In this document: positions 1 through 64,000 of the stretch, one piece after another
Position numbering within the stretch: position 1 is the first letter of the stretch
Layout of the letters: each line of letters begins with the position of its first letter
NCBI GenBank assembly: GCA_951406725.2
Contig: OX597839.1
Location: forward strand, 18,538,001 to 18,602,000
From: Octopus vulgaris
Lineage: Eukaryota
Direction of reading: 5' to 3'
Length of the DNA stretch: 64,000 bases
Notes under the pieces: model-generated
What the model saw: only the letters and a program-made list of their open reading frames with translations
Told to the model about the DNA's origin: nothing
Database searches by the model: none
Translations under genes and position numbers: made by a program

Positions 1-165
1 AAATTTATTTTTTGATTTATTTTAGAAACCTCTTGTCTTACTGAGAAGTGTGGTGGGTAGACTTTGTTGCTGTGGCCTGGGTTGGAACCCAGTCAGAACT
101 TAAAAAGAAATGGAATTGTCTTAATTCCTTTTTATTAATTTCATGTGTTTTTGTCCCTTTAACAG

Positions 166-267
166 GTGTTACTTAATTCAAAACTTCCTGTAGATATATT
201 AGGACACATTTGGGACCTCAGTGATGTTGATAAGGATGGCTTCCTTGATAAAGATGAATTTGCAGTG
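166..267 (+). CDS. Eps15: Eps15 exon: EH2 C-terminal half ([34 protein letters not shown])
   Basis: Acceptor ccctttaacag at 165, donor GTAAGT at 268; 102 nt; EH signature L..IW.L.D.D.DG.L...EF. Confidence 0.95.
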
Positions 268-2423
268 GTAAGTATTCATATCTCCTTTTTACCTTTTATC
301 TTTCACCTCTTTCAGTGCTTGAACTGTGGCCATGCTGGAGCACCCTTTGAAGGATTTATTTGGCTTGTTGATTCCTGTTAAACAAGCCAGCACTGATTGT
401 TAGGTTGTGGAGCAAACATGAACACAAAGACACACTCACACATACATACAAATATATAAATACGAATGGTTTCCACATAGTTTCCATCTGTTACCAACTC
501 ATTCCCTATCTGTAATCATCTGTCACACTCTTCTCTCTCAGCACACTTATCTACATATCTGCCTTTGCTGCTCCTCTGTCCTATGTTGTCTCCCATATTC
601 ACCATGTGCTTCTCTCTCTCTTCATGTGGCCAAGCTATGTAGTCACCTCTTCAGCCAGACTCCTGCTCCTCTCCATCTACCTTAGTTTCTTATCCCTCCA
701 CTCTATACAGCACTTAGTTGAAGTAGGGGTCTTGTCTTGCATGTCCTTGAACCTCACTGGTGGTGGTGCCACATGAAAAGCACCCAGTGCATTCTGTGAA
801 GTGGATGGCATTAAGAAGGGCATCCAGTTGTAGAAACCATACCAAGCATAGAACCTGTTGCAACTCCCTAACTCATCTGTTGTCAAACCGTTCAACCCAT
901 GCCAGCATGGAAAATGGACATTAAATGATGATGATTATGATAATGATTTTGATGATGATGATGTGTATGTTTGTATTGTGCCTGCCCCCCTAAAGTGTTT
1001 GACAACCAGTGTTGCTTTGTTTATGTCCCTGTAATTTAGTAGTTTGGCTGAGACACTGACAGAATAATTTCTAGGCTTTAAAAAATAACTGCTGAGGTCA
1101 AATCATTCAATTCACATCCTTCAAAGCTGTGCTCCAGCATGGCCACAATCCAATGACTGAAACAAATAAAAGAAAAAATATAAACGTATTCATTTTAATA
1201 ATTAATTTATCCCCTTTGGTGGTGGGAGAAAGAGAAAAAAATTATTTCTTCTTATTTTCCTATTTTAAAATATTTTTAAGTAAATGTATTTTTAATTCAA
1301 TTATCCTGCACATGTAAGCGAAAGCATGGTATTGCAATCACTTGTCTTTGTCTGTTTGTCTGTAAAATTACTGGAAAACAGCTGAATGGATTTTCACCAA
1401 ATTTGGCAGAAATACTCCTTGGGTGAGTGGCTGGAAATGATGAAAATTTGGTTTGATTATCTTCAAACATACATAAATATATACATAGATATGCGACTGT
1501 GCTTTTGTGTGTACAGTAATAGATTTGAGGGTTTCGTTTATTTACGAGTTGGTTTTCTAATTTCACCAGAGTGTAAATACCTATAATGGTGATACTATTT
1601 TATTCTTTTACTTGTTTCAGTCATTTGACTGTGGCCATGCTGGAGCACCGCCTTTAGTCGAGCAAATCGACTCCAGGACATTTTTTAGAAGCCTAGTACT
1701 TATTCTATCGGTCTCTTTTGCTGAACCGCTAAGTTATGGGGACATAAACACACCACCATTGGTTGTCAAGCGATGTTGCGGGGACAGACACAGAAACACA
1801 AACATACACACACACACACACACACATATATACATATATACGACGGGCTTCTTTAAGTTTCCGTCTACCAAATCCACTCTCAAGGCTTTGGTCGGCCCGA
1901 GGCTATAGTAGAAGACACTTGCCTGAGGTGATACTTAAATATTTAAAAAATCGAACCTACAAATTTCCTGATAAGCAAGTTTAGACAAACACTTACAAAG
2001 CTTAATTCAGTTCAATTAAAAAGGCATGGGTAAGCAAAACATTGTAAGCCACACAATCATCGTTTAACGTTCGCTTTCCATGCTAGCATAGGTTGGACGA
2101 TTTGACTGAGGGCTGGCGAACCAGATGGCTGCACCAGGCTTCAATCTTGACCTGGAAGAGTTTCTACAGCTCGATGTCCTTCCTAACGCCAACCACTCTG
2201 AGAATGTAGTGGGTGCTTTTACATGCCACCGGCACGGGGCCAGTCAGGCAGTGCTGGCAACGACCTCGCTCGAATCTTTTACGCATGCCACCGGCACAGG
2301 TGCCAGTAAGGCGATGCTGGTAACGATACTATGATTTGGGAAAAATTCTATCTGTGCACAGGGTATGTATCGCCTTTCTGACGCCTTTTTTTTTGTCATT
2401 TAATTTTTGTTTTTGTTTTTCAG

Positions 2424-2573
2424 GCAATGCATTTGGTATATAGTGCATTGGAAAATAACCCGGTTCCTACGACATTGCCACCAAAATTAATCCCCCCTTC
2501 GAAGCGTAAGCGTGTCTCATTACCTGGTGGAACCATCACAGATTCATTACCACCAAGAACTGATTCTCCTGCT
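2424..2573 (+). CDS. Eps15: Eps15 exon: end of EH2 and linker ([29 protein letters not shown]...DSPA)
   Basis: tttttcag acceptor, GTGAGT donor at 2574; 150 nt; AM.LV...L....P..LP..L.PPSKR EH tail. Confidence 0.95.
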
Positions 2574-4397
2574 GTGAGTATATTCTTCATTTATAGATTT
2601 ATTGATTTTCTTAGTTGCTTGTTTAGATTATCAGTTAGGGCTCTTTTCACTGCCCCTAACCTTTTCTCCCTGCAATACTGGGTAAAATGACATGACCCCT
2701 GCCAATTATTTCTACCTTCCCCAATTGAGTGGGATCAGTAACCATTCAACCTTTGTATAAAAACTTACTCCGTTCCCCTCATTCTCTTACACTCTAACCC
2801 AAGGGTTACTCTCTTTTTACTCTCTTTTACTTGTTTCAGTCATTTGACTGTGGCCATGCTGGAGCAACACCTTAAGTCGAGCAAATCAACCCCAGGACTT
2901 ATTCTTCGTAAGCCTAGTACTTATTCTATCAGTCTCTTTTGCTGAACTACTAAGTTACAAGGATGTAAACACACCAGCATCGGTTGTCAAGCGATGTTGG
3001 GGGGACAAACACAGACACACAAACACACACACATACACACACACATATATATACACGATGGGCTTCCTTCAGTTTCCGTCTACTAAATCCACTCACAAGG
3101 CTTTGGTCAGCCCGAGGCTATAGTAGAAGACACTTGCCCAAGGTGCCACGCAGTGGGATTGATCCCGGAACCATGCGGTTGGTAAGCAAGCTACTTACCA
3201 CACAGCCACTCCTGCGTCTCTCAACTATTTTTTTACCCATGGACCCCTTTTACCCCACTTTTACCTTTTTTTACTTATGGACCCTATTTTATTCTGGTGG
3301 ACACCAATAGCCATCCTATGTTTAAAAACTGTTTTTTTATACAGACTTCTTTCAAATTTCCTATTTTGTTGTTCACACATCAACTTGTGTAGGTTGAACT
3401 ATGTAAAATGTTAGAGAAAGAAACCTGGCTCTTTCTTGCAATACACACCGATACATACACCTGAAGCAAAATGCTATTGTGGATCCCCTATTTACTATTT
3501 CATTGCATGGAAACCCCACCAATCTTATATGGACCCTGGTTGAGATCTACTGATCAAGGTCTCTCAGCCATTTTTCTATCTATGAACTCCTTTAACTACT
3601 GTTTTATTCTAGTGGACCCCACTAACCATTTAATAGTACTTATTCTATCAGTTTCTTTTGCTGAACTGCTAAGTTATGGGGATGTAAACACACCAGCATC
3701 GGTTGTCAAGCTATGTTGGTGGGACAGACACTGGAACACACACACGTGACGGGCTTCTTTCAGTTTCTGTCTACCAAATCCACTCACAAGGCTTTGGTCG
3801 GCCTGAGGCTATAGTAGAAGACACTTGCCCAAGGTGCTGCGCAGTGGGACTGAACCCGGAACCATGTGATTGGTAAGCAAGCTTCTTACCACACAGCCAC
3901 TGCTATATGTATGTATATATCTACATACATATATGCATGTTTATGTATGCATCTGTATACGTATAGACATGCACGTATGCACACACGCATGCACGCTCAC
4001 ACACGTTTTGCGCCATAAGTTCATGTACTCAACAAAGATTTAGCAAATTATGGTAAATACTTAGCTGAGACCACTTTGGTGTCCCCTGCTGAATACATCC
4101 ATCTGTCTTTTACTATGTTTTTATGTCTTGTGCCTTGCCTGAACATAATAGACATCGGTTATCCAATTACCAATGATGCTGTGCATTAAACAAACAAGCA
4201 GTCAGACAATAAGAAACCCTGATGGTATTTATTCTGCCTGAGTAGCATCGACATTACCTTGTCAATCGCTGCATAGGAGTTGCAACTGATCTATTGAAAA
4301 CCTACAAACTAATGCTGTTCTTCACAAAATACGTAATCATGAAAAGAAAATGGAATTAACTGGGAGGAGAAAATTAAAATGAAAAAAGTAATTATAT

Positions 4398-4542
4398 TTG
4401 CAGCGTGGAAGGTGTTTATAAGCCGTTTAAGAAACACACAAAAACCGTTAGATTCACTTCAACATTTAAATTTTGTTTGTCAAAATATTTTCGTTGCTTT
4501 GAAACCGCGACCTGTTCACTGAGAAAATTCCATGTTGCATCA

Positions 4543-4599
<57 letters not shown>

Positions 4600-4758
4600 T
4601 ACATATATGACAATTGCAGCGTGAAAGGTGTTTATAAGCCGTTTAAGAAACACACAAAAACCGTTAGATTCACTTCAACATTTAAATTTTATTTGTCAAA
4701 ATATTTTCGTTGCTTTGAAACCGCGACCTGTTCACTGAGAAAATTCCATGTTGCACCA

Positions 4759-4810
<52 letters not shown>

Positions 4811-5553
4811 CAATTGCAGCGTGGATGGTGTTTATAAGCCGTTTAAGAAACACACAAAAACCGTTAGATTCACTTCAACATTTAAATTTTGTTTGTCAAA
4901 ATATTTTCGTCGCTTTCAAACCGCGACCTGTTCACTGACAAAATTTCATGTTGCATCAGTATATATATATATATGACAATTGCAGCGTGGAAGGTGTTTA
5001 TAAGCAATTTAAGAAACACACAAAAACCGTTAGATTCACTTCAACATTTAAATTTAGTTTGTCAAAGTATTTTCGTTGCTTTGATACCGCGACCTGTTCA
5101 CTGTATATATCAGTATATATAGGAAGGGCATCCAGCCGTAGAAACACTGCCACACCAGACTGGGCCTGATGCAGCCTTCTGGCTTCACAGACCCCAGTTG
5201 AACCGTCCAACCCATGCTAGTATGGAAAGCGGACGCTAAATGATGATGATGATGATGATGATATATATATGACAATTGCAGCATGGAAGGTGTTTATAAG
5301 CCATTTGAGAAACACAAAAACTGTTAGATTCACTTCAACATTTAAATTTAATTTGTCAAAATATTTTTGTCGTTTTGAAACCACGACCTGTTCATTGACA
5401 AAATTTTGTGCTGCATAGAATTTTGTCAGTGAACAGGTCATGGTTTCAAAGCGATGAAAGTATTTTGACAGAAATTACATTTAAATGTTGAGGTGAATCT
5501 AACGGTTTTTGTGTTTTTAAATGACTCCTAAACACCTTCCATACTGCAATTGT
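4398..5553. repeat. Tandem array of a ~145-bp unit plus (TA)n (5 direct copies and 1 inverted copy); Penelope-like terminal repeat / retrozyme-like
   Basis: Units at ~4398, 4609, 4809, 4975, 5271; 5272-5553 is a fold-back; each unit has a hammerhead-shaped motif. Confidence 0.85.
4892..4942 (-). ncRNA. Minimal type I hammerhead ribozyme motif, G3-C8 core variant
   Basis: TTTGTCA-GTGAACA-G-GTCGC(GGTTTGAAA)GCGAC-GAA-AATATT-T-TGACAAA: 7-bp stem I, 5-bp stem II, palindromic stem III. Confidence 0.65.
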
Positions 5554-6029
5554 TTTTTGTTTCAGCATACGATCTCAGATCAAGTCACTTGCTATGCAAG
5601 TACATCTCCGTAAATAATTACAATGGATTTGATTAAATAGGGAGAAGTAAATTTATAAATACAATCCTCCTCTTTTGTCAATTTTCCATTATGCAGCTTG
5701 ATTGACGCACAGGCTGGTGGGAGATCATGTGACGTGATGACATCATATTTTTGTACCTATTTCGTGTATTCCCTCTCCACAGTTTAGTATCCTTATCGCT
5801 AAAATTTCACTCAGCCTGTTGCTGTGTAAACAAAGCCTGTTAGGTAATCACGGCTGTAAAGTTAATTGAAGCCATTGATGCCATAATGATTTTTGTATTT
5901 AAACCAATATTTACCAGGTTTGATAATGCAGTGCACAGTTTAGGTTTGGGCTCTTTATATTGGCTGTTGCAACTACAGATACTTTTGTTCAGCTGCAGTA
6001 ACAATGGCATTCGCTGTGTGCAATCTAGC

Positions 6030-6650
6030 TTGCAACAGAGCTAGAAAGGAAACTCTATGTGGTCTTTCAACATGCTAGAAACAGCAGCTAAATAGATAGT
6101 CCTTGAATGATGCCCAACTATCTTTAAAAACTGCAGATGCACTATAGCTTAGAACAGCTATATTTAATAGCAACTGCATGAGTCACAATCTCACTTGCAG
6201 CAGATCTGGAAAGGAAACTATGTGGTCTTTTAACATGCTAGAAACAGCAGCTAGATATGCACTGTAGTTTGTAGCAGCTTTTTTTATTTAGTAGCAACAG
6301 CATCAGCTGCACTCTCACTTGCAACAGATCTGGAGAGTAAACTCTATGTGGTCTTTTAACATGCTAGAAACAGCAGCTAGATAGATAGTCCTTGAATGAT
6401 GCCCTACTATCTTTAAAAACTGCAGATGCACTGTAGCTTGGAGCAGCTATATTTAATAGCAGCGGCATGAGTTGCAATCTCTCTTGCAGCAAATCTGGAA
6501 AGGAAACTATGTGGTCTTTTTAACATGCTAGAAACAGCAGCTAGATAGATAGTCCTTGAATCACGCCTTACTGTCTTTAAAAATTGCAGATGCACTGTAG
6601 CTTGTAGCAGCTTTATTAATTTAGTAGCCAGAGCATCAGCTGCACTTGCA
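6030..6650. repeat. Diverged tandem repeat, ~125-165-bp units (4 copies)
   Basis: Recurring cttgcaNcagatctggaaaggaaactatgtggtcttttaacatgctagaaacagcagctagat at ~6030, 6194, 6318, 6483. Confidence 0.75.
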
Positions 6651-7469
6651 AATACACACACACACACACACACTTTCAGTTTCTATCTACCAAATCCACT
6701 CACAAGGCTTTGGTTGGCCCGAAGCTATAGTAGAAGACACTTACCCAAGGTGCCACACAGTGGGACTGAACCCAGAACCATGTGGTTGGTAAGCAAGCTA
6801 CTTACCACACAGCCACTCCTGCGTCTATAGCCACTTCTGGTAAACATTTTTTGAGAAGTGGGCTGCACAAGACATGACTTATCATCAGCCAGGCTGCACT
6901 CCTAAAAGGAAAAAAAAATTACCGCTATTCTTGTTTTGAAATTATGCCATTCAGAAAGTACCATGACTACACTTACCATGCTACAAATAGCAGTTCAATC
7001 TTCCTTGAATCACACCCTACCATGTTTTAAAACCCCAGGTGCATTGTAATTTGCAATTGTTTTGGTTCAACAGCAACATCTACAATTTATGTTATGAAAC
7101 ATAAAAGGAGTAGCTATATGGTCATCTAATATACTAGAAACAGCCATCAAATGTGGTAAATATATTCAGGGTTATAACCCCTAAAGAAGCTCAGCAACTT
7201 TTGACCTCAGTGTTTCGTTTCATTTTGGCAGAAGTAACTTGACAGAATGTTTCTTGATTACATTTAGGGTTCAGATCTTACATTTAAGGTTCAGATCTTA
7301 GTAAGGTTTACTTTATCATTTCACCCCTCCAAGGTTGATAAAATATTTACCAGTTAAATATTGGGGGTTGATTGCATTGTCTATTCGCATTCCTTAGATT
7401 TGTTGTTAAAAATCTGTGTTTATAAATGTACTTTATTTTGTTTTTTTTTTTTCCTTTTCGATATTAACC

Positions 7470-8377
7470 CTTTACCTATCCAAAGCATTTTCATAAGTTT
7501 GTCCTAACACCCATGGTTGTTTTCAGACTTTTAGGTGGCCCTTGTTTCATATGTTCTGAGTAATTTAAAGGTTTCCCTTCATAAGAATCAGATATGATGC
7601 ATGGACATCAGGCATATATGTCAGGTGTAATAAACAAGACAGGTAAAGCACTAAGCTGTTTCTGAAGGAATAACTAATCTTATTTAACGGCTATTTTAAG
7701 CCTTTTCCTGTCCAATGCATTTTCACAAGTTTGTCCTATATGTTCATACTTGTTTAGCATTTAAAGTTTGCCCTTGTTTCTTTGGTTTCTTCCTCACCTG
7801 CACCCAGCCGTCGTCACTGCTGTGCACCTCTGCGCCTTTGCTCATGCAACCGGGACTGCGCGGCTTTGCCTCGCGCTTCCTGCCTGACAGTGACAGTGAC
7901 GTGCGCTTCCTTGCCTCTCTCTCGCGACTGTCTCTCTGCATGCTGCTGGCCGCTGTATGCTCTCACACACACTCCGGTAGCTTGCTGGCCAATGCTGTTT
8001 CGGCTCCACCGGCTGGTTTGCTGCCAGGAATGAGTTCATCACTAGTGCCACAGAAATGGTAAATGGTTTATGGTACAAAAGAAATCACTTTAAACTTGCT
8101 AAAATAATATTCGAGATGCCTTTATCGGGACTAAGTATAGATGCAGATGTGTTACCTGAGATTAATTTTGAGGATCTAATCAAAGACTCTATGCCTACTA
8201 TTACTCTCACTCCAGAATGAATAGTGGAAGTGTCATTGAATAGTGAGAGAGGGGGGTAAAAGTGTGACACACTGACACACACAAATTCATTTTCGCATTT
8301 ATTATTATAAATGATGTTTAGACATCGTGGGGAAACTGTTCTTTGTATCATAGGTGATACAGAGGTCAGGCAAAGGG
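7470..8377. mobile_element. Degenerate piggyBac-like non-autonomous element(s)
   Basis: TTAA-CCCTTT left end (~7466, echoed at ~7697), AAAGGG-TTAA right end at 8372-8381; GC-rich interior 7800-8040. Confidence 0.4.
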
Positions 8378-8460
8378 TTAAAATTGATATTAACATTTGT
8401 TATTTTTGTTTGCTTTTCTTACTATATTTCCTTTCTCTTTTTTTTTTTTTGCTGTTGTAG

Positions 8461-8615
8461 CCTTTGCAATGGGTGGTAACCAACACCGAAAAGGCAAATT
8501 ATGATATTCTTTTTAAAAAAACTGACACAGATATGGATGGATTTGTATCTGGCAAGGAAATCCGGGACGTTTTCCTGCAAAGTGGATTAAGCAATAATGT
8601 TTTAGCTCATATTTG
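8461..8615 (+). CDS. Eps15: Eps15 exon: EH3 N-half (PLQWVVTNTEKANYDILFKKTDTDMDGFVSGKEIRDVFLQSGLSNNVLAHIW)
   Basis: Not in the ORF track; read directly. Acceptor gttgtag at 8460, donor GTAAGT at 8616; 155 nt, phase 2; EF-hand DTDMDGFVSGKE. Confidence 0.95.
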
Positions 8616-9223
8616 GTAAGTTCCTTATTTGATTTTCATCAAGAGGAAAAAACAAAAAAAAAAAAGTCTTTTGCCTTTTTTTTTTTTTTTTTACTTAATA
8701 TCTATTTATGTGTTATCATCATTGTCATCGTCATCGTTATTGTCGTCATCATCATCATTGTTTATGTTCACTTTTCCATGGGTTGAATGAAATAGATTTT
8801 TTTGAGGTGGATTTTCTGTGGCCAGATGTCTTTCTGACCCTCACCTGTATCCAAGTAAGGTAGAATTCGCCCTTCACCAAACATGTTTTCATGGAAGATT
8901 GGAGACAAAAGACACTGCTTGCATGATGCTGACTCTCACAACAGTCACATGATGTCATGGCAAAGAGACAGTAACACACGCGCGCACACACACAAACTTG
9001 TCATTTTGCTCGTTTCAGTTGTTTGACTGCGGCCATGCTGCAGCACCTTGAGAGGTTTTAGCTGAACAAATCGACTCTGGGACTTATTTTTTAAGCCTAG
9101 TACTTATTCTATTGGTCCTTTTTGCCGAACTGCTGTGTTAGGGGGCGGTAAACTCACCAACAGCGGTTGTCAAGCAGTGATGGTGGGACAAACACAGACA
9201 GAAAGACACACAGACACACACAC

Positions 9224-9276
<53 letters not shown>

Positions 9277-10011
9277 CGACGGGCTTCTTTCAGTTTCCGT
9301 CTACCAAATCCACTCACAAGGCTTTGGTTGGCCTGAGGTTATAGTAGAAGACACTTGCTTAAGGTGCCACACAGTGAGACTGAACCCAAAACCATTTGGT
9401 TGGAAAGTAAACTTCTTACCACAAAGCCATGCTTGTCCCTGAAGTCTGTACTTGAATACACACACACACACACACATTCCTGTGTGTGTGTATTCAAAGT
9501 GTATGACTCATATCTAGCCTGAGTTTCTTCCTAATATGACCCTCACATCATTCCTTGTCATTAATATGGCAAGTATATTCTGTAAAGTAATCGGTGATGG
9601 GAAGCCGTAGATAACGCACCAAAAATTCATATAAGTGAGACATGGTCCCCCGACCCATTTAGGAATGCTGTTACTTAGAATAAGAGCTCATTTGGTCTGT
9701 GATGACCAATCTGACCCATATCAGGAAGAAGCAGGTGTAAAATAAAATGATGATGAAGATGATCGCGATGCTGATGATATCATCTTCATGTAGAGAGAGA
9801 AGAAAAAAATCTTTCACCTTTTTACCTAATATCTATTTATGTGTTGTCATCATTGTCATCACCATTTTCACCATTGTCTAATGTCTCCCTTTTCATCATC
9901 ATTGTCGTTGTCATCACTTTTTCATCATCATCATCACCATCAACATCATCAACACCATTGTCTAATATCCACTTTTACCATTGTCTATCATTATAATATA
10001 ATATTGTTCTG

Positions 10012-10264
10012 TTGTGTCTGGGGAGAGTCATTTTCTTTTCCTGCCTTATAATTTAACATACTCACCGGTAAAATTTCCACTTATTTCTTATTTTTATTTT
10101 CCTAAAATTTTCCTTGCGTCTTGCAACCTTTTCAATAGTCTTGAAAAGGTTGCACGACGCAACGAAAACTTTAGGAAAATAAAAATAAGAAATAAATGGA
10201 AATTTTACCAGTGCATGTGTTAAATTATAAGGCACAAAAAGAAAATGACTCTCCCCAGACACAA
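10012..10264. repeat. ~250-bp fold-back element with a U3-A8 hammerhead-like motif in each arm
   Basis: Arms are reverse complements about ~10138; right arm TTGAAAA-G-GTTGC(ACGAC)GCAAC-GAAA. Confidence 0.8.
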
Positions 10265-10539
10265 TAAAATATGCTTCAACACACAAACTCATATAAAGAA
10301 TCTTGCAAACCAAATCCAAAAACGAAATATAATATAGTTCATTATATCATTATTTATCATATCTTAATACAATATATTGATATTCCCTACACTGTTAATA
10401 TCTCCCCTGTCATTTGCCGCAAAGGGTTTCTCGGGCTGTGTGGTTAAGAATCTTACTCTGCATCCACGTGGTTTCAGGTCGAGTTCCATTACATGACACC
10501 TTTGGCAAGTGCCTCCCACTAGGATAGATGTTTTGAGCA

Positions 10540-11200
10540 ACAGTTTCCATAATACTCTTGCAGCCAGTTTTAGCAATTTCTTTTACAATTCCCTCTAATC
10601 CAGGAGACTTTCTCCTCTTTGTAATTATTTAATGGCTTTTGCTATTTCTTCAACAGCTATTTCAGTGTATGGCTATTTCCAGCTCTTCTTGTGGTCAAGG
10701 AATTAAGAAAGCATTTCTCCCTATTAAAAATGTCTTGTTTTTGATTATTACTCTAAAACTGTTCTTTCTGTTGTTCTTGCACACTTACATCAGATGGTAT
10801 TAATTACCCATTAGCACTAAACACAGTCCTTTTCATCTTTCTACTTGGCCTGTAATCTCGTTTAATATTTCATAAGCTTTCTCAATCCCTCTTTTCATCT
10901 CATCTTAAACACCTTTAAACCTTTCTATCGAATCTCCAGTATTTACCTGTTTCTAGTTAAAGACCCCCCCACCTTATTCTCTCACCCCAACTTTAAACAA
11001 TTCATTTTCATTCCTTTCATGCTTCAATTACTTCCTATGTTTCTTCTGAAATCCCAAAATCCCATTTCCTTTTTATATTTCTTTACCTAGAATGCCTCTG
11101 GCTACATTCTGCTGTACTTCCTTTACATTCTTCCATTCACTGCTGTTATCTACCTCTTCATCTATATAGCTCCAAGCACTACACATCGATTCGATGTCTG
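10540..11200 (-). mobile_element. Decayed LINE ORF2 fragment
   Basis: Minus strand gives EIAVEEIAKAIK and KSPGLEGI, resembling the pre-RT KSPGxDG motif, with frameshifts and stops. Confidence 0.5.
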
Positions 11201-12778
11201 ACCTTCTATCACTACATATATATTATGTTTTGATATATCATGCTATTCTCTATAGTTCTTATCTATTCAGCATAGCACATGATGTCTGTACTTGCACACA
11301 CACACACACATGCCTCTCTCAGTGTATGTGTATGTATTCAAAGCATATGACACATACCTAGCCTCAGTTTCTTCTTAATGTTGCTCATCACATCATCATT
11401 CTTTATCATAATTATCTACTAAGATAATACTCTCATGTTTTTCTCTGTCACAACATATGAATGAGGAAAGAAGGGAAGACAGCAAAAAACAAACAAACAG
11501 CGTGTGAGTATGTGTGTGTGTATGTTAAAGGGAGGTTTGTGAATGTTTGTGTGTGTGTGTGTGTGCAATGGAAGTGGGGTGGTGAATATTTAACACTGAA
11601 AAGAAAAATCAAACAGTGTTTCAACTCTGTGAGTATGTGTGTATGTGTGTGCATGTGCAAGGGAAGTATGTGAACATTTGTATCTGTGTATCTTATTTTT
11701 TATTTTATTTATATATAAAGTACTACAATTAGCTGTCATTTTCGACGGTACAGAGCCAGCTAGTCTACTATAATAATACTCTTGTGTTTTTCTCCGTCAC
11801 AACATATAAATGAGGAAGGAAGGGGTGATAGGTGAATAAGGAAGGAAGGGGTGATGGCAAAGTGGTAGTGGGATGATGGAAGTTCTACCACAAGTTCTAC
11901 ACAGAGAGAGAGAGAGGAAATTTTGGGTCTACTCTTTGACATGCTGGTTCCTATACAACAGGAAATGACTTGGTGATTGTTAACATCTATTATCTAAAGC
12001 AAGAATTCTTCTCAGTGGATAAATTTCGTTTATTGTTGTTTAGCCCAGGGCAACCTAGTTTGAGCAGATTTTAGGTTTAATGCAATCCTGGCTAGCATTG
12101 GACATTTGATGATAAGGGGTTGTGGGTTTTTTTTGAGAGATTTGGCTGCTGCTTCTAGCAGGTTGAGTGACCACAATAGCTGCTCCTTTGTTAGTGATAT
12201 TTTGCTTTGGCCATTGGACAATGGTTATGCTCAGGCACCACTCCAAATGGCTTTGGTCAACTATATCGATCACCCTGCTTTGGTACTTATCTTTTTCATT
12301 GATTTCTCTTTATTGTTTGGTTTAACTTATTTCAAGGTAAAGGGATGTCACTCGGATGGAATAAATACAACAAGGTATCATCATCATTATTTAGTATCTG
12401 TTTTCCATGCTAGCATGGGTTGGATGGTTTGACAAGGAACTGGCAAAGCCAGGGTCCACACCAGGTCCCATGGTCTATTTTGGCCTGGTTTCTACAGTTG
12501 GATGCCCTTCCTAATGCCAACCATACCACAGAGTGTACTGGGTGCATTTTACATGACACCAGCACCAGTGCTTTTTAAGTGGCATTAGTACCAGTGATCT
12601 TCACGGGCAAGCATTACCAAGGTGGTTTTAAGTAATCATAATAATTGCATTTCGCCCGGCATACTTAACATGCTGCACATGTTTCTGCAACTCTTATGCA
12701 ATTATTGTGGCATTCTGCTGAAATACCTGTGTCCTGAATGAATTATATGATCCTTTTTACCTCACCTTCTCATTGCAG

Positions 12779-12956
12779 GTCATTATGTGATATAAAAAGT
12801 ACTGGTAAGCTGAATGCAGAGCAGTTTGCATTAGCGATGTATCTGATGGGCGAAAAGAAGAAAGGAGCGACCCTACCACAGCAACTCACACCTGAGATGG
12901 TACCTCCGACCATGAGGTCGCAGACTAATGCTGGACCAGCTGCTTTCGGAGTCATG
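12779..12956 (+). CDS. Eps15: Eps15 exon: EH3 C-half (SLCDIKSTGKLNAEQFALAMYLM...PEMVPPTMR...AFGVM)
   Basis: cattgcag acceptor; first G completes TG|G Trp from the previous exon; donor GTTTGT at 12957; 178 nt. Confidence 0.93.
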
Positions 12957-14340
12957 GTTTGTTCACTCTACTATTACTCTTTATATACTCCACCTACCTC
13001 TTTCCCTACCCCACACAAGCACACACACACAATCTCCCCCTCTATTATCTCTCTCTGCATTTCTTTGCCTGCCTACCTACCTACCTACCTGTCTGTCTGT
13101 CTGTCAGTCTGCCTGTCTGTCTTCCTGTCTGTCTGTCTCTCTTTCTCTCTATCTTTTCTTTAGACCCTCACCCTCTTTGGCATTCGTTTTCTTTGTATGG
13201 GTACGGCACTGACCTTTTGGACATTGATGGTCGAAAACCTCTTATAAATCTGCACCAATTTACAAGCAGGAATTACAAATTCCTGCGGCTGCCAGACCCT
13301 GTACCTTGCACAGTACAGTATTAACCCTTTAGTGTTTAAACCGGTCGTATCCGGTTCAAATATTCTTCCTGTTTTATGGTTGCACTAGCCAGGTCTGGCC
13401 TCTTACACATGCCCTACAATCATCATCATTATCATCATCATCGTTTAATGTCCTCCTTCCGTACTGGCATCGGTTGGATGGTTTAACGGGAACTGGTCAG
13501 GCATACTTCTGCACCATACTTCTGTGTTTTTTTATGGCTGGATGCCCTTCCTAACACCAACCACTCTACAGCATGGACTGAGTGCTTTTTACATGGCACC
13601 AGCACAGGCAAGGTCAGTTTTGGCATGGTTTTTATAGCTGGATGCCCTTCCAAATGCCAACCACTCCACAGAGTGGACTGGATGCTTTTTAAGCGACAAC
13701 AAGACACACACCAGACATTCCATTCATTTCCCAGCTCAAAGGGGTGGGCCCCGTCTTACACTCGGGTCAAGGCATAGAATGCAACCCCCGATACAAGCAG
13801 CAGGGCCTGACGGCATATGCTGGTTTACCCTTGCCGCATCATGCTGGTTCCTAACCCCTTTGAGCAACATCAGTTCACTCATTTGAGAGAATGTGAAATA
13901 GCCATTTTTGGGAATAGTGGATCTCGAAGCATGTATAAAGCTATGAATTGTAATAAGTAAATATTAGGCTGCCATGTACACTCTGTAAAGTGGTTGGCAT
14001 TAAGAAGGACATCCAGCTATAGGAACCATGCCAAATGCGACAGTTGGAACCTGGTGCAGCTCTCTGGTTTGCCAGCTTCTATTAAACTGTTCAACCCATG
14101 CCAGCATGGAAAATGTTCATTAAATGATGATGATGATGATAGAAAAAGTTAAAAGGTGCCTGTGAGACATGAACCCTCATCTCCTTTTTGTGTGCTTTTG
14201 AGATTCACTATTCCAAAAACGAAAGATTTATGCAAATGTATGGGTACCTGTATGTCATTTAATTATTCAAGTATATTTAATATTTGTTTGTTTTAGCATG
14301 TGTTAGTGGCACACGGTCATTTGCTCATGAGTTTGATTTC

Positions 14341-14940
14341 TTGTGGCATGTTGTGTCCTTGAGCGACACATTGTGTCCTTGAGCGGCACATTGTATCCTT
14401 GAGCGGCACGTTGTGTCCTTGAGCGGCACATTGTGTTCTTGAGTGGCACATTGTGTCCTTGAGCAGCACATTGTGTCCATGAGCGGCACATTGTGTCCTT
14501 GAGTTGCACATTGTATCCTTGAGCAGCACGTTGTGTTCTTGAGTGGCATGTAGTGTCTTTGAGCGGCATGTCATGTCCTTGAGCGGCACGCTGTGTCCTT
14601 GAGTGGCATGTCGTGTCCTTGAGCAGCACATTGTGTCCTTGAGCAGCACATTGTGTCCTTGAGCGGCACGCCGTGTCCTTGAGCGGCACGCCGTGTCCTT
14701 GAGCGGCATGTCGTGTCCTTGACTGGTACATAGTGTCCTTGAGTGGCACATTGTGTCCTTGAGCGGCACATTGTGTCCTTGAGCAGCACATTGTGTTCTT
14801 GAGTGGAATGTTGTGTCTTTGAGCGGCATGTCGTGTCCTTGAGTGGCACGTTGTGTCCTTGAGCGACATGTCATGTCCTTGAGCAGCACGTCGTGTCCTT
14901 GAGTGGCACATTGTGTCTTTGAGCAGTATGTTATGTCCAA
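14341..14940. repeat. 20-bp minisatellite (GAGCGGCACATTGTGTCCTT)n, ~30 copies
   Basis: Visible directly; accounts for ORFs 14303-14997. Confidence 0.95.
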
Positions 14941-15470
14941 GAACACAACACAGCACTGTCCAGGAATCAAACTCACTACCTCATGAGACTGGGACATTGC
15001 TTAGAAAATATTTTTCATTTTTAACCTCATATATAGTATGCACTAGGGATTTTGACCTTTAAATTTTGGGGAAAAAATGCAGATTATACTCGAGGATTTT
15101 CGGTATATATATATATATATACATATACATTGTATGGATGTTTAGGCTACTCTGTCTTGCCATAACAAGCTGCTGTGAGGAGGAAAGAAGAGATAAGCTA
15201 CATTAAAGATAGCAAAGGGGATTCTCTCTTCCCCACGCCTTTGTCTTTTCCTCTTGCTTCATCTTCTAAGCAATCTTAATGGCTCCTTGGGACCATCATC
15301 ATCATCATCATCATCTTTGTTTAATGTCTGTTTTCCATGAAGCATCTCATTAAAATTTGCACCCATGCTACACCCCATCTTTTTTGTTGTTACCAGCTTC
15401 CTTTTATTCTTCTACCATTACTCGTTTTCTTCATACACCATATATATGCACACATATACATCCATACATG

Positions 15471-16073
15471 TGAGGGTGCTAAAAAGTTCCTGGCTTTCAG
15501 GGTATTGGGAAAAGCCTGGTTGGAGGCCCAACCTTCCAAGTCCTTTTACAGGGCTTAGAAAAACTAAAGGACTGCTATAATGAATGTGAATCTGATAGGG
15601 GAATATCTATATATATATAAAGCTGATGTTGTCTGTGTGTGTGGCAGGTTTGGTAGCCTTCAACTAACACTGTTTCCTCCGTGACCCTGTGGCGCAAGTT
15701 GACCAAAGTTGAGAGTATGATAGAAGGCTTACTCTTCATTCCATAGAAGATAAAATTCAAATCAGACCATGTTAAGACCCAAAATTATTTACACCAAAAA
15801 GGTGCTTTTTTCCTATGAAAATCCCTATTTTTTACGATTTTTTGACTGCTGTGTCACCATTTTCGGTGTATTTCAACCAGAAAAATGTTCACTTAAAGAG
15901 AATAACAAGGTACATAATGCAAAATTTTTACTTTTCAAAAATTCCAATTCTAAAGGGTTGAAATAAACCTGAGCAACACTGGGCAATACTGCTAGTGTTG
16001 AATAAAATCATAATTAGCTGATCCTCCTTTATTTTCTCTTACTCAAAGTCACCAACTTTTCAGCATCCACTCG
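15471..16073. mobile_element. Mariner-derived MITE interrupted by a Helitron
   Basis: Imperfect TIRs gagggtgctaaaaagtt / aacttttcagcatccactc; removing the Helitron restores GGGGAATA|TGTTGAATAA (GEYVE*, mariner-like C-terminus). Confidence 0.55.
15606..15995 (+). mobile_element. Non-autonomous Helitron
   Basis: Starts A|TC TATATATA, ends with an imperfect hairpin (cctgagcaacactggg) plus CTAG|T; no TSD. Confidence 0.7.
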
Positions 16074-16084
16074 TGTACACACAC

Positions 16085-16115
<31 letters not shown>

Positions 16116-16212
16116 TGCACATACACACACGCACATATATGCACATCTTGTATACATCACAAATTTGCACGCTGCATGTATTGTTGCTTCATTGCATGAT
16201 TGTTCATTTCAG

Positions 16213-16290
16213 GACGAAGATTCTGACCCCCAAAATCAAAACCCAGCCACTGATTTGAGTGGGACCGAGCATTCAAATACTGACTTTCTG
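16213..16290 (+). CDS. Eps15: Probable alternatively spliced Eps15 cassette exon (DEDSDPQNQNPATDLSGTEHSNTDFL)
   Basis: catttcag acceptor, GTTTGT donor; 78 nt, phase 0/0, no stop; fits between the phase-0 exons at 12956 and 36643; non-repetitive sequence. Confidence 0.6.
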
Positions 16291-16892
16291 GTTTGTTTTG
16301 TTCTTGTATAAAAAACACCCCCTAAAAATAATAACAACAATAATAGTAATAACCCAATTGGTGGCTGGCATTGGTTCCTTACTTTTTTCATTTTCCTGTA
16401 TATATATATATAAATATATATATATATAACCCATTTTTTTAACAATCATCATCATCACCCTTATCATCTGCAGCTGTTTATTTAACATACATTTGCTTGT
16501 TTGCTTCCACCCTCCCCTGCCATCAATTCCTCTATTTCTATTTCGCTAATTAACACATTGCTAAATCTATCAAACATGACTACATTAGCAGTTATCTCTG
16601 CCATTATTTAATTTACAAATAAAAGAAAAAGAAAAAAAGAGGGAGGTAAAAAAAAAAAAATTGCGTAGGAGGTGATATGCTGTATTTTCTGGCAGGCAAG
16701 TTGACTTTTTCTGACCAAAATTTAAAGCCAAAATAGGTAGGTTGACTCATGCACCAAGACAAGTTTGGAGGACTAAAAATGGCATGTGAAATAAAGCAGG
16801 ATTTGGAAAGATAATGACAATGTTTGAATGTTGACATTATGTACTACGTTTATTAGTATGCCCTGAAAATATATATATACATACATACATAA

Positions 16893-16941
<49 letters not shown>

Positions 16942-16972
16942 GGTTTGGAGATGATGTACAGGTATTATATAT

Positions 16973-17217
16973 TAGAAGAAATAAGGTACTCAGAAATCTA
17001 GATAAGTTTATATTTACAGATTTTTTATTAATGTCACATGCTTTTATAAGTTATTATTAGCGCTTGCATCTACACTAGTAGAATCTCCAAATCTGGAGAT
17101 TCTACTTAGATATAGATACATAACTTATGTATTTATATACATAAAAGTCATCCCGCATGTGACATTAATAAAAATCTGTAAATATAAACTCATCCAGATT
17201 TCTGAGTTCCTTATTTC

Positions 17218-17222
<5 letters not shown>
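16973..17222. repeat. Fold-back element embedded in (TA)n
   Basis: ~70-bp outer inverted arms and a central hairpin agtagaatctcca-aatc-tggagattctact. Confidence 0.75.
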
Positions 17223-17268
<46 letters not shown>

Positions 17269-17562
17269 GTGTGTGTGTGATACAGACAAGAAGAAGATAT
17301 TTTTGGAATGCAGAATTGTTGTTAGAATGGTAGAAATACTAAATAAATTATCCTTGCAAGGTGGAAAAATTTGTCAATAAACAGCCTGGTTATTTGTTGA
17401 CAATTTTTTTTCCACCTTGCAAGGGTAATTTAGCCAGTATTTCTGTTGTTCTAACAGCAATTCTGCATTTGAAAAAATATCTTCTTGTTTGTATTGTAGA
17501 ATAAACATTTCAATGTTTCTCATAAAAGCAAATGTTAGTTTGTTTATATTTACACACAGACG

Positions 17563-17594
<32 letters not shown>

Positions 17595-18843
17595 TACACA
17601 CACACACACACACAACACTGTGTTTTCCAGCATACAGTTCAAATTTTTTTCAGACCAAAATTTACTGCTGAAAAAGCGAGGCTAACTTGTACACCAAAAC
17701 TACTTTGGAGAACCAAAAATTCCATCTAACATGTAGAAGAGTTTAGAGATATTATGTTGACTTGTATGCCTGAAAATATGGTGTGTGTGTATGTGTGCGA
17801 ATGCACACATGCATGCATGTGTTTCTATACATACATATGCGCATACATACATGTACCTAACTGTATCTTCCAACATGTAAGTCTAATTTTTTCTGGACAA
17901 AATTGACTGCTAACGATGGTAGATCAACTTATCAACCAATGTGACATTAGAAGACCAAAACCTCCATGTGAAATGCCACATGATTTTCAAAGATAGTGAC
18001 AATGCTTGAATGTTACCCTACATGTTTACCCTATATACTATGTCAACTTGTATGCTGGAAAAAAACAAGGGTTTTGCTGCAAGCATGACTCAGTTACTCT
18101 TATTAATGATTTGGCGGGATACAGTATTTCATTATGCAACCATAATGTACTATATGATGTATTGTGTTAGCTGTGTGCTTTACATCACTTGTTAAGGTTT
18201 TCGCTGTAGCTCATCATCATCATCAGCATCATTTAATGCCCACGTTCCATGCTGGCATCTGTTGGATAGTTTGACAGGAGCTGGTGAAATGAAGATCTGC
18301 ACCAGGTTCCAGTCTGATATGGCATGGTTTCTGGGGCTGGATGCCCTTTCTAATGTCAATCATTCCCATAGTGTAATCTAATGTCAATCATTCCCATAGT
18401 GTAATCTGTGCTTTAGTATGTGCCACCTGCATGGGTGCCATTTATATGGCACCTGCGGCAGCTAAGACTATGATTTCATCTGTGCCATTTGCATGATGCT
18501 AGCAATGGTCGTGATTATGGTTTCACTTGGCTTGACGAGTCTTCTCAAGCACAACGTATCTCCAATGTTTCTGCCACTTTGGTTGGTCTGAGGTTATAGT
18601 AGAAGACACTTGGCCAAGGTGCCATGCAGTGAGGCTGAACCAGGAACCATGGATGTAAACAGGGATTTAAACACACCAATATTGGTGTCAAGTGGTAGTG
18701 GAGTACACACACACACACACATAAATATAGATAGTAGATAGACAGACAGACGGACAAATAGATATAGACAGACAGATGGATAGATACATAGATAGATAGA
18801 TGGACAGAGATGGACAGACAGACAAATAGGTAGTTAGATAGAT

Positions 18844-18875
<32 letters not shown>

Positions 18876-19297
18876 AAAATATGGCATGTACACCCATTAC
18901 CTTTTTTCCATCTTTGTTCTCATTGCTTGTTTGCTTCTGATGTCATAACAGAATCAATTTTGGCTGCAGAGAAAACCGTAACAAGTCATTTACTCATTTT
19001 TCAATCAGCCATGTTTAGGGGCCACTTTTTATTATTAATTTTTCATATTTTTCTGAAGTATATTTTGTACATGCTTGGAAAAGTGAAGAAAGTTTCTGAA
19101 AAACCAAATAAGTCTTTTATTTTCTCCCTTGCTTATTATTAATTCTAAATCTCACCTGGCTTATCATTTTTCAGCTTACTGATTTTTAATTTGAGGAATT
19201 ACTAACATTTAATTAATTAATTTTTTTTATTCATTTTACACCATGTTTTATATGATGGGATGTTTCTTGCGTTCTTCTGTTTTATTTTTAAGAAATG

Positions 19298-19307
19298 TTT
19301 ATTTATT
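19298..19307 (-). terminator. Candidate AATAAA polyadenylation signals for the FAM187A-like gene
   Basis: Two overlapping TTTATT on the + strand ~55 nt after the stop; AT-rich context lowers specificity. Confidence 0.4.
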
Positions 19308-19358
19308 ATAAAATTATTAGTATTGTTATTATTAGCAAGTGGTGTTATGTTTACCGTG

Positions 19359-19530
19359 TTAACGGGCCATTTTTCTGTGCCTACCACTGTACATACAACA
19401 GGTGGTCATTAGCAACCCGAAAATGGTGATTCCACACAGAGAATAGATGATATACGGATCTGCACTATCTGGCATCGGTTCTGTCACAACCAGTTTTGTT
19501 GTCTGCAGCAGGAGATTCTCTTTCCAGCAA
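19359..19530 (-). CDS. FAM187A: FAM187A-like exon 6: end of Ig2, TM helix, short basic tail, stop (CWKENLLL...YIIYSLCGITIFGLLMTTCCMYSGRHRKMAR*)
   Basis: ttttgtacag acceptor; completes YSCW; ~20-aa hydrophobic segment; TAA at 19361-19359. Confidence 0.88.
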
Positions 19531-19569
19531 CTGTACAAAAGATTCCATTATGAATTTTTTGGTTTGTTG

Positions 19570-19626
<57 letters not shown>

Positions 19627-19627
<1 letters not shown>

Positions 19628-19828
19628 GGTGGCAAGCTGGCAGAATCGTTAACATGCTAGGCAAAATGCTTAGCAATATTACGCAGGTTGCTATGTTCCA
19701 AGTTCAAATTCCACCGGGAAAATAAATACCAATTGAACGCTGGGGTTGATGTAATCTATTTATCCCCTCTCCTAAAACTGCTGTCCTTGTGGCAAAATTT
19801 GAAGCCATTATTATTATTGTTATTATTA

Positions 19829-19871
<43 letters not shown>

Positions 19872-20090
19872 CATTATGAAGTGGTGACCTGGCAGAGCTG
19901 TTAGCATGCTGGGTGAAATGCATAGCAGTATTTCATCTGTTGCTATATTCTGAGTTCAAATTCCACCATGGTCGACTTTGCGTTTCATCATTTCGTGGTT
20001 GATAAATTAAGTACCAGTGAAACACTGGAGTCAATGTAATCGACAATCCCTTCCCATCGAATTTCAGGCCTTGTGCTTATAGGAAAAAGG

Positions 20091-20141
<51 letters not shown>

Positions 20142-20360
20142 AGGTAGCGACCTGGCACAGTTGTTAGCACGCTGGACAAAATACTTAGTGGCATTTCATC
20201 TGTCTTTTATGTTTTGAGTTCAATCTATGCCGAGGTCGATTTTTATCTTTCATCCTTTCGGGGTCGATTAAATAAGTACCAGTTATGCACTGGGGTTGAT
20301 GTAATTGACTTACATCCTCCCTGCAAATTTCAGGCTTTGTGCCTACTGTAGAAAGATTAG
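19627..20360 (+). mobile_element. Three head-to-tail tRNA-SINE copies (family B, GCCTTTCATCCTTTCGGGGTCGATAAAT core) separated by (ATT)n
   Basis: Each copy begins ggtggcRagctggcaga (A box), has a gagttcaaattc-type B box and ends in (ATT)n. Confidence 0.8.
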
Positions 20361-20453
20361 CATCATCATCATCATCATAATAAGAAGGTGGTGAGCTGGC
20401 AGAAATAAGTAAAAGATAAACGATATGTATGTATATATGATATGTACATAGTA

Positions 20454-20505
<52 letters not shown>

Positions 20506-21744
20506 TTAGGTGTCTGTGTTTGTCCCCCCACCATCACTTGATAACTGATGTTGGTGTGTTTATGTCTCCGTAACTTAGCGGTTCAGCAAAAAAGATGGAT
20601 AGGACAAGTCCAGGGTTCGATTTGTTCGACTTAAAGGCAGTGCTCCAGCATGGCCGCAGTCAAATGACTGAAACAAGTAAAAGAATAAAAGAATACATAT
20701 GTAAGTATGTATAGAAGCAGGAGTGGCTGTGTGGTAAATAGGTTGCTCACCAACCATATGGTTCCGGGTTCAGTCCCACTGTGTGGCACCTTGGGCAAGT
20801 GTCTTCTACTATTGATTCGGGCCGACCAAAGCCTTGTGAGTGGATTTGATTGATGAAAACTGAAAGAAGCTTGTTGTATATATGTATATATGTGTGTGTG
20901 TGTTTGCCCCCCCCCCCCCCCAACATCGCTTGACAACTGATGCTGGTGTGTTTACGTCCCTGTAACTTAGCAGTTCGGCAAAAGAGATTGATAGAATAAG
21001 TACTAGGCTTACAAAGAATAAGTCCTGGGGTCGATTTCCTTGACTAAAGGCGGTGCTCCAGCATGGCCACAGTCAAATGACTGAAACAGGTAAAAGAGAG
21101 TTCGATGCTTTCTCAGATAGGTGTAAACTGTCTTAATGTTTTGCTTGTCCAGACAGTTTTCAGGAGTTAATCCTAAACATCTATGCTTGTTTTTAGACAT
21201 TTGCCCCCCCCCCCCCACATCGCTTGACAACTGATGCTGGTGTGTTTACGTCCCTGTAACTTAGCAGTTCGGCAAAAGAGATTGATAGAATAAGTACTCA
21301 GCTTACAAAGAATAAGTCCTGGGGGTGATTTCCTTGACTAAAGGCGGTGCTCCAGCATGGCCACAGTCAAATGACTGAAACAACTAAAAAAAAAAAAAGA
21401 GAGATGTGTACAGAGTTTGTTGCTAAAACTAGTTTCCGGTTTTCCAAACGTACACAAGTGGAAGCAGATTGCATCCAGCTTCGTGGTTGCTAGTTGAAAC
21501 ACCTGCTGTTGGTGACTAGCAGCAAGCTAATCACGTGTTTCAGTTTTACTTGTATTGACTGTAGCTTATTGTGTTGGGTGCCTAAAGCAAGCATTGAAGT
21601 GGAAGCATCTGGCCAGCTATATTACTAGGTGGGAAAGGGGTACGAGTGTAGTCCAGATGCAGGTCCTCCCACTCGGAAAATCGTTGGTGCTAGCCTGTTT
21701 AAGTGTGTAAACATATGGTTAGGAACTTGTGATGTAACAGTCAT

Positions 21745-22586
21745 AACAATGATGAGGGTGATGATGATGATAATGATGATGGTTGTGGTGGAGGTGGTGG
21801 TCATGACGACAATGCCGGTCATGATGATCATGATGAGGATGGATGATGATGGTCATACTGATGATGATAGTGATGATGATGGTGATGGTCTTAATGATGA
21901 TGGTGATGATGATGATGATGATAATAATGATGGTGGTGGAGGTAGTGGTCATGACGACAGTGGCGGTCATGATGATCATGATGAGGATGGATGGTGGTGG
22001 TCATACTGATGATGATAGTGATGATAATGGTGATGATGATGGTGATGGTGGTGGTGGTGGTGGTGGTGGTGGTAATGGTGGTGGAGGTAGTGGTGATGAC
22101 GACAGTGGCGGTCATGATGAGGATGGATGATGGTCGTCATACTGATGATGGTCGTAATAATGATGATGATGGTGATGGTCTTAATGATGGTGGTGGTGAT
22201 GATGATGATAATGAGGGTCATAATGACAATGATGATGATGATTGTGATGGTCACAATGAGAACAGTGTTAATTATAGTTCCAGTAGATAATGATGTTAAT
22301 TAATAATATTACTAATGACGGTGACTAATAATATAATTATCTAATGTAACTGGGGTGCTGATGATGACGGTGATAACTAACGATGACAGCATCGAAGAGA
22401 ATAGCCAGAATAGACATGATGACAGTATGATGATAATAATAATAATAATAATAATAATAGTAGTAGTAGTAGTAACAAAAAAAAAATAATAATAATAGTA
22501 ATAATAATAATAATAATAATAATAGTAGTAGTAGTCGTAATAATAAAAAATAAAAAAATAATAAAAGTAATAATAATAATAATAGC

Positions 22587-22619
<33 letters not shown>

Positions 22620-22620
22620 C
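21745..22620. repeat. Compound (GAT/GGT)n then (AAT)n low-complexity tract with a 3-copy higher-order unit
   Basis: gtggaggtRgtggtcatgacgaca...atgaggatggat recurs three times. Confidence 0.85.
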
Positions 22621-22835
22621 CTTTCTGCTATAGGCACAAGGTCTGAAATTTTTGGGGAGTGGGATAGTCGTTTGCATTGATCCCAGTGTTTCATTGGTAT
22701 TGAATTTATTGACCCCGAAAGGATGAAAGGCAAAGTTGACAATGGTTGAATTTGAACTCCCATCGTAACTGAAGATGAAATACTGTTAAGCATTTCACCT
22801 TCTGTGCTAATGATTTTGCCAGCTTGCCACCTCCC

Positions 22836-22882
<47 letters not shown>

Positions 22883-23370
22883 CAACAATAACAAGAACAA
22901 CAACAACCCCTTTCTACTATAGGTGCAAGGCCTGAAATTTGGGGAGGGGGATAGTTGATTATTTCGACCCCAGTACGAAACTGGTACTTTATTTATCAAC
23001 CCCGAAAGGATGAAAGGCAAAGTTGACCTCGGTGGAATTGAACTCAGAATGTAGCGGCAGATGAAATACCCCTAAGAAACTTGCCCGGTGTGCTAACGAT
23101 TCTTCCAGCTCAACAGCTTAAAAAAAAAAAAATAATAATAATAATATATTTCTTTACTACCCACAAGGGGCTAAACACAGAGGGGACAAACAAGGATAGA
23201 CAAACGGATTAAGTCGATTACATCGACCCCAGTGCGTAACTGGTACTTAATTTATCGACCCCGAAAGGATGAAAGGCAAAGTTGACCTCAGCGAAATTTG
23301 AACCCAGAACGTAACGGCAGACGAAATACGGCTACGCATTTCGCCTGGCGTTAGCACACCGGGCGAATGA
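22620..23370 (-). mobile_element. Three head-to-tail family B SINE copies
   Basis: Reverse-complement copies of the same SINE separated by (AAT)n. Confidence 0.8.
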
Positions 23371-23395
23371 AATAGTCAATATCATAACAGCTCAC

Positions 23396-23542
23396 CTGTA
23401 TATCGAAGTGTCTGTGAACTGAGTATTTCTGATGTGAAGTGAATTAGTGACGTCAATAAACACCCGTCCTCTCGTTTTGCGGCTCTCTAGGAAATGTTTC
23501 AGTGGTGCTGACCTATTCTGCCATCGGATAATATCCTCATCT
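23396..23542 (-). CDS. FAM187A: FAM187A-like exon 5: Ig domain 2 (DEDIIRWQN...[23 protein letters not shown])
   Basis: tttatgacag acceptor, AG|GTGAGC donor; 147 nt; RVFID..N.LHIR.TQ..D..IY matches recalled FAM187A Ig2. Confidence 0.88.
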
Positions 23543-23724
23543 CTGTCATAAACAGGAAGAAAAAAAAAAGAAAAAAAATATGTACGAAGAAGCTTGCTTC
23601 GCAGCCACATGGTCCTAGGTTCAGTCCCACTGCCTGACACCACCCTAGGCAAGTGTGTTCTACTGTAGCCACCAACCAAAGCCTTGTGAGTGGATTTGGT
23701 AGATGGAAACTGAAAGAAGCCAAT

Positions 23725-24085
<361 letters not shown>

Positions 24086-24334
24086 TACAAATTTAAGGTG
24101 AATACTTGATAAGTGTAGGCACCTGTATACCTATTATGGGTAATGCTACATGTACTTTTCATATTTTTTATAGTGTGATGTAACTCTTTGGAATAACAAT
24201 GCATGCGACTGAAGAGAGCTTTAAACCATCTTTTATATCTATTATACGCTGATGTAAGAACAGGTCGTTTATAAAGCTTGAACCACGTGTACCGCTACAT
24301 CCTTTGTGTTCTGTTTTTGATTTTATATGATATG

Positions 24335-24376
<42 letters not shown>

Positions 24377-24893
24377 TAGATGTGGCAGTATGGTAAGAAG
24401 CTTGCTTCATAACCACATGGTTCTGGGTTCAGTCCCATTGCATGACACCACCCTGGGCAAGCATTGTGAGTGGATTTGTTAGATGGAAACCGAAAGAAGC
24501 CTGTTGTTGTGTGGATGTATGTATTTCTATATCTGTCTGTCTGTCTACATAGATGTGTCAGTGTGGTAAGAAGCTTGCTTCCCAATCACATGGTTCATGG
24601 TTCAGTCCCACTGTATGACAAGTGTATTCTAATATATCCTTGGGCCAACCAAAGCCTTGTGCATGGCTTTCGTAGAGAGAAACTGAAAGAAGTTTGTCAT
24701 ATATCCATATGTGTGTATGCCTTTGTGTTAGTGTTTGTGTCCCTCCCCACCTGACAATTGGTGTTTGTGTGTTTACATTCCCATAACTTATCAGTTTGGC
24801 AGAAGAGACTGATGGAATAAGTACTAGGCTTTAAAAAACAGAACAGGGTTTGAGTCATTCAACTAAAATTCTTCAAGGTGGTGCCACAGCATG

Positions 24894-25195
24894 TTTGTTG
24901 TTGTTGTTCCTTCTTGAGCCATGCCTGGCTTATAAGGGCCGGTTTCTTGGCGTATAGGTCCCCCACCTTGACGGGACACCGGTCCATCGCAGATGAGCTG
25001 CAAGATGCAGGAGGAAAGAGTGAGAGAAAGATGTGGTGAAAGAGTCAGCAGAAGTTTGCCATTATCTTCAGCCGGAGCCGCGTGGAGCTTAGGTGTTTTC
25101 GCTCATAAACACACACATCGCCCGGTCTGAGATTCGAACCCGCGATCCCTCGACTGCGAGTCCACTGCTCTAACCACTCGGCCATGTGCCTCCAC
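24894..25195 (-). mobile_element. tRNA-derived SINE (family D head, (AAC)n tail) inserted in a SINE A tail
   Basis: A box TGGCCGAGTGG, B box GGTTCGAATC; 13-bp TSD GTGCCACAGCATG at 24881-24893 and 25196-25208. Confidence 0.9.
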
Positions 25196-25254
25196 GTGCC
25201 ACAGCATGGCCACAGATTAATTACTGAAAGAAGGAAGGGATAAAAGATACTCAC

Positions 25255-25589
25255 GTGCGACATCTAATTATGACGTCACTGCCCTTCGTTGTGTAGATCA
25301 CGTCACGTATTACAGGACGGGCCAGTTTCCGTTTTTGATGGAGCGACAAGTAGCCTGCATTCACGACTTCTACCACCTTTCCTGACTGGTCTTTAATGAT
25401 TGTACTGGCTGCTTTCTTAGGGCATGCCACCTTACACTTGTTGTAAAATACTTCGTTGGGGCGTGACTTGATTGCTGGGAGTTCCCGTATCTGCTCAGGC
25501 AAGGCAGTTGACTGACAAGATAAACTTCCATTAAAGTAATAAAATATGTAGATGTCGACTGGCCTTACTGGAGCACTCTTATTAAGTTT
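25255..25589 (-). CDS. FAM187A: FAM187A-like exon 4 (KLNKSAP...LSCQSTALPEQIR...EVFYNKCKVACP...GSDVIIRCR)
   Basis: cattacag acceptor, AC|GTGAGT donor; 335 nt; includes ORF 25251-25502; SC.S.ALP and C.V.C cysteine pattern. Confidence 0.85.
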
Positions 25590-25923
25590 CTGTAATGAAG
25601 GAATGGGAATGTAGTATACATTTATAATTCATAATTTATAATTAACAATACTTTAGCATTTCAAGACAGTAAAGACCCGACAAATAAAGTGAGTTCATGG
25701 CTCGCAGGATGGCTTGCTATGCTAACCTTTGGACTGTAGGGTGACCTGTTGTGGTTCAGGAGATCTATTGAGTCAAGTACATTAACATCAACATCAAAAT
25801 AAAAATCAAATGGAAACTGTAGCGATACCTGTGCCGGTGGCACGTAAAAAGCACCGTCCAAATGTGGCTGATGTCAGCGGCGCTTGACTGGCGTCTGTGT
25901 CGGTGACAGGTATAAAGCACCAA

Positions 25924-26153
25924 GGCGGCGAGCTGGCAGAAACGTTAGCGTGCCGGGCGAAATGCTTGGCGGTATTTTGTCTGTCGTTACGTTGTGAGTT
26001 CAAATTCCGCCGAGGTCGACTTTGCCTTTCATCCTTTCGGGGTTGATAAATTAAGTACCAGTTATGCACTGGGGTCGATGTAATCGACTTAATACCTATG
26101 TCTGTCCTTGTTTGTCCCCTCTATGTTTAGCCCCTTGTGGGTAATAAAGAAAT
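25924..26153 (+). mobile_element. Full-length family B SINE inserted in an RTE 3'-end repeat
   Basis: 16-bp TSD aggWataaagcaccaa (one mismatch) at 25908-25923 and 26154-26169; A/B boxes. Confidence 0.9.
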
Positions 26154-26869
26154 AGGAATAAAGCACCAACCGATCATGGCCATTTGCCAACCTCCTCTGG
26201 CTCCTGTGCTGGTGGCATGTAAAAAGCACCCACTACACTCACGGAGTGGTTGGTGTTAGGAAGGGCATCCAGCTGTAGAAACACTGCCAGATCAGACTGG
26301 AGTCTGGTGCAGCCTCCTAGTTTCCCAGACCCCGGTCAAACCGTCCAACCCATGCTAGCATGGAAAGCGGACACTAAACGATGATGATGATGATGATAAG
26401 CTGGCAGAATCATTAATACATGGAGCAAAATGCTTAGTAACATTTTGTCAATCTTTACATTCTGAGTTCAAATTCCACTGAGGTCAACTTTTCATCCTTT
26501 ATGGGGGGAGGGGGTCAATGAAATAAATACCAGTTAAACACTGGGGTTGATGTAATCGCCTTATACTTGCCTCTGAAATTGCTGGTCTTTGCCAAACAAA
26601 TTTCAAATTATCATTGTCATCATCATCATTGTATTGATATTATTATGATTATTAACATCCTTCCAGTGGGTATGGTGGTATGTTAGCGAGTCCCTCCCGA
26701 CCCACCAGTGGGTTGTTTCTTAATTTCTTTCCTATGGGCTTTCTGAGAGGTATGGTACAGTGTAAAAATATTACACCACTCATGTCAAAATTAATTAAGA
26801 TATCGTACTGGGACCCTGTGATAAAACATAAAATGAGCCAACGTGTTAAAATAGTTTGTTATTATTATT

Positions 26870-27240
26870 ATTGAGTCAAGTACACCAACATCAAAAATCA
26901 ATGGAAATTGTAGTTGTGATACCCATGCCGGTGGCACATAAAAAGCACCATCTGAACGTGGCCGATGCCAACGCCGCCTTGACTGGCTTCCGTGCCGGTG
27001 GCATGTAAAAAGCACCAATCCGATCGTGGCCATTGGCAGCCTTGCCTGGCACCTGTGCTGGTGGCACGTAAAAAGCACCCACTACACTCACGGAGTAGTT
27101 GGCGTTAGGAAGGGCATCCAGCTGTAGAAACACTGCCAGATCAGACTGGAGCCTGGTGCAGCCTTCTGGCTTCCCAGATCCTCAGTCGAACTGTCCAACC
27201 CATGTTAGCATGGAGAACAGACGTTAAACGATGATGATGA
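26870..27240 (+). mobile_element. RTE-LINE 3' end repeat (family C, (GAT)n tail); many other copies in the window
   Basis: GTGCCGGTGGCACGTAAAAAGCACC repeats and ...GGACGTTAAACGATGATGAT-type end, shared with the 3' UTR of the LINE at 57565-58937. Confidence 0.85.
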
Positions 27241-27467
27241 AGATAGATTAAAAGATAGATTGGTATATATAAAACTGTTTTCTACAGTGAAGGGTAATGA
27301 TATTTTGAGTGGATATATCTGATTTCCACAGCAAAAGGGTTAAAATCAAGTATAAAATAGTGTGGCTTATACACGAGTTAATACAGTATCACCTGTAATG
27401 ATAAAGAAAAGGATGAAATGAATGTTTAAAACTAACAGGATCTGTGAAAATGTTATGGTTATGTTAA

Positions 27468-28057
27468 CCCTTTAGCATTTAAACCATCCGTATCTTATTT
27501 TTTTATTGCCCACAAGGGGCTAAACAGAGGGGACAAACAAGGACAGACAAAGGGATAAAGTCAATTACATCGACCTCAGTGCGTAACTGGTACTTAATTT
27601 ATCGACCCCGAAAGGATGAAAGGCAAAGTCGACTTCGGCAGAATTTGAACTCAGAACGTAACGGCAAACGAAATACCGCTAAGCATTTCGCCCGGCATGC
27701 TAACGTTTCTGCCAGCTCGCCGCCTTCAAAACCATCCATATCTGGCTCAAATTATTCTGTTTTACATTCAAACTGACTAGATTCAGCCTCTCGTACCTAT
27801 CCTACAATGTCATTCTCAAAATGAATAGTCACATCATTGAAATCTTTCCCACCTGGACAGGTGTTCCCACTTCAATGCTTGCTTTAGGGACCCAACACAA
27901 TAAGCTACAGTTAATACAACTAAGATTGAAACATGCGACCAGCTTGCCGCTAGTCACAACACCAGCTGTTCAAGATTTCATGATAATGCGTGTTTAATTC
28001 AAAAGAATGTAAATAAATAGACATTACACTTGACAGAATAATCTGAATGCTAACGGG
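27468..28057. mobile_element. piggyBac-like MITE with a nested family B SINE (~27496-27728)
   Basis: TTAA|CCCTTTAGCATT ... AATGCTAACGGG|TTAA; SINE TSD aaaccatccRtatct at 27481-27495 and 27729-27743. Confidence 0.75.
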
Positions 28058-28116
28058 TTAAATGCTGTGAGATTCTTGCAAGCTTATGGAGGACCCGAAA
28101 CATAGGTTTTGCAGTT

Positions 28117-28406
28117 CTGTATTTAAGAGATGAAGAATTGTTTACATTATTTACATTTGACAGGTATTTGTCCACAGCTTGTGTATTGTTAACACAACAT
28201 TTCAGCTGATATATCCTCCAGCCTTCATCAGGTGTCTTGGGGAAATTTTAAACCTGGGTTCTCATTCCTAAGGTATTTTTCGATGTTATTATTATTATTA
28301 CTATTATTATTCAGGTCACTGCTTGGAATCGAACTCGGAATTTTGGGGTTAGTAGCCCGCGCTCTTAACCACTATGCCATATGCTCATGGGCATATGTAA
28401 ATAATG
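28117..28406 (-). mobile_element. tRNA-promoter-headed element carrying a hammerhead motif
   Basis: 14-bp direct repeat TAGGTTTTGCAGTT at 28103-28116 and 28407-28420; A box 28369-28379, B box 28325-28336; hammerhead motif 28192-28235. Confidence 0.7.
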
Positions 28407-29379
28407 TAGGTTTTGCAGTTGTATTTGTTTTGGAGCAGTGGAACCTTGACATGGTATTATCCCACTTAGGTACTTCTTAGGAGGCTTAGAAGAGAATACC
28501 TTTGAAAATTATATTGTTCGTTCCGTCTGGTCTCTGTGCCGGTGGCATGTAAAAAGTACCATTCGATCGTGGTCGTTTGCCAGCCTCGTCTGGCACCTGT
28601 GCCAGTGGCACGTAAAAAGCACCCACTACACTCACGGAGTGGTTGGCGTTAGGAAGGGCATCCAGCTGTAGAAACACTGCCAGATCAGACTGGGCCCGGT
28701 GCAGCCTTCTGGCTTCCCAGATCCCCGGTCGATCCGTCCAACCCATGCTAGCATGGAGAACGGATGTTAAATGATGATGATGATGATACTTGTTACTTCT
28801 TCAATCTTGAGAGTTATCTGCTAGTTTTTCTTTACCCACCTACACTCTTAGTTCTTCTGTTCCAGCACACTTTAACTTGAACTTTGAGGAACCACCTGGA
28901 CTCGAAGCCCCCTATTAATCATTCTCACTTTCTCTCTCTCCTAAAGGTGAATTACCATGTAGCTCATCTACAAGGACCTGTTTGCCCTTTACTCCTCCTT
29001 CTTCATATTTTATTTGCTTATATCCTTGAGATGGTATAAGCCCACTTAGGTACTATGCAGGAGTCTTAGGAGAGAACACCTTTGGAACTTATATTTTTTG
29101 CTATACCCTTGTCACTTCTTCATTCTTAAGAACTGCTATCAGTTAGTTTTTCTTTATACACCCACATTCCTAGTTCTTCTGTTCCATCACACTTTAGCTC
29201 AAATTCAAACTTTGATGAACCACCTGGACTTGAAGCTCCTACCAATAATTCTCTCTCTGTGTCTCTGCCTGTTGCTCTGTCTCACTCTCCCTCCTGAAGG
29301 TGAATTACCATGTAGCTTCTCTACTAGAACCTACTTGCCCCTTTCTCCTTCTCTTTCATATTTTATATCTGCTTATATA

Positions 29380-29781
29380 GGCGCAGGAGTGGCTGTGTGG
29401 TAAGTAGCTTGTTTACCAACCACATGGTTCCGGGTTCATTCCCACTGCGTGGCACCTTGGGCAAGTGTCTTCTACTATAGCCCCGGGCCGACCAAAGCCT
29501 TGTGAGTGGATTTGGTAGACGGAAACTGAAAGAAGCCCATCGTATATATGTATATATATGCATGTGTGTGTTTGTGTGTCTGTGTTTGTCCCCCTAGCAT
29601 TGCTTGACGACCGATGCTGGTGTGTTTATGTCCCCGTTACTTAGCGGTTCAGCAAAAGAGACCGATAGAATAAGTACTGGGCTTACAAAAGAATAAGTCC
29701 CGATGTCGAGTTGCTCGATTAAAGGCGGTGCTCCAGCATGGCTGCAGTCAAATGACTGAAACAAGTAAAAGAGTAAAAGAG
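29380..29781 (+). mobile_element. Full-length tRNA-SINE family A with internal (TA)n(TG)n; more than 12 other copies in the window
   Basis: A box TGGCTGTGTGG, B-box-like GGTTCATTCCC, ccttgggcaagtg core, tail GAAACAAGTAAAAGAGTAAAAGAG; near-identical copies at 2811-3217(-), 20715-21099(+), 40461-40892(+). Confidence 0.9.
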
Positions 29782-30328
29782 TTATGTCTTATACCCTTGT
29801 ATAACTCCTACTACCTCCACCCAATTTTTCTAGTCTTGTGAGCTACTTGGTAGCCCCATTAGTACTGGCGTCATGAAAAAGCAGCCAGTACACTCTGTAA
29901 AACAGTTGGTGTTTGGAAGGGCACCAGCCATAGAAACCATACCAAACCAAACCAGACAGTAGAGCACACTGGGGTCCTTGAGCCCATCGGATCTTGTCAA
30001 ACTATTCAGCCCATGGCATTATTGAACATGGATGATGCAAATGATGATGATGAAGTGAACACACTTGACTAAAACAGAAACAGCCATGCCCGGACCCTAT
30101 ACATGCACAAATGTACATACATGCTCAAAAAATACATAAACTTAAGTGACTCAACTGGAAAAGAAATTGAAGAAATTTTATGAAAATTACTGAATACTTT
30201 CAGTTTTGATAGACTTTGTCTGAAAGATCACCACACAGCCTTATCTAAAGAACGAAAGAGATTTTTTATTAAAATTTCTTTGCTGGGGTGAGTTGTTGAA
30301 AAAATAGAGTTAATGGAGAAATATTTAC

Positions 30329-30478
30329 CTTTATTGAGCAAAGACCAATTTTTCTCCGAAATCCTTCTTTCCCACACTCACTGCATTTGCTCCAGTTTGA
30401 CCAGGTACTGAATATTTTCAAATTGTTACTTGTTAGGTGTTTCATTGTTAGAAGGCTTTTTGTAGTGTTCTCGATAAC
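30329..30478 (-). CDS. FAM187A: FAM187A-like exon 3 (VIENTT...KIFSTWSNWSKCSECGKEGFRRKIGLCSIK)
   Basis: cactgctag acceptor, AAG|GTAAAT donor; 150 nt; TSP1-like WxxWxxCxxCG..G...RxGxC motif characteristic of FAM187. Confidence 0.88.
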
Positions 30479-30518
30479 CTAGCAGTGAAACAAGTATAAT
30501 TAAGCAAGTCAGAGTAAC

Positions 30519-30524
<6 letters not shown>

Positions 30525-30564
<40 letters not shown>

Positions 30565-31010
30565 CATCATCATTGCCTTTGCGCAGCTTCTAACGCTGGA
30601 GATGTACTACAGTGTCAGTTGTTCACTACTAGTGAACAAAGGTAATGCCTTTATTTTTAGAGCACCTTTCGGAGCATTTGAGCGGTTCCAAGCAGTGCTA
30701 TTTTCTGGAAGTGCTCCACCCTTATTGCAGCCCCTTTTTGTTCCACGTACTTTTCAAGATTTTTGCTCACCGTTCCCAGGGCTCCGACAATTATTGGTAC
30801 TATTGCTACCTTTTTCATCAACCACAACTGCTTAACTTCCCAAGCTAACCTGTCATCTCTCTCAAATTTTCTTTCTTCCTTATCGCATACCTTGTTGTCA
30901 GCTGGGCATGCTATATCTATGATCCAGCATAGTTTATTTCCTTTCTCAATTAAGACTATGTTTGGCTTCCTATTCTCTATCTCATGGTCGCACTGAATCA
31001 TAAAATCCTA
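30525..31010 (-). mobile_element. 3' fragment of an RLE-type (R4/Dong-like) non-LTR retrotransposon ending in (TAA)n
   Basis: RKPNIVLIEK...IIDIACP...PIIVGALG...QKIALLGTAQMLRKVL* is a restriction-like endonuclease C-terminus. Confidence 0.8.
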
Positions 31011-31467
31011 TAGCTCAAAAACCTCCTGGCCCATTTTTTTTCATCCATCTGCTCTCATCCACACAAAGTTCATACTTAATCAGTGTACTCATCATATAAT
31101 CTGTCTTTCATTCTGAGGGAGGAGCCCTTTCTTACCAACAAAGGCAGAAACTCTCCGAACATCACCCAACCCATTCTTATTCTAGTAGCTACACCCTCAG
31201 AACATCCCCTTCCACTGTTTACTTGGTCACCTAAGAAACAGACACTGTCTGCTATTTCTGAGGATCCCACCTGACATTTGATGAAGTCTATTTTTCTGTC
31301 TGTTTCTAGTGTTTAATTGTACCTGTACACCTGACACATACAAAGACTATTTTCCCCTCTTAACCCTCCTCTGATGTTGCTACATCACTAATGTGTCCAT
31401 AGCTTGCACTGGGTACACCTTATGGAGTTTCTACATCCACCTTTTCTACATATTGACCAGGGCCATA

Positions 31468-31470
<3 letters not shown>
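31011..31470 (-). mobile_element. Decayed RTE-clade LINE fragment (same family as 57565-58937)
   Basis: ICRKG..RNSIRCTQCKLWTH and FLGDQVNSGRGCSEGVATRIRMGW segments. Confidence 0.75.
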
Positions 31471-31498
<28 letters not shown>

Positions 31499-31714
31499 AC
31501 GCACACATACGCACCACAGAATGGTCGTGGCTGGAATGCCTTTGATCATAGGTATGTTGTACTATTACTTTGGCTGCTGCATTGTTACTACTACTACTAC
31601 TACCACCACCACCACCACAACAACAACAACAACAACAACAACAAACATGCTTCCAGACCATGTAAAATATCAAAATATACAAAATATAAAAAAAAATTCA
31701 AGTCAGTTTAATAC

Positions 31715-31952
31715 CGCATGGAATTGGACGCTTGTCACTGTTGTTAGATGGTGGATGGCTTCATATTGATTTCTTTTGATGCAGTAATAATAACCATCCA
31801 GATCACTGTTAATTGCTTTGATGATTAAGTCCCGCTTTGGAGTTATTTTGTAGTTTCCATTGGATTGGATGTGAGAAAGTACTGTTCCTTTCTCCTGGAG
31901 ATGTTGCCAGGTCACTCTTGTCTTCATTTCAGTTGTGGTCCCTGGTTTAAAA
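31715..31952 (-). CDS. FAM187A: FAM187A-like exon 2: Ig domain 1 (FKPG...VTWQH...DLIIKAINSDLDGYYYCIK...VQFHA)
   Basis: tccttcag acceptor; TG|T gives Cys; W and DxGxYxC Ig motifs; donor GTATTA (weak). Confidence 0.85.
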
Positions 31953-32254
31953 CTGAAGGACATACAAGCACATATATATATAAAGACATAAATAACAGAT
32001 AAATATTTTGATGAACTTTTATGTAACAATAAGTAAGATCGTAAAATGATGACAAATTGTTTCATAGCTCAAAAACATGCAGTTAGTTTATATTATCATA
32101 GTTGATGCTAGGAGAATGAGAGGAATAAAAATCTGAAGGCTTTCTCTGTGGTTAATCAAGGACAAGGACAACAGTATTTTTTCATCCTGCCTCTAGAACA
32201 ACTAATCTCTCTCTCTCTCTCTCTCTGACTCACCCACTCCACATATAGACTCAC

Positions 32255-32676
32255 CATTGGTGACATTTCAATAATACTCTTTGGCCAGGCTTCGTGATGT
32301 AGGTTTGATAGACAGATCTTCCTCGTGTGTGGGTTCTTTTTATGCAGTCATAGTACTGCGTTAACAAGTCCATCGTGAGGGTGTATGGAAGTTTGTTGTG
32401 CCTTTGGTTGTTCAATTTGTAGACATCATCTACGTTGTTGAGGCTCCGTCTCACAAACATAGTGGATTCCTGTGCCGTTTTCTCATGGACCCCGGGTAAC
32501 TTCATTTCTGGCACCCCAAGCCAAGTTTCGAGGTCTTTCTCTCCATTTCCACTCACATTACTGACTCCACTTCTCGCATGTCCTACACATTCGGTCTTTA
32601 TTATCTGAGCCAGGAAAATAACAAAGCACAATTGTCCAAAGATTGAAGACAAGTAAAACATCTTTCTTGCAAACAT
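32255..32676 (-). CDS. FAM187A: FAM187A-like exon 1: signal peptide, N-terminal region, first Ig strand (...PGQRVLLKCHQ)
   Basis: ORF-track ATG at 32676; hydrophobic LSSIFGQLCFVIFLAQII; donor TG|GTGAGT at 32254. Confidence 0.85.
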
Positions 32677-33127
32677 ATTTTCTGAAACTTTATGAGTTAT
32701 CTATATTGCTGTTTACTTTGTTATTGCTTTGTCTTTTTTAATACAAACTGTTCCTAGGAGCAAACAAGCTGGACTTTTTACTATGGATGCTGTTTATGAT
32801 TAGCAGTAATATATTGTAAGGAAGCAATTAAATATTGTTAGGAAAGGAGACTATCTTCTGACAACTAAGATTCTGTTAAATTTGTAATATTTCAATTTTG
32901 AAAGCGATTTAAGACAACCAGGTATTCTTAGGTTTACAGCGGTTTTTTTATTCTTATTATAAAGTCAACCTCAAATTCCACCGGGTTTGACTTGGCCTTT
33001 CATCCTTGCGGGGTCAGTAAATTAAGTACTCAGTGAAACAGGGAATTTGATATAATCGACTTGTTTCCTCCCCTGAAATTTCAGGCCTTGTTCCTTTAGC
33101 AGAAAGGATTATTATTGTTGCTATTAA

Positions 33128-33192
<65 letters not shown>

Positions 33193-33573
33193 CGTGCTTT
33201 CAGTGCATAACTGAATGTAATGCTCTGTGTTTCATTTCATTTATCTTTTTTTTATAAAATCTGAGAGAAAATTTAGCAATTGAATTTTCTTTTTGTTTGG
33301 TTTGTCTGTTGGACTAATCAAAGAATTGCCACAACAATTGCTAAATATTTTGCCATTTCCTATATTCCTGCATCATTTCTCTCTTGTTTAATTTCCTTTT
33401 ATTATTTCTGACGTTTGGTTTATTTTCTTTGTGTGTGTGTGTGTGTGTGTGTTTATGATTTGCTTTTCTTCTTTTTGTTCCTTCCTTCCTTCCTTCCTTT
33501 CTTTCTTTCTGCCTTTTACTTTGTCACTTTTCTTCCAGTGTCCTGCAATGTCCAATGTTGCTCTATAGTTTCA

Positions 33574-33587
33574 GTTGCCATGGCAAT
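33574..33587. promoter_or_regulatory. RFX X-box-like site GTTGCCATGGCAAT
   Basis: 13/14 match to the palindromic X-box GTTGCCATGGCAAC, ~900 bp upstream of the FAM187A-like ATG. Confidence 0.5.
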
Positions 33588-34398
33588 GCCTGGTGATGTC
33601 ATCATGTGTTGCATCATCATTATACTCTGTGATCAACCACACTCTCATGAATGATAAATGGAAGACCATTCTGTAACATATGGAGAATGTCGGTGTGTGT
33701 GTGTGTGTGTATGGTAATGGGCATTTGTGTGTGTGTGTATATGTGTGTCTGCATTTGTGGTTGCGTTTTGTGTAAGTGTATGTTTTATATATATGTATTC
33801 ATGCATGTGTGTGTGTTTATATGTGTGTATATGTATATACATATGTACATATATATGTATGTATATGTATGTATATATATATGTATGTATATGTATGTAT
33901 ATATATATATATGTATGTATATGTATATGTATGTATATGTATGAATGTATGTATATATATATGTATGTATATGTATGTATGTATGTATTTGTATATATCT
34001 ATGTGTATATATATATGTATATATATATCTATGTGTATATATATATAATGGGAAAGTTTACAAAAATAAACAAAAGACAAAGGCAGGTGGTGTACAAAGA
34101 AACAAATGTTTTAGTATAGCGCTCAGGAATAGATATAGAAAAAGTCTTTTACGTTTCGACTACGCTCTTCAACAGAAAGATACACATAAAAAACAAGGAG
34201 AGAAAAGAATGCGTGTAGGAGCTAACGATCTATCATGGCATCCTGACTTCGGACAGTGGTCAGATGCGAGAAGGACAGTAGGGGAGATAACAGGGTCAAG
34301 TGACTTCCAAAACGAAGGTGGCCCCAACATATATAGGACTGTATATATATTTATGTGTATGTGTATATATATGTATGTATATGAATACATATATATGT

Positions 34399-34432
<34 letters not shown>

Positions 34433-34438
<6 letters not shown>

Positions 34439-34560
34439 TGTATAGAAGGAGCTTTACAGGACTAGTACTGTTTATTCAAGAGAAATCTTCAGAGCTTCCT
34501 GAAGATTTCTCTTGAATGAAACAGTACTAGTCCTGTAGAAGCTCCTTCTATACAATAAAT
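34433..34560. repeat. 128-bp near-perfect palindrome
   Basis: Arms atttattgtatagaaggagctt...cttcag / ctgaag...aagctccttctatacaataaat around a 6-nt spacer. Confidence 0.9.
34492..34544 (+). ncRNA. Type I hammerhead ribozyme motif, canonical core
   Basis: GAGCTTC-CTGAAGA-TTTC(TCTT)GAAT-GAA-ACAG(TACTAGTC)CTGT-A-GAAGCTC; GUA cleavage triplet; weak stem II. Confidence 0.65.
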
Positions 34561-35528
34561 TAATTTTACTCTGCTATGTATTGAGTACCTTACTTACTGT
34601 GGTTAACCCCGAATCAACCCGGGACCTATATATGTATATATGTATATGTACAACCCAGATGTGGATAGTCTAGAACCTAGGTTTTGAACTTTCCAAATTA
34701 TGTTTGTTACTGTAAATCTGAGGAGTTCACATTGGCTAGATTTACCATGACAAAATCTCAAATGTTGCTACATCAATGCCAGTATTTACCCATCTGAAGC
34801 ACCTAGCCATTAACAGACCAAGAACAGTGAAAAAATTATTCAATCGTGCAATGCAGTAGTATTGCTTCCCAGTAAAACAAAGCACCATCAGGTTAAACTA
34901 TAAATAAGATTGTGGTACAACAATTCACTAATATTTCCATGGTTTGTAAGTAATTGAGACATCAACATTCCCGTTAAACAAAATTCCAGTGCGTTGTGGG
35001 GTTTCATGTTTACAGCTGCATGGACTGGAGCAATGTGATGGATTAGTCATGAATGGAATGTCTTTTATGGTAGACCTGTTAGATTGGAGCTGACCTGGTG
35101 CTAAAAACATGTCTGGGTGCAGGTTTGGCTGACCATAACCACATGAGCATGTCCCTTAGTGGATGATATTATGTGCACCTCTGATTATGAGCAGGAGTAG
35201 TGGGGGAGCATTATATCCATGTGTTGAAGGGGATTCTTTGGGTATTCAAATAAATGTAACAAAAGTAAAGTTTGAAGGCAACATTAGCCATTTTTCATGC
35301 TTTCTAGGGGCCAGTAAATAGGAGATAACAGTTGCTACCCAAGGACAAAAATTGTCCTTATACGGTGTTTTTGATGGAAACACAAATATCTGTATATTAG
35401 TATAAGTGATACAAGTTTATTGATACTGTACTGTAGGAGGCAGTGTGAAACTGGTCTGGTGGTCATGGGAAGATGAAGTTCTTGTTTGTAAATCTGTGTG
35501 GATCATAAGAGGTTCTTGACTATTAAGT

Positions 35529-36392
35529 AGGGTAGAATGATAATAAAGTATTGTGGAAATTGAAAATGCTTGAGGCTTAAAATATTGCTTATATTTGATT
35601 ACTAGAATAATGTTAAATTTTTGCTGCTGAGATCAATAAAGGGCATTTACTCTCTCAAGCCCCCTAAACTCCAAAAATGGGGGATTCTTGTAAACATTTT
35701 ACACCAGCAGATTTTGGGCTGTTTGAGGGAGTAAATGTCCCTAGCGAAAATTTAACATTTTTCTAGTGATAATATATAGCAAGATTTTAGGCCTCAGGCA
35801 TTTTCAATTTCCAGGATTTTTTGTTTTCACTCCACCCTAACCCATATGTATGTGTGTGCAGGTTTATAGATGGTGTAATCTAGGGTGGAGTTAAAGTAAA
35901 AAATAGTGGAAATTGAAAATGCCTGAGGCCTAAAATCTTGGTATATATTATTTCTAGAAAAATGCTAAATTTGTAAAAGAATTTACAAAATATTGTGGAA
36001 ATGCTAAACTTGTAAAAAATTTACAAAAAAATTGTGGAAATTGAAAATGCCTGAGGCCTAAAATCTTGGTATATATTATTTCTAGAAAAATGCTAAATTT
36101 GTAAAAGAATTTACTGGAAATGCTAAACTTGTAAAAAATTTACAAAAAAATTGTGGAAATTGAAAATGCCTGAGGCCTAAAATCTTGGTATATATTATTT
36201 CTAGAAAAATGCTAAATTTGTAAAAAAATTTACAAAAATCTCTCAATTTTGGAGTTTAGTGAGCTTGAGGGATTAAATGCCCTTGATTGGTCTCAGCAAA
36301 AATTGAGCATTTTTCTTGTAATCAAATATAGTAACATTTTAGCCCTCAGGCATTTTCAATTTCCCCATTTCTTTTATTTTCCCCACCACCTT
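35529..36392. mobile_element. Two adjacent fold-back MITE copies; the second has an internal ~120-bp triplication
   Basis: Ends tagggtRga / tccaccctaa; subterminal ggaaattgaaaatgcctgaggcctaaaat present in both orientations. Confidence 0.6.
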
Positions 36393-36642
36393 CATTAGTG
36401 TCCAGAAATTTGGTGCTGTAATTGTATTTCACTAATTTGTTTAGTTTTAGCCTTCCAGTTAATTATGGAAGAGAGATGTTGGCCTTCACTTCATTGAAAC
36501 AAAAAGAGAACTGTTTTATTTTCTTTCTTATTCTTTTCATTTTTTTGGCAGGGGAAATGATATTTATGTGAATAGAAATAATATTTAAAAAAATAAATTC
36601 ATAGATAAATCTAATTTTTCGGTATTTCTTTTTTTCCATCAG

Positions 36643-36737
36643 GATGGTACCAATTCTGGCCCATACAGTCACGTAGCTGACTTCTCCGCCATCAAAGAGC
36701 TTGACGCAATCACTAAAGATATCGACGACATGAAAAA
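36643..36737 (+). CDS. Eps15: Eps15 exon: start of coiled coil (DGTNSGPYSHVADFSAIKELDAITKDIDDMK)
   Basis: ttccatcag acceptor, GTATGT donor; 95 nt, phase 2; DFSAIKELD motif as recalled from vertebrate EPS15. Confidence 0.93.
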
Positions 36738-36849
36738 GTATGTACGATTCTCTCACACAAGCAAGCACTTACTGCTAAGTACTTATTTCTGTAAATGAAT
36801 ATATATAAAGGCCTAACCGCCAAGCAATAATGAAAATAATAATAATAAT

Positions 36850-37410
36850 GAATTTGCTGTGATGCAGTACCAGGCTGTGGCTCTCATGGCTTCTGATCTT
36901 AACTGATTGGAAGTGTTATCATGTACATTGTCTTGTTTTGATATAAACGAGAGACTACAGCCAATATTCTGCTCAATATCACAGATTTTGCTTGTCAGTT
37001 GTTAGACCGTAACCAGTTGAGCATCTCCTTTGGTGGCTGATGATATGTGCATCTCTGATCACGAGTAGAAGTAGTGGGGGATCATCATAGCCATGTGTTG
37101 AGAGGGATTCTTTGGGGTTCGGATAATTCACCTCTGGAAACATGGGTGTTTCGTTCAACATCCTTAAACAACCCTTATTCAGGGACCTTTTGAGTGGGAT
37201 GGGTTACTCGATCTGAAGAAAATTCTAACTGGGTTCCACCTTCAAGATCATGTGCTGTTTATCTTGATACGAGATCACCATGTCGCACACATATGGTTGT
37301 AATGCATGTGCCTGGTGTACCCTTATCAGACGGGTAGTCATGATGGGTATACTGGGCTTCGTATATTTTATTCCAGTGTCACTTTGATGTCATGTACTGC
37401 TCTCTCACTC
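36850..37410. mobile_element. Unclassified interspersed repeat flanked by (AAT)n
   Basis: Internal segment recurs diverged at ~35130-35245. Confidence 0.5.
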
Positions 37411-37873
37411 AATAATAATAATAATAATAATAATAATCCTTTCTGCTGAAGGCACAAGACCTGAAATCTCAGGGAAGCGGGTAAATCAATTACATTGACC
37501 CCAGTACACAACTGGTACTTATGTTTTTGACCCCGAAAGTATGAAAGGTAAAGTCGACCTTGGTAGAATTTAAACTCAAAACATGCAGACAGACGAAGTG
37601 CTGCGAAGCATTTCATCCGGCGTGCCAATAATTCTGCCAGCTTGCTACCTTAATAATAATAATAATAATATAATAATAATTCTTTCTACTATAGGCAAAA
37701 GGCCTGAAATTTTGAGAGAGGGAGTAAGTCGATCACATTGACCCCAGTACTCAACTGGTACTCATTTTATAATCCCACAGCAACAACTCTTTCATTCCAG
37801 TTTTTTTCTTTGTTTTTATTCTTATTTCAAAAAATTTTTTTTTCCCCATATTTTTCGCAATGTGATTGTTTAG

Positions 37874-38045
37874 GGAGAAGCTTCTATTGGAGAAAGAGAA
37901 GTCACAACGAGATGCTGACATCAAGATCAAGAATGGAGAAGTGCAAGCTTTACAGAAGGACCTTGATGCCATCACGGCTACTCTGCATCAGTTGGAAAAC
38001 CAGAAGAGAGAAGCACAGAAGCGCTTAGATGAGCTTGATGATAAG
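37874..38045 (+). CDS. Eps15: Eps15 coiled-coil exon (EKLLLEKEKSQRDADIKIKNGEVQALQKDLD...QKRLDELDDK)
   Basis: gtttag acceptor, GTGGGA donor; 172 nt; completes AA|G Lys; heptad pattern. Confidence 0.93.
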
Positions 38046-39389
38046 GTGGGAACATCGTCACACCGATGGACTTCTCCTTTCTTTCTTCCTTTCTCTGCAT
38101 CTTTAGTCTTGCTTTTCGGTTTTTTTCTTTGTTTTTTGTTATTATTCAATTTGTTTCTTCTTTGGTGTTGTTACTGTCTTTCTCTTTTTCTGTTTTTTCT
38201 GTTTTCTTCTATTCTTCTACCTTTCCTTCCTTGTTTCCTTTTTTTCTCTTCCCTTCCTCCTCTTCCATACTGTCCTCCATTCCTCCCACTCTTGCCTCGC
38301 CCTACCTCTCTCTCTCTCTATCCTCTCTCTCTCTCCCTTTTCTCTTTCTCGTCCCTCACCCATACCCTTTCTTTCCTTCCCTCCATCACACGCTTTCCTT
38401 CCTTACCACCCTCCCACCCTTTCTTTCCTTCAGTCACTCCCACCCTTTCCTTCCTTCCCTCTCCTCCTACCTTTTCCTTCTCCCCTCACTCTCACTTTTC
38501 CCTTTGTTCGTTCATTCGTTCCTTCTTCCTTTTTTTCCCCTCTTTCAACAAGCTTCTCTACAGTTTCCATATATCAGTTTTCACACACTTGTATTTGGCT
38601 GACACAAAGCCTTCCTTGCAGTAACAACTGAAGACCCACATTGTGGTGAAGTGGTTTTCAAATTTTGCCACAAGGTCAACAAGTTCGGGGGGGAGGGGTA
38701 TGTTGATGCGACCTGAGAGCTCAAATGGTACTTATTTTATTGACCCCGAAAGGATGAGAAGCAAAGTTGATCATGGCAGTATTTGAACTCAGAACATAAA
38801 ACGGTAAAGATGCCCTTCGATCATGAAGGACCATGGAATTGCACCTACAAAGCTCCCCTCCGAGGCACAAGGCCAGGCAAGAGTGGGAGGAATGGAGGAC
38901 AAGCTTCCTAACCACACAGCTATGCCTGCACCTCGTCAAGCCAAGTGAAACCATAGTTGTGGTCAGTGCCAGTGGCACATAACTGGCACCTGTGTCGGTG
39001 GTACATAAAAAGCACCCATTACTTTTTTGGAGTGGTTGGTTTTAGGAAGGGCATCCAGCCGTAGAAACCATGCCAAACCAGACTGGAACCTAGTGCAGCT
39101 CTCCAGCTGACCAGTTTTCAGTCAAGCTGTCCAACTAATGCCAGCATGGAAAGCGAACATTAAATGATGATAACGATGATGATGGTGTTGAAGCTTTGAG
39201 ATTTCAGCGGTGTTTTTGTATATTTTTAGAATGGCATTGTAGGGTAGGTGTGAGAGGCCAGTTTCAACATAATTTCAAAATACAACAGATGGAATATTTG
39301 GGCTCTGGTATGGCTGGATTAAACGTTAAAGGGTTAAATATTCTTTCTTAGTGTAACACCTGTATATTTTTCTCCTTTTCCATTTCCAG

Positions 39390-39452
39390 CGGTCCAATTT
39401 AGAAAGCAGCGTGAAGGAGATGAAAGATAAATGTGATGATGAACAGAGACAA
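39390..39452 (+). CDS. Eps15: Eps15 coiled-coil exon (RSNLESSVKEMKDKCDDEQRQ)
   Basis: Long pyrimidine tract ending catttccag, donor GTAAGT; 63 nt, phase 0/0. Confidence 0.88.
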
Positions 39453-39719
39453 GTAAGTGGTTGGTTTTTTGTTTTCTTATTCTTCTTCTTTCTTTCTTTC
39501 TTTCTTTCTTTTCTTTTTTTTTTTACAAATTTCTGTTTTTTAATGTGCTGAAATAGATGCAGGCAAGGCTAGGTGGTTAAGAAGTCTGCTTTGCAACCAT
39601 ATGGTTTTGGGTTCACTCCCTCTGCATGGCACCTTGGGCATGTTTCTTCTCCTATACCCTTGGGCCGACCAAAGCCTTGTTAGTGGATTTGATCGACAGA
39701 AACTAAAAGAAGCCTGTTT

Positions 39720-39770
<51 letters not shown>

Positions 39771-40201
39771 TATATGTACACACACACATACATAAAGGTG
39801 TAGACGTAGCTGTGTGGTAAAAAGCTTGCTTCTCAGCCACATGCTTCTGGGTTCAGTCCTTCTGCATGGCACCTTGGGTATGTGTCTTCTACTATAGTCT
39901 CTGGTCAACCAAAGCTGTGCGAGTGGATTTTGTAGATGGAAACTGAAAGGCCTGTCATACATACGTATGTACATATATACACACACACACACACACACAT
40001 ACATGCATACACACACACACACACATACATACATACATACATAATTATGTCTGTTGGATGGCTGGTGTCGGAAGGGCGTCTCGCCATAAAAACCCTGCCA
40101 AAATAGACAGAAATCTGGTGGGTGCTCCCGCCTGGCCAGCTCCCATCAAACTGTCTGACTCATGCTACCATGGAAGTTGGATGTTAAATGATGATGATGA
40201 C

Positions 40202-40235
<34 letters not shown>

Positions 40236-40630
40236 TTTATATATATATATGTATTTGTGTGTGTGTCCTTGTACCTGTTCTTGTAACCCCCTCCCGCCAC
40301 TTGACAACCGATGTTGGTATATTTACATCCGCACAATGTAGTAGTTTAACAAAAGAGACTGACAGAATAAGCACCAGGCTTAAAAAGTACTGGGGTTGAC
40401 AGGCAGTGCCCCAGCATGACCAGAGTCTAATGGCTGAAATAAGTAAAAGATAAAGATATAGGCGTAGGAGTGGCTGTGTGGTTAGTAGATTGCTTACGAA
40501 CCACATGGTTCCGGGTTCAGTCCCACTGTGTGGCACCTTGGGCAAGTGTCTTCTACTATAGCCTTGGGCTGACCAAAGCCTTGTGAATGGATTTGGTGGA
40601 CGGAATCTGAGAGAAGCCCGTTGTATATAC

Positions 40631-40673
<43 letters not shown>

Positions 40674-40970
40674 TGTGTGTGTATGTTTGTGTGTCTGTGT
40701 TTGTCCCACCAACATCGCTTGACAACCGATGCTGGTGTGCTTACGTCACCGTAACTTAGCGGTTCCGCAAAAGAGACCGGTAGAATAAGTACTAGGCTTA
40801 CAAAGAATAAGTCCTGGAGGCGATTTGCTCGACTAAATGCGGTGTTCCAGCATGGCTGCAGTCAAATGACTGAAACAAGTAAAAGAGTAAAGAGAGAGAG
40901 AATATAAAATTAAAGATATTTTTTATTTTTGACTGCAGAATGTTTTTTAAACTCGTTTGTGTAATTTCAG

Positions 40971-41018
40971 ATTGATGAATACAAACTGAAGATATCAAAT
41001 CAAGAAAAATCTGTTCAA
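40971..41018 (+). CDS. Eps15: Eps15 coiled-coil exon (IDEYKLKISNQEKSVQ)
   Basis: aatttcag acceptor, GTAAGC donor; 48 nt, phase 0/0; continues the coiled coil. Confidence 0.82.
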
Positions 41019-41080
41019 GTAAGCAACTTAATGTAATTTGTATACATTTATGAGTATAAAACATGCCATTTTTACATATA

Positions 41081-41312
41081 CAGGGTGGTTGCTAGAATAT
41101 TTGAAAAATTTGTGAAAAGCCGTTTTATATTTTCGCAAGATCTATTTGAGGTAAACAATAAGCATCACAAAGCATAATATAAATATCAACACTCACAAAT
41201 GTTGAAAATGTTCAATAACAGAAACAATAAATCAGAAACCACCGATCACAAAGTTTATTGATGAGCCAATTAATGTTCGTGTTAATTTTCCACTTTTCTA
41301 GCGAGCACCCTG
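41081..41312. mobile_element. Tc1/mariner-type MITE
   Basis: TA|CAGGGTGGTTGCTAGAA ... TTCTAGCGAGCACCCTG|TA imperfect TIRs with TA TSD. Confidence 0.75.
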
Positions 41313-41336
41313 TATATATATATATATATATATAAA

Positions 41337-41388
<52 letters not shown>

Positions 41389-41570
41389 TATATAAAAATG
41401 GTAAAAGAACTACAGAAGGCTTGTGTTATATGGTTAAAGAATTTATTTAAATCGTTATGTTAATGATTTTAATATATTCTTTAACCATATAACACAAGCC
41501 TTCTGTAGTTTTTTCACTCTTTTTTTGTCTTTTATACATCCAACCACATGCTTTCACATACCAACTCTCA

Positions 41571-41612
<42 letters not shown>

Positions 41613-41829
41613 TATATGATAATGAGAATGAAGAAGTTGAACATTCAAACTTTATGTTTCTTTCCATTTAGCTTATTGATAATAATTGTCTGATGCATGT
41701 TTCTTGCACCCTAAGTTGCACTGTAAGTGGCCAAGAAAAGAAATAAACTGTAAATGTTGGATGGGAGTTTAAGGAAGTTTACTTAAAAAATTGCACCATC
41801 TGAAGGAACCAGCCTTGGCATTTTACTTG

Positions 41830-42049
41830 TATATATATATATGTATGTATGTTTATATATACATATATCTATATATACATATATATATAGATATATGTAT
41901 ATACATATTTGTATATATATATGTATGTTTGTGTATATATATGTATGTATGTATATAAATATATATATATGTATATATGTGTGTATATATGTGTATATAT
42001 ATATATGTATGTATATATGTGTATATATATATAAATATATATATATAAA

Positions 42050-42084
<35 letters not shown>

Positions 42085-42340
42085 TATATGTATGTGTATA
42101 TATACCATATATATATACATATATATATATATATACAAATATATATATATACATATATATGTCTACATACATGTATATATATATGTATATTTTTTATATA
42201 TATATATATATATGTATACATGTGTATATATATATATGTGTGTGTGTGTGTATATATATTTATGTATTTATATATGTATATATATATGTATGTATATATA
42301 TATTTAGATATGTATATATATATATTTATATATGTATGTT

Positions 42341-42410
<70 letters not shown>
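41830..42410. repeat. Degenerate (TA)n/(TATG)n microsatellite
   Basis: Visible directly; source of YI/IY-rich spurious ORFs. Confidence 0.9.
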
Positions 42411-42412
<2 letters not shown>

Positions 42413-43577
42413 GATACGTTTGTGTGTGTGTATTGTTGTTGCTTAATACTAGGTCCTCCCTAATCAAGCTGACCTCTAACTAAAGCCATCCCAGCCATGA
42501 CCATCTTATTTACCCAGGAGCACATAGGTTTCATTGTGATGCAGTCACCGGAATTTATGTTTGCTTCCATTTGCTTGCATGCTGAGTGACGGATGGACAT
42601 TGTAAATGTGACAGTTGCTAACGTATGTAGTGTTGTTGCTATGGCGGTGAGCTGCCAGAGTCGTTGGCACGTCGGGGTAAATGCTTAGCGGCATTTCGCC
42701 CGTCAGTATGTTCTGAGTTCAAATTCCGCTGAGGTCGACTTTGCCTCTCATCCTTCTGAGGTTGATAAAATAAGTACCAGTGGTGTGCTGGGGGTCGATG
42801 CAATTGACTTAACCCCTTCCCTGAAATTGCTAGCCTGGGGCCAAATTTGAAAATCAATATTTTATGCATGCTTTTTCTGCTTATTTATTTTTTTTTTTAT
42901 ATTTTGTATTATGAATGAAGGATAGTTTCTGTTGGTGTTGTTTGTTTAAGCTCTAAATTACTTTCTTGTTTGGTAGACCTATGATCAAAAGCACTCCATC
43001 CACAACCATCCTGCATGTTTAAAATTTTTATATAAGAGACTACATTGATCAATGTCACTTGTTTTTTATTTTTTATACAGTGGAAGGGAAATTGAGGGAG
43101 ATGTGACTGCTATTTCTAGTATATTGAGCCATTGCTTAGGATCTTTATAATAGGTCATAGCCAATTGGTTAAGCAATTTGCTTTGCAATTATATGGTCTT
43201 TAGTTTAATTTAGTGCACAGTACCTTGGGCAAGTGTACTGTCCAGTTGCTCTGGCCTTACTTAACCCTATGGCCTTCAGATTACTCGGTCAAATATCATG
43301 TTTTTTTTCTCCACATCATTTTGAATATATTATGTGTTATCTAATAGCTTTGAGATTCTGTTGATGTAGTTGTGTATTTTTAGGATGATATTCTTGGGTA
43401 GGTGTGAGAGGTCAGATCTGGCTAGTTTGAACATAAAACAGGAAACAGGTAGAATTAGAATGTTTGGGTAGGTGTGAGAAGTGAGATCTGGCTAGTTTGG
43501 TTGTTGCAGCCTCCATTTTCTTTCTTGCCGTTTCTCTTCTTTCCTCTGTTGTTCAGCTTCAAAATCATCTGTCACAT

Positions 43578-44010
43578 CACCATCATTGTTCGACCGTGGT
43601 CGAGACAATGGAATTTACTATGCTACGCCAGACTTCACGGTCCATCATAGCATTACGGAGGTCCTGTTGCTGGATGCCTGTATCCCTGGAGATTACATCA
43701 GGGTAGGAGAGTGTGTGCCCTCTGGTATCGCGAGCAGATGGCTTCCAGAGGAGAAGAGTAGAAATTACCTCATTTTCAGCTCTACAACAATGTCCAGCAA
43801 ACTGGACTCTTCTACCTTTCACAAGAGATGATACAGGTGGTAGCTTCCCATATATTTGTACTTTGGTTGGATGACGCTTCCACGAGAGATTTTGAGCTCT
43901 CATAAGGAGGCAAGTTTAAGTTCCATCCAACCGCCTCTCAAGCTTCTTGGATAACGTCCAGGTTTCTGAGCCATTTAGTAGAATTGGTTTGACTGTGGCT
44001 TTGAAGATTT
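43578..44010 (-). mobile_element. 3' end of an RTE-like LINE (second family)
   Basis: PILLNGSETWTL...RRVQFAGHCCR...MMDREVWRSIV...* C-terminal RTE motifs with a (TGA) tail. Confidence 0.8.
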
Positions 44011-44215
44011 TAAGTGGAGATAGAATGATGCCAGTCAGGCCTGTCCTGAGCTTCAATGCCCCAGGCTGTGGGATCAATTTCAGGCAGTTCCAGGTTTTGC
44101 CTCAGCTGGTCCTTGTATTGATGGAGGGTACAGCCACGGAGCCTTCTTCCAGTGGAAAGTTCACCATATAAAATTTGACAAGGCAGCCTGATCTCTTTCA
44201 TTCTTGCTACATGCT
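44011..44215 (-). mobile_element. RTE/BovB-like LINE fragment
   Basis: HVARM...RLPCQILYGEL..G.R..G....YKD.L...AQDRPDW. Confidence 0.7.
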
Positions 44216-45138
44216 TGTCAAGCGATGTTGGGGGGACAAACACAGACACACAAACATATACACACATATATATCTATATACATATATATGACGGCTTCTT
44301 TCAGTTTCTGTCTACCAAATTCACTCACAAGGCTTTGGTTGATCCGAGGCTATAGTAGAAGACACTTGCCCAAGGTGCCACGCAGTGGGACTGAACCCGG
44401 AACCATGTGGTTTGTAAACAAGCTACTTACCACACAGCCACTCCTACGCCTTTTTTTTTTTCTTTTAAAGAAATTTAAAGGAAAATACTCTGATTGATGA
44501 GAAAATGAATCCCAACTACCTTTCTGTGTGCCCAATTTGTGACAGACCATGCATTTCTCTTGCTGGGTTCAAATCTCATTTGTGGACCCAAGGAAAACAA
44601 ATCTCCACCAACTACTTGGCCTATCTATCTGTGCACACTTGAGAATGCCATGTATGCCATAAAATCTGCAAATCTAAGGGAGGCGCCCAAAAAGACATTT
44701 TAAGATCTAAAAAGATCTGAACTTAACTGTGGCTCTTGGTGATTCAAAACAGATATGCAGTTTATGTGAGTGTCTTTTTCAAACATTGATTTAAAAAAGT
44801 CACATTGGACAGCATGACATATCTAAGGTGTAAGTACAAGAGGCGGTCACACTCTGCATTAAGGAGTACACAATAACCATATATATATATATAATCATCA
44901 TCATCATTTAACGTCCGCTTTCCATGCTAGCATGGGTTGGACGATTTGACTGGGGTCTGGCGAACCAGACTCCAATCTGATCTGGCAGAGTTTCTACAGC
45001 TGGATGCCCTTCCTAACGCCAACCACTCCGAGAGTGTAGTGGGTGCTTTTTACGTGCCACCTGCACAGGAGCCAGTCCAGTGGTACTGGCGACGACCTCG
45101 CTCGAATATTTCACATCCCACCAGCACAAGTGCTAGTA

Positions 45139-45192
<54 letters not shown>

Positions 45193-46372
45193 ATATATAT
45201 TGATCTAGAGAAATGCTAAAGAATGCATGCAGCCCCTGTTAGGTTCCTATAATGTATTTTCAGTGATGCCACCTTCCCTCACCTTGTTGCAAACCAGTAA
45301 GGAACCACCACTCTCTCTCCAGTGTTAGAAAACAACCAGTAGGCTTCTATAAGCTTTTGTTAGAAAGCCGATTCATAAATAATTTAGCAAACAATTGATT
45401 CGTTGGTTATTAATAATACCATTTCTCCCTCTCTCTATGTCTGTCTGTCTGTCTCTCTCTCTCACCAATGTATTCTTCCATGCCAATACTGTATCCTTTC
45501 CTAGATATTTCTATTCTTAATTTAATAGTATTATTATTATTATTATTATTATTATTGTTTTTGTTGTAGGTGGTCGATGTGGTGATGGTTGTTTTCTTAG
45601 CTCTTGTTGTTTTAGTTTCTGTTGCTGTTGTTGTTGTTGTTGTTCTGGTTCTGTTTCTGGTTTTGCTATTGTTACTGCTAACAATGGTTTCTACTTAGAG
45701 AAGGAGCTGCTATAACTCGCCACCCCCACCCCCTCCACACACCTCCCCCCAAACACATATAGATTTTTTTTTTATCCTTCATTTCTTTTTTGTATAATAA
45801 TTTTTTTGCATATTTTTTGTTTATACATTCCCCCTCCTTTCATATCACTTCTATATGTAATTGTGTGTGTGTGTGTGTGTAGTGTGTGTATTATATTTAT
45901 ATATATATATATATATATTTATATAAATATAGAAGTAAGTTTATATATATTATATATTTATAGATGTATTATATACATATATATATATATATTTATTTGT
46001 ATGTGTATTAAATAAATATGTCGTGTATGTGTGTGAGAGTACACACAGATATGCACTCATAATTTGTGTGTGTATATTATTTACATATATTATTTACATA
46101 TATAATATTTACATATATATATATATATATATGTCGTATGTGTGTATTCATATACATATGTACATACACACACACACACAAGTCCATCCATTCCATGCAT
46201 GCATACATACATACACACATATGTACATATTCTTATAATTGCTAGATCTTGTGAGCAATAACCTTGTTGGGCATATGCACTGTAGGAGAAATCGAGCAAG
46301 GAGCAATCAATCAATCAATCAATCTAGCAATCAATCACTGCTTCATTACCTCAGAAACACATTATGCCTGCC

Positions 46373-46415
<43 letters not shown>

Positions 46416-46525
46416 TACACTTTAAAATAATGGTTTAAAATTAAATAAATACTTCATTGAATATTTGTCTTCTTGACCATTTGCTGATCATCACATGTGA
46501 ATACACACACACATATACATATATT

Positions 46526-46560
<35 letters not shown>

Positions 46561-46692
46561 GCATTCATACACAAATACTCACTCACATAGTGAGTGAGTG
46601 TTTGTGTATGAATGCATATATATATACATACACACACACACAAATATATGTATGTGTATTGACATGTGATGATCGTCAAATGGTCAAATGGT

Positions 46693-46748
<56 letters not shown>

Positions 46749-47108
46749 ATGTTAGCATGTAATAAGTGTGGAAATGTGTTTATACATGATGATGATGAGT
46801 AACAATAATAATAATAATAGTAATCATAGTAATAATAATAATAATTAAGGTGGTGAACTGGAAAATCGTTCTTGCATTGGACAAAAATGCTTAGCAGCAT
46901 CTCTTCTGACTTTATGTTCTGAGTTCATATCCTACTGGTGTTGACTGCACTTGGGGTTGATGTAATCAACCTACCCCCTCCCGTCCCTGAAATTGCTGGC
47001 CTTGTGCGAAACTTTTAAGCCAATAGTAATAAGTGCTTGACTCAGCTCCACATTACTCAGGGTTTCATATGTGCAAATGAATAACTACACAGAAGAAGGA
47101 GAATATAA

Positions 47109-48407
47109 CCCTTTAGCATTGATATTTTCTGGTCAAATGTATTCCTTATTTATTCACTTTGCTTTGAATTAATCACATTATTTTGTAGCTTCAACATTTC
47201 AATGATGTGTTTGTATGTTTTTAAAATGACATTGTAGAGTAGGTGTGGTCAGAATGACATTGTAGGCATGGTTAAAAGGATATTGTAGGTTGGGTGTGGT
47301 CAGAATGACATTATAAGGAAGGTGTGGTCAGAATGTCATTATAGGGTAGGCATGGGTAGAATGACATTGTAGGGTAGGCATGGTTAGAATGACATTGTAG
47401 AGTAGGCATGGTTAGAATGATATTGTAGGGTGGGTGTGGTCAGAATGACATTGTAAGGAAGGTGTGGTCAGAATGTCATTATAGGGTAGGCATGGTTAGA
47501 ATGACATTGTAGGGTAGGCATGGTTAGAATGACATTGTAGGATAGGTGTGGTTAGAATGACATTATAGATTAGGCATGGTTAAAATGACATTGTAGGGTA
47601 GGTGTGGTCAGAATGACATTGTAGGGTAGGCATGGTTAGAATGATATTATAGAGTAGGCATGGTTAAAATGATATTGTAGGGTGGGTGTGGTCAGAATGA
47701 TATTGTAAGGAAGGTGTGGTCAGAATGACATTGTAGAGTAGGCATGTTTAGAATGACATTGTAGGGTAGGCATGGTTAAAATGACATTGTAGGGTAGGTG
47801 TGGTCAGAATGAAATTGTGGATGTAGTCAGAATGACATTGTAGGGTAGGCATGGTTAAAATGACCTTGTAGGGTGGTTGTGGTCAGAATGACATTGTAGG
47901 GTAGGTGTGGTCAGAATGACATTGTAGGGTAGGTGTGGTCAGAATGACATTGTAGGGTAGGTTTGGTCAGAATGACATTGTAGGGTAGGCGTGGTCAGAA
48001 TGACATTGTAGGGTGGGTGTGGTCAGAATGACATTATAGGGTAGGCATGGTTAGAATGACATTGTAGGGTAGGCATGGTTAAAATGACATTGTAGGATGG
48101 GTGTGGTCAGAATGACATTGTAGAGTAGGCATGTTTAGAATGACATTGTAGGGTAGGCATGGTTAAAATGACATTGTAGTGTGGGTGTGGTCAGAATGAC
48201 ATTGTAGGGAAGGTGTGGTCAGAATGACATTGTAGAGTACGCATGGTTAAAATGATATTGTAGGGTGGGTGTGGTAAGAAGGACATTGTGGGGTAGGTGT
48301 GGTCAGAATGACATTATAGGGTAGGCATGGTTAGAATGACATTGCAGTTTTAACATAAAATAGGTAGAATATTTGGGCCGAGTATGGCTGGATCAAATGC
48401 TAAAGGG
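47109..48407. mobile_element. piggyBac-like MITE inflated by an internal minisatellite
   Basis: ATAA|CCCTTTAGCATT ... AATGCTAAAGGG|TTAA; same family as 27468-28057. Confidence 0.75.
47223..48345. repeat. 28-bp minisatellite (AGAATGACATTGTAGGGTAGGTGTGGTC)n, ~40 copies
   Basis: Visible directly. Confidence 0.95.
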
Positions 48408-48982
48408 TTAAAGACTGTTTGTAAATAAGACTATTTGGTGGGCATCGTTGGCCAGTTCAGGTCACATGAATAGCTTGATAATATAGCAACACCAGAATCT
48501 CATACATGTTTCCATGTGGTGAACTTGACAGTCAAGTGGTGTCAGTTAGACAGTGACGAGTTGAACTTTGGAACCCTACGTTATCAAATAGTGATAGCAA
48601 AAGGAAGAGGCTGTTCCACATGGTGAGGTGACCAGTCTAGTGGTGACATATTGTGTATCAGCTTATGTACTGTGCATAGCTCTGTGGTTAAATGTAGCCG
48701 AGTGCTCATTTGACATGATGATGATATGCAGGAGGGAAGCAATCTTATGGTAAATGAGCAGTAGTTGTTTCTACTATAATTGTTGGCCAGACAAGATTAA
48801 GGTGGTCTTCCCAGGGTAGGGATAGCCCCAGTGGTTTGAAGATCATTTACAGAGCGTATCTTTAACATTGATCTGTTTTCTTATTGATGTATGTATGTAA
48901 AAATGTTTGTGCATGTGTTTGTGTGTGTGTGTGTGTCTATACATGTATGTATGGATATGTGTATATGTATGTTCGTATTTGT

Positions 48983-49037
<55 letters not shown>

Positions 49038-49238
49038 AGTGTATATGTGAGTGTGCACACACACATATATGTGTGTGTGTAAAGTGGTTGATGTTAAAAA
49101 AGGCATCCAACCATAGAAACCATGTCAAAACAGACAGGGAGCCTGAATAGCCCCTCAGCTGGCCAGCTCCTGTCAAACTGTCAAACCCATGCAAGCATGG
49201 AAAACAGACATTAATTGATGATGATGATGATGATTGTG

Positions 49239-49279
<41 letters not shown>

Positions 49280-50719
49280 GTAGAAGGGCAGACATGGCTG
49301 GTATGTGCATGGCTGTATGATTGAGAACCTTGCTTCTCAACCATTTCGTTTTTGGTTTGTGGCCATGCTGTAGCACTACCTTAAAGGGTTTTAGTTGAAG
49401 AAATAGAGCCCAGGACTTACTCTTTGTAGCCCAAATACTTATTCTGTCAGTCTCTTTTGCCGAACTACTAGGTTACAGGGATGTAAACACACCAACATTG
49501 GTTGTGAAGCAATTGCGGGGTGACAAAGACAGACACACACACACACACATATCCTCTTTGCTGGAACACTTTATTTTGTTGCATCTTGGGTGGGTTGTTA
49601 TGCCAATAATAAATACATACACTGGTTCTCTTTCACTTCTTTTATTTATCATTATTAGTCAGTTGGTTAGCCATTTAGCCAATTAAGAATTGATTGATTA
49701 ATCTTTTGGTCAGTTAATCAAGTAGGTTTTCCGAAGTAATTTCGTTACCATTCACCACCTCATCCATGATGCATCCTCTCTATTCTATGTCAAAGCAGAC
49801 TTCCACAAAAATAATTTGTTAATTGATCACCTAATTAATCAAACTGTCAGTTAATCAGTTAAATGGTACTACTAATAAATGCTTCAAATTTTGGCACAGG
49901 ACCAGCAGTTTTGGGGGAGGGGATAAGTCGATTATAGTGATCCTCAGTGTACAGCTGGTATTTATTTTTTTGACCCTGAAAGAATAAAGGGCAAGGTTGG
50001 CCCTGGTGGCATTTGAACTCAGATCGTAACGACAAAGAAAATGCCGTTAAGCATTTTGTCTGGTGTGCTTACACTTCTGCTAGTTTGCTGCTTTGCTGCT
50101 GCTGCTGATGATGATAGCAGTAGTATTAGTAGTAGTAATAATAATAGTAAAAATAATAAAAGAAGTAAAATAGAGCCAGTGCGTGTGTGTGTGTGTTTTG
50201 TTGGCATAATGACCTTCCCAAGATACAAATTGTTTTAGTACACTAGTTCACTGCATGTGTAAATATGCATTCACATGCACACACACACACACATCAACCC
50301 ACACTCCCACACGTGTTTTCAGTATTCTTTTGGTTAATGCATGTTTATTGCATTAACCATGTTGGTGTTTTTTTTTTTAATTCATGTTTGTCTGGCCGTG
50401 TATTAACTGTTAATTAAAATTCTGTTAATTGTTAGTTTTGGCTGTTCATATACATACATCGTTTTGTTGTGAAAATATTATGCTTGTTATCGTTATGGAT
50501 ACATAAGCACACACACACATATATGTGCATATATATATTTATATATACACACACACATATGCGTATGTATAATTTGTATATATCATCATTAGTTAGTGAC
50601 TGTTTTCCATGTTGGCAAATATATATGTGTGCATATATAAAAAAATACAATTTTCAGGAACAATAGGGGTTTATTGACGTATAAGGCTGTAAATTTTTCC
50701 CATATCAAAAATTAACAAA

Positions 50720-51036
50720 CTGAAAAAAAGGTTATTTTATAGTTCACAGTTAGCAACTGGGGTTGCTGTGTATTCGAATAAAAATCCAAATTTAGGGAAT
50801 GGAGCAGGTAAAATCCAGACTGCATATATTTCATGGGTAGCAGAACCTTAGAAGTAGTAATTATGAATACGAGGGGTACTTGGCTAGCTACTCATCAGGC
50901 CGAATATACCTTGGTCAAATGAAGATTACATTGTTATCAAAGGATCCCATATTAACTCACCGGAGATTTGGATTTTTATTCGCATATACAGAAACCCCAG
51001 TTGCTAACCACAAACCATGAAAAAACCTTTTTTCAG
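50720..51036. mobile_element. Diverged MITE-like element with ~75-bp inverted termini
   Basis: gttagcaactggggtt...aataaaaatccaaat versus atttggatttttatt...aaccccagttgctaac. Confidence 0.6.
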
Positions 51037-51105
51037 CTTATTTAACTCTTCAGATATGTGTGCATATCTCTATATGTATGTGTGTGTGTGTCTTTGTATG
51101 CTTCA

Positions 51106-51136
<31 letters not shown>

Positions 51137-51220
51137 ACATATATAAAACATACATATATATGTGCATATCTATAAATATGTATATATATGTGTGTGTGTG
51201 TATATATAAGTGTGTGTGTA

Positions 51221-51272
<52 letters not shown>

Positions 51273-51341
51273 TATATATACATATATATAGATATATATA
51301 CACATATATATATACATACATACACATATATATATATACAT

Positions 51342-51381
<40 letters not shown>

Positions 51382-52104
51382 ATATATATACATATATATA
51401 TATGTATATATATATGTGTGTTTGTATATATTTTGCTTATATATTTCTTGTACACTTAATTCTTTCTGCAATGAGAGACTGCACAAAAAAAAAAAAAAGA
51501 ATTAAATGGTAGGGGGATGGGGAAACAAATTTTTTTTTTATTTATTTATTTTGAAAATGGCTAAAATGATTTGCACCCTTTGCTTAATTTTCTTCGTATA
51601 TTCATTCATCACCCTTTGCTTAACCTTAATCTGTCTGTACATTTTTAAGCTGACCAATGGAGCAATCCAGGCAAGTACTGTGATAACCACACTAGTTGGT
51701 TCAACCTAGGGTTCTACTGAATCCTGCTTATGGATATGTTTTTGTAGTAGTAGTAGCTAGTTTACATGCATATACATACATATATACATACATATATGGG
51801 TATGAGACATTGTGGTACAGCTGTTTCGGTGCTATTTATTTGGTGTGTCATTGATTTAATGCTGACCCAGATGTTTTGTTATTTCTTTTGCTGGTTGATA
51901 TTTCTTTCATTCATTCCTCCGTGCCTTCCTCCTCTCTCTCTCTGTCTTTAACTCTCTCTCTCTCTCTTTGACTATTTTTCTTTCTCCCTTTTTATGTGTG
52001 TGAGTATATTTCCGTTAATGTGTTTGAAGAGAAAGGAAAGTGTTCATGTCAATCATGTTTAATATATAAATTGTGATGTCTCTCTTTGTCTGCCCTTCCT
52101 GCTT

Positions 52105-52135
<31 letters not shown>

Positions 52136-55100
52136 GTTTATGTGTGTCATCATATTTCTCTTTATGCGTATGAGGAGAGGGATACTGTTCATGACAGTCA
52201 TGCTCAGTCAATAAATTGTAATGACTCACTTCTCCTCTCTCCCATTCCTTCCTTCTTTGTATGTGTATTTCTGTGCACATATGCATGTGAGTGTGTTTGC
52301 CTCCAGTGCTAAAAAATACTGCCACCAAAAACAGGCTGAATGTCCAATCAGCCATGCTAAATCTTTAGCATCCAAACAGCTGTATCAAGTTATCTCATTA
52401 TATATATATATATGTGTGTGTGTGTATATATATATATGTATGTATATGTCTCATTGCCTCTTCACCATCCATCCATCCTCTAAGACATAAATTCTTTGAT
52501 TCAAGTAGCTAATGGAATTTCAATTCAAGTTGTTTTTCTTGTTTTTGTCTGTTTACGGTAATTTTTACCTATATACTTGAAATTTGGAATTAAGAAAAAA
52601 AAACAAAATGATTGTGTAACATCAAAAAACAGAAAAATGAAAATAATAATGGAGTAGAATAAAAACAAAACTCGGAAGAAATGAAATATGTAAATGCAGA
52701 TTTTTTAAAATATGTAAATTTGTGATTGATAAAATTAAAATTTAAAATTTAAAATTATTTGGTTGTTATCATGTTACAATTATACAGAAGACATCTGCTA
52801 TCTTGTCAAATAGGCCATTCACTAATGCACATACACACATACATGTATATAATTACATACACACACACACACAGACATATGGTAATCAAGTCAAGCTGTC
52901 ACATGGTTCCACACCCCCAGTGCATCTCTGGGTGTAATTAGCTGAGTCTAATCCCTTTACAAGCATTAATGTCTGGTGTTTGGTTTAAAGACAACTTCCT
53001 CCCGCCTGCCTCAGGCATTGAAAAATTTTTAATTCATTGGCACTGCACTCCCCTCTTTTGCTTTTTGTTTGCAATTGTGAGTGTGACCACATTTAAGGTA
53101 GGGACCAATCAAAAGCCAATTAGAAATATATACATAGTGAAAATTAAAAAAAGAAAAACAACCTAACATTAGCCTGTGACCAATTATGTATTATTTAAAC
53201 ATAAATGATCTAAGAGAGTGGCATGTATTTGAACATGTATTTGTAGGGATTGTCACCATCATTGTTTATCTACATTGTTTTTGAATTCTAAGGATGAGGT
53301 ACAACCTTATTAGCAACTTGTTCTCTAGCATTATAACTCAATATACACATAATGTGTAAATACAGGTCTGTCAAATACTGTACAAAAAATGTTTTTGGTT
53401 TATTAAAATTTTATCCACCTCTAGAAGATGTATTATAATTGCTAAGTGGCAATTAAGACCAGTGCCACTAGAAAAGTAGAGATATTCTGAAGATTTGAGG
53501 ATTTCACCATGGAGGAAAAGGACAGGTTTATTGTCTGGTGATAAGAGGACAGTTGGGTACACATGTTTTTGGTACCATAGTCTTCATGAGCACAACAATC
53601 ATTCTAGCTTATAGTCTTAACTTATATCCAGTAGTCAAAGGCCTTAGACCATTACAAAATAAGCTGAATACATCTATGTCTTGGGTAATTTGTTTAATTT
53701 AAACGAAAATGAGCCAAGAGAAATAACTGAGAGTTGCTAGTAGTATGTATTTGAAGAACATAGACTAATGGTGGTGGCTGCCCCCTCGTTATCGAGTATG
53801 GCCATTGCATGAAGCTTAATCAATGTTGTTATCGTGCAATGCCTGTGCAAGAAGATTTTTTTTTAAAGTGAGGAAAGGCTGTGCACTGAGTCAATCCCAC
53901 TCACTAAGCTACAGCAGCCATAATCCGAAAAGAAGAACAAGTCAACATCATTGGTAACCACTGAGCCGCAGGTTTTATGTCGGAGTTATCCCAGTGACCT
54001 GAGTTACCTTCTCATAGTAGGATGCCCTAAGAAAGGCTAGGAGTCCTTCACTCCCAATGGTTTAACCACGCAATCGGGTATTCAGTCCGATTATTTCTAT
54101 GTCCCTGCGCATGATACAGCCCTAAGACATTTATTGGATGGCCGTTGACTCTCAAGAGTTCCTTTGCCCATTGACAGGTTTTGTTTTTCATCCCGCAGGG
54201 TGTCTAATAAACACCCTCCCCACCAAGCAAGCTTGGTGGGGTTGCTGGTTTAGTCGCCGACGACCCGACCATGCAACAGGTTGTACTGGGTTACATGTTA
54301 ACAGTAGCACTCGAAAGTGACCAGACATAGACAAATACAGGCATATCAAACACCATAAAACCTAAATTTTTGATTCATTAAATTATGTGTACCTCTAGAA
54401 GATGTATCATAACTGCCAAATAGCAATTAAGATGAGCTCCACTTAACGAAGGGGGAATTCTCTAAAACTGACATTCCATGAAGGAACAGGATATGTTTAT
54501 TATCAGGAGATAAGAGGACAGTCATGAACATGTGATTCTGGTTCAATGACCATCATCAGCATGACAATTTTCTGTCCCTGTCTTCAGTAGCCACAAGACA
54601 TAGACTTATACAAAGCAACTATGAGAGAGAACTCTGGTCAGGTTTCAATGTTATTCTAACCTCATTGATTAGACCTCACTGTACTTACTAGACTAGTGAC
54701 GAGGGAATCGTTACATAAAAGGACAAGGTTCTACATTTTTTGGTGTTGCTTAGATTACATTACTCTGCAAGAAGCACTCGGCTGGTTTCCTGGTTTCTCT
54801 GGTCTATATATTCCTCCCTGGATGGGATGCTGGTTTGTCGTAGGGTCACTCATTTTTACCAGCTGAGTGGACTGGAGCAACGTGAAATGAAGTGTTTTGC
54901 TCAAGAACACAACACGTCATCCAGTCCTGGAATTGAAACCATGATGTTTCCATCATGAGTCCAACACCCTAAATACTCATTTTTACCCACAATCTTACGA
55001 TCATGAATCCAACACCCTAACCAGTAAACCATGCATCTGAACATGTATTGGTGTAGAAATCTAGAATTGTTTAGAAAGAAAATAATGGAGGAGAAAGAAA

Positions 55101-55780
55101 TACTTCAGAAATGCCATTGGCATCAAAAGAAATCATTGGAGAATGTTGCTTTAATACAGGTTTCTAAATAATCTAAATATTTTATATATTTTTTTGGAAC
55201 AGTGAATCTTGGAGCACATAAAGCTATTAATAATAACATGTAAGTATTGGGTTCAGAATCCCCTTTTGGACAGATAAAGTCAAATGGAGATGTGGGTTTG
55301 AGTCACATTGTCAGCTTTTGAGTTTTTCTATCCAAAAGGTCTTCCCACCCAGTATTTACAGGTTGTTTGTTGTTATTCATATTTTTGCTGTGCTTCAAGT
55401 TCCACTGTTTTAAAAGAAAGAAGAAAAAAAAAGACATGTGCTTCTTGATTAACCATGAATCTCTGTTAGACATTTCTACTGAAAATCTCAACTAAACAAC
55501 CATTTCTGAGCTGAAATTGAAAAACAATAAACCAAAATGGTTTTTTAAAAGAAAAATTTTTTAAATCAGTTATTTGAGTTGGTAATTCAGTTTTGGTTTA
55601 AAAGAAGAAGAAAAACATTTTTTTTTTATTTAAATTCAATCTCTTCTTGTATTTTTATATCCATTCTGATTTGATCTATCAAAAATAAATGGAAATTTTT
55701 GATGAATCTTGTTTTATCAGCCAAAAGTTTTACGAAGTTAAAAATTTCAAGGAATGAACAAATGAAAAAGTTACACAAAA

Positions 55781-55835
<55 letters not shown>

Positions 55836-56168
55836 TAGGGTAAAAATATTCACAGACAAAAAAAATTTTTTTAAAAACTTGAATTAAAATTCCTGATTAC
55901 AATTTATTTTAGTCTTGCACAATGCATTTGCTTTTTTCTATCGTTTCTTTTTCCTTTTTTTTAATTCTCATCTCTGTTTCCATTTAAAGACAAAATGACA
56001 AGGAGAAAAAAGAATCCAAAAAACAAAGAAAGACAACTAAAAAAAAAATGTCTATTCGTCTCTATATTTATTTCTCCCTCATCTCTTTGTTCACTTGCAG
56101 CCTGATGCATGTTTATTTAGGTTATTATCTTTGTTGGCAGTTTCTTTTCTCCCCACTGTTCAGTCAGC

Positions 56169-56200
<32 letters not shown>

Positions 56201-56470
56201 TGTGTAATCAGTGTCTATATTGCCTACTTGTGTCATCATTTTCCATGCTGTTATACAGCACTGTGGGGCCAAAACCCCTGTAGTTGCAAAAGGAACTTTG
56301 TAATCACACACCTATGCTTGCATCCAATAGTTTTTTCGTTTCTTTTCTTTTTTCTCTCTTCTGGTGTGCACTGCAGACAATTCAAGACATGTTTTAGTTT
56401 TATTCTGAGCTCATCAGCAAAGACTGTTAAATAACATCAAATGATTTCTTGGATAATTTCAGCAATATGT

Positions 56471-56505
<35 letters not shown>

Positions 56506-56637
56506 TATTGTACATTTGCATGGAGTTCTTATGAACTTTCATTAATGGTTTTTGTAAATTGATCAGAGTTTAGAGCAAGTCTTTTTTTTTTTTTGGATTG
56601 GGATTCATTGCCCGTACTTTACAAGGACCCAAGTATT

Positions 56638-57029
56638 GCATGGATGGAAGCACTCCGTCGGTTACGACGACGAGGGTTCCGGTTGATCCGATCAACGGAA
56701 CAGCCTGCTCGTGAAATTAACGTGCAAGTGGCTGAGCACTCCACAGACACGTGTACCTTTAACATAGTTCTCGGGGATATTCAGCGTGACACAGAGAGTG
56801 ACAAGGCCGGCCCTTTTGAAATACAGGTACAACAGAAACAGGAAGTAAGAGTGAGAGAAAGTTGTGGTGAAAGAGTACAGCAGGGATCACTACCATCCCT
56901 GCTGGAGCCTCGTGGAGCTTTAGGTGTTTTCGCTCAATAAACACTCACAACGCCCGGACTGGGAATCGAAACTGCGATCCTACGACCGCGAGTCTGCTGC
57001 CCTAACCACTGGGCCATTGCGCCTCCACT
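56638..57029 (-). mobile_element. Full-length tRNA-SINE (family D head, different tail)
   Basis: A box TGGCCCAGTGG, B box GTTTCGATTCC; 11-bp TSD ACCCAAGTATT at 56627-56637 and 57030-57040. Confidence 0.9.
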
Positions 57030-57564
57030 ACCCAAGTATTAATAGATACTGAAAATCCACGACCAGATGTGATTTGTAACTTACTCCTAGTTGCAAAATT
57101 AATTTAAAGAAAATATTGTGATATAATGGGAAGCGTGGGTGTGTAACGTGAAGATGGTATATAGTGTGAATAGAAAAATATACATCTAGAAAATGCATTT
57201 ATGTAATATAAAATAAAGTGTATATTAGAAAATTAAATCTTTTGTTATCATGTTTGTGTTGAAAATCTCTTTGTTAAAATTAATAATGAAAATAAAGTAG
57301 AATTTATTACAATAATTTTGTCTTTGTTAAGCTGGTATTTGGAACATAGATTAATATAGAATTTTGGTGGAAGGCTTAAATTTGGATCACTTCAACTATT
57401 TTGTTACCATATTTCTGTTGAAATACACTGCTTTTGTTATAATTAATTCTGGAGGTTTTCATTTAGATCACTTTAGTAGAAGAATACCGCCTTTGTTCTA
57501 ATTGATTTTGAAAATAATGAAAAATTTAGTAATATAACTTAGTAATCATTTTGTTCATCTTTAT

Positions 57565-58937
57565 ATTCATCATCATTCATCATTGTTTAATGTCTGTTTT
57601 CCATGCTGGCATGGGTTGGGTGGTTCGACTGTGATCTTGGTAGCCAAGAAGCTGCACCAGGCTCCAGTCTGATCTGGCAGTGTTTCTACAGCTGGATGCC
57701 CTTTGTAATGCCAACCACTCAGAGAGTGAAGTGGGTGCTTTTTATGTGCCACCGGCACAGGGACCAGAGAGGGCTGGCAACAACCACGATCAGTTGGTGC
57801 TTTTTACGTACCACTGGCACAGAAGCCAGTCAAGGTGGCTCTGGCATCGACCATGTTCAAACGGTGCTTTGTACATGCCACTGGCATGGGGATCACCACT
57901 ACAATTTCCATTTGATTTTGATGTACTTGACTCAATAGGTCTCCTGAAGCACGGCATGTCACCCTACGATCCAAGGTACTTTGGAGTGGGCTAGTTATGC
58001 GACACTGATGTAGGTTACAGGTATGAACTCACTTTATTTTCCAGGTCTTTACAGTCACAGCATACCTCCAGAGGTCTCGGTCTTTTGTCATTGCCTCTGT
58101 GAAGCCCAACGTTCGAAGGTCATGCTTCACTACCTCATCCCATGTCTTCCTAGGTCTCCTTCTACTCCAGATTCCTTCCACTCTTTGGGAGTGGCACTTC
58201 TTCAATTAGCTGTCCTCAGCCATCCATAGTACATGACCATACCAATGCAAACGTCTCTCTTGCACACCACATCTGATGCTTCTTAGGTTTAACATTTCTC
58301 TCAGGGCGCTTACATTCTGTCGTGTGTGCACACTGACATTACACATCTAGCGGATCATGCTAGCTTCATTTCTTTCGAGCCTACGCATGTCTTCAGCAGT
58401 CATGGCCCATGTTTCACGGCCGTGAAGCATGGAAGTTCACACACACGCATCGTACAATCTACCTTTCACTCTGAGCAAGAGGCCCTTTGTCACCAGTAGG
58501 AGTAGAAGCTTTCTGAACTTTGCCCAGGCTGTTCTTATTCTAGTGGTAACACTCTCTGAGCATCCACCCCCACCACAGACTTGGTCACCTAGGTAGCGGA
58601 AGCTATCAACTACTTCTAGTTTCTTCCCCTGGCATGTGATGGAATCTGTTTTCTGAGCATCTGCGGTGTTTATTGCCCCTGTGCATCTGCTGCACATGAA
58701 AACTATCTTCCTGGTTAATCTCCCTATGATGTTGCTGCACCTCTTATGTGTTCATAGCTTACACTGGGTACATCTTATGGAGTCTCTACCTACACCTTTT
58801 CTACAGATCGAGCAGGGCCACCTACCTGAAGGGGTGTGTGATGTGTTTGCTTTCCTACTTACTAGAACTTTGGTCTTTGCAACATTGACTCTAAGGCTCT
58901 TCGATTCTAAACCTTGCTTCCACACCTGAAATTTCTT
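57565..58937 (-). mobile_element. 5'-truncated RTE-clade LINE (RT C-terminus with PHD-like insert, 3' UTR, (GAT)n tail)
   Basis: LRVNVAKTKV...VDSFRYLGD...RIRTAWAKF...KGRLYDACV with stops and frameshifts; the 3' UTR is the family C repeat. Confidence 0.88.
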
Positions 58938-60330
58938 CTGTGTTCAAATTCCACTGAGATCAACTTTGCTTTTCATCTTTTTTGGTATGCAAAGGTAGTA
59001 CTGGGGGTCTGTGAGCAAAATTCAAAATTTCATATATATATAAGAATAAGCACATTAAAAGGGGCCTGTGGGAAAAATCATTTCTGTAAAAGGGTTGGGA
59101 ACCACTGTCAGGAACCACTCTGAAAAAGTTGAGAACCACTGGCTTAGCAGCTATTTGTTTGTCTTTATATTCCGACTTCAGTTTCTGCTGAGATTGACTT
59201 TGTAAGTAATAATGTGTTAATATTGCGGTTTAAAAAAACACCCCTTGTAGATAAGAAAAGTCGAAGGTTGCCGTTTTTGTATCCAGTGACTTTTTAGATC
59301 CAATATTTACATGCTGCCAAATGGCAAACTGGCAGAATTGTCAGCCTGCTGGGCAAAATTCTTTGTGGCATTTCGTCTGTCTTTATGTTCTGAGTTCAAA
59401 TTCTGCCGAAGTCGATTTTTCTTTTCATCCCTTTTGGGGGTCATTACAATAAATAACAGTTGAGCACTGGTGTGAATGTAATCAATTTACCCCGCTCCCC
59501 TGAACTTGGCTGGCCTTGTGCCAAAATTTGAAACTAATATTTGCTGGTGTTTTAGGTCACACCCAGTGTCATTTAAATTTCTTACTCAAAACTGTAACGG
59601 AAGGTTTTAATTAAATACGAACATTTTAAATAAAATCGAGATGTTATTGAGCTGGTTGGTTGGTTAGCTGGTTGCATGGTACAAAGGCAGTTGCTGGTGG
59701 GTTAGTATTAAATATTTTGTATTATATTTTCTAGCTTTTTTTTCAAAGCATGTATTTATATATCCTTTAGGAACATAAGGAATTTCTAAGGATTTGGAAA
59801 AAAAAATTGTGTTGATAATTTTGTTTGCATTTATATGGGTAGGCTCTATAGGAATTTTCATTCTTTTCATTCCCAAGAATGGCAAATCATTGTATTTGTT
59901 TATTTTTCTTTCTCAAAAATCCACAAAATGGTAAGTATGATATTTCTTCAGTGATCACATTTCACTTTTCAACAATATTCTCCTCCAAACGTTATCAGTA
60001 AATTTTTTTTCTAAGAAGATGTAAAATGGAAGAACACAGGTAGACACACACACACACACACGTATAGAAGAATATTCTTTATTTGAAGCATAACAGAATA
60101 CGAGAAAGCTATAAGCAATGTAAATTGAACATTAAATCACAACAACGAATTACTGAAACAATTTCTAAGAAATAGGTATTTAGTTCTGATATTTCAGGTG
60201 AAATATCCCTTTAACTCTTTGCCTGTCTGCTGTATCACATGTGAGACATGGGATATAGTTCCCTGAAGTCCATGCATCATATATATCATCATCATCATCA
60301 TCTTCATCATCATTTAACATCTGTTTTCCA

Positions 60331-63300
60331 TGCTGGTATGGGCTGGACAGTTTGACAGGAGCTGACCAACTGAAGAGCTGCCCGGACTACATTTCTGTTC
60401 TGGCATGGGCTGGACAGTTTGACAGGAGCTGACCAACTGAAGAGCTGCCTGGAATCCATTTCTGTTCTGGCATGGGCTGGACAGTTTGACAGGAGTTGAC
60501 CAATTGAAGAGCTGCTCGGACTCCATTTCTGTTCTGGCATGGGCTGGACAGTTTGACAGGAGTTGACCAATTGAAGAGTTGCTCGGACTCCATTTCTGTT
60601 CTGGCATGGGCTGGACAGTTTGACAGGAGTTGACCAATTGAAGAGTTGCTCGGACTCCATTTCTGTTCTGGCATGGGCTGGACAGTTTGACAGAGTTGAC
60701 CAATTGAAGAGCTGCTCGGACTCCATTTCTGTTCTGGCATGGGCTGGACAGTTTGACAGGAGTTGACCAATTGAAGTGCTGCCCAGACTCCATTTCTGTT
60801 CTGGCATGGGCTGGACAGTTTGACAGGAGTTGACCAATTGAAGAGTTGCTCGGACTCCATTTCTGTTCTGGCATGGGCTGGACAGTTTGACAGGAGCTGA
60901 CCAACTGAAGAGCTGCCTGGAATCCATTTCTGTTCTGGCATGGGCTGGACAGTTTGACAGGAGTTGACCAATTGAAGAGCTGCCTGGAATCCATTTCTGT
61001 TCTGGCATGGGCTGGACAGTTTGACAGGAGCTGACCAACTGAAGAGCTGCCTGGAATCCATTTCTGTTCTGGCATGGGCTGGACAGTTTGACAGGAGTTG
61101 ACCAATTGAAGAGCTGCTCGGACTCCATTTCTGTTCTGGCATGGGCTGGACAGTTTGACAGGAGTTGACCAATTGAAGAGTTGCTCGGACTCCATTTCTG
61201 TTCTGGCATGGGCTGGACAGTTTGACAGGAGCTGACCAACTGAAGAGCTGCCTGGAATCCATTTCTGTTCTGGCATGGGCTGGACAGTTTGACAGGAGTT
61301 GACCAATTGAAGAGCTGCCTGGAATCCATTTCTGTTCTGGCATGGGCTGGACAGTTTGACAGGAGCTGACCAACTGAAGAGCTGCCCGGACTCCATTTCT
61401 GTTCTGGCATGGGCTGGACAGTTTGACAGGAGCTGACCAACTGAAGAGCTGCCTGGAATCCATTTCTGTTCTGGCATGGGCTGGACAGTTTGACAGGAGT
61501 TGACCAATTGAAGAGCTGCCTGGAATCCATTTCTGTTCTGGCATGGGCTGGACAGTTTGACAGGAGCTGACCAACTGAAGAGCTGCCCGGACTCCATTTC
61601 TGTTCTGGCATGGGCTGGACAGTTTGACAGGAGCTGACCAACTGAAGAGCTGCCTGGAATCCATTTCTGTTCTGGCATGGGCTGGACAGTTTGACAGGAG
61701 TTGACCAATTGAAGAGCTGCCCAGACTCCATTTCTGTTCTGGCATGGGCTGGACAGTTTGACAGGAGTTGACCAATTGAAGAGTTGCTCGGACTCCATTT
61801 CTGTTCTGGCATGGGCTGGACAGTTTGACAGGAGCTGACCAACTGAAGAGCTGCCTGGAATCCATTTCTGTTCTGGCATGGGCTGGACAGTTTGACAGGA
61901 GTTGACCAATTGAAGAGCTGCCCAGACTCCATTTCTGTTCTGGCATGGGCTGGACAGTTTGACAGGAGTTGACCAATTGAAGAGCTGCTCGGACTCCATT
62001 TCTGTTCTGGCATGGGCTGGACAGTTTGACAGGAGCTGACCAACTGAAGAGCTGCCTGGAATCCATTTCTGTTCTGGCATGGGCTGGACAGTTTGACAGG
62101 AGTTGACCAATTGAAGAGCTGCCCAGACTCCATTTCTGTTCTGGCATGGGCTGGACAGTTTGACAGGAGTTGACCAATTGAAGAGCTGCTCGGACTCCAT
62201 TTCTGTTCTGGCATGGGATGGACAGTTTGACAGGAGCTGACCAATTGAAGAGCTGCCTGGAATCCATTTCTGTTCTGACATGGGCTGGACAGTTTGACAG
62301 GAGCTGACCAATTGAAGAGCTGCCCAGACTACATTTCTGTTCTGGCATGGGCTGGACAGTTTGACAGGAGTTGACCAATTGAAGAGCTGCTCGGACTCCA
62401 TTTCTGTTCTGGCATGGGCTGGACAGTTTGACAGGAGCTGACCAACTGAAGAGCTGCCTGGAATCCATTTCTGTTCTGGCATGGGCTGGACAGTTTGACA
62501 GGAGCTGACCAACTGAAGAGCTGCCCGGACTCCATTTCTGTTCTGGCATGGGCTGGACAGTTTGACAGGAGCTGACCAACTGAAGAGCTGCCTGGAATCC
62601 ATTTCTGTTCTGGCATGGGCTGGACAGTTTGACAGGAGTTGACCAATTGAAGAGCTGCTCGGACTCCATTTCTGTTCTGGCATGGGCTGGACAGTTTGAC
62701 AGGAGTTGACCAATTGAAGAGCTGCTCGGACTCCATTTCTGTTCTGGCATGGGATGGACAGTTTGACAGGAGCTGACCAATTGAAGAGCTGCCTGGAATC
62801 CATTTCTGTTCTGACATGGGCTGGACAGTTTGACAGGAGCTGACCAATTGAAGAGCTGCCCAGACTACATTTCTGTTCTGGCATGGGCTGGACAGTTTGA
62901 CAGGAGTTGACCAATTGAAGAGCTGCTCGGACTCCATTTCTGTTCTGGCATGGGCTGGACAGTTTGACAGGAGCTGACCAACTGAAGAGCTGCCTGGAAT
63001 CCATTTCTGTTCTGGCATGGGCTGGACAGTTTGACAGGAGCTGACCAACTGAAGAGCTGCTCGGACTCCATTTCTGTTCTGGCATGGGCTGGACAGTTTG
63101 ACAGGAGCTGACCAACTGAAGAGCTGCCTGGAATCCATTTCTGTTCTGACATGGGCTGGACAGTTTGACAGGAGCTGACCAATTGAAGAGCTGCCCAGAC
63201 TACATTTCTGTTCTGGCATGGGCTGGACAGTTTGACAGGAGTTGACCAATTGAAGAGCTGCCTGGAATCCATTTCTGTTCTGGCATGGGCTGGACAGTTT

Positions 63301-64000
63301 GACAGGAGCTGACCAATTGAAGAGCTGCTCCGACTCCATTTCTGTTCTGGCATGGGCTGGACAGTTTGACAGGAGCTGACCAACTGAAGAGCTGCCTGGA
63401 ATCCATTTCTGTTCTGGCATGGGCTGGACAGTTTGACAGGAGTTGACCAATTGAAGAGCTGCTCCGACTCCATTTCTGTTCTGGCATGGGCTGGACAGTT
63501 TGACAGGAGCTGACCAACTGAAGAGCTGCCTGGAATCCATTTCTGTTCTGGCATGGGCTGGACAGTTTGACAGGAGCTGACCAATTGAAGAGCTGCCCAG
63601 ACTACATTTCTGTTCTGGCATGGGCTGGACAGTTTGACAGGAGCTGACCAACTGAAGAGCTGCTCTGGAATCCATTTCTGTTCTGGCATGGGCTGGACAG
63701 TTTGACAGGAGTTGACCAACTGAAGAGCTGCCCGGACTCCATTTCTGTTCTGGCATGGGCTGGACAGTTTGACAGGAGTTGACCAATTGAAGAGCTGCCC
63801 GGACTCCCTTTCTGTTCTGGCATGGGCTGGACAGTTTGACAGGAGCTGCCCGGACTCCATTTCTGTTCTGGCATGGGCTGGACAGTTTGACGAGTTGACC
63901 AATTGAAGAGCTGCCCGGACTCCCTTTCTGTTCTGGCATGGGCTGGACAGTTTGACAGGAGCTGCCCGGACTCCCTTTCTGTTCTGGCATGGGATGGACA
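60331..64000. repeat. 67-bp satellite, ~55 copies, running off the window end
   Basis: Unit CATTTCTGTTCTGGCATGGGCTGGACAGTTTGACAGGAGCTGACCAACTGAAGAGCTGCCTGGAATC. Confidence 0.97.

Follow-up and report, generated by a model that had tools for sequence, protein, structure and literature searches.

What kind of element is inserted at positions 28103–28420 of the window, the stretch of 64,000 nucleotides of Octopus vulgaris DNA which we have analysed? On the minus strand it has a tRNA-like head followed by a hammerhead. The usual view of SINEs is that they depend on LINEs and arose when a small-RNA head was fused to a LINE tail; this insertion has no poly(A), in agreement with an earlier note on this DNA, in which a LINE-type tail was reported as absent. 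That note saw in it a SINE-like Pol III unit of its own, moved by Penelope-type machinery. Our answer is different in part: the insertion is almost certainly a piece of a Penelope-like element (PLE), namely a solo pseudo-LTR (pLTR) of an autonomous element with a reverse transcriptase (RT) and, at its C-terminus, a GIY-YIG domain. We number the family from the first base of the tRNA-like region (+1 = window position 28386). The features of the insertion are the following:

28112–28393, minus strand: main arm of the solo pLTR, from –7 to the fixed 3' end of the family (profile match –7 to 277; copy L001)
28313–28386, minus strand: tRNA-derived head, from alignment to host tRNA genes; it gives no cloverleaf fold
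28369–28379, minus strand: A box, predicted Pol III promoter element, from the sequence; about 13 nt downstream of the dominant 5' boundary
28325–28336, minus strand: B box, predicted Pol III promoter element, from the sequence; aligns with the T-loop of host tRNAs
28285–28311, minus strand: (AAT)n spacer of variable length, from sequence and family comparison
28112–28265, minus strand: ORF start codon (28265–28263) and about the first 51 codons, from tandem copy L238 and homologue P0004
28192–28235, minus strand: type I hammerhead in the minimal form typical of PLEs, cut predicted at 28196/28195, from motif, fold and family comparison
28125–28180, minus strand: 3' stem-loop with A-rich loop, decayed here; predicted region of RT recognition and start, from the fold of copy L011 and by analogy with PMC11167929
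28112–28142, minus strand: "tail" between the two 3' end points of the family (about 252 and 277), from end clustering
28395–28408, plus strand: second, inverted arm of 14 nt, which ends at the upstream 3' end point (about 252–255)
28378–28397, no strand: short fold-back palindrome at the 5' junction, with the hairpin CATATGC/GCATATG, from the sequence
28407–28420, no strand: target-site duplication on the 5' side of the main arm, a 14-bp direct repeat
28103–28116, no strand: target-site duplication on the 3' side; 28112–28116 are also the element's own end

The hairpin, the A and B boxes, the (AAT)n and the hammerhead had all been correctly placed on the minus strand, and the inverted copy of 28143–28156 is indeed present at 28395–28408, with 14 nt. 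At this site Rfam detected no tRNA and no hammerhead, and a scan of the window with ARAGORN was negative for tRNAs; the head and the hammerhead are therefore identified by motif reading, alignment to host tRNAs and family comparison.

The size of the family was studied in a genome of 2.8 Gb in 227 contigs. A 290-nt query gave 4,622 first-look candidates, 40 of which were scored; the 29 other loci fetched with it have 86–93% identity. Such numbers speak against a chance arrangement. The 30 best copies all align from the head to the 3' part, both of which the query contained, and in most of them the 3' end is the same and has no tail. The five bases with which it closes are also those with which the "flanking" repeat opens. 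The 14-bp direct repeat is thus present but is not purely flank, since five of its bases (28112–28116) belong to the fixed 3' end of the family. Linkage also appears when loci are selected by the head: in 19 of 30 the hammerhead pattern lies no more than 400 nt away (the remaining 11 were not followed individually), as expected from the earlier note. A 24-mer just downstream of hammerhead stems II–III has 10,112 exact matches in the genome, with none for its reversed control, which suggests a family of roughly 35,000–58,000 arms if their identity is 93–95%.

The clean family head was compared with 13 host tRNA genes of six amino-acid types and has 38–49 of 72–74 bases identical to them. The best match is Arg-TCG, with z = 8.4 against shuffled sequences; a single parent tRNA was not accepted, as Arg-TCG is not distinct from Arg-TCT, Cys and Thr. 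Both the A and B boxes are intact in the majority of the family. Conservation among copies is 0.908 in the A box, 0.915 in the B box and 0.918 in the rest of the head, so that the boxes do not stand out from their surroundings, which counts against a role of Pol III or is neutral. In one locus (L326, C12:25267077–25270148) there are seven tRNA calls within 3 kb, mostly tRNA-Cys.

The hammerhead has a stem I of 4 bp, a bulged base after the core, a stem II of 5 bp and a palindromic stem III. These are the features of the minimal form described in PLEs (PMC4209133). It had been proposed that two C-to-T changes have spoiled the window copy. They correspond to CpG decay at 28204 and 28199: the form with both C has 2,195 exact copies in the genome, counted with a 31-mer with intact stems II–III (zero for a reversed-pattern control). 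One of the places affected is the pair which closes stem II, the other is the palindrome of stem III, so that the hammerhead of the window is likely to be impaired; the decayed sequence has a folding z-score of only –1.5.

Three of the first 30 loci ran past the head into a common upstream sequence. When this sequence was followed, it led to an element with one long ORF. The same tRNA-like head begins about 37 nt downstream of its stop codon (a stop inside the A box was rejected, as it is in the wrong frame), and the main-arm sequence is found in long copies both 3' of the ORF stop and 5' of the ORF body. In a set of 30 loci picked with the 5' part of the ORF, 18 were flagged as having the ORF body immediately after the pLTR 3' end. 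The 3' ends of the family are tail-less and in frame with the PLE ORF. In the natural tandem copy L238 the frame is open for 150 codons, from an ATG equivalent to window position 28265, through the hammerhead and into the ORF body; homologue P0004 has a similar N-terminus. We infer that the codons carried by the pLTR are translated only when the repeat lies upstream of a full-length copy. Four copies (L010, L012, L017 and L020) show length variants of 6, 9 or 18 nt near position 250, all of them frame-preserving; such variants are expected if source elements translate this coding stretch of their pLTR.

The protein is that of a PLE. RVT_1 is detected in two of nine natural frames, with E values of 1.4e-10 (above the cut-off) and 1.2e-6 (just below it); the RT profile also matches the RTs of group II introns and TERT. 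A natural C-terminal frame of 321 aa (P0001) has 55 homologues among longer proteins. For P0001 neither phmmer against the PDB nor Foldseek gave a significant match. The predicted C-terminal domain (model residues 211–300) aligns with the GIY-YIG domain of I-TevI over 85 residues (Z = 9.3, rmsd 2.7), followed by EndoII (6.7) and UvrC (6.3). P0001 also has a CCHH motif of two Cys and two His; both His are invariant in 39 sequences. Penelope/Poseidon elements have no Zn-finger-like linker between RT and EN, unlike Neptune and Nematis, and their EN is not N-terminal, unlike that of Naiad. The domain order found here excludes Naiad, and by eye there is no Cys cluster in the linker of P0001. Three near-identical long copies (L209–L211, at 7.9–9.05 Mb of C1) have the same flanking bases: they are probably a segmental duplication which includes a tandem full-length element.

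The unit is therefore moved by Penelope-type and not by LINE machinery, as the earlier note had supposed, since it is the pLTR of an element with RT and GIY-YIG. The comparison with the terminal repeat of an autonomous PLE, which the note had suggested for the 3' part, gave a match which is not confined to that part. The unit is not self-standing either: many copies extend upstream into the RT-GIY-YIG ORF. A comparison of 70 short arms with 67 ORF-linked arms shows that none of 246 columns differ at p<0.01; allele proportions are equal at 10 polymorphic pLTR sites and the median divergence is 6.0% in the short arms and 6.8% in the ORF-linked ones. It follows from the identity of alleles that short and coding copies have their sources in common.

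These data bear directly on the interpretation from which the work started, namely an independent lineage of tRNA-SINEs with a 3' part taken from a PLE and able to amplify itself. In a strict count, 52 of 63 head-bearing arms have no ORF; furthermore the solo copies, in which the 3' stem-loop is retained as well as the promoter boxes, could be secondary sources. However the whole unit, tRNA head included, lies inside the pLTR of an autonomous element, and the short copies have no private alleles, so that a stand-alone SINE with a borrowed Penelope tail is largely refuted and we give it hardly any credence. The tRNA-derived head with A and B boxes close to the 5' end is indeed what is found in SINEs. 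On the other hand, the short copies are not a distinct non-autonomous family with only its 3' end in common with a partner, nor do they end in a LINE-derived sequence or a simple repeat. Head-to-tail monomers with ends set by self-cleavage, as in retrozymes or Sm-alpha, are not found: none of the loci sampled contains a tandem array of monomers, and the arms are mostly head-to-head.

The ends of the arms give information on how the copies were made. In 289 unique arms from 190 loci the 3' ends cluster at 277 (83 arms) and at 252 (34 arms). Among 163 head-to-head junctions, 69 of 81 pairs have one 3' end of each kind (overlapping loci not removed). Direct repeats of 9–14 bp at the outer ends are present in 51 of 197 loci, compared with 0.5% of shuffled pairs; the target-site duplication proposed for the window insertion is based on its own repeat and on these family statistics. 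In Poseidon_Ac two internal RT start sites, a tail and priming on two strands have been described (PMC11167929), and an inverted partner arm has been drawn for PLEs (PMC8557442). The inverted 13-mer of the earlier note therefore fits a very short second arm, produced by priming on two strands at two end points. The 3' stem-loop, which is decayed in the window, folds with –12.2 kcal/mol in copy L011.

The hammerhead does not appear to fix the ends. Arms starting at 190–200, around the predicted cut, are 4 of 75, compared with 4 of 71 at 141–189. Four arms (L271, L295, L309 and L311) begin at 191–196, beside the predicted cut at 194 and also at a palindrome; given the small numbers and the palindrome at the same place, we did not accept copies starting at the hammerhead cut. 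The few arms near the cut are consistent with insertion without cleavage: for the element studied in vitro, cleavage is reported not to be needed (PMC11167929).

The distribution of 5' ends is quite different. The unbiased arm samples were all drawn from one stretch of contig C1, its first 112 Mb. Of 119 arms which extend as far as +4, 91 have their end at –18 to +4; a background of 0.004 per nt would place about 10 there. The commonest end is –7, which is 13–14 nt before the A box; in tRNA-derived SINEs the A box lies 10–15 nt from the 5' end (PMC8969392). Three partly overlapping samples gave 24 of 35, 15 of 19 and 24 of 29 ends at this boundary. Exact counts in the whole genome are 3,357 for the head (with three degenerate positions) and 696 for the sequence just upstream. 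This sharp boundary suggests an RNA made from the pLTR itself, and to this extent the Pol III SINE-like idea stands; only the independence of the SINE has to be abandoned.

The 91 boundary arms adjoin an inverted head (38), another inverted piece (27), plain flank (23) or a tandem piece (3). The 5' hairpin had been considered a part of the element. It is present in the window, but ORF-linked copies differ 5' of the short palindrome, so that it is a product of the junction. Several of the junctions with plain flank also retain a fold-back of a few bases.

The partners of long arms behave in another way. When an arm extends more than 300 nt into the ORF, its inverted partner passes the boundary in 10 of 14 cases, counted by hand after leaving out three ambiguous loci and one group of segmental duplicates (Fisher p = 5.5e-4 against 28 of 119). 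If ends at +6 and +7 are taken as stops, 6 partners stop and 10 pass (p = 0.0016). A strict recount at motif level has only five cases, of which 2 stop and 3 pass (p = 0.055). These figures replace those of an automated count (3 stop, 17 pass), which were too high because internal ORF pieces and a segmental duplicate had been included. The uninterrupted upstream pLTRs of tandem copies which reach the boundary also pass it, in three cases out of three (p = 0.013). Long-arm partners which run past the boundary point to a separate short template RNA. Since short arms stop at the boundary and the partners of long arms mostly pass it, the simplest reading is that there are two pools of templates.

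We may thus describe a possible course of events. By analogy with PMC11167929, the protein of the element would nick both strands of the target and prime reverse transcription at two points within the RNA (about 277 and 252). The result would be one long arm, a second arm in inverted orientation and a tail on one side only. One pool of templates would consist of long read-through RNAs, probably made by Pol II, and would give the copies with an ORF. The other one would be an abundant short RNA which starts near –6 and gives SINE-like copies such as that of the window; both pools are our own proposal. In the window insertion one arm would have been copied up to the 5' end of the RNA and folded back by a few bases, while the other one stopped after 14 nt. 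The hammerhead, for which cutting is predicted in the dimer only, would simply travel with the pLTR and would not determine where copies end. The insertion belongs to an abundant autonomous PLE whose pLTR starts with a tRNA-derived A/B box, and we consider it probable that this solo pLTR was copied from a short Pol III RNA. That the tRNA-type promoter of the pLTR launches a SINE-like RNA through Pol III we judge, from the sequence data, somewhat more credible than the contrary. The chances are about even for the complete scheme, in which a single PLE with a working Pol III promoter in its pLTR has both a coding RNA and a built-in SINE-like RNA, the latter responsible for the majority of its insertions, which number tens of thousands.

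The RNA-seq data (three runs from one study) show a deep cover of the pLTR, with equal depth in both mate orientations, in libraries of unspecified strandedness. There is no pile-up of read starts or ends at the pLTR in these runs. Between 78 and 79% of the pLTR reads run into other sequence, and few reads cover the ORF start. Passive transcription of scattered copies would give such a pattern. On the sense strand, over about 2.5 kb, shared runs of four T are absent, compared with 4.1 in base shuffles (p = 0.014) and 2.5 in shuffles of synonymous codons (p = 0.052); this deficit is weak, but compatible with Pol III reading the whole element.

Other explanations of the boundary have to be weighed against a short Pol III RNA. 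An ordinary PLE might use a Pol II start at the edge of the pLTR, the head being an old captured SINE head or tRNA which marks or assists the promoter; the short copies would then arise as by-products, when the full-length mRNA is primed at its 5' pLTR. Penelope of D. virilis has an internal, LINE-like promoter in its pLTR (PMC2377424), and the pLTRs of rotifer PLEs, which have no tRNA heads, have defined 5' ends and set lengths, with palindromes at the 5' side (PMC3846280). Because headless PLEs have such ends and promoters, a comparable peak would be expected if it were Pol II that started there. Furthermore no allele separates short from long copies, and four of the 14 long-arm partners do stop at the boundary. 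However full-length copies should then start there, which is not the case for any of the three uninterrupted upstream pLTRs that reach it, and the A and B boxes, both intact in most of the family, lie at a SINE-like distance from the boundary. We consider this explanation unlikely. The boundary could also be an RT stall or self-priming at the small palindrome of a long RNA, with no separate short RNA. An inverted head is found beside 38 of the 91 boundary arms, and self-priming at palindromes has been proposed for rotifer PLEs (PMC3846280), but no long inverted head is present beside the other 53. The palindrome has –5.4 kcal/mol and is weaker than stem II of the hammerhead (–8.1 kcal/mol), one of the stronger downstream hairpins, which gives no such peak; moreover, arms which are likely to share a long template mostly pass the boundary. 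An origin of this kind appears highly improbable.

Transcription by Pol III might instead begin in the upstream pLTR and run through the entire element with its ORF, the short copies being primed at the first pLTR. The deficit of T runs would fit, as well as the position of the ORF start codon, downstream of the A and B boxes. Nevertheless the deficit is weak, and the search for other PLE families, intended as a control for T runs and for tRNA heads, gave the same family in 30 of 30 loci. Tandem copies reach upstream of the boundary, which also speaks against it. Pol III RNAs are uncapped and are translated poorly. For autonomous elements a need for Pol II has been argued (PMC10886601). We find transcription of the whole element by Pol III very doubtful, and retain the short Pol III RNA, besides a long coding RNA, as the preferred reading.

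Several parts of the insertion are familiar. The hammerhead, the inverted 13–14-mer, the 5' hairpin and the 14-bp repeat are all published signatures of Penelope elements. Poseidon_Ac of Anolis (PMC11167929) and Pen2/Pen2a of Adineta (PMC3846280) are alike in having RT with a C-terminal GIY-YIG and partial tandems which form pLTRs. They also have an ORF start in the pLTR which overlaps the hammerhead, two 3' end points with a tail in between, an inverted partner truncated at its 5' side, duplications of 8–14 bp, palindromes at the inverted junctions and ends which are not visibly set by hammerhead cleavage. The difference is in the promoter: the sections available of these papers describe TATA/Inr-like or LINE-like internal promoters and mention no tRNA-derived A/B box in the pLTRs.

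A Pol III promoter together with a hammerhead is already known from Sm-alpha: in Sm-alpha and Sj-alpha of Schistosoma a Pol III-type promoter is followed by a hammerhead in a short repeat, as reviewed in PMC6765202. These are described there as non-coding, often in tandem and released by self-cleavage, whereas the octopus unit is the pLTR of a coding element, has a minimal hammerhead and is inserted as inverted arms. Cassandra, Helenus and Ajax (TRIMp3) also carry a Pol III promoter derived from a small RNA inside a terminal repeat (PMC10886601). According to the same source, they are non-autonomous LTR elements with repeats unlike those of their helpers; the octopus boxes are in the autonomous PLE's own repeat. 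The metazoan non-LTR retrozymes are short repeats with type I hammerheads, for which mobilisation by PLEs has been put forward as a proposal (PMC7229834, PMC7761336), but they are described as tandem, with canonical hammerheads and circular RNA, while the octopus unit shares the PLE sequence itself. With tRNA-derived SINEs it has in common the A and B boxes close to the 5' end, a short length, a high copy number and target duplications (PMC8969392); unlike them it has no LINE tail and no lineage of its own, and every part of it is contained in its autonomous partner.

What is unusual here is a tRNA-derived A/B box in the pLTR of a PLE. We have found none in the literature as covered by titles and the first part of abstracts, a coverage which leaves out most subscription journals and the repeat libraries. 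Short non-autonomous Penelope elements are mentioned in butterflies, in a text which, in the part available, does not give their structure (PMC6685494). A 2026 annotation of octopus repeats includes 190 Penelope-like families, and neither ribozymes nor hammerheads are mentioned in the text and supplement as available (PMC13282606). The octopus family unites in one element the promoter boxes, a ribozyme, the RT start sites and the ORF which mobilises them, and the genome keeps a large record of the points where cDNA synthesis stopped. It is also a warning that what is called a tRNA-headed "SINE" in a genome of this kind can be the end of a PLE. If Pol III is really used, there would be a direct route from PLE to SINE and a simple system in which to test PLE transcription: the short copies would be a SINE in the making, moved by Penelope and not by LINE proteins. 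If Pol II starts there, the PLE would be an ordinary one in which a tRNA-like relic has been captured.

On both sides of the insertion there are other interspersed repeats, at 29381–29740, 27560–27720, 26900–27240 and 28524–28790 of the window; they presumably resemble octopus SINEs. The repeat at 29381 has a tRNA-like head; its alignment with the head of our family (score 37.5) is about as good as that of host tRNAs. At 28853–28960 and 29170–29310 two stretches of about 150 nt resemble each other; they are separated by about 320 nt and may be either an old local duplication or two copies of another repeat. Further away, at 60333–63848, there is a tandem array with a repeat of 67 bp, 52.5 copies and 94% matches, which continues with a variant period of 116 bp (63725–64000).
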